From positions 1-44,761 of the forward strand of contig CAYRFC010000003.1 of NCBI GenBank assembly GCA_964423365.1: a stretch of DNA of 44,761 bases, read 5' to 3'. The stretch is from an uncultured Oscillospiraceae bacterium (GTDB lineage: Bacteria > Bacillota > Clostridia > Oscillospirales > Ruminococcaceae). This document shows positions 1 through 44,761 of this stretch, piece after piece (positions within the stretch are counted from its first letter, which is position 1; every line of letters begins with the position of its first letter). Both the position numbers and the translations under genes were made by a program. The notes under the pieces were generated by a model. That model saw nothing but the letters and a program-made list of their open reading frames with translations. It had not been told where the DNA came from and made no database searches.

Positions 1-237
1 TTACACCAGATAGGCCTCAATGCTGGCCAGATACTTCTGGGTATCTTCGTTTTCTACGCTGTGGATATTCATGGTGATGGGATGGGCCAGGTTCAAACTG
101 AAAATGCCCAAAATACTTTTGGCATCCACCACAAAACGGTCAGACCGAAGGTCTACATCAAAGGGGGCCAGGGTGGTGGCTGTAACAAAAGCCTTAATGT
201 CCTCCAGCTCCTTGAGCTTCACCTGTTTTACTAGCAT
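1..237 (-). CDS. HPr-fold protein lacking the His15 site (degenerate HPr / Crh-like paralogue)
   Basis: ORF 1..360 trimmed to ATG at 237, preceded by AAGGAGAA 7 nt upstream. Stop TAA at 1..3. 78 aa. VVDAKSILGIFSLNL aligns without gaps to B. subtilis HPr [15 protein letters not shown]. The GxHARPA loop is replaced by KELEDIKAF. Confidence 0.75.
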   Translation of the reverse strand: MLVKQVKLKELEDIKAFVTATTLAPFDVDLRSDRFVVDAKSILGIFSLNLAHPITMNIHSVENEDTQKYLASIEAYLV

Positions 238-378
238 TCTGTCGTTCTCCTTTCCGCGGCGGGCCGCTGCCCGCCTTCTATGGGCCGGTGTTCCCCCGCC
301 GGCCCGTCCTCTCTGCACAAATAAGTCTTCCCTCTGGGTGCTACTCCTTGGCAAAGCCACCGCTTTCCACCGCGGCGG

Positions 379-1731
379 CTAAGCGCCGGCGCTCTCTGCG
401 CCTGCATTCTGGGTGGCCGCTTCCCCGCCGGGGGCCTCCCAGCTTTCGGCCTCCCTGTCTGCAAAGGCGTACAGCCCGCTGGTTCCGTCGAACAGCCGCA
501 TGGGGTTCACACTGTTTTCAAACAGCCGCACCTCGTAGTGCAGGTGTGGCCCGGTGGAGTAGCCCGTGCTGCCCACGCTGCCCACCGGCTGGCCGCGCGC
601 CACCATATCCCCCTCGGCCACATCCAGGCTGTCCATATGGTAGAACAGGCTTTTCAGCCCATCCCCGTGCTCTATCACCAGGGTGTTGCCTGTGTTCAGC
701 AGCTCCGCGGCAAAAATCACACGCCCGGCGGCCGGGGCCACCACCGGCGTTCCCCGGGGCGCGCCAATATCTATGGCCGGGTGGCGAACGGCGGTTTGAG
801 AGCCGTTTGTGTAGCGGAACAGCCCATATTCGGTGTTCAGCTCCCCCTCCACCGGCCAAAGGAACTTCCCCTCCCAGTACACGGTGTTGTCCGCCTGCTC
901 AAACAGCGGGGGAATGGTCTCGTTGTACTGCTGGTAGGCGGCGGGGCTGTTGGCCTCGGTTATCTGGGTGTCGGTGTTGTCCACCGTCAGCTCCTGGGTG
1001 GGGAAGTCTGTCTCCACCACGTTGAAGGGTAGGTCCCAGCTCCGTCCGTCCAGCCCCACCTGCAGGCTGTAAACCCCGGGCGCGGTATCGTGCGCGGCGG
1101 CCACAAAGGCGGTCATCTGGCCGGGGCCGCCGGCCACAAATTGTACCGACGATACCTCCATGTTTGTGGTGGCTGTGGGGGCCGCCCCCTCGGGCAGGTT
1201 ATACAGGCGCACGGCCAGCACATCCCCCTGGGCCAAAGCGTCCGCCCCCTGCTCCAGCCGCACATCCACCTGCGCGGCAAACGAGGCGCGGTACTGCAAG
1301 GTGCCGTAGCCCTTGCCGTTTTCCATCTCGCGGCGGCTGTCCACCCGCAGCTCATACAGGCCGCTGTTCAAAAATGCATACTCCGAGAGCTTCTCCGCCT
1401 GCCCGCTCCACACATCCGCCCCATCCTTAGAAAGGGTGGCCACACTGGAAAAACCGGGCGGTATCTCGGCGCTGATATTGGGCTCTGCCAGCTCGCCCAG
1501 GTCTTGCAGCTCGGCCGGGGGCGCCCGATAAAAATCCTTGTACAGCATTCCGCCAAACACCGGGGTGTGCCACTCATACCCCACGGGGGAAAGTGCGGTT
1601 TCCATCACGGTCAATTTCGGCATGGGCACGCTGCTCTCCCCGGTGCTGCTGTAGGTGAACCACAGCAGCCCGCCCAGGCAGAGCGGAAATACAATCAGGA
1701 TGATAAGCAAGACCACCAGCAGCTTTTTCAA
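379..1731 (-). CDS. M23 family metallopeptidase, N-terminal membrane anchor
   Basis: 450 aa, TTG start. N-terminal hydrophobic helix (LLVVLLIILIVFPLCLGGLLWF). C-terminal LytM/M23 motifs HPAID (HxxxD) and GPHLHYEV (HxH). Confidence 0.85.
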   Translation of the reverse strand: MKKLLVVLLIILIVFPLCLGGLLWFTYSSTGESSVPMPKLTVMETALSPVGYEWHTPVFGGMLYKDFYRAPPAELQDLGELAEPNISAEIPPGFSSVATLSKDGADVWSGQAEKLSEYAFLNSGLYELRVDSRREMENGKGYGTLQYRASFAAQVDVRLEQGADALAQGDVLAVRLYNLPEGAAPTATTNMEVSSVQFVAGGPGQMTAFVAAAHDTAPGVYSLQVGLDGRSWDLPFNVVETDFPTQELTVDNTDTQITEANSPAAYQQYNETIPPLFEQADNTVYWEGKFLWPVEGELNTEYGLFRYTNGSQTAVRHPAIDIGAPRGTPVVAPAAGRVIFAAELLNTGNTLVIEHGDGLKSLFYHMDSLDVAEGDMVARGQPVGSVGSTGYSTGPHLHYEVRLFENSVNPMRLFDGTSGLYAFADREAESWEAPGGEAATQNAGAESAGA

Positions 1732-1854
1732 ATGCCTTCACCCTCTCGCCAAAATCTCCCATGCCGCGTCAAGTCAGCACATTATAGTATACCACAAGAG
1801 GCCACGCAGGCAAAGAAGAATTTTTATCTTTTGGCAGCTTTTCCGGCGGGCACT

Positions 1855-1882
1855 TTGCAAAACCGTTCGAATCACGTATAAT
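1855..1882 (+). promoter_or_regulatory. sigma-A type promoter for asnS
   Basis: TTGCAA (1855..1860), 16 nt spacer, TATAAT (1877..1882), about 39 nt upstream of the asnS ATG. The leader is too short for a T-box. Confidence 0.5.
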
Positions 1883-1920
1883 ACAAGGTATATATACCCC
1901 ACAATAGAGGAGAATGCCAG

Positions 1921-3309
1921 ATGGAGAGAACCACTGTTTCCGAACTGTACAAGCACACGCCGGCCAGCGGCAGCACCGTTACCGTGCGGGGCTGGGCGCG
2001 CACCGTGCGGGATTCCAAAAGCATCGGGTTCATAGAGCTGAATGACGGCAGTTTTTTCAAAAGCGTGCAGGTGGTGTTTGAGCAGGGCACCGTGGCAAAC
2101 TACGCCGAGGTGGCCAAGAGCGGCGCGGGCACCTCGTTTTGCATCACCGGCAGCCTGCTGCACACCCCCGAGGCCAAGCAGCCCTTTGAGATAAAGGCCA
2201 CCGAGATTGCCATTGAGGGAAGCTGCCCGCCCGAATACCCTTTGCAGAAAAAAAGGCACTCTACGGAATTTCTGCGCACCCTGCCCCACCTGCGCGCCCG
2301 CACCAACACCTTTGCCGCCGCCTTCCGGCTGCGCAGCGCCGTGGCCTTTGCCATCCATAAGTTTTTTAACGACAACGGCTTTGTCTACATCCACACCCCC
2401 ATCATCACCGGGTCGGACTGTGAGGGCGCGGGGGAGATGTTCCGCGTGACCACCCTGCCCCCGGTAAACCCGCCCCTCGCCGAGGACGGCTGTGTGGATT
2501 ACAGCCAGGATTTTTTCAAACGGGAGACCAACCTCACGGTGTCCGGCCAATTGGAGGCGGAGGGCATGGCCCTGGCCTTTGGCCGGGTGTACACCTTCGG
2601 CCCCACCTTCCGCGCCGAGAACAGCAACACCCCCCGCCACGCGGCGGAGTTTTGGATGATAGAGCCCGAGATGGCCTTCACCGACCTGGCCGGGGACATG
2701 GACGTGGCCGAGGCGATGGTGAAGTCGGTGGTGCGGTATGTGCTGGAGAACAACCCCGAGGAGATGGAATTCTTCGGCACCTTCTTCGACAAAGAGCTGC
2801 TGCCCCGGCTAAGCAACCTGCTGGAAAGCAGCTTTGAGCGCATCAGCTACACCAGGGCCATGGAGCTTTTGCAGCCCTACAACGGAGACTTTCAGTTCAA
2901 GGCCGAGTGGGGGGCCGACCTGCAAACCGAGCACGAGCGCTGCCTCACCGAGAAGATTTTCCAAAAGCCGGTCTTCGTCACCGACTACCCGAAGGAAATC
3001 AAGAGCTTTTACATGCGCCAAAACGAGGACGGCAAAACCGTGGCCGCGGTGGATATGCTGGTGCCCGGCGTGGGCGAGCTGATTGGCGGCAGCCAGCGCG
3101 AGGAGCGGCTGGACAGGCTGGAGGCCCGCATGAAGGAGATGGGCATGAGCCTGGAGGAATATGCCTGGTTCCTGGATTTACGCCGTTTTGGCACCGTGGA
3201 GCACGCGGGCTTTGGCCTGGGCTTTGAGCGCATGATTATGTACCTCACCGGCATCCCGAACATCCGCGACGTCATCCCCTACCCCCGCACCGCGGGCGGT
3301 TACGTATAA
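1921..3309 (+). CDS. asnS: asparagine--tRNA ligase
   Basis: 462 aa, typical AsnRS length and layout (N-terminal OB anticodon-binding domain, class II core ending [27 protein letters not shown]). RBS GAGGAG 8 nt upstream. Confidence 0.95.
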
Positions 3310-4343
3310 TGCAGCCCATTGCCGGGCCGCTGCTGGCCTGGTACCACCAGCACCGCCGCATCCTGCCCTTCCGCGAGGACCCCAGCCCCTACCATATCTG
3401 GGTGAGCGAGATTATGCTGCAGCAAACCCGGGTGAGCGCGGCCCTGCCCTACTACGCGCGCTTTATGCAGCGCCTGCCCAGCCCCGCCGCCCTGGCCGCC
3501 TGCAGCGAGGACGAGCTGCACAAGCTCTGGCAGGGGCTTGGCTACTATAACCGTGCGCGGAACATGCAGAAGGCCGCCCAGATTCTGGTGGCGGAGCATG
3601 GCGGGGAGCTGCCGGGCGACTACGAGGCCCTGCTGGCCCTGCCGGGCATTGGCGAATACACCGCCGGGGCCATCGCGTCCATCGCCTTTGGCCTGCCGCA
3701 GGTGGCGGTGGACGGCAACGTGCTGCGGGTGTTCAGCCGCCTTTTGGGCAGCCATGAGGACGTGAGCCTGCCCAAGACAAAAAAGGCGCTGGCCGCCGAG
3801 GTGAAGGCCCAGCAGCCCAGCGCCCAGCCCGGCGACTATAACCAGGCCCTGATGGAGCTGGGCGCGCTGGTGTGTACCCCCGGCACCCCGAAGTGCGGCG
3901 GCTGCCCACTGGCCGCCCTGTGCGAAGGGAATCGCCTGGGCATCGCGGCCAGCCTGCCCGTGCTGCCCGCCAAAAAGGCCAAGGCGGAAACCCCGCTGTG
4001 CGTGCTGGTGCTGCACAGCCCGGACGGCCGGGTGCTGCTGCGCCGCCGCCCCCAAAAGGGCCTGCTGGCCGGCCTCTACGAGCCCTTTACCCTGGAGGGC
4101 CGCCTTACAAAAGAGCAGGCACAAAAAGAGCTGAGCGCCCGGTTCCCCGGCAGCTTTTTGCAGGCGGAGCTGCCTTTGGCAAAGCATATCTTCACCCACC
4201 GCATCTGGCAGATGTATGGCTGGCAGGGCCGCCTTGCCTCCACGGCGGCCCCCGGCGGCGCTTTTCTGCTGGCCGGCGCCAAGGAGCTGCAGGAGGCCTA
4301 TGCCATCCCCGGCGCTTTCAAGGCCTACCTGCCCTTTCTATAA
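3309..4343 (+). CDS. mutY: A/G-specific adenine DNA glycosylase
   Basis: 344 aa. HhH-GPD core (SEIMLQQT, VDGNVLRV). 4Fe-4S cluster loop CTPGTPKCGGCPLAALC. NUDIX-like C-terminal domain. Start overlaps the asnS stop (TAATG). Confidence 0.9.
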   Translation: MQPIAGPLLAWYHQHRRILPFREDPSPYHIWVSEIMLQQTRVSAALPYYARFMQRLPSPAALAACSEDELHKLWQGLGYYNRARNMQKAAQILVAEHGGELPGDYEALLALPGIGEYTAGAIASIAFGLPQVAVDGNVLRVFSRLLGSHEDVSLPKTKKALAAEVKAQQPSAQPGDYNQALMELGALVCTPGTPKCGGCPLAALCEGNRLGIAASLPVLPAKKAKAETPLCVLVLHSPDGRVLLRRRPQKGLLAGLYEPFTLEGRLTKEQAQKELSARFPGSFLQAELPLAKHIFTHRIWQMYGWQGRLASTAAPGGAFLLAGAKELQEAYAIPGAFKAYLPFL

Positions 4344-4417
4344 GCGGCCGCCTCTCTTTTTTTTAGTTTATTGGGCTCTATGTCGAGATATAGGGAGAAA
4401 AACACCGCCTGGAACGC

Positions 4418-4446
4418 TTGTAATCTGCCGGAAAACAAGCTATAAT
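4418..4446 (+). promoter_or_regulatory. sigma-A type promoter
   Basis: TTGTAA (4418..4423), 17 nt spacer, TATAAT (4441..4446), upstream of the 4516 start. Confidence 0.5.
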
Positions 4447-4515
4447 GAAGCTGGTTTTAAGCAGCATCAGCTTTATCCTACTAAATGCCAGGTTTTTTGG
4501 CAGGGAGGGCTTTCC

Positions 4516-4926
4516 ATGAAAAAAGGAAAAGGTTCATCTAAGCGGCTGTGCGGCGCCCTGTGCGCCGCCAAAAAAGCCATGGGCGGCTTTGGGCATTCCG
4601 CACTGGCCGGGGCCGCTGCCGCCGCCGTTACCGCCGGGGGGCTGGCCGGCTCCCTGAAAGACAAGGCCGCTGGCTTTGGCGCCAGCATCCATGCCCCACA
4701 AAACAATCATCAGGAGGTCGTAACCATGAAAAAATCCACCCTCATTGCCCTGTTTGTAGCCCTGGCCGCAGTGGCCGGCGTGCTGGGCGCACTGTATGTG
4801 TATGTGCTGCGCCGCGAAAGAGAACTGGACGAATATGAGCAACTGCTGTTCAGCGAGGATTTTAACGACGACATTCCCGATGACCTGGCAGGCCCCGACG
4901 AGCTGGCCGCCGACGAGCAGGAATAG
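4516..4926 (+). CDS. hypothetical small membrane protein (Gly/Ala-rich N-terminus, one TM helix, acidic tail)
   Basis: ATG 4516 preceded by AGGGAGGG. G/C-rich third positions continue from 4516. A second in-frame ATG at 4726 has its own CAGGAGG and would give a 66-aa TM-plus-acidic-tail product. Followed by a clean terminator. Confidence 0.55.
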   Translation: MKKGKGSSKRLCGALCAAKKAMGGFGHSALAGAAAAAVTAGGLAGSLKDKAAGFGASIHAPQNNHQEVVTMKKSTLIALFVALAAVAGVLGALYVYVLRRERELDEYEQLLFSEDFNDDIPDDLAGPDELAADEQE

Positions 4927-4948
4927 GCCCTCTTTCACCCTCCATTTT

Positions 4949-4977
4949 CCCGCACAGGCTTCCTGTGCGGGTTTTTT
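4949..4977 (+). terminator. rho-independent terminator
   Basis: CCCGCACAGG / CCTGTGCGGG 10-bp stem with a 3-nt loop, followed by TTTTTT. Confidence 0.8.
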
Positions 4978-5051
4978 CATCTTTTTGCGGGGCCTAAAGT
5001 TTCCGCAAAGCCTACCGAATATATAGGCAAGAACAAAAGGAGGTGAACCGC

Positions 5052-5336
5052 ATGACCACAGGCATCAACCCCGTGCAGGCTGCCAGCAGCAAGAAAACAG
5101 CCACAAAGCGCTACAATCATCAGGAAAATGCAGGCTTTGCCCAGGTTTTGCACCGCTACCTCTCCGGCGACGCCCTGGCCCCGGTTTCCCCCCGCCAGGA
5201 TGGCTTTGAGCGCCACAAGGAAGCCCCCTCCCCCCAAAACAAGGTGCAGGGCTTTGAGGTGAAGGCCATGCAGATGCAGGTGATGCAGGTGAACCGGGAA
5301 TTGTCTGCGCTTTTCCTCGGCGTGTTCTCGTACTAG
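5052..5336 (+). CDS. hypothetical protein (94 aa, no family recognised)
   Basis: ATG 5052 lies 8 nt after AAAGGAGG. The track start at 5043 is a GTG inside the RBS. G/C3-biased codons. Terminators on both sides. Confidence 0.55.
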   Translation: MTTGINPVQAASSKKTATKRYNHQENAGFAQVLHRYLSGDALAPVSPRQDGFERHKEAPSPQNKVQGFEVKAMQMQVMQVNRELSALFLGVFSY

Positions 5337-5353
5337 TTCTTCAGTAATAATAC

Positions 5354-5393
5354 AAACAACCGCCAGAAAGCCAGGCTTTCGGCGGTTGTTTTT
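5354..5393 (+). terminator. rho-independent terminator
   Basis: AAACAACCGCC ... GGCGGTTGTTT 11-bp stem followed by a T-run. Confidence 0.8.
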
Positions 5394-5510
5394 CTGCCTG
5401 TGGCAAGCGGCGGCGCCCTTTGCAAGCGGGCGGCAATCCTGTATAATAATACTGTTTTCAAGCGTGAAACACAAAAATGCTCACCCATCCCCCAGTCAGG
5501 AGGCCCGCCC

Positions 5511-6371
5511 TTGAATCCCTTAACCGACCTTTCCTCCATCCGTGCCCTCTGCCAAAAGCACGGCATACGCCCCCAAAAAGGCTTTGGGCAAAACTTTCTG
5601 GTGAACCCCAGCGTCTGCCCCAGGCTGTGCGACGAGGCCGGTGTGGGGCCGGGCAGCAGGGTGCTGGAAATAGGCCCCGGCATTGGCACCCTCACGGCGG
5701 AGCTGGCCCGGCGGGCCGGGCAGGTGCTCTCGGTGGAGGTGGACCGCCGCCTTCTGCCCGTGCTGGAGGAAACGCTGGCGGAGTTTGACAACCTGCGCAT
5801 TTTGCAGGGGGATATTCTAAAATTGGATGTCGCCCAGCTTCTGCGGGAGGAATTCGGCGGCCCGGCCATTCTTTGCGCCAACCTGCCCTACAACATCACC
5901 AGCCCCATTCTGATGAAGCTGCTGGAGGAGCGGCCCGGCCTTTCCAGCCTGACCGTGATGGTGCAGAAGGAGGCCGCCCAGCGCCTCACCGCCGCCACCG
6001 GCACCCGGGAGGCCGGGGCCGTGACCTATGCGGTGCATTACTACGCCCAGCCGCAGCTTTGCTTCACAGTAAAGCCCGGCAGCTTCTTTCCTCCGCCCAA
6101 GGTCACCAGTGCGGTCATCCGGCTGGATATCCGCCCCGAAACCGCCCTGCCCCCCGGCTCTCTGGCCGAAAAGCAGCTCTTTTCCCTCATCCGGGCGGGC
6201 TTTTCCCAGCGCCGCAAAACCCTGCCCAACGCCGCCGCCCAGCTGCCTGGGCTGTGCAAGCAGCAGGTGGAGGCCGCTCTTGTCTCGCTGGGGCTCTCGC
6301 CCGCCAGCCGCCCAGAGCAGCTGCATCTTGGGCAGTTTTTGCAGCTGCAGGCCCTGCTGTGGCCGGGCTGA
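5511..6371 (+). CDS. rsmA: 16S rRNA (adenine1518/1519-N6)-dimethyltransferase
   Basis: KsgA/RsmA motifs GQNFL, EIGPGIGTLT (SAM binding) and NLPYNI. Start set to TTG 5511, 7 nt after CAGGAGG. The upstream part of ORF 5400..6371 has no RBS. Confidence 0.9.
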   Translation: MNPLTDLSSIRALCQKHGIRPQKGFGQNFLVNPSVCPRLCDEAGVGPGSRVLEIGPGIGTLTAELARRAGQVLSVEVDRRLLPVLEETLAEFDNLRILQGDILKLDVAQLLREEFGGPAILCANLPYNITSPILMKLLEERPGLSSLTVMVQKEAAQRLTAATGTREAGAVTYAVHYYAQPQLCFTVKPGSFFPPPKVTSAVIRLDIRPETALPPGSLAEKQLFSLIRAGFSQRRKTLPNAAAQLPGLCKQQVEAALVSLGLSPASRPEQLHLGQFLQLQALLWPG

Positions 6372-6469
6372 TTATGCCGTCCAGAGTCACCGGCCAGCCT
6401 CACAGGAAAAAACCACCCAAAGGCAGCTTATAACTGTCGAAGAAGGCCCCCTAGCAGGGAAGGGGGCTT

Positions 6470-6503
6470 GGGGGAGAGGGGCTGCGGCCCTCTCCCCCAT
6501 TTT
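6470..6503 (+). terminator. rho-independent terminator of rsmA
   Basis: GGGGGAGAGGG / CCCTCTCCCCC 11-bp stem with a 7-nt loop, followed by ATTTT. Confidence 0.75.
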
Positions 6504-6573
6504 AACAATCACGCCTTTTGGCGATAACAGGACAATACTTCAGGCAGATGAAGTCTCTGCCAAAAGGCCGGTT

Positions 6574-6636
6574 CCGCTTGTCAAAAAAGTGTTCCACTTT
6601 TTTGACAAGCGGAAAGCCGCCCAAAGGCGGCTTTCC
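6574..6636. terminator. two tandem perfect hairpins between convergent rsmA and csp
   Basis: 6574..6612: 18-bp perfect inverted repeat CCGCTTGTCAAAAAAGTG-TTC-CACTTTTTTGACAAGCGG. 6611..6636: 11-bp stem GGAAAGCCGCC-CAAA-GGCGGCTTTCC. Lies immediately downstream of the csp stop. Confidence 0.5.
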
Positions 6637-6648
6637 GTGTCACGCAGA

Positions 6649-6861
6649 TTAGGCAGGTTGAACGTTGATTGCACGCAGCTTTTCACTGTTCTTCGGGTCC
6701 TGCTCCACGTCGTAGGTCACGTGTTGGCCTTCTTGCAGGGTCTTGAAGCCATCCACCATGATGCTGGAGAAATGTACAAAAACATCGTCTCCACCTTCGT
6801 CGTTCGAAATGAACCCGTAGCCTTTGCTCTCGTTGAACCACTTGACAGTACCTTTATTCAT
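6649..6861 (-). CDS. csp: cold-shock protein (CspA family)
   Basis: 70 aa, [18 protein letters not shown] with RNP1 KGYGFI and RNP2 VFVHF. ORF 6649..6981 trimmed to ATG 6861 behind CAGGAGG. Confidence 0.95.
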
Positions 6862-6997
6862 CCAAAGATACCTCCTGAAAGTTTTTAGCATTTCTCCTGC
6901 TGCGCACAAAAAAATCACACAGTGCCGTATCCATGAAACGAACTCATGATTTACAACAAGGTGTGAAATCAGGTCGTACATTCAAAACACTACCCAG

Positions 6998-7026
6998 ATT
7001 ATAGCACCCTCCCTAAAAAAAGTAAA
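6998..7026 (-). promoter_or_regulatory. promoter of csp with extended -10 and long 5' UTR
   Basis: Minus strand reads TTTACT, 17 nt spacer, TGcTATAAT (-10 at 6998..7003). Leaves a leader of about 130 nt, as is usual for csp genes. Confidence 0.5.
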
Positions 7027-7128
7027 GCCATTTTCCGCAAAATTTTTGTGCATAAGTTATAGCCGGGTTGGCGGGCTGCTCACATGACGGCAAAACACCC
7101 ACGCCGCCCGGCTGAAAGGGGATTTTCC

Positions 7129-7545
7129 ATGAAAAGTTACCGTAAGGAATTGCATTTTCATCTGCCCAGCAGGCGGGCACTGGTCAACATCACCCCCGAT
7201 GTGGAGCAGGCCCTGCGTGAGAGCGGCGTGCAGGAGGGGCTGGTGCTGGTCAACGCCATGAACATCACCGCCAGCGTGTTCATCAACGACGACGAGGCCG
7301 GCCTGCACGCCGACTATGAGCGCTGGCTGGAGAGGCTGGCCCCGGAAAAGCCCTACAGCCAATACAGCCACAACGGCTTTGAGGACAATGCCGACGCTCA
7401 CCTGAAGCGCACCATCATGGGCCGGGAAACCGTGGTGGCAGTGACGGGCGGGCGGCTGGATTTTGGCACCTGGGAGCAAATTTTTTACTATGAGCTGGAC
7501 GGCAAGCGGGCCAAACGCGCCCTTGTAAAAATCATCGGAGAGTAG
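7129..7545 (+). CDS. yjbQ: YjbQ/UPF0047 family protein (secondary thiamine-phosphate synthase-like)
   Basis: 138 aa, family-typical sequence ([38 protein letters not shown]). ATG 7129 behind GAAAGGGG. Confidence 0.85.
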
Positions 7546-7605
7546 GGGCACCGCCCCCTCGTAAGCTGGCTCTCTCCGCCGAAAAGCGCCCTTTAGAGCC
7601 TACTG

Positions 7606-7659
7606 AAAAGAGCTGTTGCGGACGATTCTTTTGAATCGCTTTGCAACAGCTCTGTTTTA
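7606..7659. terminator. bidirectional terminator between yjbQ and the 7657..8112 gene
   Basis: GAGCTGTTGC ... GCAACAGCTC stem with inner CGATTC/GAATCG pairing. Flanked by AAAA upstream and TGTTTT downstream. Confidence 0.7.
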
Positions 7660-8112
7660 TATCGGTTCATCGTCCTCGTTTTTGGGCGGGGCCTGGCTTA
7701 TGTCCAGCAGTTCATACTCCTGCAATTCGTCAAAGCTATCCAGCGCTTCCAGCTCCCGCTCCATCACGGCCCCCTCCTCGTCCAGCATCCGTGCCGCGCC
7801 GGTGGCCATCTGCTCTTCGTCGATGCCCGCCTCGGCCAGCCACTCCTCCTCCTCGGCCTTGCGCTTTTCCTCCTCGGCCTTTTGCAGTTCCAGGGCCTCT
7901 GCTTCCTTCTGCGCCGCCAGTTCTTTCGCCTCGCGCCGGTAGCGTACCACGCTTAAAATGGCCGCGCCCACCAGCCCCGCGCTCACGGCCAGCAGCAGCC
8001 ACTGCTCGCCTCCCCACTGGGAGAAGGGCATTTCCACAAGATTGCGCACATTGTTATAGGCCATGAAGACCAGCAGGGCCGCTACAATCAACTTCCACAT
8101 AGGAGATTTCAT
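7657..8112 (-). CDS. hypothetical membrane protein with acidic coiled C-terminal half
   Basis: 151 aa. Two hydrophobic helices, then KEAEALELQKAEEEKRKAEEEE and an acidic tail. RBS AAGAGGAA. Confidence 0.7.
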   Translation of the reverse strand: MKSPMWKLIVAALLVFMAYNNVRNLVEMPFSQWGGEQWLLLAVSAGLVGAAILSVVRYRREAKELAAQKEAEALELQKAEEEKRKAEEEEWLAEAGIDEEQMATGAARMLDEEGAVMERELEALDSFDELQEYELLDISQAPPKNEDDEPI

Positions 8113-8146
8113 CCAATTTCCTCTTTCCGGCGGGCAGGCCGCCTAT

Positions 8147-9112
8147 CTATGCCGCTTCCCCACCAGACACGCTGGACGCCCCACTGGAAGAAGCCCCACT
8201 GGTAGACGACGCCGCGCTGCCGGGCTGGGAGGACGAGGGGGGCAGCGAGGAGGCCACAGACGCGGGCGGCAGCGAGCTCCCCGGCTCCGATTCCAGCCCC
8301 GATATGGCCGCCGCCAGGCTGGCCGGCTGGGCCGCCGAGCCCGAGGAGGACGAGGAGGACGCCGCTTCGGGCGGCACATAGCTGGTGTTGGCACGCAGCG
8401 CATAGAGATAATACTCGTTGCCGTCCCGGCGGAAGAAATAGTCCATATACTTGCTGGGGCGGCTCAAATCGAGGGTGGGAATCAGCTCATCGTTGCTGTT
8501 CATGGTGCTCACATAACCCACCGTCACACGCTTGATGCCGCCGCTCATGCGCTCTATCTGCACCACATTGCCCATGTACTGCGGGTTCAGGCCGGTGGCT
8601 GTGGCGGCATATACCTTCGCCACAGGGTCGTATTCATAGCTTAGAGACTGCACCGGGTCCTCAAAGGAGGCATGCTCCAGCTTGTAGTCCGGCCCAAACA
8701 GCTGCGCGGCAAACAGGTCCAGCTCTGCCGCGGGCACCAGGGGCCGCCCCAGCTCGTCATATTCCACCTCGCCGCCCAGCTCATTCAGCACCCCCCATAC
8801 CACCGCCTGCTTGATGGCGTTTGGGTCGGCCGCCGAGAGGGACTCAAAGGGCAGCAGGTCAAACCACACCAGGGAGGACAGCCGCTGGTTGTAGGTGTCC
8901 ACCTCACTGGTGTCGTTCATCAGGTTTTGGGCCAGGTCTATGCCGCCGCGCACAATGCTTACGGCGCCCACCACTATCAGCACCGTCAGCGCCAGGCCAA
9001 TGAGCTGGCGCATCCTGCGCCGGCCCCGCCGGGCCTGCTCCTCCTTGGCTCTGCGTGTGGCCTCTTTGTCAAGCGCCTCGGTTTTTTTGCCGGTTTTTCT
9101 CTCGTTTGCCAT
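8147..9112 (-). CDS. hypothetical single-pass membrane protein with Ser-rich C-terminal tail
   Basis: 321 aa. Basic N-terminus, TM helix LIGLALTVLIVVGAVSIV, globular domain of about 200 aa, then a Ser/Ala/Gly/Pro low-complexity tail of about 75 aa. RBS AAAGGA. Confidence 0.75.
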   Translation of the reverse strand: MANERKTGKKTEALDKEATRRAKEEQARRGRRRMRQLIGLALTVLIVVGAVSIVRGGIDLAQNLMNDTSEVDTYNQRLSSLVWFDLLPFESLSAADPNAIKQAVVWGVLNELGGEVEYDELGRPLVPAAELDLFAAQLFGPDYKLEHASFEDPVQSLSYEYDPVAKVYAATATGLNPQYMGNVVQIERMSGGIKRVTVGYVSTMNSNDELIPTLDLSRPSKYMDYFFRRDGNEYYLYALRANTSYVPPEAASSSSSSGSAAQPASLAAAISGLESEPGSSLPPASVASSLPPSSSQPGSAASSTSGASSSGASSVSGGEAA

Positions 9113-9162
9113 GCTTTTCCTTTCCGTGCCGCCGTTCTTGTCTGCCGGGCAGCCGCCCGGTG

Positions 9163-10410
9163 CTAGCCCCGAATCTGCCCCTCACCCCGAATGGTGTACT
9201 TATAGCTGGTCATCTCATAGAGGCCCATGGGCCCCCGCGCGCCCAGCTTCTGGGTGGAGATGCCAATCTCACAGCCCAGGCCGAACTCCTCGCCGTCGGT
9301 AAAGCGGGTGGAGGCGTTCACATACACGGCGGCGCTGTCCACCAGGCGGGTGAATTCCGCCGCCGCCGCCTCATCCTGTGTCACAATTGCCTCGCTGTGG
9401 CCGGTGGAGTGGGTGTTGATATGCCGAATGGCATCGGCCAGGCTGTCCACCACCCCCACCGCCAGTATATAGTCGTTGTATTCGGTGTCAAAATCGCCCC
9501 CGGCGGCTGCCTTGCCGGGCAAGATGGCCCCTGCCGCTTTATCCAGCCGCAGCTCCACCTCGGGCAGGCTTTCGGCCAGCATGGGCAGAAACGCCGCCGC
9601 CACCTCGCGGTGCAAGAGGCACACCTCGGCGGCGTTGCACACGCTGGGGCGCTGTACCTTGGCGTTGCGCAGAATGCTGGCCGCCATCGCAAGGTCGGCC
9701 CCTTTGTCCACATACACATGGCAGATGCCGCTGCCCGTTTCAATCACCGGCACGCCGCGCGCACCCTCCACCACGGCTTTGATTAAACCCTTGCCGCCGC
9801 GGGGAATCAGCAGATCCACAAAGCCGCGGGCTTCCATCAGGGCGCGGGCGCTCTCATGGCTGGTGTCTTCCAAAAGCTGCACCGCATTCGCCGGTGCGCC
9901 TGCGGCCTCCAGGGCCCCGCGCAGAATGCCCGCAATGCAGCGGTTGGTGCCTATGGCCTCGCTGCCGCCGCGCAGAATGCACACATTCCCGCTGCGCAGG
10001 CATAGGGCCGCCGCATCGCTGGTTACATTGGGGCGGCTTTCGTAGATGATGGCCACCACCCCCATGGGCACCCGCAGCTTGCGGATGAGCAGGCCGTTTT
10101 CGGCCCGAAACTCCTTTTCCACCAGCCCCACCGGGCTTTCCAGGGCCACAACGCTGCGAATACCCTTGGCCATCCCGGCCACCCGTGCCTCATTCAGCAT
10201 CAGCCGGTCCAGCATCACATCGGGAATTTTGCCCTTGGCCTTGGCAAGGTCTTCGGCATTCGCCTCCAAAATTTCGTCCAGGCGGGCCTCCAGAGCCTCT
10301 GCCATAGCCAGCAGGGCGGCTTTTTGCCCGGCCTCTTCCATGCGGGAATAGGCATATTTTGCCTCCACTGCATCCCGCAGCACATCCTGCACGTTTTTCA
10401 GCTCTGCCAC
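9163..10410 (-). CDS. proA: glutamate-5-semialdehyde dehydrogenase
   Basis: 415 aa with ProA-typical blocks (RPSVCNAAEVCLLH with the catalytic Cys, NASTRFTDG). GTG start with GAGG directly abutting it, so the exact start is uncertain. Confidence 0.93.
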   Translation of the reverse strand: MAELKNVQDVLRDAVEAKYAYSRMEEAGQKAALLAMAEALEARLDEILEANAEDLAKAKGKIPDVMLDRLMLNEARVAGMAKGIRSVVALESPVGLVEKEFRAENGLLIRKLRVPMGVVAIIYESRPNVTSDAAALCLRSGNVCILRGGSEAIGTNRCIAGILRGALEAAGAPANAVQLLEDTSHESARALMEARGFVDLLIPRGGKGLIKAVVEGARGVPVIETGSGICHVYVDKGADLAMAASILRNAKVQRPSVCNAAEVCLLHREVAAAFLPMLAESLPEVELRLDKAAGAILPGKAAAGGDFDTEYNDYILAVGVVDSLADAIRHINTHSTGHSEAIVTQDEAAAAEFTRLVDSAAVYVNASTRFTDGEEFGLGCEIGISTQKLGARGPMGLYEMTSYKYTIRGEGQIRG

Positions 10411-10446
10411 CCTCTTTTACAAATTTTGTTCTGGCTGCGCGGGGCG

Positions 10447-11250
10447 CTATTCGTTGGCGCTTTTTTGCAGCCTGCCGTCCTTGAAGGCAAAGCGTGTGCC
10501 CACCGGGCGGCCCGCCACCACCTCGTAGAGGCATTCGGGGTTCTGCCCGCTGGTAATCACCATGTCGATGCCCACCTCCTCCAGCAGCTTGGCGGCACTC
10601 AGCTTGGTGGCCATGCCCCCGGTGGCAAACTGGCTGGCGCTGCCCCCTGCATGGGCCAGCATCTCCTCGGTCACACAGGTCACCAGGGGAATCAGCTTGG
10701 CGCCCTCCTCCTTGCGGGGGTCGTCGGTGAACAGGCCGGGGATATCGGTCAGCATCACCAGCAGGTCGGCCTTCGCCAGCACGGCCACCTCCGCCGAGAG
10801 GGTGTCGTTGTCTCCAATGACCCCGCCCTCCAGCTCGGCGGTGGCCACACTGTCGTTTTCGTTCAGCACCGGAATGGCCCCCAGTTCCAAAAGGCGAAAG
10901 AGGGCGGCCTCCAGGTTGTGCCGCCGCTCGGGGCTGTGGATGTCCTCCGCCGTCAGCAGCATCTGGCCCACCACATGCCCATAGGTCAGCAGCATCTGGT
11001 CATAGATATGAATCAGCTCGCACTGGCCCACGGCCGCCGCCGCCTGCCGCCCCGGGATATCCTGGGGCCGCTCCCGCAGGCGCAGCTTGCCCACCCCCAT
11101 GGCAATGGCCGCCGAGGAAACCACCAGCACCTCATGGCCCGCATTTTTCAGGTCGGCCAATATTTTGCACAGCAGCTCCATGCGGCGGATGTTGAGCTGC
11201 CCGGTTTCGTGTGTGATGGTTGAGGTGCCGATTTTGATTACCACCCGCAT
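10447..11250 (-). CDS. proB: glutamate 5-kinase (short form, no PUA domain)
   Basis: 267 aa, MRVVIKIGTSTIT, SSAAIAMG, GDNDTLSA. ORF 10447..11295 trimmed to ATG 11250 behind GAGGAGG. Confidence 0.95.
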   Translation of the reverse strand: MRVVIKIGTSTITHETGQLNIRRMELLCKILADLKNAGHEVLVVSSAAIAMGVGKLRLRERPQDIPGRQAAAAVGQCELIHIYDQMLLTYGHVVGQMLLTAEDIHSPERRHNLEAALFRLLELGAIPVLNENDSVATAELEGGVIGDNDTLSAEVAVLAKADLLVMLTDIPGLFTDDPRKEEGAKLIPLVTCVTEEMLAHAGGSASQFATGGMATKLSAAKLLEEVGIDMVITSGQNPECLYEVVAGRPVGTRFAFKDGRLQKSANE

Positions 11251-11433
11251 GGGGAAAGTCCTCCTCTGGTTTGCAAAACGTATATTCTTCTCCATATAAT
11301 ACTAATAGGATATTTCTTATAGTATTTTATTCTGCAAATAATGCTATGCGTATATATCCCAGCCTGCGGGAAGGCCCTGGAGAACCCAGCCTGTCGCCCT
11401 CAGCCAGCGCAACGTATATACCAAAAGTATACT

Positions 11434-12489
11434 CTATCTATTGTTATACATATTTTCGTAATAGTCCATGTAAGCGCCCGAGGTGACCCCACGCAGCCAG
11501 TCGCCGTTGTCCAGGTACCACTGGATGGTCAGCTCAATGCCGTCCTCAAAGCAGGTTTCGGGGCTCCAGCCCAGGGCCTTTTGAATCTTCTCGGGGTCGA
11601 TGCCATAGCGGCGGTCATGGCCCTTGCGGTCGGCCACGTATTTGATGAGGCCCTCGTCCACGCTGGCGTCCACCTTGCCGCTCACAAGGCCAATCACCCT
11701 TTTCACAATGTCGATGTTGGTGCGCTCGTTGTGGCCGCCCACATTGTATACCTCGCCCACATTGCCGCCGCGCAGCACCATGTCGATGGCCTTGCAGTGG
11801 TCCTCCACATACAGCCAGTCCCGCACGTTTAAGCCGTCGCCGTATACCGGCAGGTCTTTTTTGTTGCAGGCGTTGTGAATCATCAGCGGAATCAGCTTTT
11901 CGGGGAACTGGAAGGGGCCGTAGTTGTTCGAGCAGCGGGTGATGTTCACCGGCAGGCCATAGGTGTCGTGCCAGGCCATCACAAACATATCTGCCGCGGC
12001 CTTGCTGGCCGAGTAGGGCGAGTGGGGGCAGATGGGGGTGCTCTCGGTGAAGAAGCCGGTGTCTCCCAAGGAGCCATACACCTCGTCGGTGCTCACCTGC
12101 AAAAACTTCACCCCGTCGGGGTAGGCCCCGTCCTTCTCCCAGGCCTCGCGGGCACAACTCAGCAGGTTTACGGTGCCCATCACGTTGGTCTTGGCGAAGA
12201 TGCCGGGGTCCTCAATGGAGCGGTCCACATGGCTCTCTGCGGCAAAGTTCACCACCGCCTCAATCTTGTAGGTCTCCATCAGGCGGCTCACCAAGGCGCG
12301 GTCGCCAATATCGCCGTGCACAAACACATGGCGGGGGTCGTCCTCCACGCTGCGCAGGTTTTCCAGGTTCCCCGCATAGGTCAGCTTGTCCAGGTTCACC
12401 AGCTTCACGTCCTCGTGCTTGTCCAGCATATACAGGATAAAGTTGGAGCCAATAAACCCGGCCCCGCCGGTCACCATAATATTTTTCAT
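11434..12489 (-). CDS. rfbB: dTDP-glucose 4,6-dehydratase
   Basis: 351 aa. GGAGFIGSN Rossmann motif and YSASKAA (YxxxK). Confidence 0.95.
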   Translation of the reverse strand: MKNIMVTGGAGFIGSNFILYMLDKHEDVKLVNLDKLTYAGNLENLRSVEDDPRHVFVHGDIGDRALVSRLMETYKIEAVVNFAAESHVDRSIEDPGIFAKTNVMGTVNLLSCAREAWEKDGAYPDGVKFLQVSTDEVYGSLGDTGFFTESTPICPHSPYSASKAAADMFVMAWHDTYGLPVNITRCSNNYGPFQFPEKLIPLMIHNACNKKDLPVYGDGLNVRDWLYVEDHCKAIDMVLRGGNVGEVYNVGGHNERTNIDIVKRVIGLVSGKVDASVDEGLIKYVADRKGHDRRYGIDPEKIQKALGWSPETCFEDGIELTIQWYLDNGDWLRGVTSGAYMDYYENMYNNR

Positions 12490-12540
12490 TCTTCAGCCGT
12501 CCTTCCCCATGAGAAATTCATGTACCGTTTTCAAGCATTT

Positions 12541-13428
12541 CTAGATGTCGTTTTTCCTCTCGGCCATATAGGCCGCCAGCGCCTCCTGCCAGGGGCGCAT
12601 ATGGTCGCCCACCGTGGCGCGCAGCATGGCATGGTCCAGCGCCGAGTAGGCCGGCCGCTTGGCCGGGGTGGGATATTCCGCCGTGGTGCAGGGCTTCACC
12701 TTCGCCCCCGTTCCGTCCAGGCGCACAATCTCGGCTGCAAAATCGTACCAGGAGCAGATGCCCTGCCCAGTGCCGTGGTAGAGGCCGTACTCCTCACCCT
12801 CTGCCAGCAGCAGCAGGTGATAGGCCAGGTCCTCGGCGTTGGTGGGGTTGCCCAGCTGGTCGTTCACCACTGTGATTTCCCCTTTTTCCCGGGTGATTTT
12901 CAGCACGGTTTTTACAAAATTGCCTCCCTCCCGGCCATACAGCCAGGCGGTGCGCACAATAAACCAGCGGCTGCAAAAGCCCCGCACGTACTCCTCGCCC
13001 AGCAGCTTGGTTCTGCCATAGGCCGAGCAGGGGGCCGGGGGCTGGGCCTCGCTAAAGGGCACATCCCCCTCTCCGCTGAAAACATAGTCGGTGGAGACAT
13101 GCAGCAGCTTGGCCCCTGTTTTTTCGCAGGCCATGGCCAGGTTGCGCGGGGCCAGGGCGTTGGCCGCAAAGGCGGCGTCCTGCTCGGTCTCGCAGCCGTT
13201 TACGTTGGTGTAGGCCGCGCAGTTCAGCACGATGTGAGGCCGCAGCCCCTCCACCATGGCCAGGGTCTCCTCTTTTTTAGAGAGGTCGCAGTCCTCTATG
13301 TCCACACAGTGCACCTCGGCACCCAGCAGGGCGGCGGGCAGCGGGCCCAGGGCACTTTTGCCCGCCTGCAGCTGCCGGGCCAGCTCCTGGCCCAGTTGGC
13401 CCTTCGCGCCGGTAATCAAAATCTTCAT
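12541..13428 (-). CDS. rfbD: dTDP-4-dehydrorhamnose reductase
   Basis: 295 aa. ITGAKGQLG and YGRTKLLGE (YxxxK), RmlD-like throughout. Confidence 0.9.
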   Translation of the reverse strand: MKILITGAKGQLGQELARQLQAGKSALGPLPAALLGAEVHCVDIEDCDLSKKEETLAMVEGLRPHIVLNCAAYTNVNGCETEQDAAFAANALAPRNLAMACEKTGAKLLHVSTDYVFSGEGDVPFSEAQPPAPCSAYGRTKLLGEEYVRGFCSRWFIVRTAWLYGREGGNFVKTVLKITREKGEITVVNDQLGNPTNAEDLAYHLLLLAEGEEYGLYHGTGQGICSWYDFAAEIVRLDGTGAKVKPCTTAEYPTPAKRPAYSALDHAMLRATVGDHMRPWQEALAAYMAERKNDI

Positions 13429-13431
13429 GTG

Positions 13432-14325
13432 TTATACCTCGGCCGTATTTCCGGGGGCCACCGTCTCGGCAATGTGGAAAAGATACTGCCCGTATTCGGT
13501 TTTTTCCAGTTGCTTGGCCCGCTCCAGCAGCTTCTCCTTGTTCATGAAGCGCTGGCGGTAGGCTATTTCCTCCAGGCAGGCAATGTACAGGCCCTGCCGG
13601 GTTTGCACAGCCTCCACAAAGTTCGAGGCGTCCTGCATGGCGCGGTGGTTTCCGGTGTCCAGCCAGGCCATCCCCCGGCCAAACAGCTCCACCTTCAGCT
13701 CGCCCATGGCGAGGTAGGCGTTGTTCACCGAGGTAATCTCTATCTCCCCGCGGGCCGAGGGCTTGACATTTTGGGCGATGTCCACCACCCGGTTGTCGTA
13801 GAAATACAGCCCCGGCACGGCGTAGTTGCTCTTGGGGTTTTGGGGCTTTTCCTCCAGAGAGAGCACGTTCCCGGCCCCGTCGAACTCCACCACCCCGAAC
13901 TCCCGGGGGTTCGCCACATGGTAGCCGAAGACCGTGGCCCCTTTCTCGCGCCCCGCGGCGTTTTTCAGCCGCTCTGTGAAGCCATAGCCATAGAAGATGT
14001 TGTCGCCCAGCACCAGGCAGACACTGTCGTGCCCGATGAAGTCCCGGCCCACAATAAAGGCGTCGGCCAGGCCCCGGGGCTCTGCCTGCACGGCATAGCT
14101 GAACTCCACACCAAGGTTCTCCCCGGTGCCAAACAGCCGCTCAAAGCCCGGCAGGTCGGTGGGGGTGGAGATGATGAGAATCTCCCGGATGCCCGCCAGC
14201 ATCAGGGTGGAAACCGGGTAATAAATCATCGGTTTATCATAGATGGTCAGCATCTGCTTGGACACGGCAATGGTGGAGGGATAGAGCCGTGTTCCGGCGC
14301 CTCCGGCAAGCACAATTCCCTTCAT
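13432..14325 (-). CDS. rfbA: glucose-1-phosphate thymidylyltransferase
   Basis: 297 aa. [14 protein letters not shown] signature, RmlA-like throughout. RBS AAGGAG. Confidence 0.95.
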
Positions 14326-14360
14326 ACGGTCGCTCCTTTATTTTTTCTATTCAAAGGCCT

Positions 14361-15131
14361 TCATTTCCAGCGAAAGCCCCACTTCCGAAAATAGCGCCCC
14401 ATGCTTTTCAGCTGCCAGAAAAACTGGCGGGGCCTGCGGTGGGCCGCCCGGTGCCAGGCGTGGGCCACCGTTACCTGCGGCAGGTACACCGCCCGGCCCC
14501 TTTGCAGGGCCTTCTGGGTCAGGTCGGCATCCTCCACATACATGAAGTAGCCCTCGTCGAAGCCGCCCATCTCCTTAAAAACCTCGGTGCGTATCACAAA
14601 AAAGGAGCCGCTGCAAAACTCCACATCGGTGGGGCGGGAGAGGTCCTCCCCCTCCATGAGGTAGTGGGCCTCGTAGGGTTTTAGAAAACCCAGCCCGGTT
14701 TGCCGGGCCAGCAGGGGCAGAAAGGCGGGCCGCCGCTTGGCAATGGCCTGGGGCCGCCCGTCCGGGTATACCAGCCGGGGAATGGTGATGGCCACATCGG
14801 GGTGTGCCTCCATCCAGGCGGCCATCTGGGAGACGGCATCATCCCACAGCAGGATATCGGGGTTCACCACCGCGTGGTAGCGGCTGTCCAAAAGCGGCAG
14901 CACGGCGTTGTGCCCCGCGCCAAAGCCCCGGTTCACCGCCTGGGGCAGGGCCTCTACATTCGGGGGCAGGCCCCCGGCTTCCAGGCTTTGCAGGGCGCCG
15001 TCGGGCGAGGCGTTGTCCACCAAAAACACCCGCAGGGCTTCCCCTTCGTGCTGCCACAGGCTTTCCAGGCAGGCGCGGGTCTCCTCCGCGCCGCCATACT
15101 GCACCACCGCTGCGCTCAGCTTCGGGCTCAT
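14361..15131 (-). CDS. family 2 glycosyltransferase (rhamnosyltransferase-like)
   Basis: 256 aa. GT-A fold signatures (VDNASPDG, YVEDADL). ATG overlaps the stop of the upstream Ctp-like gene (ATGA). Confidence 0.85.
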   Translation of the reverse strand: MSPKLSAAVVQYGGAEETRACLESLWQHEGEALRVFLVDNASPDGALQSLEAGGLPPNVEALPQAVNRGFGAGHNAVLPLLDSRYHAVVNPDILLWDDAVSQMAAWMEAHPDVAITIPRLVYPDGRPQAIAKRRPAFLPLLARQTGLGFLKPYEAHYLMEGEDLSRPTDVEFCSGSFFVIRTEVFKEMGGFDEGYFMYVEDADLTQKALQRGRAVYLPQVTVAHAWHRAAHRRPRQFFWQLKSMGRYFRKWGFRWK

Positions 15132-16573
15132 CCGGCGGTGGCCCTGCCGGACTGGGAGGAAGACGAGGAGACGGCCGAGGTGGAGGAGGCTGCCGTAGAG
15201 GCACTGCCCGCCTCCGCCCCACTGCCCGAAGCGGCGCTTTGGACGGCAGAGCCGCTCTCGGCGGCAGAGGCGGCGGCACTTTCGGGCTGCTGGCTGGTCC
15301 CCGCGGTGCCCGGCTGGCCTTCCGCGGGCTGTGCCGGGGGTTGGTACTGGATGGAGAGTTGGTTGTTGCCGGCTGCGGTACGCACCACCTCCAGCGCACG
15401 CAGAATCTGCTGGTCGGCGCCGGGGTTCGGAGTATAAAGGTTCACGGTCTGGTTGTCCTCATCCACCAAAATCTCCACATCGGGCACGATGCCGGTTTTG
15501 TCAAAGCTCTCATCCTGCCCGGTGAGAAGCTGGGCGGTGGTGATGGAGATGGCCGAGCCGTCGGTGAGCTGCTGGGTGGCGCTTTGCAGCATGCCCTTGC
15601 CGGCGGTGGTGGTGCCCACCACGCTGCCGCCGCAGAGGTTCCGTATGCTGATGGCAAACAGCTCTGCCCCGGCGGCGGTGTTTTTGTCGGTGATGGCCAC
15701 CATGGGCAGCCGCACCACATTCTCGTCGTCTGAGGTGGCCAGCACCTTCACGGTGCCGTTTTTCGCCACACTTTTGGCCACCGTGCCCCGGGGGGCCAGG
15801 TAGTCGATGGCATTGTACACCTGCTGATACTGCCCGCCGGTGTTGCCGCGCAAATCAAACACAAGGCCCTGGGCGCCGTCCGCCATGGCTTGCAGTACCG
15901 CGCCGTCCAGCTCGGTGCTGGTGTTCTTTTCAAACGAGCTGATGCGGATGTAGCCGAAATCTCCACATTTCAGATACTCCACCGTGGGGGCCGTGTAGTT
16001 GATGCGCTGCACCTCGTAGCTGGCCTCCTGGTTTTCGCGGCTGATGCAGCCCAGGGTGACGGTGGTGCCCTGGGCGCCGCGCAGCAGGCTCACCATGGCC
16101 TTGCTGCTGGTCAGGCTTTTCACATCGGCCCCGTCCACCGTAAGAATGCGGCTGCCCGCCTGCACGCCGGCCTTCTCGGCGGGGGAGTCTGGATACACAC
16201 GCTCAATGTAGAACAGGCCGTCGGCGTTGCGGCTCACCTCCACGCCAATGCCCACCCGCGTGCCGTTCTCATACTCCTGCAGCTCGGTGTAGTCTTTTTC
16301 GGAATAATAGGTGGCGTAGGGGTCCTCAATGCCGCGCAGATAGCCCTGGGCCACCAGGTCATTCAGCACGGTGTCGTTCACCTCGCCAAAATAGTTGTTC
16401 CGCACATAGGTGTCCACCTCCAGCAGCTTTGTGTAGGTGGCCTGCTTTTGTGTTACCGACTGTACGGCGCGGTTAAAATAGTCGGTGGCCACCAGCCAGG
16501 TGATGGCAAAGGTGACCGTGACCGCGATGAGGGTGATGGTGAGCGCTACGCTCACCGTAACTTTTTTTGTCAT
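15128..16573 (-). CDS. S41 (C-terminal processing peptidase, Ctp/Tsp) family homologue, nucleophile Ser replaced
   Basis: 481 aa. N-terminal TM anchor and a PDZ domain (VYPDSPAEKAGVQAGSRILTVDG). S41 core TTAGKGMLQ and GIVPDVEI conserved. The SASASE nucleophile motif reads TAAGAE. Ser/Ala-rich C-terminal tail. Confidence 0.9.
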   Translation of the reverse strand: MTKKVTVSVALTITLIAVTVTFAITWLVATDYFNRAVQSVTQKQATYTKLLEVDTYVRNNYFGEVNDTVLNDLVAQGYLRGIEDPYATYYSEKDYTELQEYENGTRVGIGVEVSRNADGLFYIERVYPDSPAEKAGVQAGSRILTVDGADVKSLTSSKAMVSLLRGAQGTTVTLGCISRENQEASYEVQRINYTAPTVEYLKCGDFGYIRISSFEKNTSTELDGAVLQAMADGAQGLVFDLRGNTGGQYQQVYNAIDYLAPRGTVAKSVAKNGTVKVLATSDDENVVRLPMVAITDKNTAAGAELFAISIRNLCGGSVVGTTTAGKGMLQSATQQLTDGSAISITTAQLLTGQDESFDKTGIVPDVEILVDEDNQTVNLYTPNPGADQQILRALEVVRTAAGNNQLSIQYQPPAQPAEGQPGTAGTSQQPESAAASAAESGSAVQSAASGSGAEAGSASTAASSTSAVSSSSSQSGRATAG

Positions 16574-16627
16574 TCAGTCCTCCATGGGGGAGTTTTGGGC
16601 CAGGGCGGGAAGGGGAACAGACCCAGG

Positions 16628-17812
16628 CTAGCCCTTCAGGTAGTTCAGCGGGTTTTGCCGCGCGCCGTTGGCATGCACCTCAAAATGCAGGTGCGGGCCG
16701 GTGGAAAAGCCGGTGGAGCCCACAAGCGCAATGGGCGTTCCCTGCTCCACATAGGTGCCCGCCCCCACCAAAAGCTGGGAGGCATGGGCGTACAGGGTTT
16801 TCACACCGTCGCCGTGGTCTATGATGATGTAGTTGCCATAGCTGGAATGGGTGGTGGCCGTGATGACCGTGCCCGCACCGGCGGCCAGGATATTGTCTCC
16901 GCTGGGCGCGCCGATATCCATGCCCAGATGGCCCCGGCCCGCAGGGTCGGGCGCGCCAAAGTGGCAGGTGATGCGATAGGAGGAGGGCACCGGCCAGATG
17001 AACACGCCGCCCACATACTGGCTGCCGTCGCCCGAGGAGCTGCCGCCCATATAGCGGGTGGCTGCCAGCATTTCTTCATAGGCCGCCTTGGCCGCGGCCA
17101 CCTCGTCCTCTTTGTTTTCGTAGGCCTGCTCCTGCGCGGTCACCTCCGCCTGCGCCTGGCTGATGGCGGAATCCTGCGCGGCGATATTCCCCGCCAGCAC
17201 CTGGGCGTTGTTGGCCAGCTCTGCGTAGGCGTTGTTCAGGTCCACCAGCAGGGCGTCAATCACCGCCTGCTCGGCCTCCAGGGCGGCGCGCTGCTCGGCC
17301 ATCATGGTCAAAAGCTCGCTGTCGTGCTTCGAGATGCGCTGCAAAGCGTCCACCATCTGCAAAAGCTCGGAGAAGCTGTCCACTGAGAGGGCGCGGGACA
17401 GCATGCTGGAGTCATTCATCTTATAGATGGCCACCAGCCGCTGCTGGAAAAGCTGGTCATTCTCATAGATGAGCTGCCGTTTTTGGGCCACCTCGGCCTC
17501 TTTTGCCTCCAGCGCCACGGTGGTTTGGGCTATCTCCTCCTGGTTCAGGCGAATCATCTCGTCCACCACGGTTTTTTCCTGTGCCAGCTGGGCGCGCACC
17601 TGCTCGGCAGCGGCCTGGCTGCCCTTGGCCTCGTCTATGGCCTCGCCAATGCCCGCCAGCTCCCCTTTCAGCCGTTCATACTTCTCCTTGGGCGTCTCGG
17701 CATGCACCGGCGCCGCCAGGGTGAAGCCCATGAGCAGTGCACAAAACAGGCAGCCCAGGCGCAGCCGCAGCTCCGCCCTGGGTGCTTTCTCTGGCAAACG
17801 GTTGTGTTTCAT
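16628..17812 (-). CDS. coiled-coil M23 peptidase (EnvC/PcsB-like FtsEX partner)
   Basis: ORF 16628..18121 trimmed to ATG 17812, because the longer form overlaps ftsX. Signal/anchor sequence, about 230 aa predicted coiled coil, C-terminal M23 domain with intact HLGMD and HLHFEVH. Confidence 0.85.
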   Translation of the reverse strand: MKHNRLPEKAPRAELRLRLGCLFCALLMGFTLAAPVHAETPKEKYERLKGELAGIGEAIDEAKGSQAAAEQVRAQLAQEKTVVDEMIRLNQEEIAQTTVALEAKEAEVAQKRQLIYENDQLFQQRLVAIYKMNDSSMLSRALSVDSFSELLQMVDALQRISKHDSELLTMMAEQRAALEAEQAVIDALLVDLNNAYAELANNAQVLAGNIAAQDSAISQAQAEVTAQEQAYENKEDEVAAAKAAYEEMLAATRYMGGSSSGDGSQYVGGVFIWPVPSSYRITCHFGAPDPAGRGHLGMDIGAPSGDNILAAGAGTVITATTHSSYGNYIIIDHGDGVKTLYAHASQLLVGAGTYVEQGTPIALVGSTGFSTGPHLHFEVHANGARQNPLNYLKG

Positions 17813-17931
17813 GGCAGTTCCTCTTCTTCGGGCTTTTCCATTATGGGGGGAAAAGGTGTGTATTGTATGGAAATTTTGGGCAATGCCACTTTTGCGGCGC
17901 GGCCCACACGGCCTGTTTGCACCAGCCGCCC

Positions 17932-18831
17932 CTACACTTTCAAGTGCTTGCGCACGCTGGTGGCGGTGCCAAAGCCGCCTATAAACACCCCGAACACCGC
18001 AAACCCGGCCACCACATAGGGCCAGATGACATCCAGCGTGAAGATGTTGTGCATGATGCTCATAATCCAGGTATTGTACATATCCATGAGATAGTTGTAC
18101 ACAAAGTAGTAGCCCGCGCACACCAGCCCCGCCGCCAGCACGCCGGAAATCAGCCCCACCGTCATGCCCTCCACAAAGAAGGGCAGGCGGATGAAGGTAT
18201 TGGTGGCGCCCACATATTTCATGATGGAAATCTCCCGCCGCCGGGCAAACACGGTGAGGCGGATGGTGTTGCTGATGACGATGACCGAGACCACCGCCAG
18301 AATGGCCACCAGCCCCAGCCCGCCGTAGGTAACGGCGTTCTTGATGGTGATGATGATGCCGGTGAGGTCGGTGGGCATTTGGGTGTAGTCCACCCCGGGC
18401 AGGGCGTCCAGAGCGGTGCCCGTCTGCTCCATCAGGGTCAGGTCCTCCACCGTCACAAAAAAGCGGGCGGGGAAAATCTGCTCATAGTTGTTCAGCACAT
18501 TGCCGTAGGTTTCCAGCCACGCCTGCACCTGGGTGAAGGCGTCGGCCTTGGATTCATAGGTCACCTCCAGCACATTGGGCATGGCGGCTATCTGCTCGTT
18601 CATGGCGGCGGCCTGGTCGTCCGGCACCTCGGGCGAGAGATAGACCACAATTTCGTTCTGGTTCGCCATATAGTTCACCAGGCTGTTCACGTTGATGAAC
18701 ACCAGGGTGGCAATGCCGGTGATGATGAGACAGGCGGTGAGCACACCCACCGAGGCAAAGCTCATCAGGCGGTTGGCCGCCATGTTTTTCCAGCCCTGTT
18801 TAATAAGGTAACGGAGAGAGGAGAGCCTCAA
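17932..18831 (-). CDS. ftsX: cell division permease-like protein FtsX
   Basis: 299 aa. FtsX N-terminal pattern (LRYLIKQGWKNMAANRLMSFASV), extracellular domain and a C-terminal 3-TM bundle. TTG start overlaps the ftsE stop (TTGA). Confidence 0.9.
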   Translation of the reverse strand: MRLSSLRYLIKQGWKNMAANRLMSFASVGVLTACLIITGIATLVFINVNSLVNYMANQNEIVVYLSPEVPDDQAAAMNEQIAAMPNVLEVTYESKADAFTQVQAWLETYGNVLNNYEQIFPARFFVTVEDLTLMEQTGTALDALPGVDYTQMPTDLTGIIITIKNAVTYGGLGLVAILAVVSVIVISNTIRLTVFARRREISIMKYVGATNTFIRLPFFVEGMTVGLISGVLAAGLVCAGYYFVYNYLMDMYNTWIMSIMHNIFTLDVIWPYVVAGFAVFGVFIGGFGTATSVRKHLKV

Positions 18832-19550
18832 AACGCGTCGCCCCCCTTCCCGGTGAAATCATCGGCCACCACTTCCCCGTGGTCGATGGTGATGATGCGC
18901 TCTGAAAAGCGCTGGGCCAGGTCGTGCTCATGGGTAACCACCACCACGGTGGTGCCCACCATGTTGATGGCTTTTAGCAGCTCCATGATTTCCACCGAGA
19001 GCTCGGGGTCGATGTTGCCGGTGGGCTCGTCGGCAATGATGATGGGCGGGGAATGCACCAGCGCACGGGCCAGGGCCACCCGCTGCTGCTCGCCGCCCGA
19101 AAGCTCGCTGGGCAGGCTGCGCGCCTTGCCCGCCAGGCCCACCAGGTTCAGCACATAGGGCACCCGCTTTTTAATCTCCTTTTCGGGGATATTGGTAACG
19201 CGCATGGCAAAGGCCACGTTCTCAAACGCCGTCATGGTGGGGATGAGGCGGAAGTCCTGAAAGACCACGCCCAGGCCCCGCCGCAGGTAGGGAATATCCC
19301 GCTGGCGGATGCGCGAAAGGTCGCGCCCGCCCACCGTCACCCGCCCCGTGGTGGCCACCTCTTCGCGCAGAATCAGCTTTAAAAAGGTGCTTTTGCCCGC
19401 GCCGGAATGCCCCAGCACAAACACAAACTCCCCCCGGCGAATCTCCAGGCTCACGTCCTGCAAGGCCGTTACCCCGCCGGGGTACACCTTGCCCACGTGT
19501 GTCATGCTAATCATCACCGAATCGTTTGAGACAATTGGTTTTTTTGCCAT
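18828..19550 (-). CDS. ftsE: cell division ATP-binding protein FtsE
   Basis: Walker A GHSGAGKST, signature LSGGEQQRV, Walker B IIIADEPTG. ORF trimmed to ATG 19550. Confidence 0.9.
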   Translation of the reverse strand: MAKKPIVSNDSVMISMTHVGKVYPGGVTALQDVSLEIRRGEFVFVLGHSGAGKSTFLKLILREEVATTGRVTVGGRDLSRIRQRDIPYLRRGLGVVFQDFRLIPTMTAFENVAFAMRVTNIPEKEIKKRVPYVLNLVGLAGKARSLPSELSGGEQQRVALARALVHSPPIIIADEPTGNIDPELSVEIMELLKAINMVGTTVVVVTHEHDLAQRFSERIITIDHGEVVADDFTGKGGDAF

Positions 19551-19656
19551 GCTACCAACCTTCACTTTACAGATAATATCCCCCAAAGCGCATGGCACTG
19601 CGCCGCACCGCTGCCTTTTGGGAATGGCCGCCCTCTTTGCCGCAGGAACAGTATAA

Positions 19657-19685
19657 GGGACTGCCGCTGGATATACGGCAGTCCC
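19657..19685 (-). terminator. hairpin downstream of the CdaR-type regulator gene
   Basis: GGGACTGCCG / CGGCAGTCCC 10-bp stem with a 9-nt loop. Only a weak U-tract on the minus strand. Confidence 0.5.
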
Positions 19686-19710
19686 ATGGTACCACGTTTT
19701 TGGGTTTTTA

Positions 19711-20799
19711 TCAATATTTGGCCGCGCTGGAGTTCAGGTACTTCTTCACCATCAGGGCCACCTTGAACACGATGGCGTCATCGAACTCGCGCAGATCCAG
19801 CCCGGTGAGCTTCTTGATTTTTTCCAGCCGGTACACCAGGGTATTGCGGTGCACAAACAGGCCGCGGCTGGTCTCACTTACATTGAGGTTGTTCTCAAAA
19901 AAGCGCTGGATGGTGAACAGGGTCTCCTCGTCCAGGCTGTCGATGCTGCCCTGGTTGAACACCTCTTTGAGGAACATCTCGCACAGGGTGGTGGGCAGCT
20001 GGTAGATGAGCCGGGCGATGCCCAGATGGTTGTAGCTGATGATGGGCTGCTCATTGTCGAACACCTTGCCCACTTCCAGGGCAATCTGGGCCTCCTTGAA
20101 GCTGGCGGAGAGGTCTTTGATGTTGGAGATGGGGGTACCGATGCCCACCACGGCTTTGATATAGTGCTCGCCGTTCAGGGTATCCACAATGGAAGCCGCC
20201 AGCTTCTCCACGTCTTTTTCGTCTATTCCACGCCGTATTTCCTTCACCAGTACGGTGTCGGTTTCGCTGGCGTTGAAGATAAAATCCTTCTGTTTGTCTG
20301 GGAAAAGGCCGCTCACCACCTCAAAGGCGGAGATATCGGTGCTGCTGACCACCCGGATGAGCAGCACCACCCGGGCCACATCGGTGGCGAAGTGCAGCTC
20401 CCGCGCCTTGGCAAAGATATCGCCGGGCAGGATATTTTCCAGCACCACATTTTTGATAAAATTGGATTTGTCAAATTTTTCGTCGTGATATTGCAAAATA
20501 TTTTGCAGGCTGAAGGCCAGCAGGGCCGCCGTTTTGGCCGCCGGGGCACCCTCTCCCTGCACAAAAGCCGCATAGTTGCCCCCGCCGTCGGAGGGGAACA
20601 CATGGTAGCTGGCCCCATTTTTCACAAAGCCGCCGTCCTCGGTCTCGGCCAGCAGCTCCACCAGCTCGGCATTGGCCTCGCCCACGCGCGCAATGTCGGT
20701 GCAGGAGACGACCACGCCCTCCATGTCCACCACACCGGCCGTTTCGTCCAGCACATCCCGCATCTGATACAGAACACCTTGGAATACCCGGTTCGCCAT
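19711..20799 (-). CDS. CdaR/PucR-family transcriptional regulator
   Basis: 362 aa. C-terminal PucR-type HTH (FVHRNTLVYRLEKIKKLTGLDLREFDDAIVFKVAL). Confidence 0.85.
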   Translation of the reverse strand: MANRVFQGVLYQMRDVLDETAGVVDMEGVVVSCTDIARVGEANAELVELLAETEDGGFVKNGASYHVFPSDGGGNYAAFVQGEGAPAAKTAALLAFSLQNILQYHDEKFDKSNFIKNVVLENILPGDIFAKARELHFATDVARVVLLIRVVSSTDISAFEVVSGLFPDKQKDFIFNASETDTVLVKEIRRGIDEKDVEKLAASIVDTLNGEHYIKAVVGIGTPISNIKDLSASFKEAQIALEVGKVFDNEQPIISYNHLGIARLIYQLPTTLCEMFLKEVFNQGSIDSLDEETLFTIQRFFENNLNVSETSRGLFVHRNTLVYRLEKIKKLTGLDLREFDDAIVFKVALMVKKYLNSSAAKY

Positions 20800-20876
20800 T
20801 ACATCAGACCCCTTCCGTCACCGCCGGTATGTTGTTCATTGTAAGGTTGAACAAATATCACTGCCCATTGATATCT

Positions 20877-20905
20877 ATATTACACAATCAAATTGGCTTT
20901 TGCAA
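20877..20905 (-). promoter_or_regulatory. sigma-A type promoter of the CdaR-type regulator
   Basis: Minus strand reads TTGCAA (20900..20905), 17 nt spacer, TAATAT (20877..20882). Confidence 0.5.
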
Positions 20906-21003
20906 CAGTTTTGTACAAAAAAAGTTGCCGTTTCTTGTGTAATTTTCAGAAGCACGGCAAGATGCACAAAAAAGGCCCCATTTATTGCACGAACGGTTTT
21001 GCT

Positions 21004-21414
21004 CTATTTTGCCCCGTCTTTATTTCTTCGCTTTTTCTTAAAATTTTCCATAAACAGCTCATCCTTCACCTCCAAATCCCGCACCCCGGCCAGAGACTCG
21101 ATGTGATGGGTCAGCTCATGGCGCAGCAGCTCGGCCAGGCCCTGCTTTTGCTCCGCCCGGCTGTGCCCGGCATACACCTGCACAAAAGAGCCGTAATAGA
21201 TGGAGATATAGCGCCCCATTCCATACGGCTCGTTGTGGTAAAGCCCCAGGGTGTACAGGTCCCGCCCCTCGGCCTCGGGCGATAGCTGCGCCTGCCGCAG
21301 CAGCACAATGCCGCCGTTCAGCTCGTGAAACAGCTCCTCGGGCAGGCTCTCGGCCACCTCGTCCAGCCATTCGCCCGCCTCGTCATAGCTCATCAGCCCC
21401 GGCCGTTCTTCCAT
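21004..21414 (-). CDS. zincin-like metallopeptidase family protein (HExxH)
   Basis: 136 aa with an HELTHH motif, resembling the small possible-zinc-metallopeptidase family (DUF1025-like). RBS AAGGAGG. Confidence 0.7.
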   Translation of the reverse strand: MEERPGLMSYDEAGEWLDEVAESLPEELFHELNGGIVLLRQAQLSPEAEGRDLYTLGLYHNEPYGMGRYISIYYGSFVQVYAGHSRAEQKQGLAELLRHELTHHIESLAGVRDLEVKDELFMENFKKKRRNKDGAK

Positions 21415-21448
21415 GCCAGCCTCCTTTGCGGCGCAATGAAGCGCCCGC

Positions 21449-23221
21449 CTACATCCGCTCGGGCACCTCCACCTTCAGCATGCGCAGGCCATTGGCCAGC
21501 ACCGTTTGGGCGCAGCGGCACAGCAGCAGCCGCGCCTGCTGCAGGTCGGCCGCCTCGCCCTTGATGCGGCAGCCGGTGTAAAAGCGGTGGAAGCCGGTGG
21601 CCAGCTCTATGAGGTAGCGGGTGACACGGGCGGGGTCGTAGTTTTCGGCAGCGGCCCGCACCTCCCCCGGGAAGGCGGCAATTTGGCGTATCAGTGCGCG
21701 CTCTTTTTCGTCCTGCAAAAGCGGCGTAAGCCCAAAGGCCCGGGGCAGGCTGAGGGCCACCCCCTCCTCCCCCAGTGCCCGCACAATGGAGCAGATGCGC
21801 GCATGGGCATACTGCACATAGTACACGGGGTTGTCGCTGTCCTCCTTCACGGCCAGGCCCAGGTCAAACTCAATGGCGCTGCCCGGCTCCCGCATATTGA
21901 AGAAGAAACGGGCAGAATCAATCGGCACCTCGTCCAGCAAATCCGTCAGGGTGATGGCCTTGCCGGTGCGCTTGCTCATCCGCACAGGCTCGCCGTCCTG
22001 CACCAGCCGCACAAACTGCATCAGCACAATGTCCAGCCGGCTGCCGTCCAGCCCCAGGGCGTCCATGGCGCCCTTCATCCGGGCCACATGGCCGTGGTGG
22101 TCGGCCCCCCATACGTCTATGGCCCGCTCAAAGCCGCGGGCAAACTTGTTGGCGTGGTAGGCGATGTCGGCGGCAAAATAGGTGGGAATGCCGTTGGCCC
22201 GCACCAGCACCTCGTCCTTCTCGCTGCCGTCGGCGCTGGCCTTATACCAGACGGCCCCCTCTTTCTCGTAGGCCATGCCGCGCTCCTTCAGGGTTTCCAC
22301 CGCCTGCATCACCGCGCCGCTCTGGTGCAGGCTGCTCTCGCTGAACCACACATCGTAGGCCACCCGGTATTTGGCCAGGTCGGTTTTCAAACCCGCGATG
22401 TTCAGCGGCAGGGCATAGTCCACCAGCGCCTGCTGTCGTTCCTCCTCGCCGGTCTCTTTGTATGTTTCGCCATGCAGCTCATAGAACTCCCGCGCGCGCT
22501 GGCGAATATCCTCGCCCTGGTAGCCGTCCTCGGGGAATTCCACGGCCTCCTCACCCAGAATGATTTGCAGGTAGCGGGCCGAGAGGCTCTTGCCGAATTT
22601 TTGAATCTGGTTGCCCGCGTCGTTGATATAAAACTCCCGGCAGACCTCGTAGCCCGCCATGGAGAGCGCCTCTGCCAGGCAGTCGCCCAGGGCCGCGCCG
22701 CGCGCGTTGCCCAGGTGCATGGGGCCGGTGGGGTTGGCCGAGACAAACTCCACGTTGATTTTCCGGCCTTTCCCGCCGTCTGTGCGTCCATATTCCTCGC
22801 CGTTCAGCTGGGCGGCCAGCAAGACGCCCGTATTCCAGCTATCGGCCAAAAAGAGGTTTAAGAAGCCCGGCCCGGCCACCTCGGCTTTTTGAATCGGCCA
22901 GTTTTCACCGGTGCTCTCGGCGGTTTTCAGGTGGGCCAGCAGGGTTTCGGCAATCTTGCGGGGGGGCAGCTTGTAGGCCTTGGCCCCCACCAGCGCCAGG
23001 TTGGCCGCCAGGTCGCCGTGGCTGGCATCGGCTGGCACCTCCACCACAAAATCCGGCGGGGGCACATCGGGCAGCTCGCCCGCGGCCACCGCCCTGGCCA
23101 GGGCAGCCAGCAGTGCCGCGCGGGCCTCCTCCTTGGTCACCTGCACCATGTCGGCATGGTGGTAAACCTTCTTCGCCTCTTCCTGCCAGTTTTCCTCGGA
23201 CGTAATGATTTCTATGGACAT
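21449..23221 (-). CDS. argS: arginine--tRNA ligase
   Basis: 590 aa. HIGH-type motif PMHLGN and KMSKS-type RMSKR. ATG 23221 lies 8 nt after AAGGAGG and shares one base with the DUF1934 stop. The track start at 23224 is a TTG. Confidence 0.95.
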   Translation of the reverse strand: MSIEIITSEENWQEEAKKVYHHADMVQVTKEEARAALLAALARAVAAGELPDVPPPDFVVEVPADASHGDLAANLALVGAKAYKLPPRKIAETLLAHLKTAESTGENWPIQKAEVAGPGFLNLFLADSWNTGVLLAAQLNGEEYGRTDGGKGRKINVEFVSANPTGPMHLGNARGAALGDCLAEALSMAGYEVCREFYINDAGNQIQKFGKSLSARYLQIILGEEAVEFPEDGYQGEDIRQRAREFYELHGETYKETGEEERQQALVDYALPLNIAGLKTDLAKYRVAYDVWFSESSLHQSGAVMQAVETLKERGMAYEKEGAVWYKASADGSEKDEVLVRANGIPTYFAADIAYHANKFARGFERAIDVWGADHHGHVARMKGAMDALGLDGSRLDIVLMQFVRLVQDGEPVRMSKRTGKAITLTDLLDEVPIDSARFFFNMREPGSAIEFDLGLAVKEDSDNPVYYVQYAHARICSIVRALGEEGVALSLPRAFGLTPLLQDEKERALIRQIAAFPGEVRAAAENYDPARVTRYLIELATGFHRFYTGCRIKGEAADLQQARLLLCRCAQTVLANGLRMLKVEVPERM

Positions 23222-23643
23222 CAATCGGCCTCCTTGACCGTAATTTTCACTTTGTTGTGGGAGAGGTGGCTGCTGCCCGTGTCCAGCGCGTAGCTGAAGG
23301 TCAGGTCGCCCCCGCGTTCGGTGAGGTGGCTCTCAATCTCGTCGGCAGCCACCCCCAGGCTGATGACCCCGGCGCCGCTGTCGTAGTGGCAAACATGCCG
23401 CCGCCCGCGCTCTATCACAAGCTGGCTGGGCATGGTTCCGTAGCGCAGCATCGACACCTTTTTGCTGCTCTCCACCTGTACGGTGGTCACATTGCCCGCA
23501 TAGCCGGTGGCCTCGCTCTCCTCATAGATGATGAAATAGCTGCCATCCTTATAGAGGAACTTGCCCCTCGTCATCAGGCTGATGGTGTCCACCTCGCCCG
23601 AGAGGTCAATTTCTCCGTCTATCTGAATCAAAAAATTGTCCAT
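23221..23643 (-). CDS. DUF1934 domain protein
   Basis: 140 aa beta-rich protein in the position immediately upstream of argS that is conserved in Firmicutes. Confidence 0.8.
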   Translation of the reverse strand: MDNFLIQIDGEIDLSGEVDTISLMTRGKFLYKDGSYFIIYEESEATGYAGNVTTVQVESSKKVSMLRYGTMPSQLVIERGRRHVCHYDSGAGVISLGVAADEIESHLTERGGDLTFSYALDTGSSHLSHNKVKITVKEAD

Positions 23644-23669
23644 CTGGCTTCCTTTTTCCTTTCGGTGCT

Positions 23670-24536
23670 TCAGTCCACCCCGGGCATGGCCCCTTTCAAT
23701 ATCAAATCCAGGTCATACTTTTCAATGGGAATGCGCCGGGCCCCGGCGGCGGCATCCTCCGGCAGGAAGATGCCCGCCAGGGTGTTGAAGCGGGCCGGCT
23801 CGTCACTGACAAAATACCGCGCCTGCCCGCCTGTGCGGCGGGGGTTCAAAAGGCCGGTCTCGGCCATGCGGCGCTGCATGGTCAGGGCGGCCTCCCGCCC
23901 GGAATCGATGAGGGTGACGCCGGGGCCAAACTGCTTTTGCAGCACCCCGGCCAGCAGGGGATAGTGGGTGCAGCCCAGAATCACCGTGTCTACCCCAGCG
24001 GCCTTCACCCCGCCCAGATACTCCCCCGCGGCCAGGTGGGCCATGGGGTCGTCCGGGGCAAAGTGGCCGTTTTCCACCAGCGGCACAAACAGCGGGCAGG
24101 CCGCGGCCACGGTTTCCAGTTTTGGGTTCAGCGCATGCAGGGCGGCCTGGTAGCTGCCCGAGGAGACGGTGGCCTCGGTGCCCAAAATGCCCACCCTGCC
24201 GTTCCGGGTGGCCGCCGCCGCGGCTGCCGCCGCCGCCTGCAGCACCCCGGTATACTCCACTGGCAGGGCCTCGCCCTCCTCGGCCGGGTAGGTGCTGCTC
24301 ACCGTGCCGCAGGCCGCAATGATGGTTTTGACACGCTGGGAGAGCAGAAAGGCGATGTCCTGCCGCGCGTAGCTCAGGATGGTATCCCGCCCGCGGGTGC
24401 CGTAGGGCACCCGGCCGGTATCCCCGAAATACACAATATCTTCCCCCGGCAGCAGGCGGCGCAGCTCCCGCACCGCGGTGAGGCCGCCCAGCCCCGAGTC
24501 GAACACCCCGATGGGGGCGCTTTGGGTTTGCTCCAT
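23670..24536 (-). CDS. murI: glutamate racemase
   Basis: IGVFDSGLGGLT, catalytic Cys motifs IAACGTVS and GCTHYP. Start moved to ATG 24536, 9 nt after GGGAAGGG. The track start at 24545 is a GTG abutting the RBS. Confidence 0.93.
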   Translation of the reverse strand: MEQTQSAPIGVFDSGLGGLTAVRELRRLLPGEDIVYFGDTGRVPYGTRGRDTILSYARQDIAFLLSQRVKTIIAACGTVSSTYPAEEGEALPVEYTGVLQAAAAAAAAATRNGRVGILGTEATVSSGSYQAALHALNPKLETVAAACPLFVPLVENGHFAPDDPMAHLAAGEYLGGVKAAGVDTVILGCTHYPLLAGVLQKQFGPGVTLIDSGREAALTMQRRMAETGLLNPRRTGGQARYFVSDEPARFNTLAGIFLPEDAAAGARRIPIEKYDLDLILKGAMPGVD

Positions 24537-24569
24537 AGGGGCCACCCCTTCCCTGGGAATTGACGCGGG

Positions 24570-25643
24570 CTACACCTCCGCGCGCTCCAGCGCCAGCTGA
24601 ATGAGCTGGCTGCAGAGTGTGGCGAAGGACAGGCCGCTGTGCTCCATCAGCTTTGGATACATGCTGATGGCCGTGAAGCCCGGCATGGTGTTGATTTCGT
24701 TCAGCAGCACCGCGCCGTCACTCTCCCGCAGGAAGAAGTCCACCCTTGCCAGCCCGGTGCAGCCCAGCGCCCTGTAGGCCCTGGCCGCCATCTCCCGCAG
24801 CTCCTCGGCCTTCTCGGGGGGAATGCGGGCGGGGATGAACAGCTTGCTGGCATCCCCGCTCTGGTATTTGGCCTCGTAGTCATAGGCCTCGTTGCAGCTG
24901 CAAATTTCACCAGGGGCCGACACCAGCGGCGCCCGGTCGCCCAGCACGGCGCACTCCAGCTCCTGGCCCACCACGCCCTGCTCAAACAGCAGCAGGCTGT
25001 CGTGCGCGCTGGCCAGCTTCACCGCCGCGGCCAGCTCCTCGGGGTCCTTCACCTTGCTGATGCCGATGCTGGAGCCGCTGACCGAGGGCTTGACAAAGAT
25101 AGGAAATTCCAGCTTTTCCCGCAGGCGGAACAGCAGCTGCTCAAAGTCTCCCACCTCGTGGCGGGGCAGGGCCATCCAGGGGGTGTGGGGCAGGCCCGCC
25201 GCCTCAAACAGGCGGTTGGCCGTCACCTTGTCCATACAGGCGGCACTGGCCAGCACGTCGCAGCCCACATAGGGGATGCCCGCCAGCTCCAGCAGGCCCT
25301 GCACGGTGCCATCCTCGCCGTTGCGGCCATGCAGCGCCGGAAACACCACATCTATCTTGGCGGTGTCGAAGCCGCCCTCGTAGCTGATGACCAGGCCGTG
25401 GGTCACCCTGTCTGGCGAGAGGATGGCGGGCACGTTATCGGGGTTTTTGTCCCATTCGGCACTGCGCATCTCCGCAAGGCCGCCGGGGTACAAGAGCCAG
25501 CGCCCCCGCTTGGTGATGCCCACCTTATATACTTCATATAAGTCCTCGCTGAGGTTCTGGGCGATGGCCGCCGCTGAGATGCAGGAGATTTCGTGCTCGG
25601 ACGAAACCCCGCCAAACAGCAGGGCAACCCGCAATTTTGCCAT
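24570..25643 (-). CDS. ddl: D-alanine--D-alanine ligase
   Basis: 357 aa with an ATP-grasp fold. The omega-loop YDYEAKY keeps the Tyr that is diagnostic of D-Ala-D-Ala (not D-Ala-D-Lac) ligases. Confidence 0.95.
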   Translation of the reverse strand: MAKLRVALLFGGVSSEHEISCISAAAIAQNLSEDLYEVYKVGITKRGRWLLYPGGLAEMRSAEWDKNPDNVPAILSPDRVTHGLVISYEGGFDTAKIDVVFPALHGRNGEDGTVQGLLELAGIPYVGCDVLASAACMDKVTANRLFEAAGLPHTPWMALPRHEVGDFEQLLFRLREKLEFPIFVKPSVSGSSIGISKVKDPEELAAAVKLASAHDSLLLFEQGVVGQELECAVLGDRAPLVSAPGEICSCNEAYDYEAKYQSGDASKLFIPARIPPEKAEELREMAARAYRALGCTGLARVDFFLRESDGAVLLNEINTMPGFTAISMYPKLMEHSGLSFATLCSQLIQLALERAEV

Positions 25644-25684
25644 AGTGAACTTCCTTTCCGGTGCCAGGCTGTGGTGCGCCGTGT

Positions 25685-26560
25685 TCAGCGCGGGCGTTTT
25701 TCGCCCAGATAATAGATGGCAATGGCACGGGGCCCCGTGTTGGTAGACACCGCCGAGCCCAGCTTGTATACCCCCTGCGGCTTGCGTTTCAAGCGTTTTT
25801 CGCTGGCGGCGGCCATCTCGGCCAGATACTCGTCCTTGGTGCCCGCCACACCAAATTCACTGCCTTCGGCCATATGGGCCACGGCGTAGTCCAGCATGGC
25901 GGGAATGAGGTCCTTGTCGCCCCGCACTTTTTTCTGCACCCGGCTCTCGCCGTCTATCAGGGTGATAACCGGACGCACCCCCAGCAGCTCCCCCGCAATG
26001 GCGGCGGCCGCGCTGATGCGCCCGCTTTTTTTCATGAAGCGCAGGGTATAGGCCCCCAGCACAATCTCTGTCCGGGCGTAGATGTCCTCCAGCCAGTCCA
26101 CCACGTCGCGCATCTCGGCGCCGTTTTGCAGCTTCTGGGCCGCCTGCACCACAGGCCAGCCGAAGGGGATGGAATAGGCGTGGCTGTCCACCAGAAAAAT
26201 CTCCATTTTGCTCTCTGGCCGCTCGCGGCGGAACTCCTCCACAGCCATGCAGGCCGCGTGGTAGCTGTTCGAGCCAGCCGCGTTCATGCTTACATACAGC
26301 AGCTGTTCTGTGCCTTTGTCGTCGTAGTGCTGGAACTTTTCTACAAAGCGCAGGCTGGTGATGTGGGCGGTGGCGGGAATGCCCTCGCAATTTTCCAGCA
26401 TCTCGTAGTATTCGTCGGGGCTGAAGTCCAGCCGCTCCCAGTAGCTGTTCCCGTCCACGGTTATCTGCACCGGCAGAATGTCCAGGCCGGCCTCTTTTTC
26501 CATCTCAGGGGGGATGTCGCTGGCAGAATCGGTCATCACGGCGAAGGTACGTTTCGGCAT
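25685..26560 (-). CDS. DegV family fatty-acid-binding protein
   Basis: 291 aa, FAVMTDSASDIP start typical of DegV. ORF trimmed to ATG 26560 behind AGGAGAG. Confidence 0.9.
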   Translation of the reverse strand: MPKRTFAVMTDSASDIPPEMEKEAGLDILPVQITVDGNSYWERLDFSPDEYYEMLENCEGIPATAHITSLRFVEKFQHYDDKGTEQLLYVSMNAAGSNSYHAACMAVEEFRRERPESKMEIFLVDSHAYSIPFGWPVVQAAQKLQNGAEMRDVVDWLEDIYARTEIVLGAYTLRFMKKSGRISAAAAIAGELLGVRPVITLIDGESRVQKKVRGDKDLIPAMLDYAVAHMAEGSEFGVAGTKDEYLAEMAAASEKRLKRKPQGVYKLGSAVSTNTGPRAIAIYYLGEKRPR

Positions 26561-26719
26561 CAATTCTCTCCTGACAAAATGAGTGTGGGCGTTTGGCAAA
26601 CGCCTTACTTATGCACTACGAAATCCGCACCGGGTTTTCTCCGGCACCCTGGCCGGGAAGGGGCGGCACGAATGCCCGCAGCGCAGGGCCTTTCCCCCAG
26701 AGCGGCTCTCTGCGGGGGC

Positions 26720-27205
26720 TCAGAGCTGCCCCGCCCCCGCCAGGCCCGCAAAATCCTGCTGGCGCAGGGCTTCATACACCCCCACGGCCACTGTGTTGGA
26801 AAGGTTCAAGCTGCGCAGGCTGCCCCGCATGGGCAGCCGCACCAGCCGTTCGGTTTGGGCGCGCAGCAGGCTCTCCGGCAGGCCCGCGTCCTCCCGCCCA
26901 AACACCAGGCAGCAGCCCGGCGGGTAGTGTACGTCGGTGTAGCGCCGGGGGGCCTTGGTGGTGAAAAAGAAGCAGGGGCCGGGCGCGGCGGCCAAAAAAG
27001 CCGCCAAGCTCTCGTGGTAGCGGATGTCCAGCTTGTCCCAGTAGTCCAGCCCGGCACGCTTCAGCTTCGCGTCGGTAACGGTGAAGCCCAGTGGCTTCAC
27101 CAGATGCAGGGCCGCACCGGTGCAGGCGCAGGTGCGGGCCACGTTGCCGGTGTTTTGGGGAATCTGCGGCTCCACCAAAACAATGTGCAAAGGCGTTTCG
27201 CTCAT
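26720..27205 (-). CDS. trmL: SpoU/TrmL-type tRNA 2'-O-methyltransferase
   Basis: 161 aa. IVLVEPQIPQNTGNVARTCA and the C-terminal SLNLSNTVAV trefoil-knot motif. ATG 27205 overlaps the upstream stop (ATGA). Confidence 0.85.
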   Translation of the reverse strand: MSETPLHIVLVEPQIPQNTGNVARTCACTGAALHLVKPLGFTVTDAKLKRAGLDYWDKLDIRYHESLAAFLAAAPGPCFFFTTKAPRRYTDVHYPPGCCLVFGREDAGLPESLLRAQTERLVRLPMRGSLRSLNLSNTVAVGVYEALRQQDFAGLAGAGQL

Positions 27206-28041
27206 GGGGCGCACACCCCGCTGGCCTTGGTGAGCAGGGGGAGGCAGGGCTCGAACCAGGCGCCCTGGCGCACCGTGCCGCCTCCGGCCATGGTGCGGCG
27301 TATGGCCGCCTCAATAAACTGCGCCCCCGCCCTGGCGGCCTCCTCCAGCGGCAGTCCCGCCAGCATCAGCCCGGCCAGGCTGGCCGTAAACAAATCCCCT
27401 GTGCCGGGGTAGCTTTGGGGCAGCATCTGCACCGGGATGCTGAAATGCCGCTGTTCTGCGGGCAGGTAGCCCCGCATGCCAAGGCCCCCCGCCAGCGGCA
27501 CACTGGTTACCAGCACCGAAGGCCCCCCCGCCGCCAGGCGCTCCAGCTGTCCGTCCAGCGTCTCCACCGTCCAGCCGGCCGGCTCGGCCCCGGCCAGCAG
27601 GGCGCTCTCGGTAAAATTCGGGGTGATGAGGTCGGCCAGGCGACAAAGGGCCTGCATGCCCGCCACCGTCTCCCGCGTAATGCCGGAATACAGCGCGCCA
27701 TCGTCCCCCATGGCGGGGTCCACAATCTTATAGCTGGCGGGGTAGCATTCCAGGGCCTTTTGGGCCAGCTGAAACTGCCCGGGGCTGTTCAGGTAGCCGA
27801 TGTACACGGCGTCAAAGTGGGTGTCCTCGGCCACAATATGCGCCAGCGCACGCAGGCCAAACTCCGATAAATCCAGAACCTGCACCCCTGCAAAGCCCCC
27901 TGTGTGGGTGGAGAGCAGAGAGGCCGGAAAGGGGCAGCACTGCACCCCGCAGGCCGCCAGCACACAGGGTGTGGCCGAGAGGCTGGCCCGCCCCACAATG
28001 GAAAGGTCCATGATGCAGAGCACCCGCTTGGGCATTCCCAT
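27202..28041 (-). CDS. pyridoxal/pyridoxamine kinase family protein (ribokinase superfamily)
   Basis: 279 aa, PdxK/PdxY-like with a GTGDLF anion-hole motif. A ThiD-like specificity cannot be excluded from the sequence alone. Confidence 0.75.
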   Translation of the reverse strand: MGMPKRVLCIMDLSIVGRASLSATPCVLAACGVQCCPFPASLLSTHTGGFAGVQVLDLSEFGLRALAHIVAEDTHFDAVYIGYLNSPGQFQLAQKALECYPASYKIVDPAMGDDGALYSGITRETVAGMQALCRLADLITPNFTESALLAGAEPAGWTVETLDGQLERLAAGGPSVLVTSVPLAGGLGMRGYLPAEQRHFSIPVQMLPQSYPGTGDLFTASLAGLMLAGLPLEEAARAGAQFIEAAIRRTMAGGGTVRQGAWFEPCLPLLTKASGVCAP

Positions 28042-28123
28042 GCCGCGCCCCCTCTCTGTTCGGCCCGCGCCTGAAGGTGAATTTTGAAACAGCCTAAATC
28101 ATCCAGCCGCAGCCAGATACTCT

Positions 28124-28153
28124 ATTATATACTGTAGCCCCCGGCAAATGCAA
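28124..28153 (-). promoter_or_regulatory. sigma-A type promoter of the pdxK-like/trmL unit
   Basis: Minus strand reads TTGCAT (28148..28153), 18 nt spacer, TATAAT (28124..28129). Leader of about 75 nt. Confidence 0.5.
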
Positions 28154-28303
28154 GTTGCCCGCACTGCCAAGGCGGGCCACGCCCGGGGCATGCAAAGGCC
28201 CGGCGAGTCTCCCCGCCAGGCTTTCACTTGCTTCTCTATTGTCTAGGGCAACACCGCGCAAAGCTGACACAGCCGCATCACCGGCATCTTTACCCGTCAT
28301 ATT

Positions 28304-28351
28304 CCCCAAAAATGCGCGGGAATACACCCAGTATTCCCTGTGCTTTTTGGG
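28304..28351 (-). terminator. long imperfect hairpin, probable terminator of the two-component operon
   Basis: CCCAAAAA..GGGAATAC-TGGGT-GTATTCCC..TTTTTGGG: two 8-bp helices around an internal loop with A-run/T-run arms, about 60 nt downstream of the kinase stop. Confidence 0.4.
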
Positions 28352-28409
28352 AAATCTGCCAAGCAAATCTGCTCGGCGCTTCGGCTACGCTTCTTTGTGC
28401 GGTATTGCC

Positions 28410-29945
28410 TTAGTGCTTGGCCTCGGGCGGGGCCAGCGGCGCTTCGAACCAGAACAGGGCGCCCTGGCCCTCCTCGCTCTCCACACCATAGGAAAAACCG
28501 CTGGCGGCAAAAATGGCCTTGGTGATGGACAGCCCCAGCCCCGTGCCCGGCTTGCCTGCATCGGCACGGCTGCGGTAATATTTGTCAAACAGGTGGGGCA
28601 GGTCGCTTGCGGGAATGCCGGGGCCGTGGTCGCTCACCTCCACCCGGGCGCGGTTTTCCGGGCTGCGGTATACCCGCAGGCCCATGTACCCATCCTCGCC
28701 CAGATGCTTCAGGGCATTGCCCAGCAGGTTGTGCAGGGCGCGTTCCAGCAGGCCGGGGTCGGCCATCACGTCCAGCGGCTCGCCGCCCTCAAACACAAAG
28801 TGGTAGTTTTCCTGGCGGCTGGCCTCCACATAGCGCTCGCCCACCTCGTCACAAAGCTGGGTGAGGTCGAAGCGCAGAGGCTCCGGCTTTTCCACCCCGC
28901 TGCTCACCCGCGAGAGCTCCAGCACGTTGCCCACCAGGGCAGAGAGGCGGTTGCTCTCGTCCACAATCACGTTCAGCTGCTCGGTGCGTTTCACGGGGTT
29001 GTCTCCGGTCAGGTCTCGCACCGTCTCGGCATAGCCCTTGATGAGGGTGAGCGGGGTGCGCAAATCGTGGCTGACATTGGCATAGAGGTCGCGCTGCAGC
29101 TCATAGGAGCGCTGCACCTCCTCGGCCATCTGGTTGAAATCGTCCGATAGCTGGGCAATTTCATCGCAGCCATCCACCTTCACGCGGGCGTCGTAGTTGC
29201 CACGGCTCACCTCATGGGTGGCCGCAGAGAGCCGGGTGAGAGGCTTTGTGAACCAGTGGCTAAACACAAAGGCACACAGAATGGCAATGAGGATGAGCAG
29301 CAAAGCCACAAAGAACATCAGCTCGCTTAGCACCCTGGTGGCCTGCGGCACACGCTCCAGGCTCACCGAGATAATCACCGCCAATTGTCCACCGGCCGCC
29401 GTGCGGCCCATCACCATCTGCACCGGGGTTTTGTGGTAGCTGCTGCCATCGGCGAAAACCGTTTGGCGCAGGTTCAGCACCGTGTCGCCGTTGGGGCCGG
29501 CCTCCTCGCCCAGCATGCCGGTTTTGTCGTGCAGCACACACCGGGCCGAGAGGCTGTCCTGCAGAAAGACACTCCGCAGGTTTTTCCCCGAAATATCAAT
29601 GCAGAGATGCTCAATTTGCATGCTGCCCTTTTCAATCTCCCCATTCAAAAGCTCAATGCTCTGGGGGGAAAGGCCCTCCACCACGCCGCTGTCCGTCACA
29701 TAGAGGGCGGTGAGGGGCACGCCGTTCTGCTGGGCCTTGTCCAGCACCTGGGCAAACACCTCCATGGTGCTTTCCAGCTCATTGTGAATGGAGGCGTTGT
29801 ACATCGGCTCCAGCAGCTTCACGGCAAACAGCCAGAACAGGCCGATGAGCAAAAGGCACACCAGCACCACAAAAAAGGTGAGCTTGCGGCGGATGCTGCC
29901 CGCAAACCATTTCCGTATGGTAAAATGCTTTTCTTCGCAGGCCAC
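28410..29945 (-). CDS. sensor histidine kinase (2 TM, periplasmic-type sensor, HAMP, HisKA, HATPase)
   Basis: H-box SHDLRTPLT, N-box NLLGNALKH, G-boxes DHGPGI and GTGLGLSI. GTG start 3 nt after the regulator stop. Confidence 0.9.
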   Translation of the reverse strand: MACEEKHFTIRKWFAGSIRRKLTFFVVLVCLLLIGLFWLFAVKLLEPMYNASIHNELESTMEVFAQVLDKAQQNGVPLTALYVTDSGVVEGLSPQSIELLNGEIEKGSMQIEHLCIDISGKNLRSVFLQDSLSARCVLHDKTGMLGEEAGPNGDTVLNLRQTVFADGSSYHKTPVQMVMGRTAAGGQLAVIISVSLERVPQATRVLSELMFFVALLLILIAILCAFVFSHWFTKPLTRLSAATHEVSRGNYDARVKVDGCDEIAQLSDDFNQMAEEVQRSYELQRDLYANVSHDLRTPLTLIKGYAETVRDLTGDNPVKRTEQLNVIVDESNRLSALVGNVLELSRVSSGVEKPEPLRFDLTQLCDEVGERYVEASRQENYHFVFEGGEPLDVMADPGLLERALHNLLGNALKHLGEDGYMGLRVYRSPENRARVEVSDHGPGIPASDLPHLFDKYYRSRADAGKPGTGLGLSITKAIFAASGFSYGVESEEGQGALFWFEAPLAPPEAKH

Positions 29946-29948
29946 CGC

Positions 29949-30632
29949 TTATTTCGCCTCCGGTTCAAACTTGTAGCCCACGCCCCACACCGTGCTGATG
30001 CAGTTCCGGTAGGCCCCCAGATGGCCGCGCAGCATCTTCACGTGGGTATCCACCGTGCGGTCTTCTCCAATATAGTCGTAGTTCCACACTTTTTGCAGAA
30101 TCTTTTCGCGCGAGAGGGCAATGCCCCGGTTGGCCGCCAGAAACACCAGCAGGTCGAACTCCTTCGGGGTCAAGTCTGCCTCTTTTCCGTCTATTTTCAC
30201 GGTGTGAGACACGGTGTCTACCGCGAGGCCGCCAAACACATAGCTCTCCCCGTCCACCTTCTCTTTCGGCAGGGTGCGGGCCAGCACGGCCTTCACGCGG
30301 GCCACCAGCTCACGCGGGGAAAAGGGCTTCACCACGTAGTCGTCGGCCCCGCCTTCCAGCCCGGTCACCCGGTCATATTCCTCTCCCCGTGCCGTCAGCA
30401 TAATCACCGGCACATCTATTTTGCGCTGGCGCATCTCCCGCAGCGCGGTCATGCCGTCCACAAAGGGCATCATAATGTCCAGCAGTACCAGGTCTATGCC
30501 GCCCTTTTGCAGGGCCACCAGTGCAGCCGAGCCATCCGCCGCCTCCTCGGCCTGGTATCCCTCATGCTCCAAATGCTCCCGAATCAGCTCCCGTATCCTC
30601 GGTTCATCGTCCACAATCAAGATTTTAACCAT
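29949..30632 (-). CDS. OmpR-family response regulator
   Basis: MVKILIVDDE, phospho-acceptor LLDIMMP, DDYVVKPF, winged-helix C-terminus. ORF trimmed to ATG 30632 behind GGAGGAAAGG. Confidence 0.95.
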   Translation of the reverse strand: MVKILIVDDEPRIRELIREHLEHEGYQAEEAADGSAALVALQKGGIDLVLLDIMMPFVDGMTALREMRQRKIDVPVIMLTARGEEYDRVTGLEGGADDYVVKPFSPRELVARVKAVLARTLPKEKVDGESYVFGGLAVDTVSHTVKIDGKEADLTPKEFDLLVFLAANRGIALSREKILQKVWNYDYIGEDRTVDTHVKMLRGHLGAYRNCISTVWGVGYKFEPEAK

Positions 30633-30696
30633 TGCCTTTCCTCCATCCTGTATTTCATGCAGGCAACCCGCCCCGGCGGGTAAGCTTCGTTTCTCT

Positions 30697-30726
30697 ATTG
30701 TATCATAGGGCGGGGGTATGTTGTAA
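30697..30726 (-). promoter_or_regulatory. promoter of the two-component operon (extended -10)
   Basis: Minus strand reads TTACAA (30721..30726), 18 nt spacer, TGaTACAAT (-10 at 30697..30702). A GC hairpin ACCCGC-CGGG-GCGGGT lies in the leader (30666..30681). Confidence 0.5.
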
Positions 30727-30843
30727 ATGTGAAAAGGCCCGAAATTTGCCACAGCGGGCCGAACTGCCCCGGCAAGCGGCTCACTCCTCCCGTTTTTTGT
30801 ATTATCCCTTTGTTATTATACGCTTTGTAAACTGCAAAAGGGT

Positions 30844-30872
30844 TTGTAAAAAAGCCTTTTAGGCTTTACAAT
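30844..30872 (+). promoter_or_regulatory. candidate promoter of the GDPD gene
   Basis: TTGTAA (30844..30849), 17 nt spacer, TACAAT (30867..30872). It would leave a very short leader before GGAGG at 30881. Confidence 0.45.
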
Positions 30873-30894
30873 GAGAGACAGGAGGATTGACTCT

Positions 30895-31731
30895 ATGTTT
30901 TTGACCATTCTGACCCTGCTCTGTGCGCTGGCATTGCTGCTGGCGTTCCTGCTGCTGCCCGGCGAGAGCAGCCCGGAGCAGCGGGAGCCCTTTTGGCATG
31001 CCAACATCGCCCACCGGGGGCTGCACCGCAAGGACGGCTCCCTGCCCGAAAATAGCCTGGCGGCCTTCACCGCCGCCTGTGACGCCGGCTACGGCATAGA
31101 GCTGGATTTGCGCCTCTGCGGGGACGGCGAGGTGGTGGTGTTCCACGACGAGACCCTGGAGAGGCTGTGCGGCGCGCCCGGCCGGGTGGACGAAACCCCG
31201 CTGGAAAAGCTAAAACAATTGCCCCTGCTGGGGGGCGAGCAGCACATTCCCACCCTGCGCGAGGTGCTGGACAAGGTGCAGGGGCGGGTGCCGCTGGTTT
31301 TGGAGCTAAAAAACGGGGGAGACTACAAGACCCTCTGCGAAAAAAGCTGGCGCATCCTGCGCCGCTACGACGGCGATATCTGCGTGGAGAGCTTCGACCC
31401 CCGCATTCTGCGCTGGTTCCGGAAAAACGTGCCGGGCCTGCTGCGCGGGCAGCTGGCCGCCCCGCCCCACACGCTGAAGCAGGGCATACAGGGGCTGGCG
31501 GTGGGCTGGCTTTTCACCAACTGCCTCTGCCGCCCGCAGTTCATCGCCTACCAAAAGGGCCCCCGCAGCCCGCTGGTGTGGCTGGCCAGCCGCTTTGCCA
31601 TGCGGGTGGTGTGGACCGCCCGCCCCGGCGATGATTTGGCCGAGCTGGAAGGGGACAACGACGCCGTGATTTTCGAGTTTTACACCCCCCAGCCCTACTA
31701 TAACCCCGAGGACAGCAGCGGGGAGTTTTAG
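30895..31731 (+). CDS. glycerophosphodiester phosphodiesterase family protein, membrane-anchored
   Basis: N-terminal TM helix, then GDPD motifs HRG, ENSL, ELDL and FHD. ATG 30895 lies 9 nt after GGAGG. Confidence 0.85.
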   Translation: MFLTILTLLCALALLLAFLLLPGESSPEQREPFWHANIAHRGLHRKDGSLPENSLAAFTAACDAGYGIELDLRLCGDGEVVVFHDETLERLCGAPGRVDETPLEKLKQLPLLGGEQHIPTLREVLDKVQGRVPLVLELKNGGDYKTLCEKSWRILRRYDGDICVESFDPRILRWFRKNVPGLLRGQLAAPPHTLKQGIQGLAVGWLFTNCLCRPQFIAYQKGPRSPLVWLASRFAMRVVWTARPGDDLAELEGDNDAVIFEFYTPQPYYNPEDSSGEF

Positions 31732-31744
31732 TCTACAACTGTTT

Positions 31745-33367
31745 TTATAGAATCAAATCCAGCTTATAGGCAATGCGCAGCTGCAGCTGCACCTCCACAT
31801 CGTTCAAATCCAGCTCCAGCATTTTTTCCACCTTGGCCAGGCGGTATACCGCCGTGTTGTAGTGGGTGTGCAGCTGCTTTGCGGTTTGCAGGGTGTTGCA
31901 GCCGGTTTCCAGCCAGGTGCGCAGGGTGTCTACCAGGGCGCTTTTGTGCTGCTTGTCGTAACTTTTTAGGGGGCCCAGGCAACGCTCGCACAGGCGGGCA
32001 ACAGCCTCGTCCTCCGGCAGCAGGGCCAGCAGGTAGAGAATGCCCAGCTTATCGTAGGTGATGGCCTGCTCCCGCAGGCCGCAGCGGCTGCTGATTTGAC
32101 TGATTTTTTTGGCCTGCTGGTAGGCCTCCGCCATGCTCTGCACGGGGTAAGGGTCGCTGATGCAAAAGCTCATCTCCCCCTTGTCCATGATGTAGTTCAG
32201 CTTTTTGGTGAGGGTGGCCAGCTCCTGCAAAATGGGCCCGCCCGCCTCCCGGTGCTCCACCACCAAAATCAGCTTGCCCTCCAGCACATAGAACATGATG
32301 TCCGGGTTCAAATTACGAATGATATTTCGTATGATATTCACATCTCTCTGCACAAAGTCCACACCGCCCGGCTCGGTGTTCAGGTTCACAATGGCCACCC
32401 GGTACTTGCCCTCCGCCTGCAGGCGGTAGTCCTCGGCCTGGGCGGCCACGCAGATGCTCACCGCGTCACCCAAGCTGCCCGAGAGCCAGTCCTCCATGAA
32501 CTGCATCTTGTATTTCCGGCGTATCTTTTTCACAGAGAGGGCGTTCTTCATCTCCAGGGCCAGAATGTGGCTGATGCGGCTGAGGATGACCTGGTCTATG
32601 TTCCGCAGCGGGCCGTAATATTCCAGCAGCACTATGCGGATATTGCTGTGCCCGCTGGCCCCAAAAAAGTGCACCGGGATGCGTTTCCCCTGCCCCAGGC
32701 TGAGGCCGTGGCGGCTGCTGCCGCGGTAGAGCTGCTTCATCAGCTCCTCCTGCATGCTCACCGAGAGCAGGCCCCGGCTTTTGGGGGTGACAATCAGGTC
32801 TCCCTCGCTGTCAAAAATCATCACCGGGTTGCCCATCATCTCCTCCACCACATGCAGGCACTGCTCGGGGCTCTCCTCCTTCCAAAGGGCGTCCAAAAGC
32901 TGCTCCATGCGGTCCTGCACATGGCGAAAGGCCAGGGTTTCACAGTTCAGAATGGCCTCCATGCTCTCGTGCACAATGTTGGCAAACACTGCCGCCATGG
33001 GCAGCTGAATGAGGGGAAATTCCAGCGCCTGGGCCTGCTGCACCACCCGCTGGGGCAGGCCGTCGCGGAAGCGGCGGGGCTTGAGGCAAAGCGCCACCGC
33101 CCCCTTTTCCTGCAGGCTGGCCAGCTGCGCCACCAGGGCCGCCTCATCCTCGCGGAAGGCATAGCCCGAGCTGATGACCAGCTCGTCCCGGCCCACCCAA
33201 TTCACCAGATTTGGCTCCTCCACCACATTGGTGCGGGCCACTTTTTTTTGCAGGCAGCCCCCGCCCGCCAAAAGTTCCGCCCCGGCCATAGAGCCCAGGT
33301 GCAATAAATCATCCAAAGAGAAATACACATCGGCATCCGCGGTGGCCACGGGGGAAGGCTTTGGCAT
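31745..33367 (-). CDS. PucR-family transcriptional regulator
   Basis: 540 aa. PucR-type C-terminal HTH (TAKQLHTHYNTAVYRLAKVEKMLELDL) with a large N-terminal sensor region. Divergent from the PTS operon. Confidence 0.85.
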   Translation of the reverse strand: MPKPSPVATADADVYFSLDDLLHLGSMAGAELLAGGGCLQKKVARTNVVEEPNLVNWVGRDELVISSGYAFREDEAALVAQLASLQEKGAVALCLKPRRFRDGLPQRVVQQAQALEFPLIQLPMAAVFANIVHESMEAILNCETLAFRHVQDRMEQLLDALWKEESPEQCLHVVEEMMGNPVMIFDSEGDLIVTPKSRGLLSVSMQEELMKQLYRGSSRHGLSLGQGKRIPVHFFGASGHSNIRIVLLEYYGPLRNIDQVILSRISHILALEMKNALSVKKIRRKYKMQFMEDWLSGSLGDAVSICVAAQAEDYRLQAEGKYRVAIVNLNTEPGGVDFVQRDVNIIRNIIRNLNPDIMFYVLEGKLILVVEHREAGGPILQELATLTKKLNYIMDKGEMSFCISDPYPVQSMAEAYQQAKKISQISSRCGLREQAITYDKLGILYLLALLPEDEAVARLCERCLGPLKSYDKQHKSALVDTLRTWLETGCNTLQTAKQLHTHYNTAVYRLAKVEKMLELDLNDVEVQLQLRIAYKLDLIL

Positions 33368-33448
33368 AAAATTACCTCATTACTTTCCTATATACGTTGT
33401 TTTTTTAATATTTTTTCCGGCCTGCAAAACCATATTTTTCTTTGTGCA

Positions 33449-33477
33449 ATTATACTGGTTTTCCTTCTTCTCTGCAA
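33449..33477 (-). promoter_or_regulatory. sigma-A type promoter of the PucR-family regulator
   Basis: Minus strand reads TTGCAG (33472..33477), 17 nt spacer, TATAAT (33449..33454). Confidence 0.5.
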
Positions 33478-33553
33478 TGGCTTTTGTCCATTTTTAAAAA
33501 TAATTTATAAACTGTTCACAATATACAGCTTGCATTATTGGTGTGGAGTCCTA

Positions 33554-33582
33554 TTGTTTTGTGAGATAGCACTAGGTATAAT
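33554..33582 (+). promoter_or_regulatory. sigma-A type promoter of the PTS operon
   Basis: TTGTTT (33554..33559), 17 nt spacer, TATAAT (33577..33582), about 70 nt upstream of the HPr start. Confidence 0.55.
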
Positions 33583-33654
33583 GGCAACAGATGGAAACTG
33601 GCCCAGAAGCCCCGGCCACCGCGGGGAAAGCCGAAAAAAAGGGGAGGCGCGAGA

Positions 33655-33912
33655 GTGGAAAAGTATGAATATGTGGTGCAAAGTGAATTGGGCATGCACG
33701 CAAGGCCAGCGGGCCAGTTTGTGAAATTGGCCACACGGCGCCGCTCGGTGATTGAGATTTCCAAAGGGGAAAAGAAAGTGAATGTCAACCGCATTCTGGC
33801 TGTGATGGGGCTGGGAATTCACCAGGGCGACCGGGTGGAGTTCACGGTTACCGGCGAGGATGAGGCCGAAACGCTGGACGAGCTGAAGGCGATATGTGAG
33901 GAAAGCCTGTAG
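33655..33912 (+). CDS. ptsH: phosphocarrier protein HPr (His15 present, position 46 is Arg)
   Basis: 85 aa, GTG start 7 nt after GGAGG. ELGMHARPAG places His at residue 15. KKVNVNRILAVMGLGI aligns without gaps to KTVNLKSIMGVMSLGI. Confidence 0.9.
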   Translation: MEKYEYVVQSELGMHARPAGQFVKLATRRRSVIEISKGEKKVNVNRILAVMGLGIHQGDRVEFTVTGEDEAETLDELKAICEESL

Positions 33913-33993
33913 CCGTGTTGCTGTATATTGGGTAAACCTGTAGGCAACGGGCCTGGCCCGGGGCCACTTGATACAAATGGAGGGACCTTAGCT

Positions 33994-34764
33994 ATGAGAA
34001 GGATGGGAAAAATTTTTAGACCGGACGGCAAGACCGTGATTGTGGCCATGGACCATGGCATGAGCATGCCCGTAAACCCCGCGCTGGACAAGACCGGCGA
34101 GATTTTGAAGGCCGTGGCCGCCGGTGGGGCCGACGCCATTCTCACCACCTTTGGGGTGGCGAAAAAGTACCAGAGGGAGCTGGACGGCATGGCCCTGATG
34201 CTGCGGGCCGACAGCGGCTACTCCTGCCTGGGCAAGGGCGATGAGGGCCCCGAGCTGTTCTTCACCGTGGAGGACGCCCTGCGCCTGGGCGCAGATGCCG
34301 TGGTGTGCATGGGCTTCCCCGGCATTCCAGACGAAACACACTGCATGAGCAACCTCTCTGCCCTGGTGGCCCAGGGCCGGGAATGGGGGGTGCCGGTGAT
34401 GGCCGAGATGCTGCCCGGCGGCTTCTCAAACGACATCCCGAACTCGGTGGAGAACCTCACCCTCTCGGCCCGCATTGGCTGCGAGTATGGCGCCGACATC
34501 ATCAAAACCTCTTACAACGGCACCCCGGAGGAATTCCGGAAGGTGGTGGAGGCCAGCTACCAGCCGGTGGTGGTGCTGGGCGGCGAGAAGACCAGCGACC
34601 TGGCCTCTCTGTTCCAGTGCATTGAAGACGCCATGACGGCGGGTGCTTCGGGCGTGGCCATTGGCCGGAACGTCTGGCGCCACAGCGACCCCGAAAAAGT
34701 AACCCGTGCCCTGGTGGATTTGGTACATGGCGGCAAAAAAGCGGCCGACATCCAGGGCCTGTAA
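33994..34764 (+). CDS. class I (Schiff-base) aldolase, DhnA/FbaB/LsrF-type (DeoC/LacD superfamily)
   Basis: 256 aa. VIVAMDHG, GADAILT and the lysine motif ADIIKTSYNG are typical of class IA FBP-aldolase / ADH-synthase / LsrF relatives. ATG 33994 lies 10 nt after GGAGG. Confidence 0.8.
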   Translation: MRRMGKIFRPDGKTVIVAMDHGMSMPVNPALDKTGEILKAVAAGGADAILTTFGVAKKYQRELDGMALMLRADSGYSCLGKGDEGPELFFTVEDALRLGADAVVCMGFPGIPDETHCMSNLSALVAQGREWGVPVMAEMLPGGFSNDIPNSVENLTLSARIGCEYGADIIKTSYNGTPEEFRKVVEASYQPVVVLGGEKTSDLASLFQCIEDAMTAGASGVAIGRNVWRHSDPEKVTRALVDLVHGGKKAADIQGL

Positions 34765-34776
34765 GGGAGAGGCAGC

Positions 34777-35826
34777 ATGATTCCTGAGAAAATGAAGGGC
34801 ATTGTCATCACCGGGCCCAAGCAGGCCGAGGTGAGGGAGCTGAGCACCCCGAGACCCCAGCGGGGCGAGGTGCTGGTGAAGGTGGAGCGTGCACTCATCT
34901 GCACCTGGGAGCAGCGCATCTTTGGCGGCGGCGACGTGGCCCTGCCCTATGTGCCGGGGCATGAGATTTCCGGCACGGTGGCCGCCATTGGGGAGGACAG
35001 CTCCTGCAATGTGGAGGTGGGCCAGCGTGTGGTGGTGAAAACCTACGACAGCTGCGGCCAGTGCGAGGCCTGCTACCGCGGGGCCGACAACCTGTGCACC
35101 GGCCAGGCACGCAAGCGTTTTTATGACGGCATTCCCGGCACCGGCGGCTTCGCGCAGTATCTTGCCATTGGCAGCGAGCGGGTGTTCCCCCTGCCCGGCC
35201 AAAGCGCCAACCTGGACACCGCCGCCTTTGCCGAGCCCATCTCCTGCTGCCTGCACAGCCTGGAGCAGGCCGGCATTGAGATGGGCGAGGATGTGGTGAT
35301 TGTGGGCGGGGGCATCATGGGCCAGCTGCACAACCTGCTGGCCAAGAAAAAGGGCGCCCGCACCATTCTGGTGGAGCTGGACAAGGCCCGCCGGGAGATG
35401 GCCCAAAAAATGGGGGCCGATGTGGTGCTGGACCCCGCCGAGGGCGACCCCATTGCCGCCATCATGGAGCTGACCGAAAAACGCGGCGCACACGTGTGCT
35501 TCTTCACCGTAAATGTGCTGCCCCTGGCCCAGAGCTACCTGGAGTGCCTGGCCAAACGCGGGCGGATGGTCTACTACGGCTCCTTCCACCCAAACGGCCC
35601 CATCGAGATGAACCCAAACCAGATTCACTACAGCGAAAAGGTGATTACCGGCTCCTTCAGCCCCACCGCCAAGGGCTTCTGGGCGGCAGCCCGTCTGCTG
35701 GGCTATGGCCTCATTGACGTGGAGCCCTTCCTTACAGAGCGCTATGCCATGGCCGACTGCCAGAGGGCCCTGGAACGGGCGTGCAGCCCCGAAACCTACC
35801 GTGTATTGATTGATTTGACCGAATAA
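34777..35826 (+). CDS. Zn-dependent medium-chain dehydrogenase/reductase (polyol or sugar-phosphate dehydrogenase-like)
   Basis: 349 aa. Catalytic Zn ligands (LICTW Cys, GHEISG). Structural Zn CGQCEACYRGADNLC. GGGIMG nucleotide-binding motif. Confidence 0.85.
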   Translation: MIPEKMKGIVITGPKQAEVRELSTPRPQRGEVLVKVERALICTWEQRIFGGGDVALPYVPGHEISGTVAAIGEDSSCNVEVGQRVVVKTYDSCGQCEACYRGADNLCTGQARKRFYDGIPGTGGFAQYLAIGSERVFPLPGQSANLDTAAFAEPISCCLHSLEQAGIEMGEDVVIVGGGIMGQLHNLLAKKKGARTILVELDKARREMAQKMGADVVLDPAEGDPIAAIMELTEKRGAHVCFFTVNVLPLAQSYLECLAKRGRMVYYGSFHPNGPIEMNPNQIHYSEKVITGSFSPTAKGFWAAARLLGYGLIDVEPFLTERYAMADCQRALERACSPETYRVLIDLTE

Positions 35827-35859
35827 GGCGGCAGGCCGCAGAAGGGAAGGAGTGAAATT

Positions 35860-36273
35860 TTGACGAATCTCATCCTCATCAGCCACGGCGCATTGGCGGC
35901 GGGTATGCGGGAGGCCGCCGAGATGATTCTGGGAGAGCAGGAGCAGATGGCCGTCTTTGGCCTCTACCCCGGCGACACCGGCGACAGCTTTTCTGAAAAA
36001 CTGGAACAGGCCATAGACCAATTTGGCGAGCCCGGAAACACCCTGATTCTGGCCGACCTGCCCAGCGGCACCCCCTCCAACGCCTCCATGCTGATGGTTC
36101 TCAAGCGCGGGGTGCACGCCCTGTCGGGCTGCAACCTGCCCGCCCTGCTGGAAATTTTGACCCTGCGCGCCGAGGTGGGCATGGAAGAACTGCTGGCTGC
36201 CGCATGCGAGGCCGGAAAGCTGGGAATCGTAAGCGCCGATGACATCATCAAAGAAAGGGAGGCGAATGTATGA
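35860..36273 (+). CDS. PTS mannose-family EIIA component
   Basis: 137 aa. LILISHGALAAG with the phosphorylatable His near residue 9. TTG start behind GGGAAGGAG. Confidence 0.9.
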   Translation: MTNLILISHGALAAGMREAAEMILGEQEQMAVFGLYPGDTGDSFSEKLEQAIDQFGEPGNTLILADLPSGTPSNASMLMVLKRGVHALSGCNLPALLEILTLRAEVGMEELLAAACEAGKLGIVSADDIIKEREANV

Positions 36274-36743
36274 GTGCCGTATTTTTCCGCATTGATGACC
36301 GCCTGATTCACGGGCAGGTGATGACGGGATGGTCGAAGATTCACCAGACCAACCGCATCTTTGTGGTGGACGACAAGACCGCCAGCGACCAGTTCCTCTG
36401 CCAGGTGATGAAGATGTCGGTTCCCAAGGAATACGACGTGTCCATCCTCAGCGTGGCCGACGCCATCACCGCCATACAGAACGACCCGCCGGACAGGCGC
36501 ACCATGGTGCTGACCAAGACCCCCTCGGTGATGCAGGCCCTGCTGGAGGGCGGCGTGGCCATGAAGGAGCTGAACCTGGGCGGCATGGGCTACCTGCCGG
36601 GCCGCAAGGTGGTGCTGCGCAACATTCAGGTTTCCCCCGAAGAGCTGGAGCAGCTCAAGCAGATTGCGGCAAAGGGCGTGCGCGTCTTCTGCCAGATTGT
36701 ACCGGACGGCAAAAGCATTGAACTGGACAAGGTGAAGCTATAG
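36270..36743 (+). CDS. PTS mannose/sorbose-family EIIB component
   Basis: 157 aa. FRIDDRLIHGQV with the active His. ATG overlaps the EIIA stop (ATGA). Confidence 0.9.
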   Translation: MSAVFFRIDDRLIHGQVMTGWSKIHQTNRIFVVDDKTASDQFLCQVMKMSVPKEYDVSILSVADAITAIQNDPPDRRTMVLTKTPSVMQALLEGGVAMKELNLGGMGYLPGRKVVLRNIQVSPEELEQLKQIAAKGVRVFCQIVPDGKSIELDKVKL

Positions 36744-36763
36744 GGTTTCTTCTGTTCTGTTGG

Positions 36764-36787
36764 CACCCGGATGCGGGGCATCCGGTG
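36764..36787 (+). other. GC-rich hairpin inside the EIIB-EIIC spacer
   Basis: CACCCGGATGC-GGG-GCATCCGGTG: 10 bp with one bulged C, no clean T-run. Lies in the 94-nt gap within an otherwise tightly packed operon. Confidence 0.5.
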
Positions 36788-36837
36788 GCGATATCCGTAT
36801 CTTTGTGTGTGTATCAAATTGTGGGAGGTATGTGTAA

Positions 36838-37617
36838 ATGACATGGTGGCAAGCACTACTGCTGGGGCTTCTCTATTTTCTGTCAGACGCCCCCTTCTTC
36901 TTCGGCGAGGGCTATTACGTCCTCCAGCGGCCCATCGTGGCCGGTTTCCTCACAGGCCTTGTGATGGGCGACCCCGTCACAGGCACCATCATCGGCGCAA
37001 CCATCAACCTGATTTACCTGGGGCACCTCAACGTGGGCGGCTCCATGCCCTCCGACATGGCGCTGGCCGGCTATATCGGCACCGCCATTGCCCTGGCCAC
37101 CAACGTGAGCACCGAGGTGGCCCTGGCCCTGGCCGTGCCGCTGGGCCTGCTGGGCACCGTGTGGTGGGTGGGCCGCATGAGCATCGACTCGGTCTTCGTG
37201 CACTGGGCCGACCGCTATGCCGAGAAGGGCAATGTGAAGGGCGTGATGGCCATGAACTGGCTGCCCAGCGCCATCATGATGCTGTTTTTCAAGGTATTGG
37301 TCACCTTTGTCATCACCTTTGCGGGCATCGGCCTTGTGGAAAGCTTCCTGAACGTCATCCAAAACACCGGCATTCTGCACGGCTTTGAGGTGATTGGCGG
37401 CCTGCTGCCGGCTCTGGGCATCGGCCTGAACCTGCGCGCCATCCTGAAAAAGCAAACCATGCCCTTCCTGCTCATCGGCTTTTTGCTGGTGGCCTACTTC
37501 CAGCTCAGCATCATCGGCGTGGCCCTGTTCGGCCTGGGCTTTGCCCTCATCTACCTGTTCTACAACAAAGACAAAACAGACGACGGCGAGAAGGAGGAAG
37601 TAAGCTATGGCGGATAA
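36838..37617 (+). CDS. PTS mannose-family EIIC component
   Basis: 259 aa polytopic membrane protein with an EIIC-Man-like N-terminus (WQALLLGLLYFL, QRPIVAGFLTGLVMGD). Confidence 0.9.
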   Translation: MTWWQALLLGLLYFLSDAPFFFGEGYYVLQRPIVAGFLTGLVMGDPVTGTIIGATINLIYLGHLNVGGSMPSDMALAGYIGTAIALATNVSTEVALALAVPLGLLGTVWWVGRMSIDSVFVHWADRYAEKGNVKGVMAMNWLPSAIMMLFFKVLVTFVITFAGIGLVESFLNVIQNTGILHGFEVIGGLLPALGIGLNLRAILKKQTMPFLLIGFLLVAYFQLSIIGVALFGLGFALIYLFYNKDKTDDGEKEEVSYGG

Positions 37618-38452
37618 TATTGTGAAAAACGATGCCGGCGCGGGCAAAAAGCTGGATAAGAAGGACATTCGGAAAGCCTACTGGCTGTGGCAGTTCTTCT
37701 CTCACGCCAACTACAACTACGAACGCATGCAGGGCGGCGCCTTCGCCATGTGCATGGCCCCCCTTCTGCAAAAGCTGTACCCCAAAAAGGAGCAGCTGGT
37801 GCAGGGCCTGCAGCGGCACCTTGTGTTCTTCAACACAAACCCGAACGTGGGCACGGTTATCCACGGCGCCACCATCGCCATGGAGGAGGAAAAGGCCGCC
37901 GGGGCCGAAATTTCCGACGAGGCCATCAACGCCATTAAAACCGGCCTGATGGGCCCCATGGCCGGCATTGGCGACGCGCTGGACCAGGGCATCATCATCC
38001 CCCTCATGGTGGCACTGGGCATCAGCCTGGGCGCCACCGGCAACCTCTTTGGCCCGCTGCTGGTTCTCATAGGGCTGCCCATCATCCTCATGGCCATTGC
38101 CTACAACTGCTGGATGACCGGCTACCGCCTGGGCAGCAACGCCATTGGCAGCATGCTGGCGGGCGGGCGGATGAAGCAGATTATCGGCGCAGCCGGTATT
38201 CTGGGCTGCACTGTGATGGGCGGCCTCATCTCCTCCTTTGTCAATTTCCGCACCACCATCGTGTTCAACATCGGCCAGTCCACCTTCGATTTGCAGGCCC
38301 AGTTCTTTGACGCCATCATGCCGAACCTGCTGCCGCTGGGCGTCACCCTGCTCGCCTTCTTCCTGATGAGCAAGAAGCAAATCAGCTCTATGAAGATTCT
38401 GATTGGCCTGGTCATCATCGGCTTCCTGGGCGGCCTGGTGGGCATTTTCTAA
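37607..38452 (+). CDS. PTS mannose-family EIID component
   Basis: 281 aa. Contains the EIID signature FFSHANYNYERMQG. Overlaps the EIIC end by 11 nt. RBS GGAGG. Confidence 0.9.
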   Translation: MADNIVKNDAGAGKKLDKKDIRKAYWLWQFFSHANYNYERMQGGAFAMCMAPLLQKLYPKKEQLVQGLQRHLVFFNTNPNVGTVIHGATIAMEEEKAAGAEISDEAINAIKTGLMGPMAGIGDALDQGIIIPLMVALGISLGATGNLFGPLLVLIGLPIILMAIAYNCWMTGYRLGSNAIGSMLAGGRMKQIIGAAGILGCTVMGGLISSFVNFRTTIVFNIGQSTFDLQAQFFDAIMPNLLPLGVTLLAFFLMSKKQISSMKILIGLVIIGFLGGLVGIF

Positions 38453-38487
38453 AAACAGGCAACACTGCCCGGCACGGGAACGGCCCG

Positions 38488-38535
38488 CCCAAGCAAAATT
38501 TTGAGTCCTCATCATTTTGCTTGGGCCTTTCATTT
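38488..38535 (+). terminator. terminator-like hairpin between EIID and ptsI
   Basis: Perfect 12-bp stem CCCAAGCAAAAT / ATTTTGCTTGGG with a 14-nt loop, followed by CCTTTCATTT (interrupted T-tract). Confidence 0.5.
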
Positions 38536-38570
38536 CCCGCCACACGGCGGCAAAAAAGGTGTGATACCAT

Positions 38571-40190
38571 TTGACAAGCCTGCAAGGAAAAGGGGTGAGC
38601 CGGGGCATTGCCGTGGGCCCCTTGCGGTTTTACCGCCGCAGCCAGCTCTCCATCCAGCGCCAGCCGGCAGCAGACAGCGGGGCGGAAATCCGGCGTTTTG
38701 AAGCGGCCTGCCGGCAGGCACAGGCCGACCTAAGCGTTTTGTATGCCGAAACACGGGAGAAGCTGGGGGAGGAAAACGCCGAGGTCTTTCAGATACACCA
38801 AATGATTTTGGACGACCCCGACCTGCGGGAGGGGGTGGCAGCCATCATAGAGGCGGAATCCGTGTGCGCCGAATATGCCATGGAGCAAACCGCGCAGGCC
38901 TTTGCCAGCGGCTTTGCCGCCCTGGACGACCCCTACATGCAAAGCCGGGCCGCCGACGTGAAAGATGTGGCAGGCCGGGTGCTGCGGCTGCTCTGCGGGG
39001 CGCAGGAGAGCGCCCTGGACGGCGGAGAGCCCTTCATTCTGGCCGCAGACGACCTGGTGCCCAGCGAGACGGCCCGGCTGGACCGCAGCCGGGTGCTGGC
39101 CTTTGCCACCTGTGGCGGCAGCGGCAATTCCCACACCGCCATTTTTGCCCGCACCATGGGCATTCCCGCCATCACCTGCCTGGGGCCCGGCCTGTTGCAG
39201 CAGCCCGAGGGCGCTTTAGCCGGGGCGGATGGAAACACCGGTCTTTTGCTGATAGACCCCGACGCCGAACACCTGGCCCGGCTGCAAGAGGCCGCCGGGG
39301 CCGAGGCCGCACGAAAGCGTGAGGAGGCCCTGTTCCGGGGCCGGGAAACCCGCAGCAAAAGCGGCCAAAAGCTGCTGCTGTGCGCGAACGCAGGCTGCCT
39401 GGCCGATGTGGAGCTGGCGCTGGCCGGGGACGCGGAGGGCATTGGGCTGTTCCGCAGCGAGCTGATTTACCTGGAGCGGGACGACTACCCCGGCGAGGAG
39501 GAGCAGCTGGCCGTGTACCGCGCGGTTTTGGAAAAAATGGAGGGCCGCCCGGTGGTCATCCGCACCCTGGACATCGGGGCCGACAAGCAGGCCGGCTACT
39601 TCGGCCTGCCCGCTGAAGAAAACCCCGCCTTGGGCCTGCGGGCGGTGCGGCTCTGCCTCACAAGGCCGGAGATTTTCCGCACCCAGCTTCGTGCGCTCTA
39701 CCGCGCCTCCCCCCACGGCAAGCTCTCCATTATGGTGCCCATGATAACCTGCGCCGGGGAGCTGCGGCGCTGCAAGGCTCTGGCCGCCGAGGTGCGGGCC
39801 GAGCTTGCCCGCGAGGGCCTGCCCTACTGCGAGGAGGTACCCATCGGGGTGATGATAGAGACCCCCGCCGCCGCCCTGCTGAGTGAGGAACTGGCCCAGG
39901 AGGCCGACTTTTTCAGTGTGGGCACCAATGACCTCACGCAGTATACCCTGGCGCTGGACCGCCAGAACAGCGCCGTGGCCCCCTTTGCCGACCCAGAGCA
40001 CAGAGCCGTGCTGCGGCTGATTGCCCTGGCCGCGGAAAATGCCCACAAGGCCGGCATATGGATAGGCATCTGCGGGGAGCTGGGGGCCGACCCCCGCTTT
40101 ACCGAGGCCTTCCTCGCCATGGGCATCGACGAACTCTCGGTGGTGCCCTCGGCGGTGCTGCCCCTGCGGGCCAGAATCGCCACCTTATAA
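38571..40190 (+). CDS. ptsI: phosphoenolpyruvate-protein phosphotransferase (PTS Enzyme I)
   Basis: 539 aa. GVSRGIAVG N-terminus, active-site GGSGNSHTAIFARTMGIPA, C-terminal CGELGAD. TTG start, so the exact start is uncertain. Confidence 0.93.
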   Translation: MTSLQGKGVSRGIAVGPLRFYRRSQLSIQRQPAADSGAEIRRFEAACRQAQADLSVLYAETREKLGEENAEVFQIHQMILDDPDLREGVAAIIEAESVCAEYAMEQTAQAFASGFAALDDPYMQSRAADVKDVAGRVLRLLCGAQESALDGGEPFILAADDLVPSETARLDRSRVLAFATCGGSGNSHTAIFARTMGIPAITCLGPGLLQQPEGALAGADGNTGLLLIDPDAEHLARLQEAAGAEAARKREEALFRGRETRSKSGQKLLLCANAGCLADVELALAGDAEGIGLFRSELIYLERDDYPGEEEQLAVYRAVLEKMEGRPVVIRTLDIGADKQAGYFGLPAEENPALGLRAVRLCLTRPEIFRTQLRALYRASPHGKLSIMVPMITCAGELRRCKALAAEVRAELAREGLPYCEEVPIGVMIETPAAALLSEELAQEADFFSVGTNDLTQYTLALDRQNSAVAPFADPEHRAVLRLIALAAENAHKAGIWIGICGELGADPRFTEAFLAMGIDELSVVPSAVLPLRARIATL

Positions 40191-40213
40191 GCATTCGTCC
40201 CAAAACGCAAAAA

Positions 40214-40247
40214 AGAAGCTCCCCTGGATGGGGGGCTTCTTTTGTTG
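40214..40247 (+). terminator. rho-independent terminator of the PTS operon
   Basis: AGAAGCTCCCC-TGGAT-GGGGGGCTTCT stem followed by TTTGTTG. An A-run precedes the stem. Confidence 0.8.
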
Positions 40248-40428
40248 TCTTGTACAGAACAAGAGCAAGACCGCGCTTTTCGGGAAACGCGCCCCAAAAG
40301 CTGCGGCAAACGGGCTGCACCGGCCTCTTGTGAAGACGGACATCCCGGCCAATAGGCTTTTGGGTCAAGGTTTTTTTGGGGCCCCTTTTGTTCACAAAAG
40401 GGGCGGCCCTGCCTTTTGGCCGAAACGG

Positions 40429-40824
40429 CTAGGACTCATGCTGGCAGCCACAGTCGCAGTCGTCAATCTCTATCTCAATCTTCTCGCCGCAGCTGGGGCA
40501 CACCACGTCGCCGCCCAGCAGCATCTCCTCGTCCAGCACCACGGTCTCCTGGCAGTTCGGGCAGGCAATTTCGTACACGTCGTCCGAGAACAGGTCGTCC
40601 CCGTCGCCGTACACTTCCTCCTCCACCGCGCCCAGGTCCTGGTCCAGCTCCTCAAACGCGTCATACAGCTCCACCATATCCGCGCCAATGTCCTCCACGT
40701 CCGAGGCCATTTCGGAAACCAGCTCCAGCAGTTCTTTTATCACACGCACTTCTTTTTTGTCGGCATCCAAATCCAGCCCCTCGGCCAGGCCTTTGATGTA
40801 AGCCGCTTTTTCTGAAAGGTTCAT
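40429..40824 (-). CDS. highly acidic protein with C-terminal zinc ribbon
   Basis: 131 aa, Asp/Glu-rich. CPNC...CPSC ribbon, then a DDCDCGC tail. RBS AGGAGG. Lies directly downstream of efp. Confidence 0.75.
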   Translation of the reverse strand: MNLSEKAAYIKGLAEGLDLDADKKEVRVIKELLELVSEMASDVEDIGADMVELYDAFEELDQDLGAVEEEVYGDGDDLFSDDVYEIACPNCQETVVLDEEMLLGGDVVCPSCGEKIEIEIDDCDCGCQHES

Positions 40825-40877
40825 TGCTTGCCTCCTGTTTTGAGAAAGCCGGGTTAGGGCTTTCTGATGAAATGTGG

Positions 40878-41435
40878 TTACGCGCGCTCCATATACTCGC
40901 CGGTGCGCGTGTCCACACGGATTTTCTCGCCCTCATTGATGAAAAGCGGCACGCGAACCTCGGCGCCGGTTTCCAGCTTGGCGGGCTTCAGGGTGTTGGT
41001 GGCGGTGTTGCCCTTGATGCCGGGCTCGGTCTCCACAATTTCCAGCACCACAAAATTCGGCACCTCCACACCAAACACCTTGCCCTTGTAGCTCAGCACC
41101 TTCACCGTGTCGTTCTCCTTCACAAACTTGAAATCATCGGAGAGGTCGCTCTGGTTCAAAGGGGTTTGCTCGTAGGTCTCGCTGTCCATGAAATAGTGCA
41201 GCCCGCCATCCTCGTAGAGGTACTGCATCTCGCGGCGCTCTATCTGGGCCGAGGGGAATTTATCCGAGGGGTTGTAGGTCGTCTCGGTCACGGCCCCGGT
41301 CATCACGTTTCTGGTTTTGGTGCGCACGAAGGCCGAGCCCTTGCCCGGCTTCACATGCTGGAACTCCACCACCTGCAAAACCTGCCCCTCTTGCTCAAAG
41401 GTGACGCCGTTCCGAAAATCGCCTGCTGATACCAT
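40878..41435 (-). CDS. efp: elongation factor P
   Basis: 185 aa. [10 protein letters not shown] and the [13 protein letters not shown] loop. ATG 41435 lies 8 nt after GGAGGA, whereas the track start at 41441 is too close to the SD. Confidence 0.95.
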
Positions 41436-41508
41436 GTCCATTCCTCCAAAGGCAGCCTGCTGCCCGCATTTTCATTCTTCTATACATTATACATATATAC
41501 CGCTATTC

Positions 41509-41537
41509 ATTTTACTGGATATGCCCCATTTTTTCAA
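41509..41537 (-). promoter_or_regulatory. sigma-A type promoter of efp
   Basis: Minus strand reads TTGAAA (41532..41537), 17 nt spacer, TAAAAT (41509..41514). Confidence 0.5.
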
Positions 41538-41569
41538 GACTTTTCTGCATTTACACCCCCTGCATTCGC

Positions 41570-42652
41570 CTAGAGAACCAGCAGCCCCTTGGGGCTCACG
41601 GGTAGTGCCTCGCAGCCCGCCGGGCCCACCAGCACCGTGTCCTCAATGCGGCAGCCAAACTCCCCCGCCAGGTAGATGCCGGGCTCCACCGTCACCAGCA
41701 TGCCGCTTTCCAGCAGGTCCCGGCAGCCCGGCGCAAGGCGCGGCTCCTCGTGAATCTCAATGCCCAGGCTGTGCCCCAGCCCATGGCCAAAGCGCCCCTC
41801 AAAGCCTTCCTCATAAATCATCTTCCGGGCCACCCCGTCCACATCGGCCGCCGTTTTCCCTGCCTGCACGGCAGCCATGCCCGCCAAATGGGCGCGCAGC
41901 ACCAGGTCATATACCTGCCGCTTCCTCTCCCCCGGCTCGCCCAGCGCCACCGTGCGGGTCATATCACTGCAATAGCCCTTGTACTTCGCGCCAAAATCCA
42001 GGGTGACGAGGTCTCCGCTTTTCAGGCGATACTCCCCCGGGCGGCCATGGGGCAGGCTGGTGTTTGCCCCGCCCAGAAAGATGGTCTCAAAGGCCACCTG
42101 CTCGGCCCCGCCCGCGCGCATAAAACGCTCCATTTCCAGCATCAGGTCAATCTCGCGGGCCCCCTCCTGAATACGAGGGAGAATATGTGCAAAACAATCG
42201 TCCGTAACCGCTTGCGCTTTGCGTATTCTGCCTATTTCTTCTGCATCCTTGATGCGCCGCATCCGCTCTATCTCCCGGCTGAGCGCCGGCGAGGGAGAAA
42301 GTGACAAACCCGGCATTTTCTCCCTGTTTTTGTTCAACTGCTCAATTGTAATATGTGTTTCCAGCGCAATATTCTGCACGCCGGCTTCTTTGCATAAATC
42401 GGCAATCTGCCGGTAGAGGTCGCCCTGCAGCACCACCTCGGCGCAGTCCACCTCTCGTTCCGCACTTTCCAAATAGCGGGAGTCGATGATGTATACCGCC
42501 CTGTCGGGCAGCAGCAACAGGGTGCCTGCGTCCCCCGCGTCAAAATCCAGCAGGTAAAAACGGCTGGCTTCGGTTTGAAGGAGCGCCGCCTCAAAGTCCG
42601 CCGGCAGAGCCTCTCTCAGCCTTGTGTGGCGGCTTTGTAAAAATTCCCTCAT
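41570..42652 (-). CDS. M24 family Xaa-Pro aminopeptidase
   Basis: 360 aa. Metal ligands in DFGAKYKGYCSDMTRT and GHGLGHSLGIEIHEEP. The position next to efp is as in many Firmicutes. Confidence 0.9.
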   Translation of the reverse strand: MREFLQSRHTRLREALPADFEAALLQTEASRFYLLDFDAGDAGTLLLLPDRAVYIIDSRYLESAEREVDCAEVVLQGDLYRQIADLCKEAGVQNIALETHITIEQLNKNREKMPGLSLSPSPALSREIERMRRIKDAEEIGRIRKAQAVTDDCFAHILPRIQEGAREIDLMLEMERFMRAGGAEQVAFETIFLGGANTSLPHGRPGEYRLKSGDLVTLDFGAKYKGYCSDMTRTVALGEPGERKRQVYDLVLRAHLAGMAAVQAGKTAADVDGVARKMIYEEGFEGRFGHGLGHSLGIEIHEEPRLAPGCRDLLESGMLVTVEPGIYLAGEFGCRIEDTVLVGPAGCEALPVSPKGLLVL

Positions 42653-42678
42653 ATTCGTTTGCCTCCCTTTTCTCGCCG

Positions 42679-43539
42679 CTACAGGGCTTCGTAATACTGC
42701 CGCATGCTGCGGGCGTCCTCCGCCTGGCGCCCGGCGCTCTCGCAGATAACAACCGGGGCCAGATGTCTCTCTTTTAGCAGTTCCAGCAAACTTTCCGGCT
42801 GCGGTCCCCAGTCGTCTTGGTCAAAATTGTGGTGTTTCTTTTCCCCGGCGGGTCCATACTCAATTTTGGAGAAATGGACGTGGAAACCACTGGCCCGCTC
42901 GTCCTGCAGGCCCTCGGCCAGCCTGTCCAAAACCTCCGCATAGTCGGCCTTTGCGGCAAGGCAGCCCTGGCCACGTGCATTCAGGTGCCCAAAGTCAAGG
43001 CAGGGAATATGGCGCTCGTCCAGGCGGCAGAGGGCCAGCACCTCGTCCAGGCTGCCCACCTGCCCCAGCTTTCCCATGGTTTCTGGGCACAGAAGGATAT
43101 CGCCATACCCCTCGTTGTCCAGCAGTTCCCGCGCTCTTTGCAGGGTGTCGCCCGCTTTTTGCAGGGCCTGCTCCCTGCTCTGCCTGCCCAGGCTTCCGGG
43201 GTGAAAAATCACCCGGTTTCCCCCCAGCATGCGCACCGCACGGGCGCTTTCCAAAAAATAGCGCAGGCTGTTCAGCCGCTTTTCCTCCTCCATGCTGGAC
43301 ATGGAGATGTAGTAGGGTGCGTGCAGGCTGAAGCGAAGCCCATGCGCCGCCGCACGCCCTGCCAGATGCACGGCCATCTCCTCCTTCAGCCGCACCCCAT
43401 GCCCCGCCTGGTATTCAAAGGCGTTCAGCCCAAAGCTGCAGGCGTGCTCCACCGCCATAGCGGCATTTTTGCAGCCCGTTTCTGCGTAGGAGTCACCGAG
43501 GCCCGCAGGGCCAAACCGGGGCCTGGCCGCCGCGCTCAC
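42679..43539 (-). CDS. endonuclease IV-like TIM-barrel protein (AP endonuclease 2 / xylose-isomerase-like fold)
   Basis: ORF 42679..43890 trimmed to GTG 43539, which overlaps the yqeG stop (GTGA). The N-terminus RFGPAGLG...GLNAFEYQAGHGV matches the family start. His-rich metal motifs HAPY, FHPG, DFGH. Confidence 0.8.
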   Translation of the reverse strand: MSAAARPRFGPAGLGDSYAETGCKNAAMAVEHACSFGLNAFEYQAGHGVRLKEEMAVHLAGRAAAHGLRFSLHAPYYISMSSMEEEKRLNSLRYFLESARAVRMLGGNRVIFHPGSLGRQSREQALQKAGDTLQRARELLDNEGYGDILLCPETMGKLGQVGSLDEVLALCRLDERHIPCLDFGHLNARGQGCLAAKADYAEVLDRLAEGLQDERASGFHVHFSKIEYGPAGEKKHHNFDQDDWGPQPESLLELLKERHLAPVVICESAGRQAEDARSMRQYYEAL

Positions 43540-44042
43540 AGCAGTTTCCCGCCCTTGCGGTAGTACCGGGCCAAAAACGGTGCTTCCAAACGCCTTTTCA
43601 GGCGAATGGTAAGCTTGAAATCCTCTGCCAGAGGCTTCACCAGCAGCACCTTTACCCCGGCCAAATGCCCCGCCAGTGCATCGGTAAAAATTTGGTCGCC
43701 CACCAGCGCCATGTCCGCCCGGGGCAACTGCCAGCGCCGCTTGGCCGCCAAAAACCAGCGGGGCGAAGGCTTGCAGCAAAAGCTGGCAAAGGGCAGGCCC
43801 AGGCGCTCGGCAAAGGGCTGCACCCTCTCCTGAAAGTTGTTGCTGGCCAGCATCAGCTTCACCCCGGCCGCCTGCATCAGCGCCAGCCATTCCAGCACCT
43901 CGGCGCTCACCTCCTGGCTGTCGTGCCGGGTGAGGGTATTGTCCACGTCCAGCACCAGCGCCCGGATGCCCTGCGCCTGCAAAAATTCCAGGGTGATATG
44001 CGTCACATCGCGGAAGATATGCTCCGGAGTGAAAATACGCAT
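43536..44042 (-). CDS. yqeG: YqeG-family HAD-IIIA phosphatase
   Basis: 168 aa. DVDNTL nucleophile motif, SNN, GDQIFTD. Confidence 0.85.
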   Translation of the reverse strand: MRIFTPEHIFRDVTHITLEFLQAQGIRALVLDVDNTLTRHDSQEVSAEVLEWLALMQAAGVKLMLASNNFQERVQPFAERLGLPFASFCCKPSPRWFLAAKRRWQLPRADMALVGDQIFTDALAGHLAGVKVLLVKPLAEDFKLTIRLKRRLEAPFLARYYRKGGKLL

Positions 44043-44103
44043 TGAATTCTCCTTTACTACATTTCTATGGAATGCCGCCCCAAGGCCGCCGCATAGAAAA
44101 GGA

Positions 44104-44128
44104 AAGCGGGCCCCTAGGGAGCCCGCTT
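44104..44128 (-). terminator. hairpin downstream of rpsU
   Basis: AAGCGGGC / GCCCGCTT stem with a 9-nt loop. On the minus strand it is followed by TCCTTTTC. Confidence 0.55.
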
Positions 44129-44158
44129 GGGTGCCGCTATGCGCCCCGGCAAGCGTAA

Positions 44159-44335
44159 CTATTTAAACTTACGCTTGCGGGCAGCTTCGGACTTTTTCTT
44201 GCGCTTTACCGAAGGTTTCTCGTAGGCTTCGCGTTTGCGAACTTCCGCCAAAACACCCGATTTCGCACAAGAACGCTTAAAACGGCGCAGCGCGCTGTCC
44301 AGCGATTCGTTGTCCTTCACTCTGATTTCCGACAT
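44159..44335 (-). CDS. rpsU: 30S ribosomal protein S21
   Basis: Absent from the ORF track because it is only 58 aa. Hand translation gives [58 protein letters not shown], near-identical in pattern to B. subtilis S21. RBS GGGAGGG 6 nt upstream. Confidence 0.95.
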
Positions 44336-44342
44336 CTTTGTC

Positions 44343-44372
44343 CCTCCCTAATGCCGAAGCAAGAGTAGGAGG
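44343..44372 (-). promoter_or_regulatory. SD-sequestering hairpin in the rpsU leader
   Basis: Minus-strand RNA CCUCCUA-CUCU-UGC-UUCG-GCA-U-UAGGGAGG. An anti-SD-like CCUCCUA pairs with the rpsU SD (one bulged G). The apical helix is closed by a UUCG tetraloop. Confidence 0.4.
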
Positions 44373-44445
44373 CCCAATTTGTAAGCCTCTCACATAAGAA
44401 AACAGCCGCCATTTGTGGCGGGCCATCGTCCTCTGATGCAAAGAC

Positions 44446-44475
44446 ATTATACACCAGCGCGGTAAGAAGTGTCAA
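44446..44475 (-). promoter_or_regulatory. strong sigma-A type promoter of rpsU
   Basis: Minus strand reads TTGACA (44470..44475), 18 nt spacer, TATAAT (44446..44451), with both hexamers matching consensus. Leader of about 100 nt. Confidence 0.6.
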
Positions 44476-44761
44476 GTTGAGAAGACGGGGAAATTGAACC
44501 CATTGCTCTACAAAAGAAAAACTGGCTGTGCAGAGGTGCCGCCTGCATGCCCAGCCCCGGAATAGCAGGCAAGGTTTTTTGGCAGAAGTAGACAAGTGCA
44601 GCGCCCGGCCCGGGAAAGCAGGCGTGGATTTTGACAAAATATTCCAGCCTGAAGGCCGCCAAATGGCTCCGCTTTTCCGCAGCCGCCGCTATCCCAAAGC
44701 CCCCTGCGCTCAGGAGGCAGAAGACCGATTCTATATATCTCCTTTGGCAGCTGACAAGTGA

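Follow-up and report, generated by a model that had tools for sequence, protein, structure and literature searches.

FtsEX is a central paradigm for the licensing of cell-wall cleavage at division, and S41 proteases control wall hydrolases by degrading them. These proteases include the C-terminal processing proteases (CTPs), such as CtpB of Bacillus subtilis, CtpA of Pseudomonas aeruginosa, CtpA of Helicobacter pylori and Prc/Tsp of Escherichia coli, in which a PDZ domain is combined with an S41 core. Their catalytic triad is Ser-Lys-Gln (PMC8764530). P. aeruginosa CtpA degrades the M23 enzyme MepM and NlpC/P60 enzymes; the S302A change abolishes its activity in vitro, and CtpA-S302A traps these enzymes (PMC6050968). 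In the CTP literature, Prc is reported to degrade MepS. P. aeruginosa CtpA has LbcA as its adaptor, and E. coli Prc/Tsp has NlpI. FtsEX itself is known beside coiled-coil hydrolases in the FtsEX-PcsB, FtsEX-CwlO (SweC/SweD) and FtsEX-RipC complexes, and there is a precedent for extra membrane cofactors essential to an FtsEX-hydrolase complex (PMC6705773). Here we describe an S41-like protein that is encoded within an ftsEX-M23 module and has Ala at the position of the catalytic Ser.

The gene comes from an uncultured gut Oscillospiraceae bacterium and lies in a stretch of 44,761 nucleotides that was analysed as a whole (the window). It occupies 15128..16573 on the minus strand, as do all features located below, and encodes 481 aa (ORF and translation, Pfam, AlphaFold [AF2] model, Foldseek). 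A sequence-only reading of the window had called this ORF and taken the peptide VAITDKNTAAGAELFAISIR as its nucleophile motif; the ORF is real and the peptide is present in its translation. The protein consists of a transmembrane (TM) anchor, a long stalk helix, a PDZ domain, the S41 core, C-terminal helices and a disordered Ser/Ala-rich tail. The TM anchor (16487..16558, about aa 6-29) is the sole hydrophobic segment in a Kyte-Doolittle scan (about aa 4-33), is modelled by AF2 inside helix 7-60 and is among the best-kept regions of the protein, with a region-wise identity of 0.67 versus 0.56 overall. The PDZ domain (aa 105-188, 16010..16261; Pfam PDZ_6, PDZ_2 and PDZ) precedes the S41 core, which is the architecture of the family, and its carboxylate-binding loop G108-I109-G110 (16244..16252) is intact in the motif table. 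The Peptidase_S41 domain (PF03572; aa 206-368, 15470..15958) matches model positions 2-165 of 165 at 6e-35, with 120.7 bits against a cut-off of 24. Like CTPs, the protein has the triad Lys and Gln and the RGNxGG and GIVPD motifs: in K326-G-M-L-Q330 (15584..15598), alignment and the motif table identify K326 as the general-base Lys and Q330 as the Gln of the triad, and G246-G247 of the DLRGNTGG loop (15833..15838) are also kept. The S41 architecture predicted from the sequence, with TM anchor, PDZ domain and general-base Lys, is thus borne out by the Pfam S41 and PDZ matches, the single hydrophobic segment and K326.

The AF2 model has a pLDDT of 86, and Foldseek matches it to CtpB, P. aeruginosa CtpA (PaCtpA), H. 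pylori CtpA (HpCtpA) and D1P with a probability of 1.0, E ~1e-30 and a TM-score of up to 0.81. Judged from this model, the CtpA/CtpB fold is kept. The low-complexity tail (aa 403-481, 15131..15367), recognized by its Ser/Ala/Gln/Gly-rich composition, is predicted to be disordered and evolves fast; its residues 433-476 have pLDDT below 50. The S41 fold is also shared by vertebrate IRBP (RBP3), whose structure 9frx matches aa 204-368 at 1.2e-10. IRBP is not known to act as a protease. It carries retinoids in eukaryotes and, unlike the protein described here, has neither a PDZ domain nor an FtsEX context. The S41-like protein falls under the cut-off of TIGR00225 'prc' (192.7 vs 218.6 bits) and scores far below the cut-offs of all named Ctp equivalog models. 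No S41 paralogue was found in the window by tblastn with five S41 queries.

The alignments and coordinates show that the codon at 15671..15673, GCC, encodes Ala301 where CTPs have their catalytic Ser. Unlike in CTPs, the nucleophile is therefore replaced, and by the very change that is used in the laboratory to kill and trap these enzymes (S302A, S309A). The assignment is ungapped in pairwise, profile and multiple alignments, the last comprising 120 and 151 sequences. In a phmmer search against the PDB, the segment 'kntaagaelfa' pairs without gaps and with full posterior probability with 'ggsasaaeiva' of wild-type P. aeruginosa CtpA; B. subtilis CtpB also aligns ungapped with this segment, and the top-scoring PDB entries are S->A mutants themselves. 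A301 corresponds to S302 of PaCtpA and S309 of B. subtilis CtpB (BsCtpB), K326 to K327 and K334, and Q330 to Q331 and Q338, respectively; A301 is also equivalent to S430 of Tsp. A profile built from the Ser-less clade described below gives the same register as the pairwise alignment. The Ala reported at the nucleophile position by the sequence-only reading is confirmed by the pairwise, profile and 120-sequence alignments, and its spacing to the Lys is 25 residues (A301-K326), as had been claimed. That reading had also pointed to Asn at the position of Tsp Asp441. The residue is real (N312) but is not diagnostic for the subfamily: this position is Asp in most Ser-less relatives and T, S, D or N in Ser-bearing Faecalibacterium orthologues.

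Ala301 is not a matter of chance: its column is Ser in 100% of 54 Ser-bearing relatives and in 0 of the 25 members of the clade. Judged by its sequence, the protein is a pseudoenzyme, that is, an enzyme-family homologue without an essential catalytic residue. With Ala in place of the nucleophile Ser the acyl-enzyme cannot form, and proteolytic activity has presumably been lost.

The clade to which the protein belongs (25 sequences, 100% bootstrap) has A, G or E at the nucleophile column throughout; GCA_964370195.1 and JAJDHT01 are among its MAGs. With a mean pairwise identity of 0.56, it is deeper than the Faecalibacterium/Gemmiger/Anaerofilum group (0.77). For the folded part, dN/dS against the closest relative is about 0.1. 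Compared with L006, aa 1-400 give 0.097 and the S41 domain gives 0.081, and that against L007 and L008 is 0.17-0.22. In the disordered tail it is 0.38-0.71, versus 0.08-0.22 over the folded part. The gene is under purifying selection across species and is not decaying. These data bear on the trivial explanation that the Ala codon reflects an error of sequencing or assembly, or else a lesion newly arisen in this strain as the gene turns into a pseudogene. One nucleotide change (TCC->GCC) would be enough, the source is uncultured, and the protein has no other record in public assemblies. Nevertheless, some 25 independent assemblies of the clade share the Ser-less state, at identities as low as ~44-50%, and their ORFs run intact over the full length with dN/dS ~0.1. 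An error or fresh lesion is therefore effectively refuted, and we assign it a negligible probability.

The loss of Ser is not confined to this clade. Among the Ser-less sequences of other lineages, P0020, P0022 and P0024 group with the Ser-bearing P0021 and P0023 in 100% of replicates, P0028 and P0030 (the latter the Gly-bearing protein of Anaerotruncus massiliensis) form a clade in 100% of replicates, and monophyly of all Ser-less sequences is obtained in 0% of replicates. Independent loss of Ser in at least three further lineages is supported. Among the nearest 50%-identity cluster representatives, about 60 of 150 (~40%) have lost Ser and/or Lys. Shared loss among orthologues had been regarded by the sequence-only reading as the mark of a conserved pseudoenzyme; relatives in the clade do lack the Ser, and the loss has recurred independently.

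The columns that are relaxed in the clade centre on the catalytic apparatus (S301, K326, G327, G246/G247, A300 and PDZ G108/I109). K326, G327, G246/G247 and A300 are invariant or at least 98% conserved in the 54 Ser-bearing relatives. The structural invariants D240, R242, E304, G320, G325, DGS338-340, T345 and G361 are kept in the clade. About a third of the clade has Q, H or R in place of the Lys, the G246-G247 pair that is kept in the protein described here is degenerate in many members, and some members show a degenerate RGNxGG loop, GKG changed to GKW, or a degenerate PDZ GIG loop. Other catalytic elements have decayed in parallel in independent Ser-less lineages. The TM and stalk regions had at first looked specially conserved in the Ser-less clade, but this was a sampling artefact caused by the greater diversity of the comparison set. 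When matched sets are compared, TM and stalk are the best-conserved regions in both the Ser-less and the Ser-bearing clades.

It could be argued that the protein is still an active protease whose nucleophile has migrated to the conserved Thr299 or to another Ser/Thr near Lys326. The protein still has K326, Q330 and intact GG and PDZ GIG loops, T299 is nearly invariant, and catalytic residues have migrated in some proteins that look like pseudoenzymes (PMC10211241). However, T or S at position 299 is found family-wide and is not a replacement nucleophile, because it coexists with the true nucleophile in active forms (TASAAE, GSASASE), and CtpA S302A is inactive although it keeps the corresponding Ser two positions before the nucleophile. 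Moreover, the replacement of Lys by Q, H or R, the loss of the GG loop and the change of GKG to GKW in relatives of the same clade are expected only if catalysis is unselected, and the same decay is seen in independent Ser-less lineages. We consider a migrated nucleophile very improbable.

A dead enzyme might still bind. In this protein the Ser alone has been lost, whereas Lys, Gln, GG loop and PDZ GIG loop remain. It is therefore similar to the S->A substrate traps made in the laboratory, and might still hold a peptide tail that it does not cleave. This cannot be the common function of the clade, because the PDZ loop and the Lys are degenerate in some members. With the PDZ carboxylate-binding loop decayed in these members, the evidence speaks against substrate trapping as the sole model for the entire clade.

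The S41-like gene lies in an ftsEX cell-division context. Upstream of it, separated by a 54-nt gap, is the gene of a coiled-coil M23 peptidase with EnvC architecture (16628..17812; 394 aa from MKHNRLPEK; Pfam M23 and CC_PcsB), which aligns end to end with EnvC (6tpi) over aa 46-391. It is preceded by ftsX (17932..18831; 299 aa, the same length in loci L001 and L002; FtsX_ECD and permease domain by Pfam) and by ftsE (18828..19550; ABC ATPase, ABC_tran), which overlaps ftsX by 4 nt and likely starts at MAKKPIV to give 240 aa, as in its orthologues. The locus thus has the features of an FtsEX module, namely adjacent ftsE and ftsX with an FtsX extracellular domain, and a coiled-coil partner with a C-terminal M23 domain. 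A PucR-like regulator gene (19711..20799; GGDEF_2 and HTH_30 by Pfam) lies directly upstream of ftsE in every locus in which upstream DNA is present. The scan for promoters and terminators gave no convincing terminator between the M23 and S41-like genes, and its matches to the consensus were weak.

The order PucR-like gene, ftsE, ftsX, EnvC-like M23 gene and S41-like gene is common to the Ser-bearing (Faecalibacterium, Gemmiger) and Ser-less loci inspected. The module is present in the Ser-less window, L001, L002, L005, L086, L087, L088 and L089 and in the Ser-bearing L003 and L004. The S41 or S41-like gene is linked to ftsEX in the window and likewise in each of the 11 loci inspected, which come from Ser-bearing and Ser-less lineages; in one of the loci, L090, a degenerate S41-like gene follows directly after ftsX and there is no M23 gene. 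The M23 catalytic motifs HxxxD, H and HxH are invariant across 81 loci, and their presence in the neighbouring protein agrees with the earlier claim that it is catalytically intact. The gene between ftsX and the S41-like gene of L086 was considered as a degenerate M23 homologue, since it had no recorded Pfam hit; hmmscan shows a normal M23 domain with intact motifs. When the C-terminal tails of the M23 proteins were searched for a Ctp-recognition signature, no feature separated Ser-less from Ser-bearing loci, and the differences followed the clades.

The downstream side of the gene suggests another link. The stop codon of the S41-like gene overlaps the ATG of a GT2 glycosyltransferase gene (14361..15131) in the sequence ATGA, followed by rmlA-like, RmlD and rmlB-like genes, an arrangement shared with L001 and L002. 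Translational coupling to GT2 and the rhamnose genes behind it, seen in the clade of the window, offers the S41-like gene a functional link other than that to FtsEX. The protein might accordingly be non-catalytic but unrelated to FtsEX and M23, serving the cell-wall polysaccharide pathway (GT2 and dTDP-rhamnose) or working more generally as an extracytoplasmic chaperone or adaptor with a PDZ domain, with its position beside ftsEX as a historical leftover. However, the GT2/rml linkage is confined to this clade. The other Ser-less lineages have greA, an rRNA methyltransferase gene or HTS downstream, and all keep ftsE-ftsX immediately upstream; the ftsEX linkage spans a much greater divergence and, in L090, persists without an M23 gene. 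A role unrelated to FtsEX is therefore unlikely, although it deserves more weight than a migrated nucleophile.

We consider it likely that the protein is a selected, catalytically dead S41 pseudo-protease whose main role in the FtsEX module is non-proteolytic and concerns cell-wall remodelling. The sequence-only reading had claimed that the nucleophile Ser is missing from an S41/Ctp homologue of the ftsEX-M23 module, and had predicted a pseudo-protease; this is supported by the alignment register, the clade-wide Ser-less state, purifying selection, the fold and the secondary decay. It is a single-pass membrane protein with an extracytoplasmic PDZ and S41 body that keeps the CtpA/CtpB fold, and its gene is the positional orthologue of the Ser-bearing Ctp gene in the module of Faecalibacterium, Gemmiger and Anaerofilum. 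From this context we infer an association with FtsEX/M23 and a scaffold or regulator role. Tethered to the membrane, the protein may partner FtsEX and/or the FtsEX-controlled M23 hydrolase in a structural or regulatory capacity, possibly by positioning, stabilising or gating the hydrolase. Proteolysis would then be an accessory activity, dispensable and repeatedly discarded.

The protein shares with CTPs a thematic tie to peptidoglycan hydrolases. Unlike them, it is anchored by an N-terminal TM segment and encoded in an ftsEX operon, and no adaptor lipoprotein is evident. It also resembles the degenerate LytM factors (EnvC, NlpD and DipM), which regulate cell-wall hydrolases of FtsEX systems without catalysis of their own, in being a hydrolase-family domain that has lost its catalytic residues, is retained and is genetically linked to FtsEX; a regulatory role like theirs is proposed for it. 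Unlike these factors, it belongs to the serine proteases of S41 and not to the M23 metallopeptidases, and the EnvC-like M23 protein beside it keeps all metal and catalytic residues. The sequence-only reading had called this the reverse of the E. coli FtsEX-EnvC arrangement. This is fair as to the residues, but the E. coli module has no S41 partner. The closer functional analogy is with Gram-positive FtsEX, which directly controls an active hydrolase (PcsB, CwlO). As in FtsEX-PcsB, FtsEX-CwlO and FtsEX-RipC, FtsEX of the window is encoded beside a coiled-coil hydrolase that is apparently catalytically competent. The hydrolase domain, unlike those of the Gram-positive complexes, is M23 and not CHAP or NlpC/P60. 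Unlike SweC/SweD, the putative extra component is an S41 homologue and has no similarity to them. Clostridia do provide precedents for protease homologues that have lost catalysis and act in signalling or binding, namely CspA and CspC of Clostridioides difficile (PMC7200643). The Csp proteins differ from the present protein in being subtilisin-like and in acting in spore germination.

The literature searched yielded no account of a Ser-less S41 homologue in bacteria, nor of an operon that combines ftsEX, M23 and ctp genes. A broader reading, which we put forward tentatively and regard as possible rather than probable, is that the FtsEX-linked Ctp homologue of Oscillospiraceae and related Clostridia belongs, as a structural cofactor, to the core of the FtsEX divisome-hydrolase complex. 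The TM helix and stalk would dock on FtsX, with the PDZ/S41 body holding or gating the EnvC-like M23 protein or another wall enzyme; proteolysis would be optional and would have been dropped on many occasions. If this is true, these proteins would represent a previously unrecognised class of FtsEX partners and a bacterial S41 pseudo-protease family with a logic comparable to that of degenerate LytM factors.

Automated annotation of the Ser-less proteins as 'S41 family peptidase' is functionally misleading. The natural occurrence of Ser-bearing orthologues, among them the Faecalibacterium prausnitzii proteins at L070 and L031, and of Ser-less ones makes a non-proteolytic role testable. The ftsEX-M23-ctp operon is widely conserved in a major group of gut anaerobes, including Faecalibacterium, and the repeated loss of the catalytic triad from its Ctp component under strong selection implies a non-proteolytic function in the FtsEX module.

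The S41-like gene of the window (15128..16573, minus strand) encodes a 481-aa protein that lacks the catalytic nucleophile and keeps the S41 fold. The peptide on which the sequence-only reading based this loss, VAITDKNTAAGAELFAISIR, is present in the translation of the ORF. Pfam models matched the Peptidase_S41 domain at aa 206-368 (6e-35) and PDZ domains at aa 105-188 (three models), with a sub-threshold CtpB_N-like match. The best general NCBIfam model, TIGR00225 'prc', scored 192.7 bits, below its cut-off of 218.6. A Kyte-Doolittle scan found a single hydrophobic segment at about aa 4-33. In the AlphaFold2 model, for which a 34-sequence alignment was the input (mean pLDDT 86, pTM 0.76), a long helix at aa 7-60 forms the TM segment and stalk and is followed by the PDZ domain, the S41 core and two C-terminal helices (372-401); the Ser/Ala/Gln/Gly-rich tail is disordered. 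Foldseek matched the model to CtpB, P. aeruginosa CtpA-LbcA, H. pylori CtpA, D1 protease and Prc in the PDB with a probability of 1.0 and target-normalised TM-scores of up to 0.81.

The register around the nucleophile was assessed with phmmer, which placed 'kntaagaelfa' of the window protein over 'ggsasaaeiva' of wild-type P. aeruginosa CtpA without gaps and at maximal posterior probability. B. subtilis CtpB aligned in the same register, and the PDB sequences scoring highest were S->A mutant entries. Since the catalytic triads are Ser302-Lys327-Gln331 in CtpA and Ser309-Lys334-Gln338 in CtpB (PMC8764530), the window protein has Ala301, Lys326 and Gln330. The Ala301 codon is GCC (15671..15673, minus strand). 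A profile of the window's clade and multiple alignments of 120 and 151 relatives reproduced this register at the nucleophile column, and the alignments bear out the original anchoring on the Glu and Lys with a nucleophile-Lys spacing of 25 residues. The Asn claimed at the position of Tsp Asp441 is real (N312) but uninformative, as this column varies among relatives: it is Asp in most Ser-less relatives, and Thr, Ser, Asp or Asn in Ser-bearing Faecalibacterium orthologues.

Whether orthologues share the loss had been posed as a check, and the answer is a conserved state. The nucleophile column was Ala or Gly in all 20 of the closest word-indexed homologues (91% to about 41% identity), with Ser appearing beyond them. 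Among 80 loci recovered by scanning GTDB species representatives, Ala, Gly or Glu occupied the position in 15 uncultured Oscillospiraceae/Ruminococcaceae genomes, and all Faecalibacterium, Gemmiger and Anaerofilum orthologues had TASAAELFA...GKGTIQ. In neighbor-joining trees, the only trees built (catalytic columns masked, 60 bootstrap replicates), the 25-sequence Ser-less clade of the window protein was monophyletic in 60/60 replicates. Its mean pairwise identity was 0.56; the Ser-bearing Faecalibacterium group, at 0.77, is less divergent, so absence of the Ser has persisted through the greater divergence. The window gene is under purifying selection: compared with its closest relative, L006, it gave an NG86 dN/dS of 0.097 over aa 1-400 and of 0.081 within the S41 domain. 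Values against the relatives L007 and L008 were 0.14-0.22, and the disordered tail gave 0.38-0.71. These values, together with the conservation across relatives, rule out a sequencing error or a decaying pseudogene.

The other catalytic elements also show visible decay in this lineage. We set the 25-member clade against 54 Ser-bearing relatives, taking as fixed any column that was invariant or nearly so (>=98%) in the latter. Position 301, fixed as Ser in these relatives, is Ala in 60% of the clade and Gly or Glu in the remainder. Other columns fixed in the Ser-bearing relatives are relaxed in the clade, namely A300, K326 (kept in 68%), G327 (72%), G246 and G247 of the RGNxGG loop (80% and 72%), and G108 and I109 of the PDZ carboxylate-binding loop (68% and 60%). 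Structural invariants including D240, R242, E304, G320, G325, D338-G339-S340, T345 and G361 are unchanged. In sublineages the Lys became Gln, His or Arg, RGNxGG became NAGN, NADG, NATS or TNAG, GIG of the PDZ domain became D[IV]G, and GKG became GKW. The window protein shows the mildest form of this decay: only the Ser is lost, plus D312N. It is unlikely that a migrated nucleophile preserves protease activity, since the conserved T299 occurs alongside a true Ser in active relatives and decay of the Lys and oxyanion loop is expected only when catalysis is not selected. The GKW change at the G327 column occurs in one subclade (proteins P0009, P0010, P0012, P0013 and P0015; loci L012 and L013), which also has DIG in place of the PDZ GIG and NAGN in place of RGNxGG; its bulky active-site Trp may plug the former catalytic cleft.

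Loss of the Ser is recurrent and independent across lineages. The Ala-bearing proteins P0020, P0022 and P0024 grouped with Ser-bearing P0021 and P0023 in 100% of replicates, never with the main clade. The Gly-bearing P0028 and P0030, the latter from the named species Anaerotruncus massiliensis, formed a clade in 100% of replicates and joined Ser-bearing P0025 and P0027 in 75%. P0031, with Gly as the nucleophile residue and Phe replacing the Lys, and P0032, with Gly and Gln at these positions, stood apart, and no replicate united all Ser-less sequences. The independent lineages show the same secondary decay of catalytic elements as the main clade. An exhaustive HMMER search across 1.84 billion cluster representatives yielded 37,145 relatives; both Ser and Lys are present in only 88 of the best 150, and one or both are missing in about 60, a proportion that is not an unbiased prevalence because the ranking reflects similarity to a Ser-less query. 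The substitutions among these 60 or so are very heterogeneous. A distant relative on a 362-kb contig, P0112 (29% identity), has TAAGAELFA with Arg replacing the Lys (GRVSLQ) and is apparently a further independent Ser-less homologue. The Anaerotruncus-type homologues P0030 and P0180 (locus L086, 6001..7830) are about 606-609 aa long; their RGNxGG loop has 5 inserted residues (RGVSITSSGTS), and they are extended considerably at the C terminus. Coming from a named cultured species, the P0030 type could serve as an experimental handle.

The genomic setting is shared with Ser-bearing proteins. On the minus strand of the window lie genes for a PucR-like regulator (GGDEF_2 + HTH_30, ~361 aa; 19711..20799), ftsE (~18828..19550), ftsX (17932..18831, overlapping ftsE by 4 nt) and a coiled-coil M23 protein with a signal peptide (16628..17812), the last followed by the S41-like gene after 54 nt. 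The likely starts are 19550 for ftsE (MAKKPIV, 240 aa) and an ATG at 17812 for the M23 gene (MKHNRLPEK, 394 aa), both as in the relative's locus L001; the mechanical starts of the listed ORFs (18828..19598; 16628..18121, with a GTG at 18121 and overlapping ftsX) are too far upstream. Antisense ORFs of 470-840 aa opposite the real genes (11875..14394, 15890..17386 and 17737..19158, plus strand) have no family support, are typical of 61% GC DNA and are probably not genes.

This gene order, from the PucR-like gene to the S41-like gene, is common to the inspected loci, whether Ser-less (L001 and L002 of the main clade; L005, L086, L087, L088 and L089 of independent lineages) or Ser-bearing (L003, L004), with partial or variant forms in L089 and L090. 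The window protein is thus a positional orthologue of the Ser-bearing Ctp proteins, which are predicted to be active proteases. The short contig of L089 stops upstream of ftsX, its ftsX, M23 and S41-like genes being confirmed. In L090 (2273..4423) no M23 gene intervenes, and the gene 36 nt downstream of ftsX is a strongly degenerate S41-like one, with Glu as the nucleophile residue and Asp replacing the Lys; this indicates that the S41-like/ftsEX linkage is independent of the M23 gene. In L003, the locus of Ser-bearing P0021, ftsX and ctp flank a tandem pair of M23 genes (394 and 378 aa; 3266..5627). Presumably, B. subtilis ctpB also adjoins ftsEX. Wherever upstream DNA is available (the window, L001-L005, L086-L088 and L090), the PucR-like gene lies directly upstream of ftsE, which suggests that it encodes a dedicated transcriptional regulator of the ftsEX module in Oscillospiraceae.

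Downstream, the S41-like stop codon overlaps the ATG of a GT2 glycosyltransferase gene (ATGA, 15128..15131, minus strand), followed on the same strand by rmlA-like, RmlD, rmlB-like and proB-like genes. This GT2-to-rml stretch (11434..15131) has the same arrangement in L001 and L002. For the window's clade, a role tied to these rhamnose/cell-wall polysaccharide genes is possible. However, it would leave the much broader ftsEX linkage unexplained: the GT2/rml linkage is confined to this clade and absent from other lineages, making ftsEX the constant neighbour of the S41-like gene.

The M23 neighbour looks catalytically competent and has the architecture of EnvC, judging from its sequence. Its aa 46-391 align with E. 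coli EnvC (6tpi; 4.5e-19), which is degenerate where the M23 neighbour carries HLGMD, YAH and HLH. These motifs, already described as intact, are invariant in 81/81 M23 sequences from the loci, regardless of the state of the S41 gene beside them.

Pseudo-proteases are well known, as are regulators that are degenerate members of hydrolase families; examples are LytM factors, the Csp proteins of C. difficile, iRhoms and IRBP, a non-protease with the S41 fold. Our full-text literature search turned up no account of a bacterial S41 homologue lacking the Ser, nor of an ftsEX-M23-ctp operon, and a 2024 review of FtsEX does not mention a protease or PDZ partner. Public annotations name the relatives 'S41 family peptidase' or 'PDZ domain-containing protein'.

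CTPs commonly regulate cell-wall hydrolases through degradation, and the S302A mutation of CtpA abolishes activity and turns the enzyme into a trap that co-purifies the M23 protein MepM and other wall hydrolases (PMC6050968). A pure substrate trap would suit the window protein, in which the PDZ loop, Lys, Gln and GG loop are intact. Since both the Lys and the glycine that binds carboxylate in the PDZ domain are gone from several members, trapping cannot be what unites the clade. We infer that the window protein is a pseudo-protease, selected for a non-catalytic role linked to FtsEX. Such a protein might scaffold, position or gate the FtsEX-controlled hydrolase or, alternatively, be a direct partner of FtsX. 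The best-conserved regions, in Ser-less and Ser-bearing clades alike, are the TM helix and stalk, and this pattern would fit a specific membrane-proximal contact.

Follow-up and report, generated by a model that had tools for sequence, protein, structure and literature searches.

We identified eight adjacent genes in a 44,761-nucleotide stretch of DNA (the window) from an uncultured Oscillospiraceae bacterium. On balance, we read them as a self-sufficient operon of the Man-family PTS type, in which a widespread module that phosphorylates, oxidises and cleaves its substrate is coupled to a PTS. The reaction scheme itself we regard as probable, while ribitol or a ribityl group as the chain that is processed is a tentative suggestion. 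Gene content, catalytic residues, the conserved pairing of two enzymes and the fact that PTS and FGGY kinase exclude each other are observed; in what order the steps occur, where the substrate is oxidised and what the substrate is are inferred.

Eight genes form one operon

The operon consists of eight complete, co-directional open reading frames, which encode HPr, a DhnA-type class I aldolase, a Zn-dependent medium-chain dehydrogenase (MDR), EIIA, EIIB, EIIC and EIID of the Man family, and Enzyme I. The first-pass annotation had claimed such a locus and proposed profile searches, which bear the claim out: each of the eight proteins strongly matches its own, expected family in Pfam. A divergent PucR-family regulator flanks the run on one side and a strong terminator on the other. 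Because the IIA and IIB frames overlap, as do IIC and IID, and the remaining intergenic gaps are short (12-118 nt), the spacing fits a single operon.

The boundaries claimed earlier were recovered as well. The regulator (31745..33367, minus strand) matches the PucR N-domain (1.5e-24), GGDEF_2 (GGDEF-like, 5.9e-08) and HTH_30 (2.8e-19), and a PucR homologue adjoins 25 of the 27 PTS-type relatives described below. A direct reading of the AT-rich intergenic region (33368..33654, plus strand), the putative control region, revealed a promoter-like element: TTGTTT (33554-33559), a 17-nt spacer and TATAAT (33577-33582). It is a plausible sigma-70 promoter candidate. The promoter scan did not call it because the -35 hexamer matches at only three of six positions, and an Rfam search of the control region matched no family. 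The GTG start of HPr is preceded by the Shine-Dalgarno sequence AGGGGAGG. At the operon end lies the intrinsic terminator (40211..40243, plus strand), the best in the scanned region: its 14-bp stem contains 7 G-C pairs, the loop has 5 nt and the tail is T-rich.

All phosphorelay residues of the PTS chain, encoded on the plus strand throughout, are intact. The HPr-type phosphocarrier (33655..33912; PF00381, 5e-25) has His15, the mannose-family EIIA (35860..36273; PF03610, 1e-20) has its phosphorylatable histidine at position 9 (ISHG), and the mannose/sorbose-family EIIB (36270..36743; PF03830, 5e-47) has His14 in RIDDRLIHGQV. They are joined by the membrane subunits EIIC (mannose/sorbose family, 36838..37617; PF03609, 3e-71) and EIID (mannose family, 37607..38452; PF03613, 1e-93). 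Enzyme I (38571..40190, 539 aa), the PEP-protein phosphotransferase, has three Pfam PEP-utiliser domains, scores 528 bits against TIGR01417 (cut-off 342) and retains the active-site residues His188 (GNSHTAI) and Cys501 (CGE). In NCBIfam, the PTS subunits come closest to Aga and galactosamine components, without reaching any cut-off.

An alignment of the HPrs from these loci shows the motifs GMHARP and NRILAVM. Position 46 of the window HPr is Arg. Because this Arg replaces the regulatory Ser46, the protein is a dedicated carrier and not the general ptsH of the cell. The first-pass annotation had described general PTS proteins bracketing a substrate-specific EII. The bracketing is real, and among the relatives Enzyme I accompanies the PTS in 22 of 27 and HPr in 25 of 27, but the HPr of the window is not a general one.

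The aldolase and the dehydrogenase

The aldolase (33994..34764, plus strand; PF01791, 3e-31) is a class I (Schiff-base) enzyme of the DhnA/archaeal type. Although its reading frame opens at TTG 33928, the start is most likely ATG 33994, because homologues are about 256 aa long and a GGAGGG Shine-Dalgarno sequence lies just upstream of this ATG. The best PDB match is MJ0400 (2QJG, 8e-42), and all scores against NCBIfam equivalogs are below cut-off. Schiff-base Lys171 and Asp20 are kept, as are the phosphate loops GG and GRN. Tyr146, Arg148 and Trp144 of the Thermoproteus FBP aldolase are invariantly Leu, Gly and Glu in the family.

It had been considered at first reading that this might simply be the housekeeping FBP aldolase. 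The enzyme has Leu in place of the catalytic Tyr146 and Gly in place of the second-phosphate Arg148, and we therefore rejected that identity. Loss of this Arg is consistent with a substrate that has a single phosphate, and a 1-phospho-2-ketose is predicted.

The MDR (34777..35826, plus strand; PF08240 and PF00107, ~1e-23) has the catalytic residues Cys42, His62, Glu63 and Glu153 and the structural residues Cys93, Cys96, Cys99 and Cys107, all at least 95% conserved among 55 family members. In NCBIfam and the PDB, it is most similar to IolM, Tdh and the dehydrogenases of L-iditol and L-idonate, with every score under the cut-off. The protein groups with these polyol dehydrogenases and not with aldehyde reductases. 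This placement favours an option raised in the first-pass annotation, that a polyol phosphate is oxidised first; alternatively, the MDR could reduce the aldehyde product. An acidic residue follows the second strand of the nucleotide-binding fold, which suggests NAD as the cofactor.

A fixed core takes up alternative uptake modules

We compared the best 80 GTDB species-genome loci, which, with the window itself and a further locus from Logan, make 82. The gene set recurs in 27 loci with an aldolase at least 53% identical, from Oscillospiraceae, Christensenellaceae, other Bacillota and Anaerolineae. Hence, the arrangement is not due to chance. A homologue of the MDR lies at most 7 kb from the aldolase in 74 of the 82 loci (window and Logan locus included). 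The first-pass annotation had asked whether aldolase, MDR and Man-family PTS co-occur elsewhere, and with which extra genes; in the wider family the extra genes often belong to N-heterocycle catabolism, and many relatives' loci are embedded among them. Near the window locus and its nearest relatives (L005-L012) we found no N-heterocycle genes.

Among the 82, 36 loci carry a Man-PTS, and in none of them does an FGGY kinase gene lie within 9 kb. In contrast, 27 of the 46 loci without a PTS, mostly with ABC transporters, have one (Fisher p = 1.4e-9), and many of the kinase-free loci among these 46 are truncated contigs. PTS and FGGY kinase are thus mutually exclusive around the same aldolase-MDR pair, and therefore the PTS stands in for transporter plus kinase. 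This agrees with the kinase-independent route deduced at first reading.

Farther clades (43-44% aldolase identity) show the same alternatives, aldolase-MDR-FGGY or SorC-IIA-IIB-IICD-aldolase-MDR. In a neighbour-joining tree of the aldolases, PTS-linked, PotD-type-ABC-linked and CUT1-ABC-linked genes are interleaved. Hence, uptake modules have been exchanged repeatedly around one chemistry. Aldolase and MDR are a fixed core that takes up alternative uptake modules, and the window locus belongs to a large family that spans several phyla.

Proposed route and alternatives

In the route that we propose, Enzyme I, the dedicated HPr, EIIA and EIIB would relay the phosphate of PEP to a substrate entering via EIIC and EIID. 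The substrate would end in a polyol chain, -CHOH-CHOH-CHOH-CH2OH, and receive the phosphate on the primary hydroxyl at the end of that chain. The Zn-dependent MDR would then oxidise the secondary alcohol beside the new phosphate, which yields a 1-phospho-2-ketose. The aldolase, through a Schiff base at Lys171, would cleave this ketose into an unphosphorylated aldehyde and DHAP, which would feed glycolysis. The likely sequence is polyol 5-phosphate to the 4-keto compound to DHAP and a C2 aldehyde. With free ribitol or another pentitol the aldehyde would be glycolaldehyde; with the D-ribityl chain of an N-heterocycle (flavin, lumazine) it would be an N-formylmethyl heterocycle. The first-pass annotation had proposed direct Schiff-base cleavage to a triose phosphate and a C3 fragment. 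Release of the triose phosphate is upheld, but the other product is likelier to be a C2 aldehyde, derived from a pentitol or ribityl chain, than a C3 fragment. No glycolaldehyde-processing enzyme is encoded downstream in the operon, and in the literature we found no report that tests the aldolase-dehydrogenase pair biochemically.

Several clues bear on the substrate. In the Spirochaete loci, the CUT1 binding protein has a match at 1e-101 to PDB 5IAI, a ribitol complex, but the 43% identity does not fix the CUT1 ligand, and the Rhizobium orthologue of this binding protein lies in a more complex gene cluster. A BMP-linked sister clade has 47-50% aldolase identity. Beside its aldolase-MDR pair in Thermotogaceae and Kosmotogaceae, all eight BMP binding proteins match riboflavin-bound RfuA (4IIL, 3e-47), and all eight carry Y27/T82/Y157/W189, the predicted marker of riboflavin binders in that clade (Deka et al.). 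Five of these BMP loci also contain an FGGY gene; human FGGY phosphorylates ribitol (PMC13576159). In C. scindens, riboflavin induces a neighbourhood of kinase, class I aldolase and Zn-ADH, and side-chain-cleaved flavins are released (PMC13492142). Finally, a 42%-identical aldolase clade lies in DHAP-shunt-like clusters (Bmp ABC transporter, PNP-family phosphorylase, IF-2B/MtnA-family isomerase, amidohydrolase), a context that suggests pentulose-1-phosphate substrates. These clues stem from relatives with other transporters or from the 47-50% sister clade, and none comes from the PTS subunits.

The same genes could also process a free ketose, with the MDR acting last. The PTS would import a ketopentose, L-sorbose, tagatose or a deoxy-ketose and phosphorylate it at C1, the aldolase would release DHAP and an aldehyde, and the MDR would reduce that aldehyde (glycolaldehyde, L-glyceraldehyde or acetaldehyde), as the alcohol dehydrogenase of the DHAP shunt does. 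No isomerase would be needed, and the DHAP-shunt-like clusters of the 42% clade contain an SDR that might reduce the aldehyde. Moreover, the FGGY kinases fuculokinase and rhamnulokinase act on C1 of ketoses, and sorbose-1-P is a product of Man-family PTSs. However, the MDR is nearest to secondary-alcohol/polyol dehydrogenases (Ahr and AdhP score below IolM, Tdh and IdnD), the CUT1 binding protein is similar to a binder of a polyol (ribitol), and free ketoses are scarce relative to how widespread the module is. We consider this order of events unlikely. Less likely again is the earlier proposal that a hexitol phosphate or ketohexose-1-phosphate is cleaved into DHAP and a C3 aldehyde (glyceraldehyde). 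The chemistry is the same and compatible with the Pfam and NCBIfam data, and the MDR is weakly similar to galactitol-1-P and sorbitol-type dehydrogenases. Yet none of the surveyed loci has a conserved gene for a triose kinase or for glycerol handling, and the only ligand clues recovered concern a C5 chain (ribitol, riboflavin, pentulose-1-P clusters).

The resemblance to LsrF (3e-25) raises another possibility, thiolase/transferase chemistry on a diketo-phosphate made by the MDR (for example, from a 1-deoxy-pentulose or AI-2-like compound), which would give DHAP and an acyl unit. Both proteins are without the Tyr aligned to Thermoproteus Tyr146, LsrK belongs to the FGGY kinases, and the AI-2 kinase model weakly matches the FGGY genes in these loci. 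But the LsrF model scores 130 bits (cut-off 297), below ADH-synthase and FBA-type models, equivalents of LsrG, LsrB and LsrR were not found in the loci with mapped genes, and a large subfamily of bacterial aldolases shares the Glu/Leu signature. This makes LsrF-like chemistry very improbable. The ordinary reading, a glycolytic class I FBP aldolase, an unrelated dehydrogenase and general ptsH/ptsI beside a hexose EII, is barely credible. Some public sources do name family members 'class I fructose-bisphosphate aldolase', and several lineages with the locus may be poor in other PTSs, a scarcity that would account for the co-location of Enzyme I and HPr. Against it stand the missing Arg148 and Tyr146, an FBA equivalog score of 139 bits (cut-off 430), the HPr without Ser46, and an aldolase that adjoins the same MDR in several phyla while swapping between PTS and kinase.

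Comparison with known systems

The window aldolase shares the TIM barrel (PF01791), the Schiff-base Lys and the phosphate-binding loops with archaeal class IA FBP aldolase, the ADH synthase MJ0400 and E. coli LsrF. At the positions of the catalytic Tyr and the distal phosphate Arg it has other residues, and it falls below every equivalog cut-off.

The flavin-induced neighbourhood fin occurs in the anaerobic gut Clostridia Clostridium scindens and Faecalicatena fissicatena. It is proposed to release a triose from the ribityl chain and to leave a C2 stub (hydroxyethylflavin or lumichrome). A RibF-like flavokinase phosphorylates, uptake presumably occurs through RibU, and the enzymes are without biochemical characterisation (PMC13492142, 2026). 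Fin and the window pathway both combine phosphorylation with an aldolase of class I and a Zn-dependent alcohol dehydrogenase, but in the window the Man-family PTS would perform both uptake and phosphorylation. Genomes of C. scindens, Faecalicatena and Dorea are absent from the best 80 GTDB loci. Hence, the fin aldolase is not a close orthologue, and the two aldolases are probably distant homologues at best.

The DHAP shunt for 5'-deoxyadenosine and methylthioadenosine reportedly cleaves a pentulose-1-phosphate into DHAP and a C2 aldehyde and includes an alcohol dehydrogenase, as our proposed route would. Its aldolase is said to be class II, whereas the window aldolase is class I. The ketose-1-phosphate of the shunt is reportedly made by a phosphorylase or kinase, in either case together with an MtnA-type isomerase; PNP or IF-2B genes occur in none of the 84 loci examined.

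In the sor regulons of Klebsiella and L. casei, a Man-family PTS yields ketose-1-phosphate, and the MDR SorE acts next to the phosphate. SorE works reductively and requires the SDR SorD; SorG of L. casei is aldolase-like, reportedly class II-type. The window shares the Man-family PTS and the MDR with these regulons, and an aldolase with L. casei sor, but SorD is absent. We see no evidence for sorbose as the substrate.

A further comparison is with the D-ribitol regulon of Lactobacillus casei BL23, whose Man-type PTS is named in the title of Bourand et al. 2013 (J Bacteriol 195:2652). The pentitol reportedly arrives as the 5-phosphate and is oxidised by an NAD-dependent dehydrogenase, said to be a Zn-type MDR, so that a kinase is unnecessary. 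Oxidation is reportedly at C2, remote from the phosphate, and leads through ribulose-5-P to an epimerase and phosphoketolase, under a DeoR/GlpR-type regulator. Both systems combine a Man-type PTS with a polyol-phosphate dehydrogenase, the latter putative in the window, and are kinase-free. In contrast to L. casei, the window has no epimerase or phosphoketolase, its regulator is PucR-type and Enzyme I and HPr lie inside the operon. The contrast that the first-pass annotation drew with described Man-family regulons thus needs correcting, since a polyol-phosphate dehydrogenase with a Man-type PTS is reportedly known. The window also differs by its Schiff-base aldolase, which implies oxidation next to the phosphate and a subsequent cleavage to DHAP.

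The operon encodes a complete phosphotransferase system

The operon consists of eight complete open reading frames in one direction (33655–40190, forward strand). They encode HPr, a PF01791 aldolase, a zinc-dependent MDR dehydrogenase, the mannose-family components EIIA, EIIB, EIIC and EIID, and Enzyme I (EI). A PucR-family regulator is divergent to them (31745–33367, reverse strand). Pfam and NCBIfam recover every family that the first-pass annotation had named for these genes. Little space separates the genes, with overlaps at IIA/IIB and IIC/IID and gaps of 12–118 nt elsewhere. A promoter-like site (TTGTTT-17-TATAAT) can be read in the AT-rich region upstream, the ribosome-binding sites are good, and the best terminator of the scanned region follows EI (40211–40243, forward strand). 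Hence the gene layout proposed earlier stands except for the start of the aldolase gene. This gene probably starts at ATG 33994 (forward strand) and not at TTG 33928, because homologues are about 256 amino acids long and a Shine-Dalgarno sequence lies ahead of ATG 33994.

All four mannose-specific components are present (PF03610, PF03830, PF03609 and PF03613 for IIA to IID) and score far over the gathering scores. Together with a phosphorylatable histidine in IIA (His10 type, here His9 in ISHG) and in IIB (His15 type, here His14 in RIDDRLIHGQV), they form a Man-family Enzyme II (TC 4.A.6). EI has the domains PF05524, PF00391 and PF02896, reaches 528 bits in TIGR01417 (cut-off 342) and keeps its active residues His188 and Cys501. 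With the catalytic His15 of HPr also kept (GMHARP motif), the phosphorelay residues in the window are complete.

The HPr gene distinguishes two subtypes of the operon. If HPr is encoded upstream of the aldolase, residue 46 is arginine; if it is encoded between IID and EI, as in the related loci L014–L048, residue 46 is serine. In the window, in its relatives L005–L012 and in L038, position 46 is arginine (NRILAVM), and the regulatory Ser46 of the KSIM/L-type motif is missing. Ser46 of HPr is the target of HprK/P in the CcpA circuit. The arginine in its place argues, as judged from the sequence, that the HPr of the window is a dedicated phosphocarrier and does not serve as the regulatory HPr of this circuit.

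Of the closest 27 PTS-type loci, a set that takes in those from Anaerolineae, 22 encode EI and 25 encode HPr. Thus the Man-PTS travels as a complete unit with EI and HPr. The operon is a compact, portable PTS (EI, HPr and EII) with an HPr devoid of Ser46, and it informs the spread of PTS modules into lineages such as Anaerolineae.

The flanks of the window are housekeeping genes (AsnRS, MutY, KsgA, ProAB, dTDP-rhamnose synthesis, FtsEX, ArgRS, Ddl). They hold neither a functional clue nor a sign of mobile elements, and the G+C content of the locus is unremarkable throughout. Rfam at the gathering threshold gives no riboswitch match in the window and seven representative loci, and a regular-expression search for the conserved core of the FMN riboswitch finds none in 84 loci. 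A second PucR-type regulator (19711–20799, reverse strand) has GGDEF_2 and HTH_30 only, without the N-terminal PucR domain, and adjoins ftsE/ftsX-like genes. An open reading frame with a hydrophobic N-terminus (30871–31731, forward strand), which separates a two-component system from the PucR gene, resembles a glycerophosphodiester phosphodiesterase by appearance; it is not conserved beside related loci. We rejected the antisense open reading frames of up to 563 amino acids, which recur in relatives (for example 34426–36117, reverse strand), as high-G+C artefacts over real genes.

A conserved enzyme pair with interchangeable uptake modules

A word-indexed protein search yielded more than 2000 relatives of the aldolase, and HMMER, run exhaustively over 1.84 billion cluster representatives, yielded 139 at E <= 1e-30, whose cluster names led to unnamed or MAG proteins only. 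Scanning one genome per GTDB species gave 80 loci, whose gene content we compared by tblastn and by clustering all open reading frames. The genome of the window is rich in G+C and Oscillospiraceae-like, and the closest public locus is L005 from an Oscillospiraceae MAG, with an aldolase that is 96% identical. When the window and one extra Logan locus are added to the GTDB loci, 74 of the resulting 82 loci have an MDR homologue no more than 7 kb away from the aldolase. The conservation of this pair extends from Bacillota to Chloroflexota, Spirochaetota and Thermotogota, and the pair is combined with at least four interchangeable uptake systems.

The first uptake module, consisting of PucR, HPr, Man-PTS and EI, occurs in Oscillospiraceae, Pseudoflavonifractor, Christensenellaceae, other Bacillota and Flexilinea/Anaerolineaceae. 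Cultured carriers include Pseudoflavonifractor gallinarum DSM 107456, Pseudoflavonifractor sp. MSJ-37, 524-17 and HCP28S3_F10, and Oscillibacter valericigenes An890. The second module combines a PotD/PhnS-like ABC transporter with an FGGY kinase, often together with DUF3604 and two creatininase-family genes. Spirochaetota carry the third (GntR, FGGY and a CUT1 ABC transporter). Thermotogaceae and Kosmotogaceae carry the fourth, a BMP-type ABC transporter that is accompanied by FGGY in five of eight loci.

FGGY kinases and the PTS exclude each other. Within 9 kb, FGGY is found in 0 of 36 PTS-linked loci compared to 27 of the 46 others (p = 1.4e-9). The uptake types are interleaved in a neighbour-joining tree of the aldolase, where loci with the PotD-type ABC transporter and FGGY, for instance, form the sister group of the Pseudoflavonifractor PTS loci. 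Several genomes hold two loci, each with a different uptake module. Distant clades (43–44% identity) repeat the same alternatives, either aldolase, MDR and FGGY or the order SorC-IIA-IIB-IICD-aldolase-MDR. Exclusion, interleaving and repetition in distant clades are therefore strong comparative evidence that the PTS provides the phosphorylation that a kinase provides in other loci, and that MDR and aldolase must act on a phosphorylated compound in the PTS version. A route independent of a kinase was the central proposal made from the sequence of the window, and the comparison of genomes agrees with it; aldolase, MDR and Man-PTS also co-occur in other loci of Bacillota and Anaerolineaceae.

A search of plasmid collections with the aldolase returned distant matches only (at most 44% identity), and the Klebsiella and Embleya contexts from it are uninformative on this aldolase family. 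The Klebsiella pneumoniae locus L086 (CP125156.1, 944171–960935) encodes a DhnA-type aldolase of 38% identity, which carries the annotation DAHP aldolase, next to a GlpP-like antiterminator, an FGGY kinase, an SDR, a 2-hydroxyacid dehydrogenase and a PTS IIC. This cluster of aldolase, kinase and dehydrogenase also looks uncharacterised.

Predicted reactions of the aldolase and the dehydrogenase

The aldolase is a PF01791 TIM barrel (3e-31 in Pfam) with the class I (Schiff-base) fold of the DhnA/archaeal type. Its nearest solved structures are MJ0400 (2QJG, 8e-42), the class IA FBP aldolase of Thermoproteus tenax and LsrF. The Schiff-base Lys171 (ADIIKTSY), Asp20 and the phosphate loops GG196–197 and GRN224–226 are invariant in an alignment of 22 sequences (A1) and align with MJ0400 and the Thermoproteus enzyme. 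Three archaeal residues are replaced: the catalytic Tyr146 by Leu140, Arg148 of the distal FBP phosphate by Gly142 and Trp144 by an invariant glutamate. This Glu/hydrophobic signature is common to a large bacterial subfamily. Models of FBP aldolase and ADH synthase stay under their cut-offs (NF040816 139 against 430, TIGR01949 188 against 299, PRK07226 213 against 241).

With Lys171 and the phosphate loops kept and Tyr146 and Arg148 lost, the protein is predicted to be a DHAP-type Schiff-base aldolase for a monophosphate. A glycolytic or housekeeping FBP aldolase and an ADH synthase are rejected on the replacement of Tyr146 and Arg148 and the lack of any equivalog-level score, in line with the earlier expectation of something other than the housekeeping enzyme. 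LsrF, the P-HPD thiolase, does not fit either: NF006081 scores 130 against 297, and the loci with mapped genes show no context of LsrK, LsrG, LsrB or LsrR.

The dehydrogenase (PF08240 and PF00107) has both the zinc sites and the nucleotide-binding fold (GxGxxG) of its family. Across 55 sequences the ligands of the catalytic zinc (Cys42, His62, Glu63, Glu153) and of the structural zinc (Cys93, Cys96, Cys99, Cys107) are conserved. An acidic residue follows the second strand of the Rossmann fold, which suggests NAD as the coenzyme. The invariant basic residues give no decisive sign of a phosphate site, since Arg47 and Arg205 are probably coenzyme contacts. The best matches, all of them below cut-off, are polyol and secondary-alcohol dehydrogenases (IolM, Tdh and those for L-iditol and L-idonate) and not aldehyde reductases. 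No characterised MDR specificity is reached among the NCBIfam equivalogs, whose scores are far under cut-off (at best 160 against 450 for IolM).

Family chemistry and gene content are fitted most simply by three steps, a scheme we consider likely. The PTS would phosphorylate a terminal primary hydroxyl of the substrate. MDR would then oxidise the secondary alcohol adjoining the phosphate to a 1-phospho-2-ketose, which the aldolase would cleave to DHAP and an aldehyde. Once assigned, the pair would define a conversion of a polyol chain to DHAP that is free of kinase and isomerase, and many genes named 'class I fructose-bisphosphate aldolase' or 'zinc-binding alcohol dehydrogenase' could be annotated.

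The main rival explanation starts from a ketose. It retains the same aldolase step and turns MDR into an aldehyde reductase, in the fashion of the DHAP shunt. However, the family affinities of MDR lie with polyol and secondary-alcohol dehydrogenases, and the CUT1 binding protein is of a polyol type; both speak against this rival. A route that borrows the phosphorylase and isomerase of the DHAP shunt is rejected, because we sought PNP and MtnA (IF-2B) genes in the loci of the aldolase–MDR family and found neither.

Ribitol or a ribityl chain as candidate substrate

Three clues, independent of one another, suggest a ribitol-like C5 chain. In the Spirochaete loci, the CUT1 binding protein is similar to a protein solved in complex with ribitol (PDB 5IAI, 1e-101). 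All eight BMP binding proteins of Thermotogaceae and Kosmotogaceae match the riboflavin-bound RfuA of Treponema pallidum (4IIL, 3e-47), and all eight have Tyr27, Thr82, Tyr157 and Trp189, exactly the residues of the Thermotoga/Mesotoga/Kosmotoga clade predicted to bind riboflavin (Deka et al.). The third clue is the flavin-induced neighbourhood (fin) of Clostridium scindens, which breaks riboflavin down to lumichrome anaerobically (PMC13492142). It encodes a RibF-like kinase (finB), a class I aldolase (finC) and a Zn-dependent alcohol dehydrogenase (finD), and its authors propose that finBCD free a triose from the ribityl chain (PMC13492142). Faecalicatena fissicatena, with a short version of the neighbourhood, produces hydroxyethylflavin (PMC13492142). 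Begley and co-workers remark of this 'C2-C3 fragmentation' route that enzymes have yet to be assigned to it (PMC12746152). Human FGGY phosphorylates ribitol (PMC13576159), which fits a C5 chain.

The best-supported reading is that a ribitol or ribityl chain is converted to DHAP and a C2 aldehyde; the identity of the chain as ribitol or ribityl is tentative and falls somewhat short of probable. Cleavage of a D-ribityl 5-phosphate oxidised at C4 would yield DHAP together with glycolaldehyde when ribitol is the source, or together with an N-formylmethyl heterocycle when the source is a flavin or lumazine. Should the chain be ribityl, the pathway would bear on the destruction of riboflavin and related MAIT-cell ligands by gut anaerobes, and on what feeds N-heterocycle catabolic clusters in gut and digester bacteria.

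In the Thermotogaceae and Kosmotogaceae MAGs (L062–L068, L079, L082) the RfuA-like proteins adjoin MDR and aldolase in 8/8 loci, FGGY is present in five, and RpiR in some. The predicted riboflavin importers of these families may serve catabolism, instead of or beside vitamin salvage.

Three Logan contigs (L089–L091) carry a 42% identical class I aldolase (P0124, 8001–8801 in L089), clustered with an IF-2B/MtnA-family isomerase, a PNP-family phosphorylase, a Bmp ABC transporter, an SDR, a Cupin_5 protein and an amidohydrolase. The described DHAP shunt uses a class II aldolase. The cluster resembles such a shunt, one that would act on 5'-deoxy or methylthio nucleosides with a class I enzyme in place of the class II aldolase. 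Its substrate should be a 5-substituted pentulose-1-phosphate, which fits a C5 chain.

Nitrogen-heterocycle genes around related loci

Many relatives, of every uptake type, lie beside or within operons for N-heterocycle catabolism. TRZ/ATZ-family amidohydrolases occur in 22 loci, and xanthine-dehydrogenase-type Mo/FAD/FeS subunits, PreA-like reductases and dihydropyrimidinases are among the neighbours too, as are M19 and M20 peptidases, a YgeW-like carbamoyltransferase, creatininase-family hydrolases and DUF3604 proteins. One or more N-heterocycle gene clusters are present in 16 of the 36 PTS-type loci, and 14 have two or more. The Flexilinea PTS operon has xanthine-dehydrogenase sets on either side, and in Oscillibacter valericigenes aldolase and MDR form a single co-directional run with N-heterocycle genes.

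A plasmid locus of Rhizobium leguminosarum (L088; pRLN4, NZ_CP025016.1, 50375–69625) encodes an orthologue of the ribitol-type binding protein, at 43% identity to the CUT1 protein of the Spirochaete loci, together with an FGGY kinase, a BtpA/SgcQ TIM-barrel protein, an SDR and a DeoR regulator. The cluster also contains two isochorismatase-family hydrolases, the allophanate hydrolase AtzF and further amidohydrolases, and looks like an aerobic counterpart that joins polyol-type uptake to urea-type ring breakdown. The surroundings of the relatives and L088 thus favour, for some members of the family at least, a polyol chain attached to a nitrogen heterocycle. The window and L005–L012 are stand-alone, without N-heterocycle genes nearby; their substrate may be a free pentitol, or they may excrete the remainder of a heterocycle.

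Two further arrangements were observed. In the Clostridia MAG ELA206 (L022, 979–2871) a gene of the formylmethanofuran:H4MPT formyltransferase (FTR) family, unexpected in Clostridia, follows a TRZ/ATZ amidohydrolase and a second MDR and lies upstream of MDR, aldolase and a BMP ABC transporter. In a Logan contig (L092, SRR22746113, 8001–11918) aldolase, MDR and FGGY are directly followed by FMN_red (NADPH-dependent FMN reductase family), opposite genes for CT_A_B, CT_C_D, a DAO-family oxidase and an amidohydrolase, a weak additional hint of flavins or N-heterocycles.

A bolder version of the ribityl reading, which we regard as unlikely, is that the Man-PTS imports and phosphorylates an N-ribityl heterocycle for catabolism and not for cofactor supply. 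Candidates would be riboflavin, ribityl-lumazine, a deazaflavin such as FO or a related compound. Group translocation would phosphorylate the 5'-hydroxyl and yield FMN or an analogue, MDR would form the 4'-keto compound, and the aldolase would take C3'–C5' as DHAP, leaving an N-formylmethyl or N-hydroxyethyl heterocycle. This remainder would be excreted in the stand-alone loci and degraded elsewhere by the adjacent xanthine dehydrogenase, amidohydrolase and dihydropyrimidinase genes. If true, the long-known, unexplained 'C2'-C3' fragmentation' in anaerobic riboflavin breakdown would gain an enzymatic basis, and the substrate range of the PTS would extend to vitamins and cofactor precursors.

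Comparison with known systems

The locus does not belong to the sor, aga, dga, gfr or lev regulons; it fails membership in each, just as the first-pass annotation had maintained. The closest characterised regulon is one that the annotation did not list, the D-ribitol regulon of Lactobacillus casei BL23. It is said to combine a Man-type PTS with a ribitol-5-phosphate 2-dehydrogenase, a ribulose-5-phosphate 3-epimerase, a xylulose-5-phosphate phosphoketolase and a DeoR/GlpR repressor. A Man-PTS with a polyol-phosphate dehydrogenase is thus an already known combination. The window operon shares the PTS and the MDR with this system. In contrast, it has no epimerase, phosphoketolase or DeoR regulator, and the proposed position of oxidation differs. 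In the literature we found no description of the aldolase branch, its coupling to a PTS or its distribution over several phyla, and no biochemical study of the aldolase–MDR pair.

The closest functional analogue is fin, itself biochemically uncharacterised and compared here by its description. Motifs of RibF-type flavokinases are absent from all open reading frames of 84 loci, and no fin-carrying genus is among the 80 closest GTDB loci. At the level of families, the aldolase and the zinc-dependent dehydrogenase of the window operon match those described for fin; for phosphorylation, fin uses a flavokinase and the window operon a PTS.
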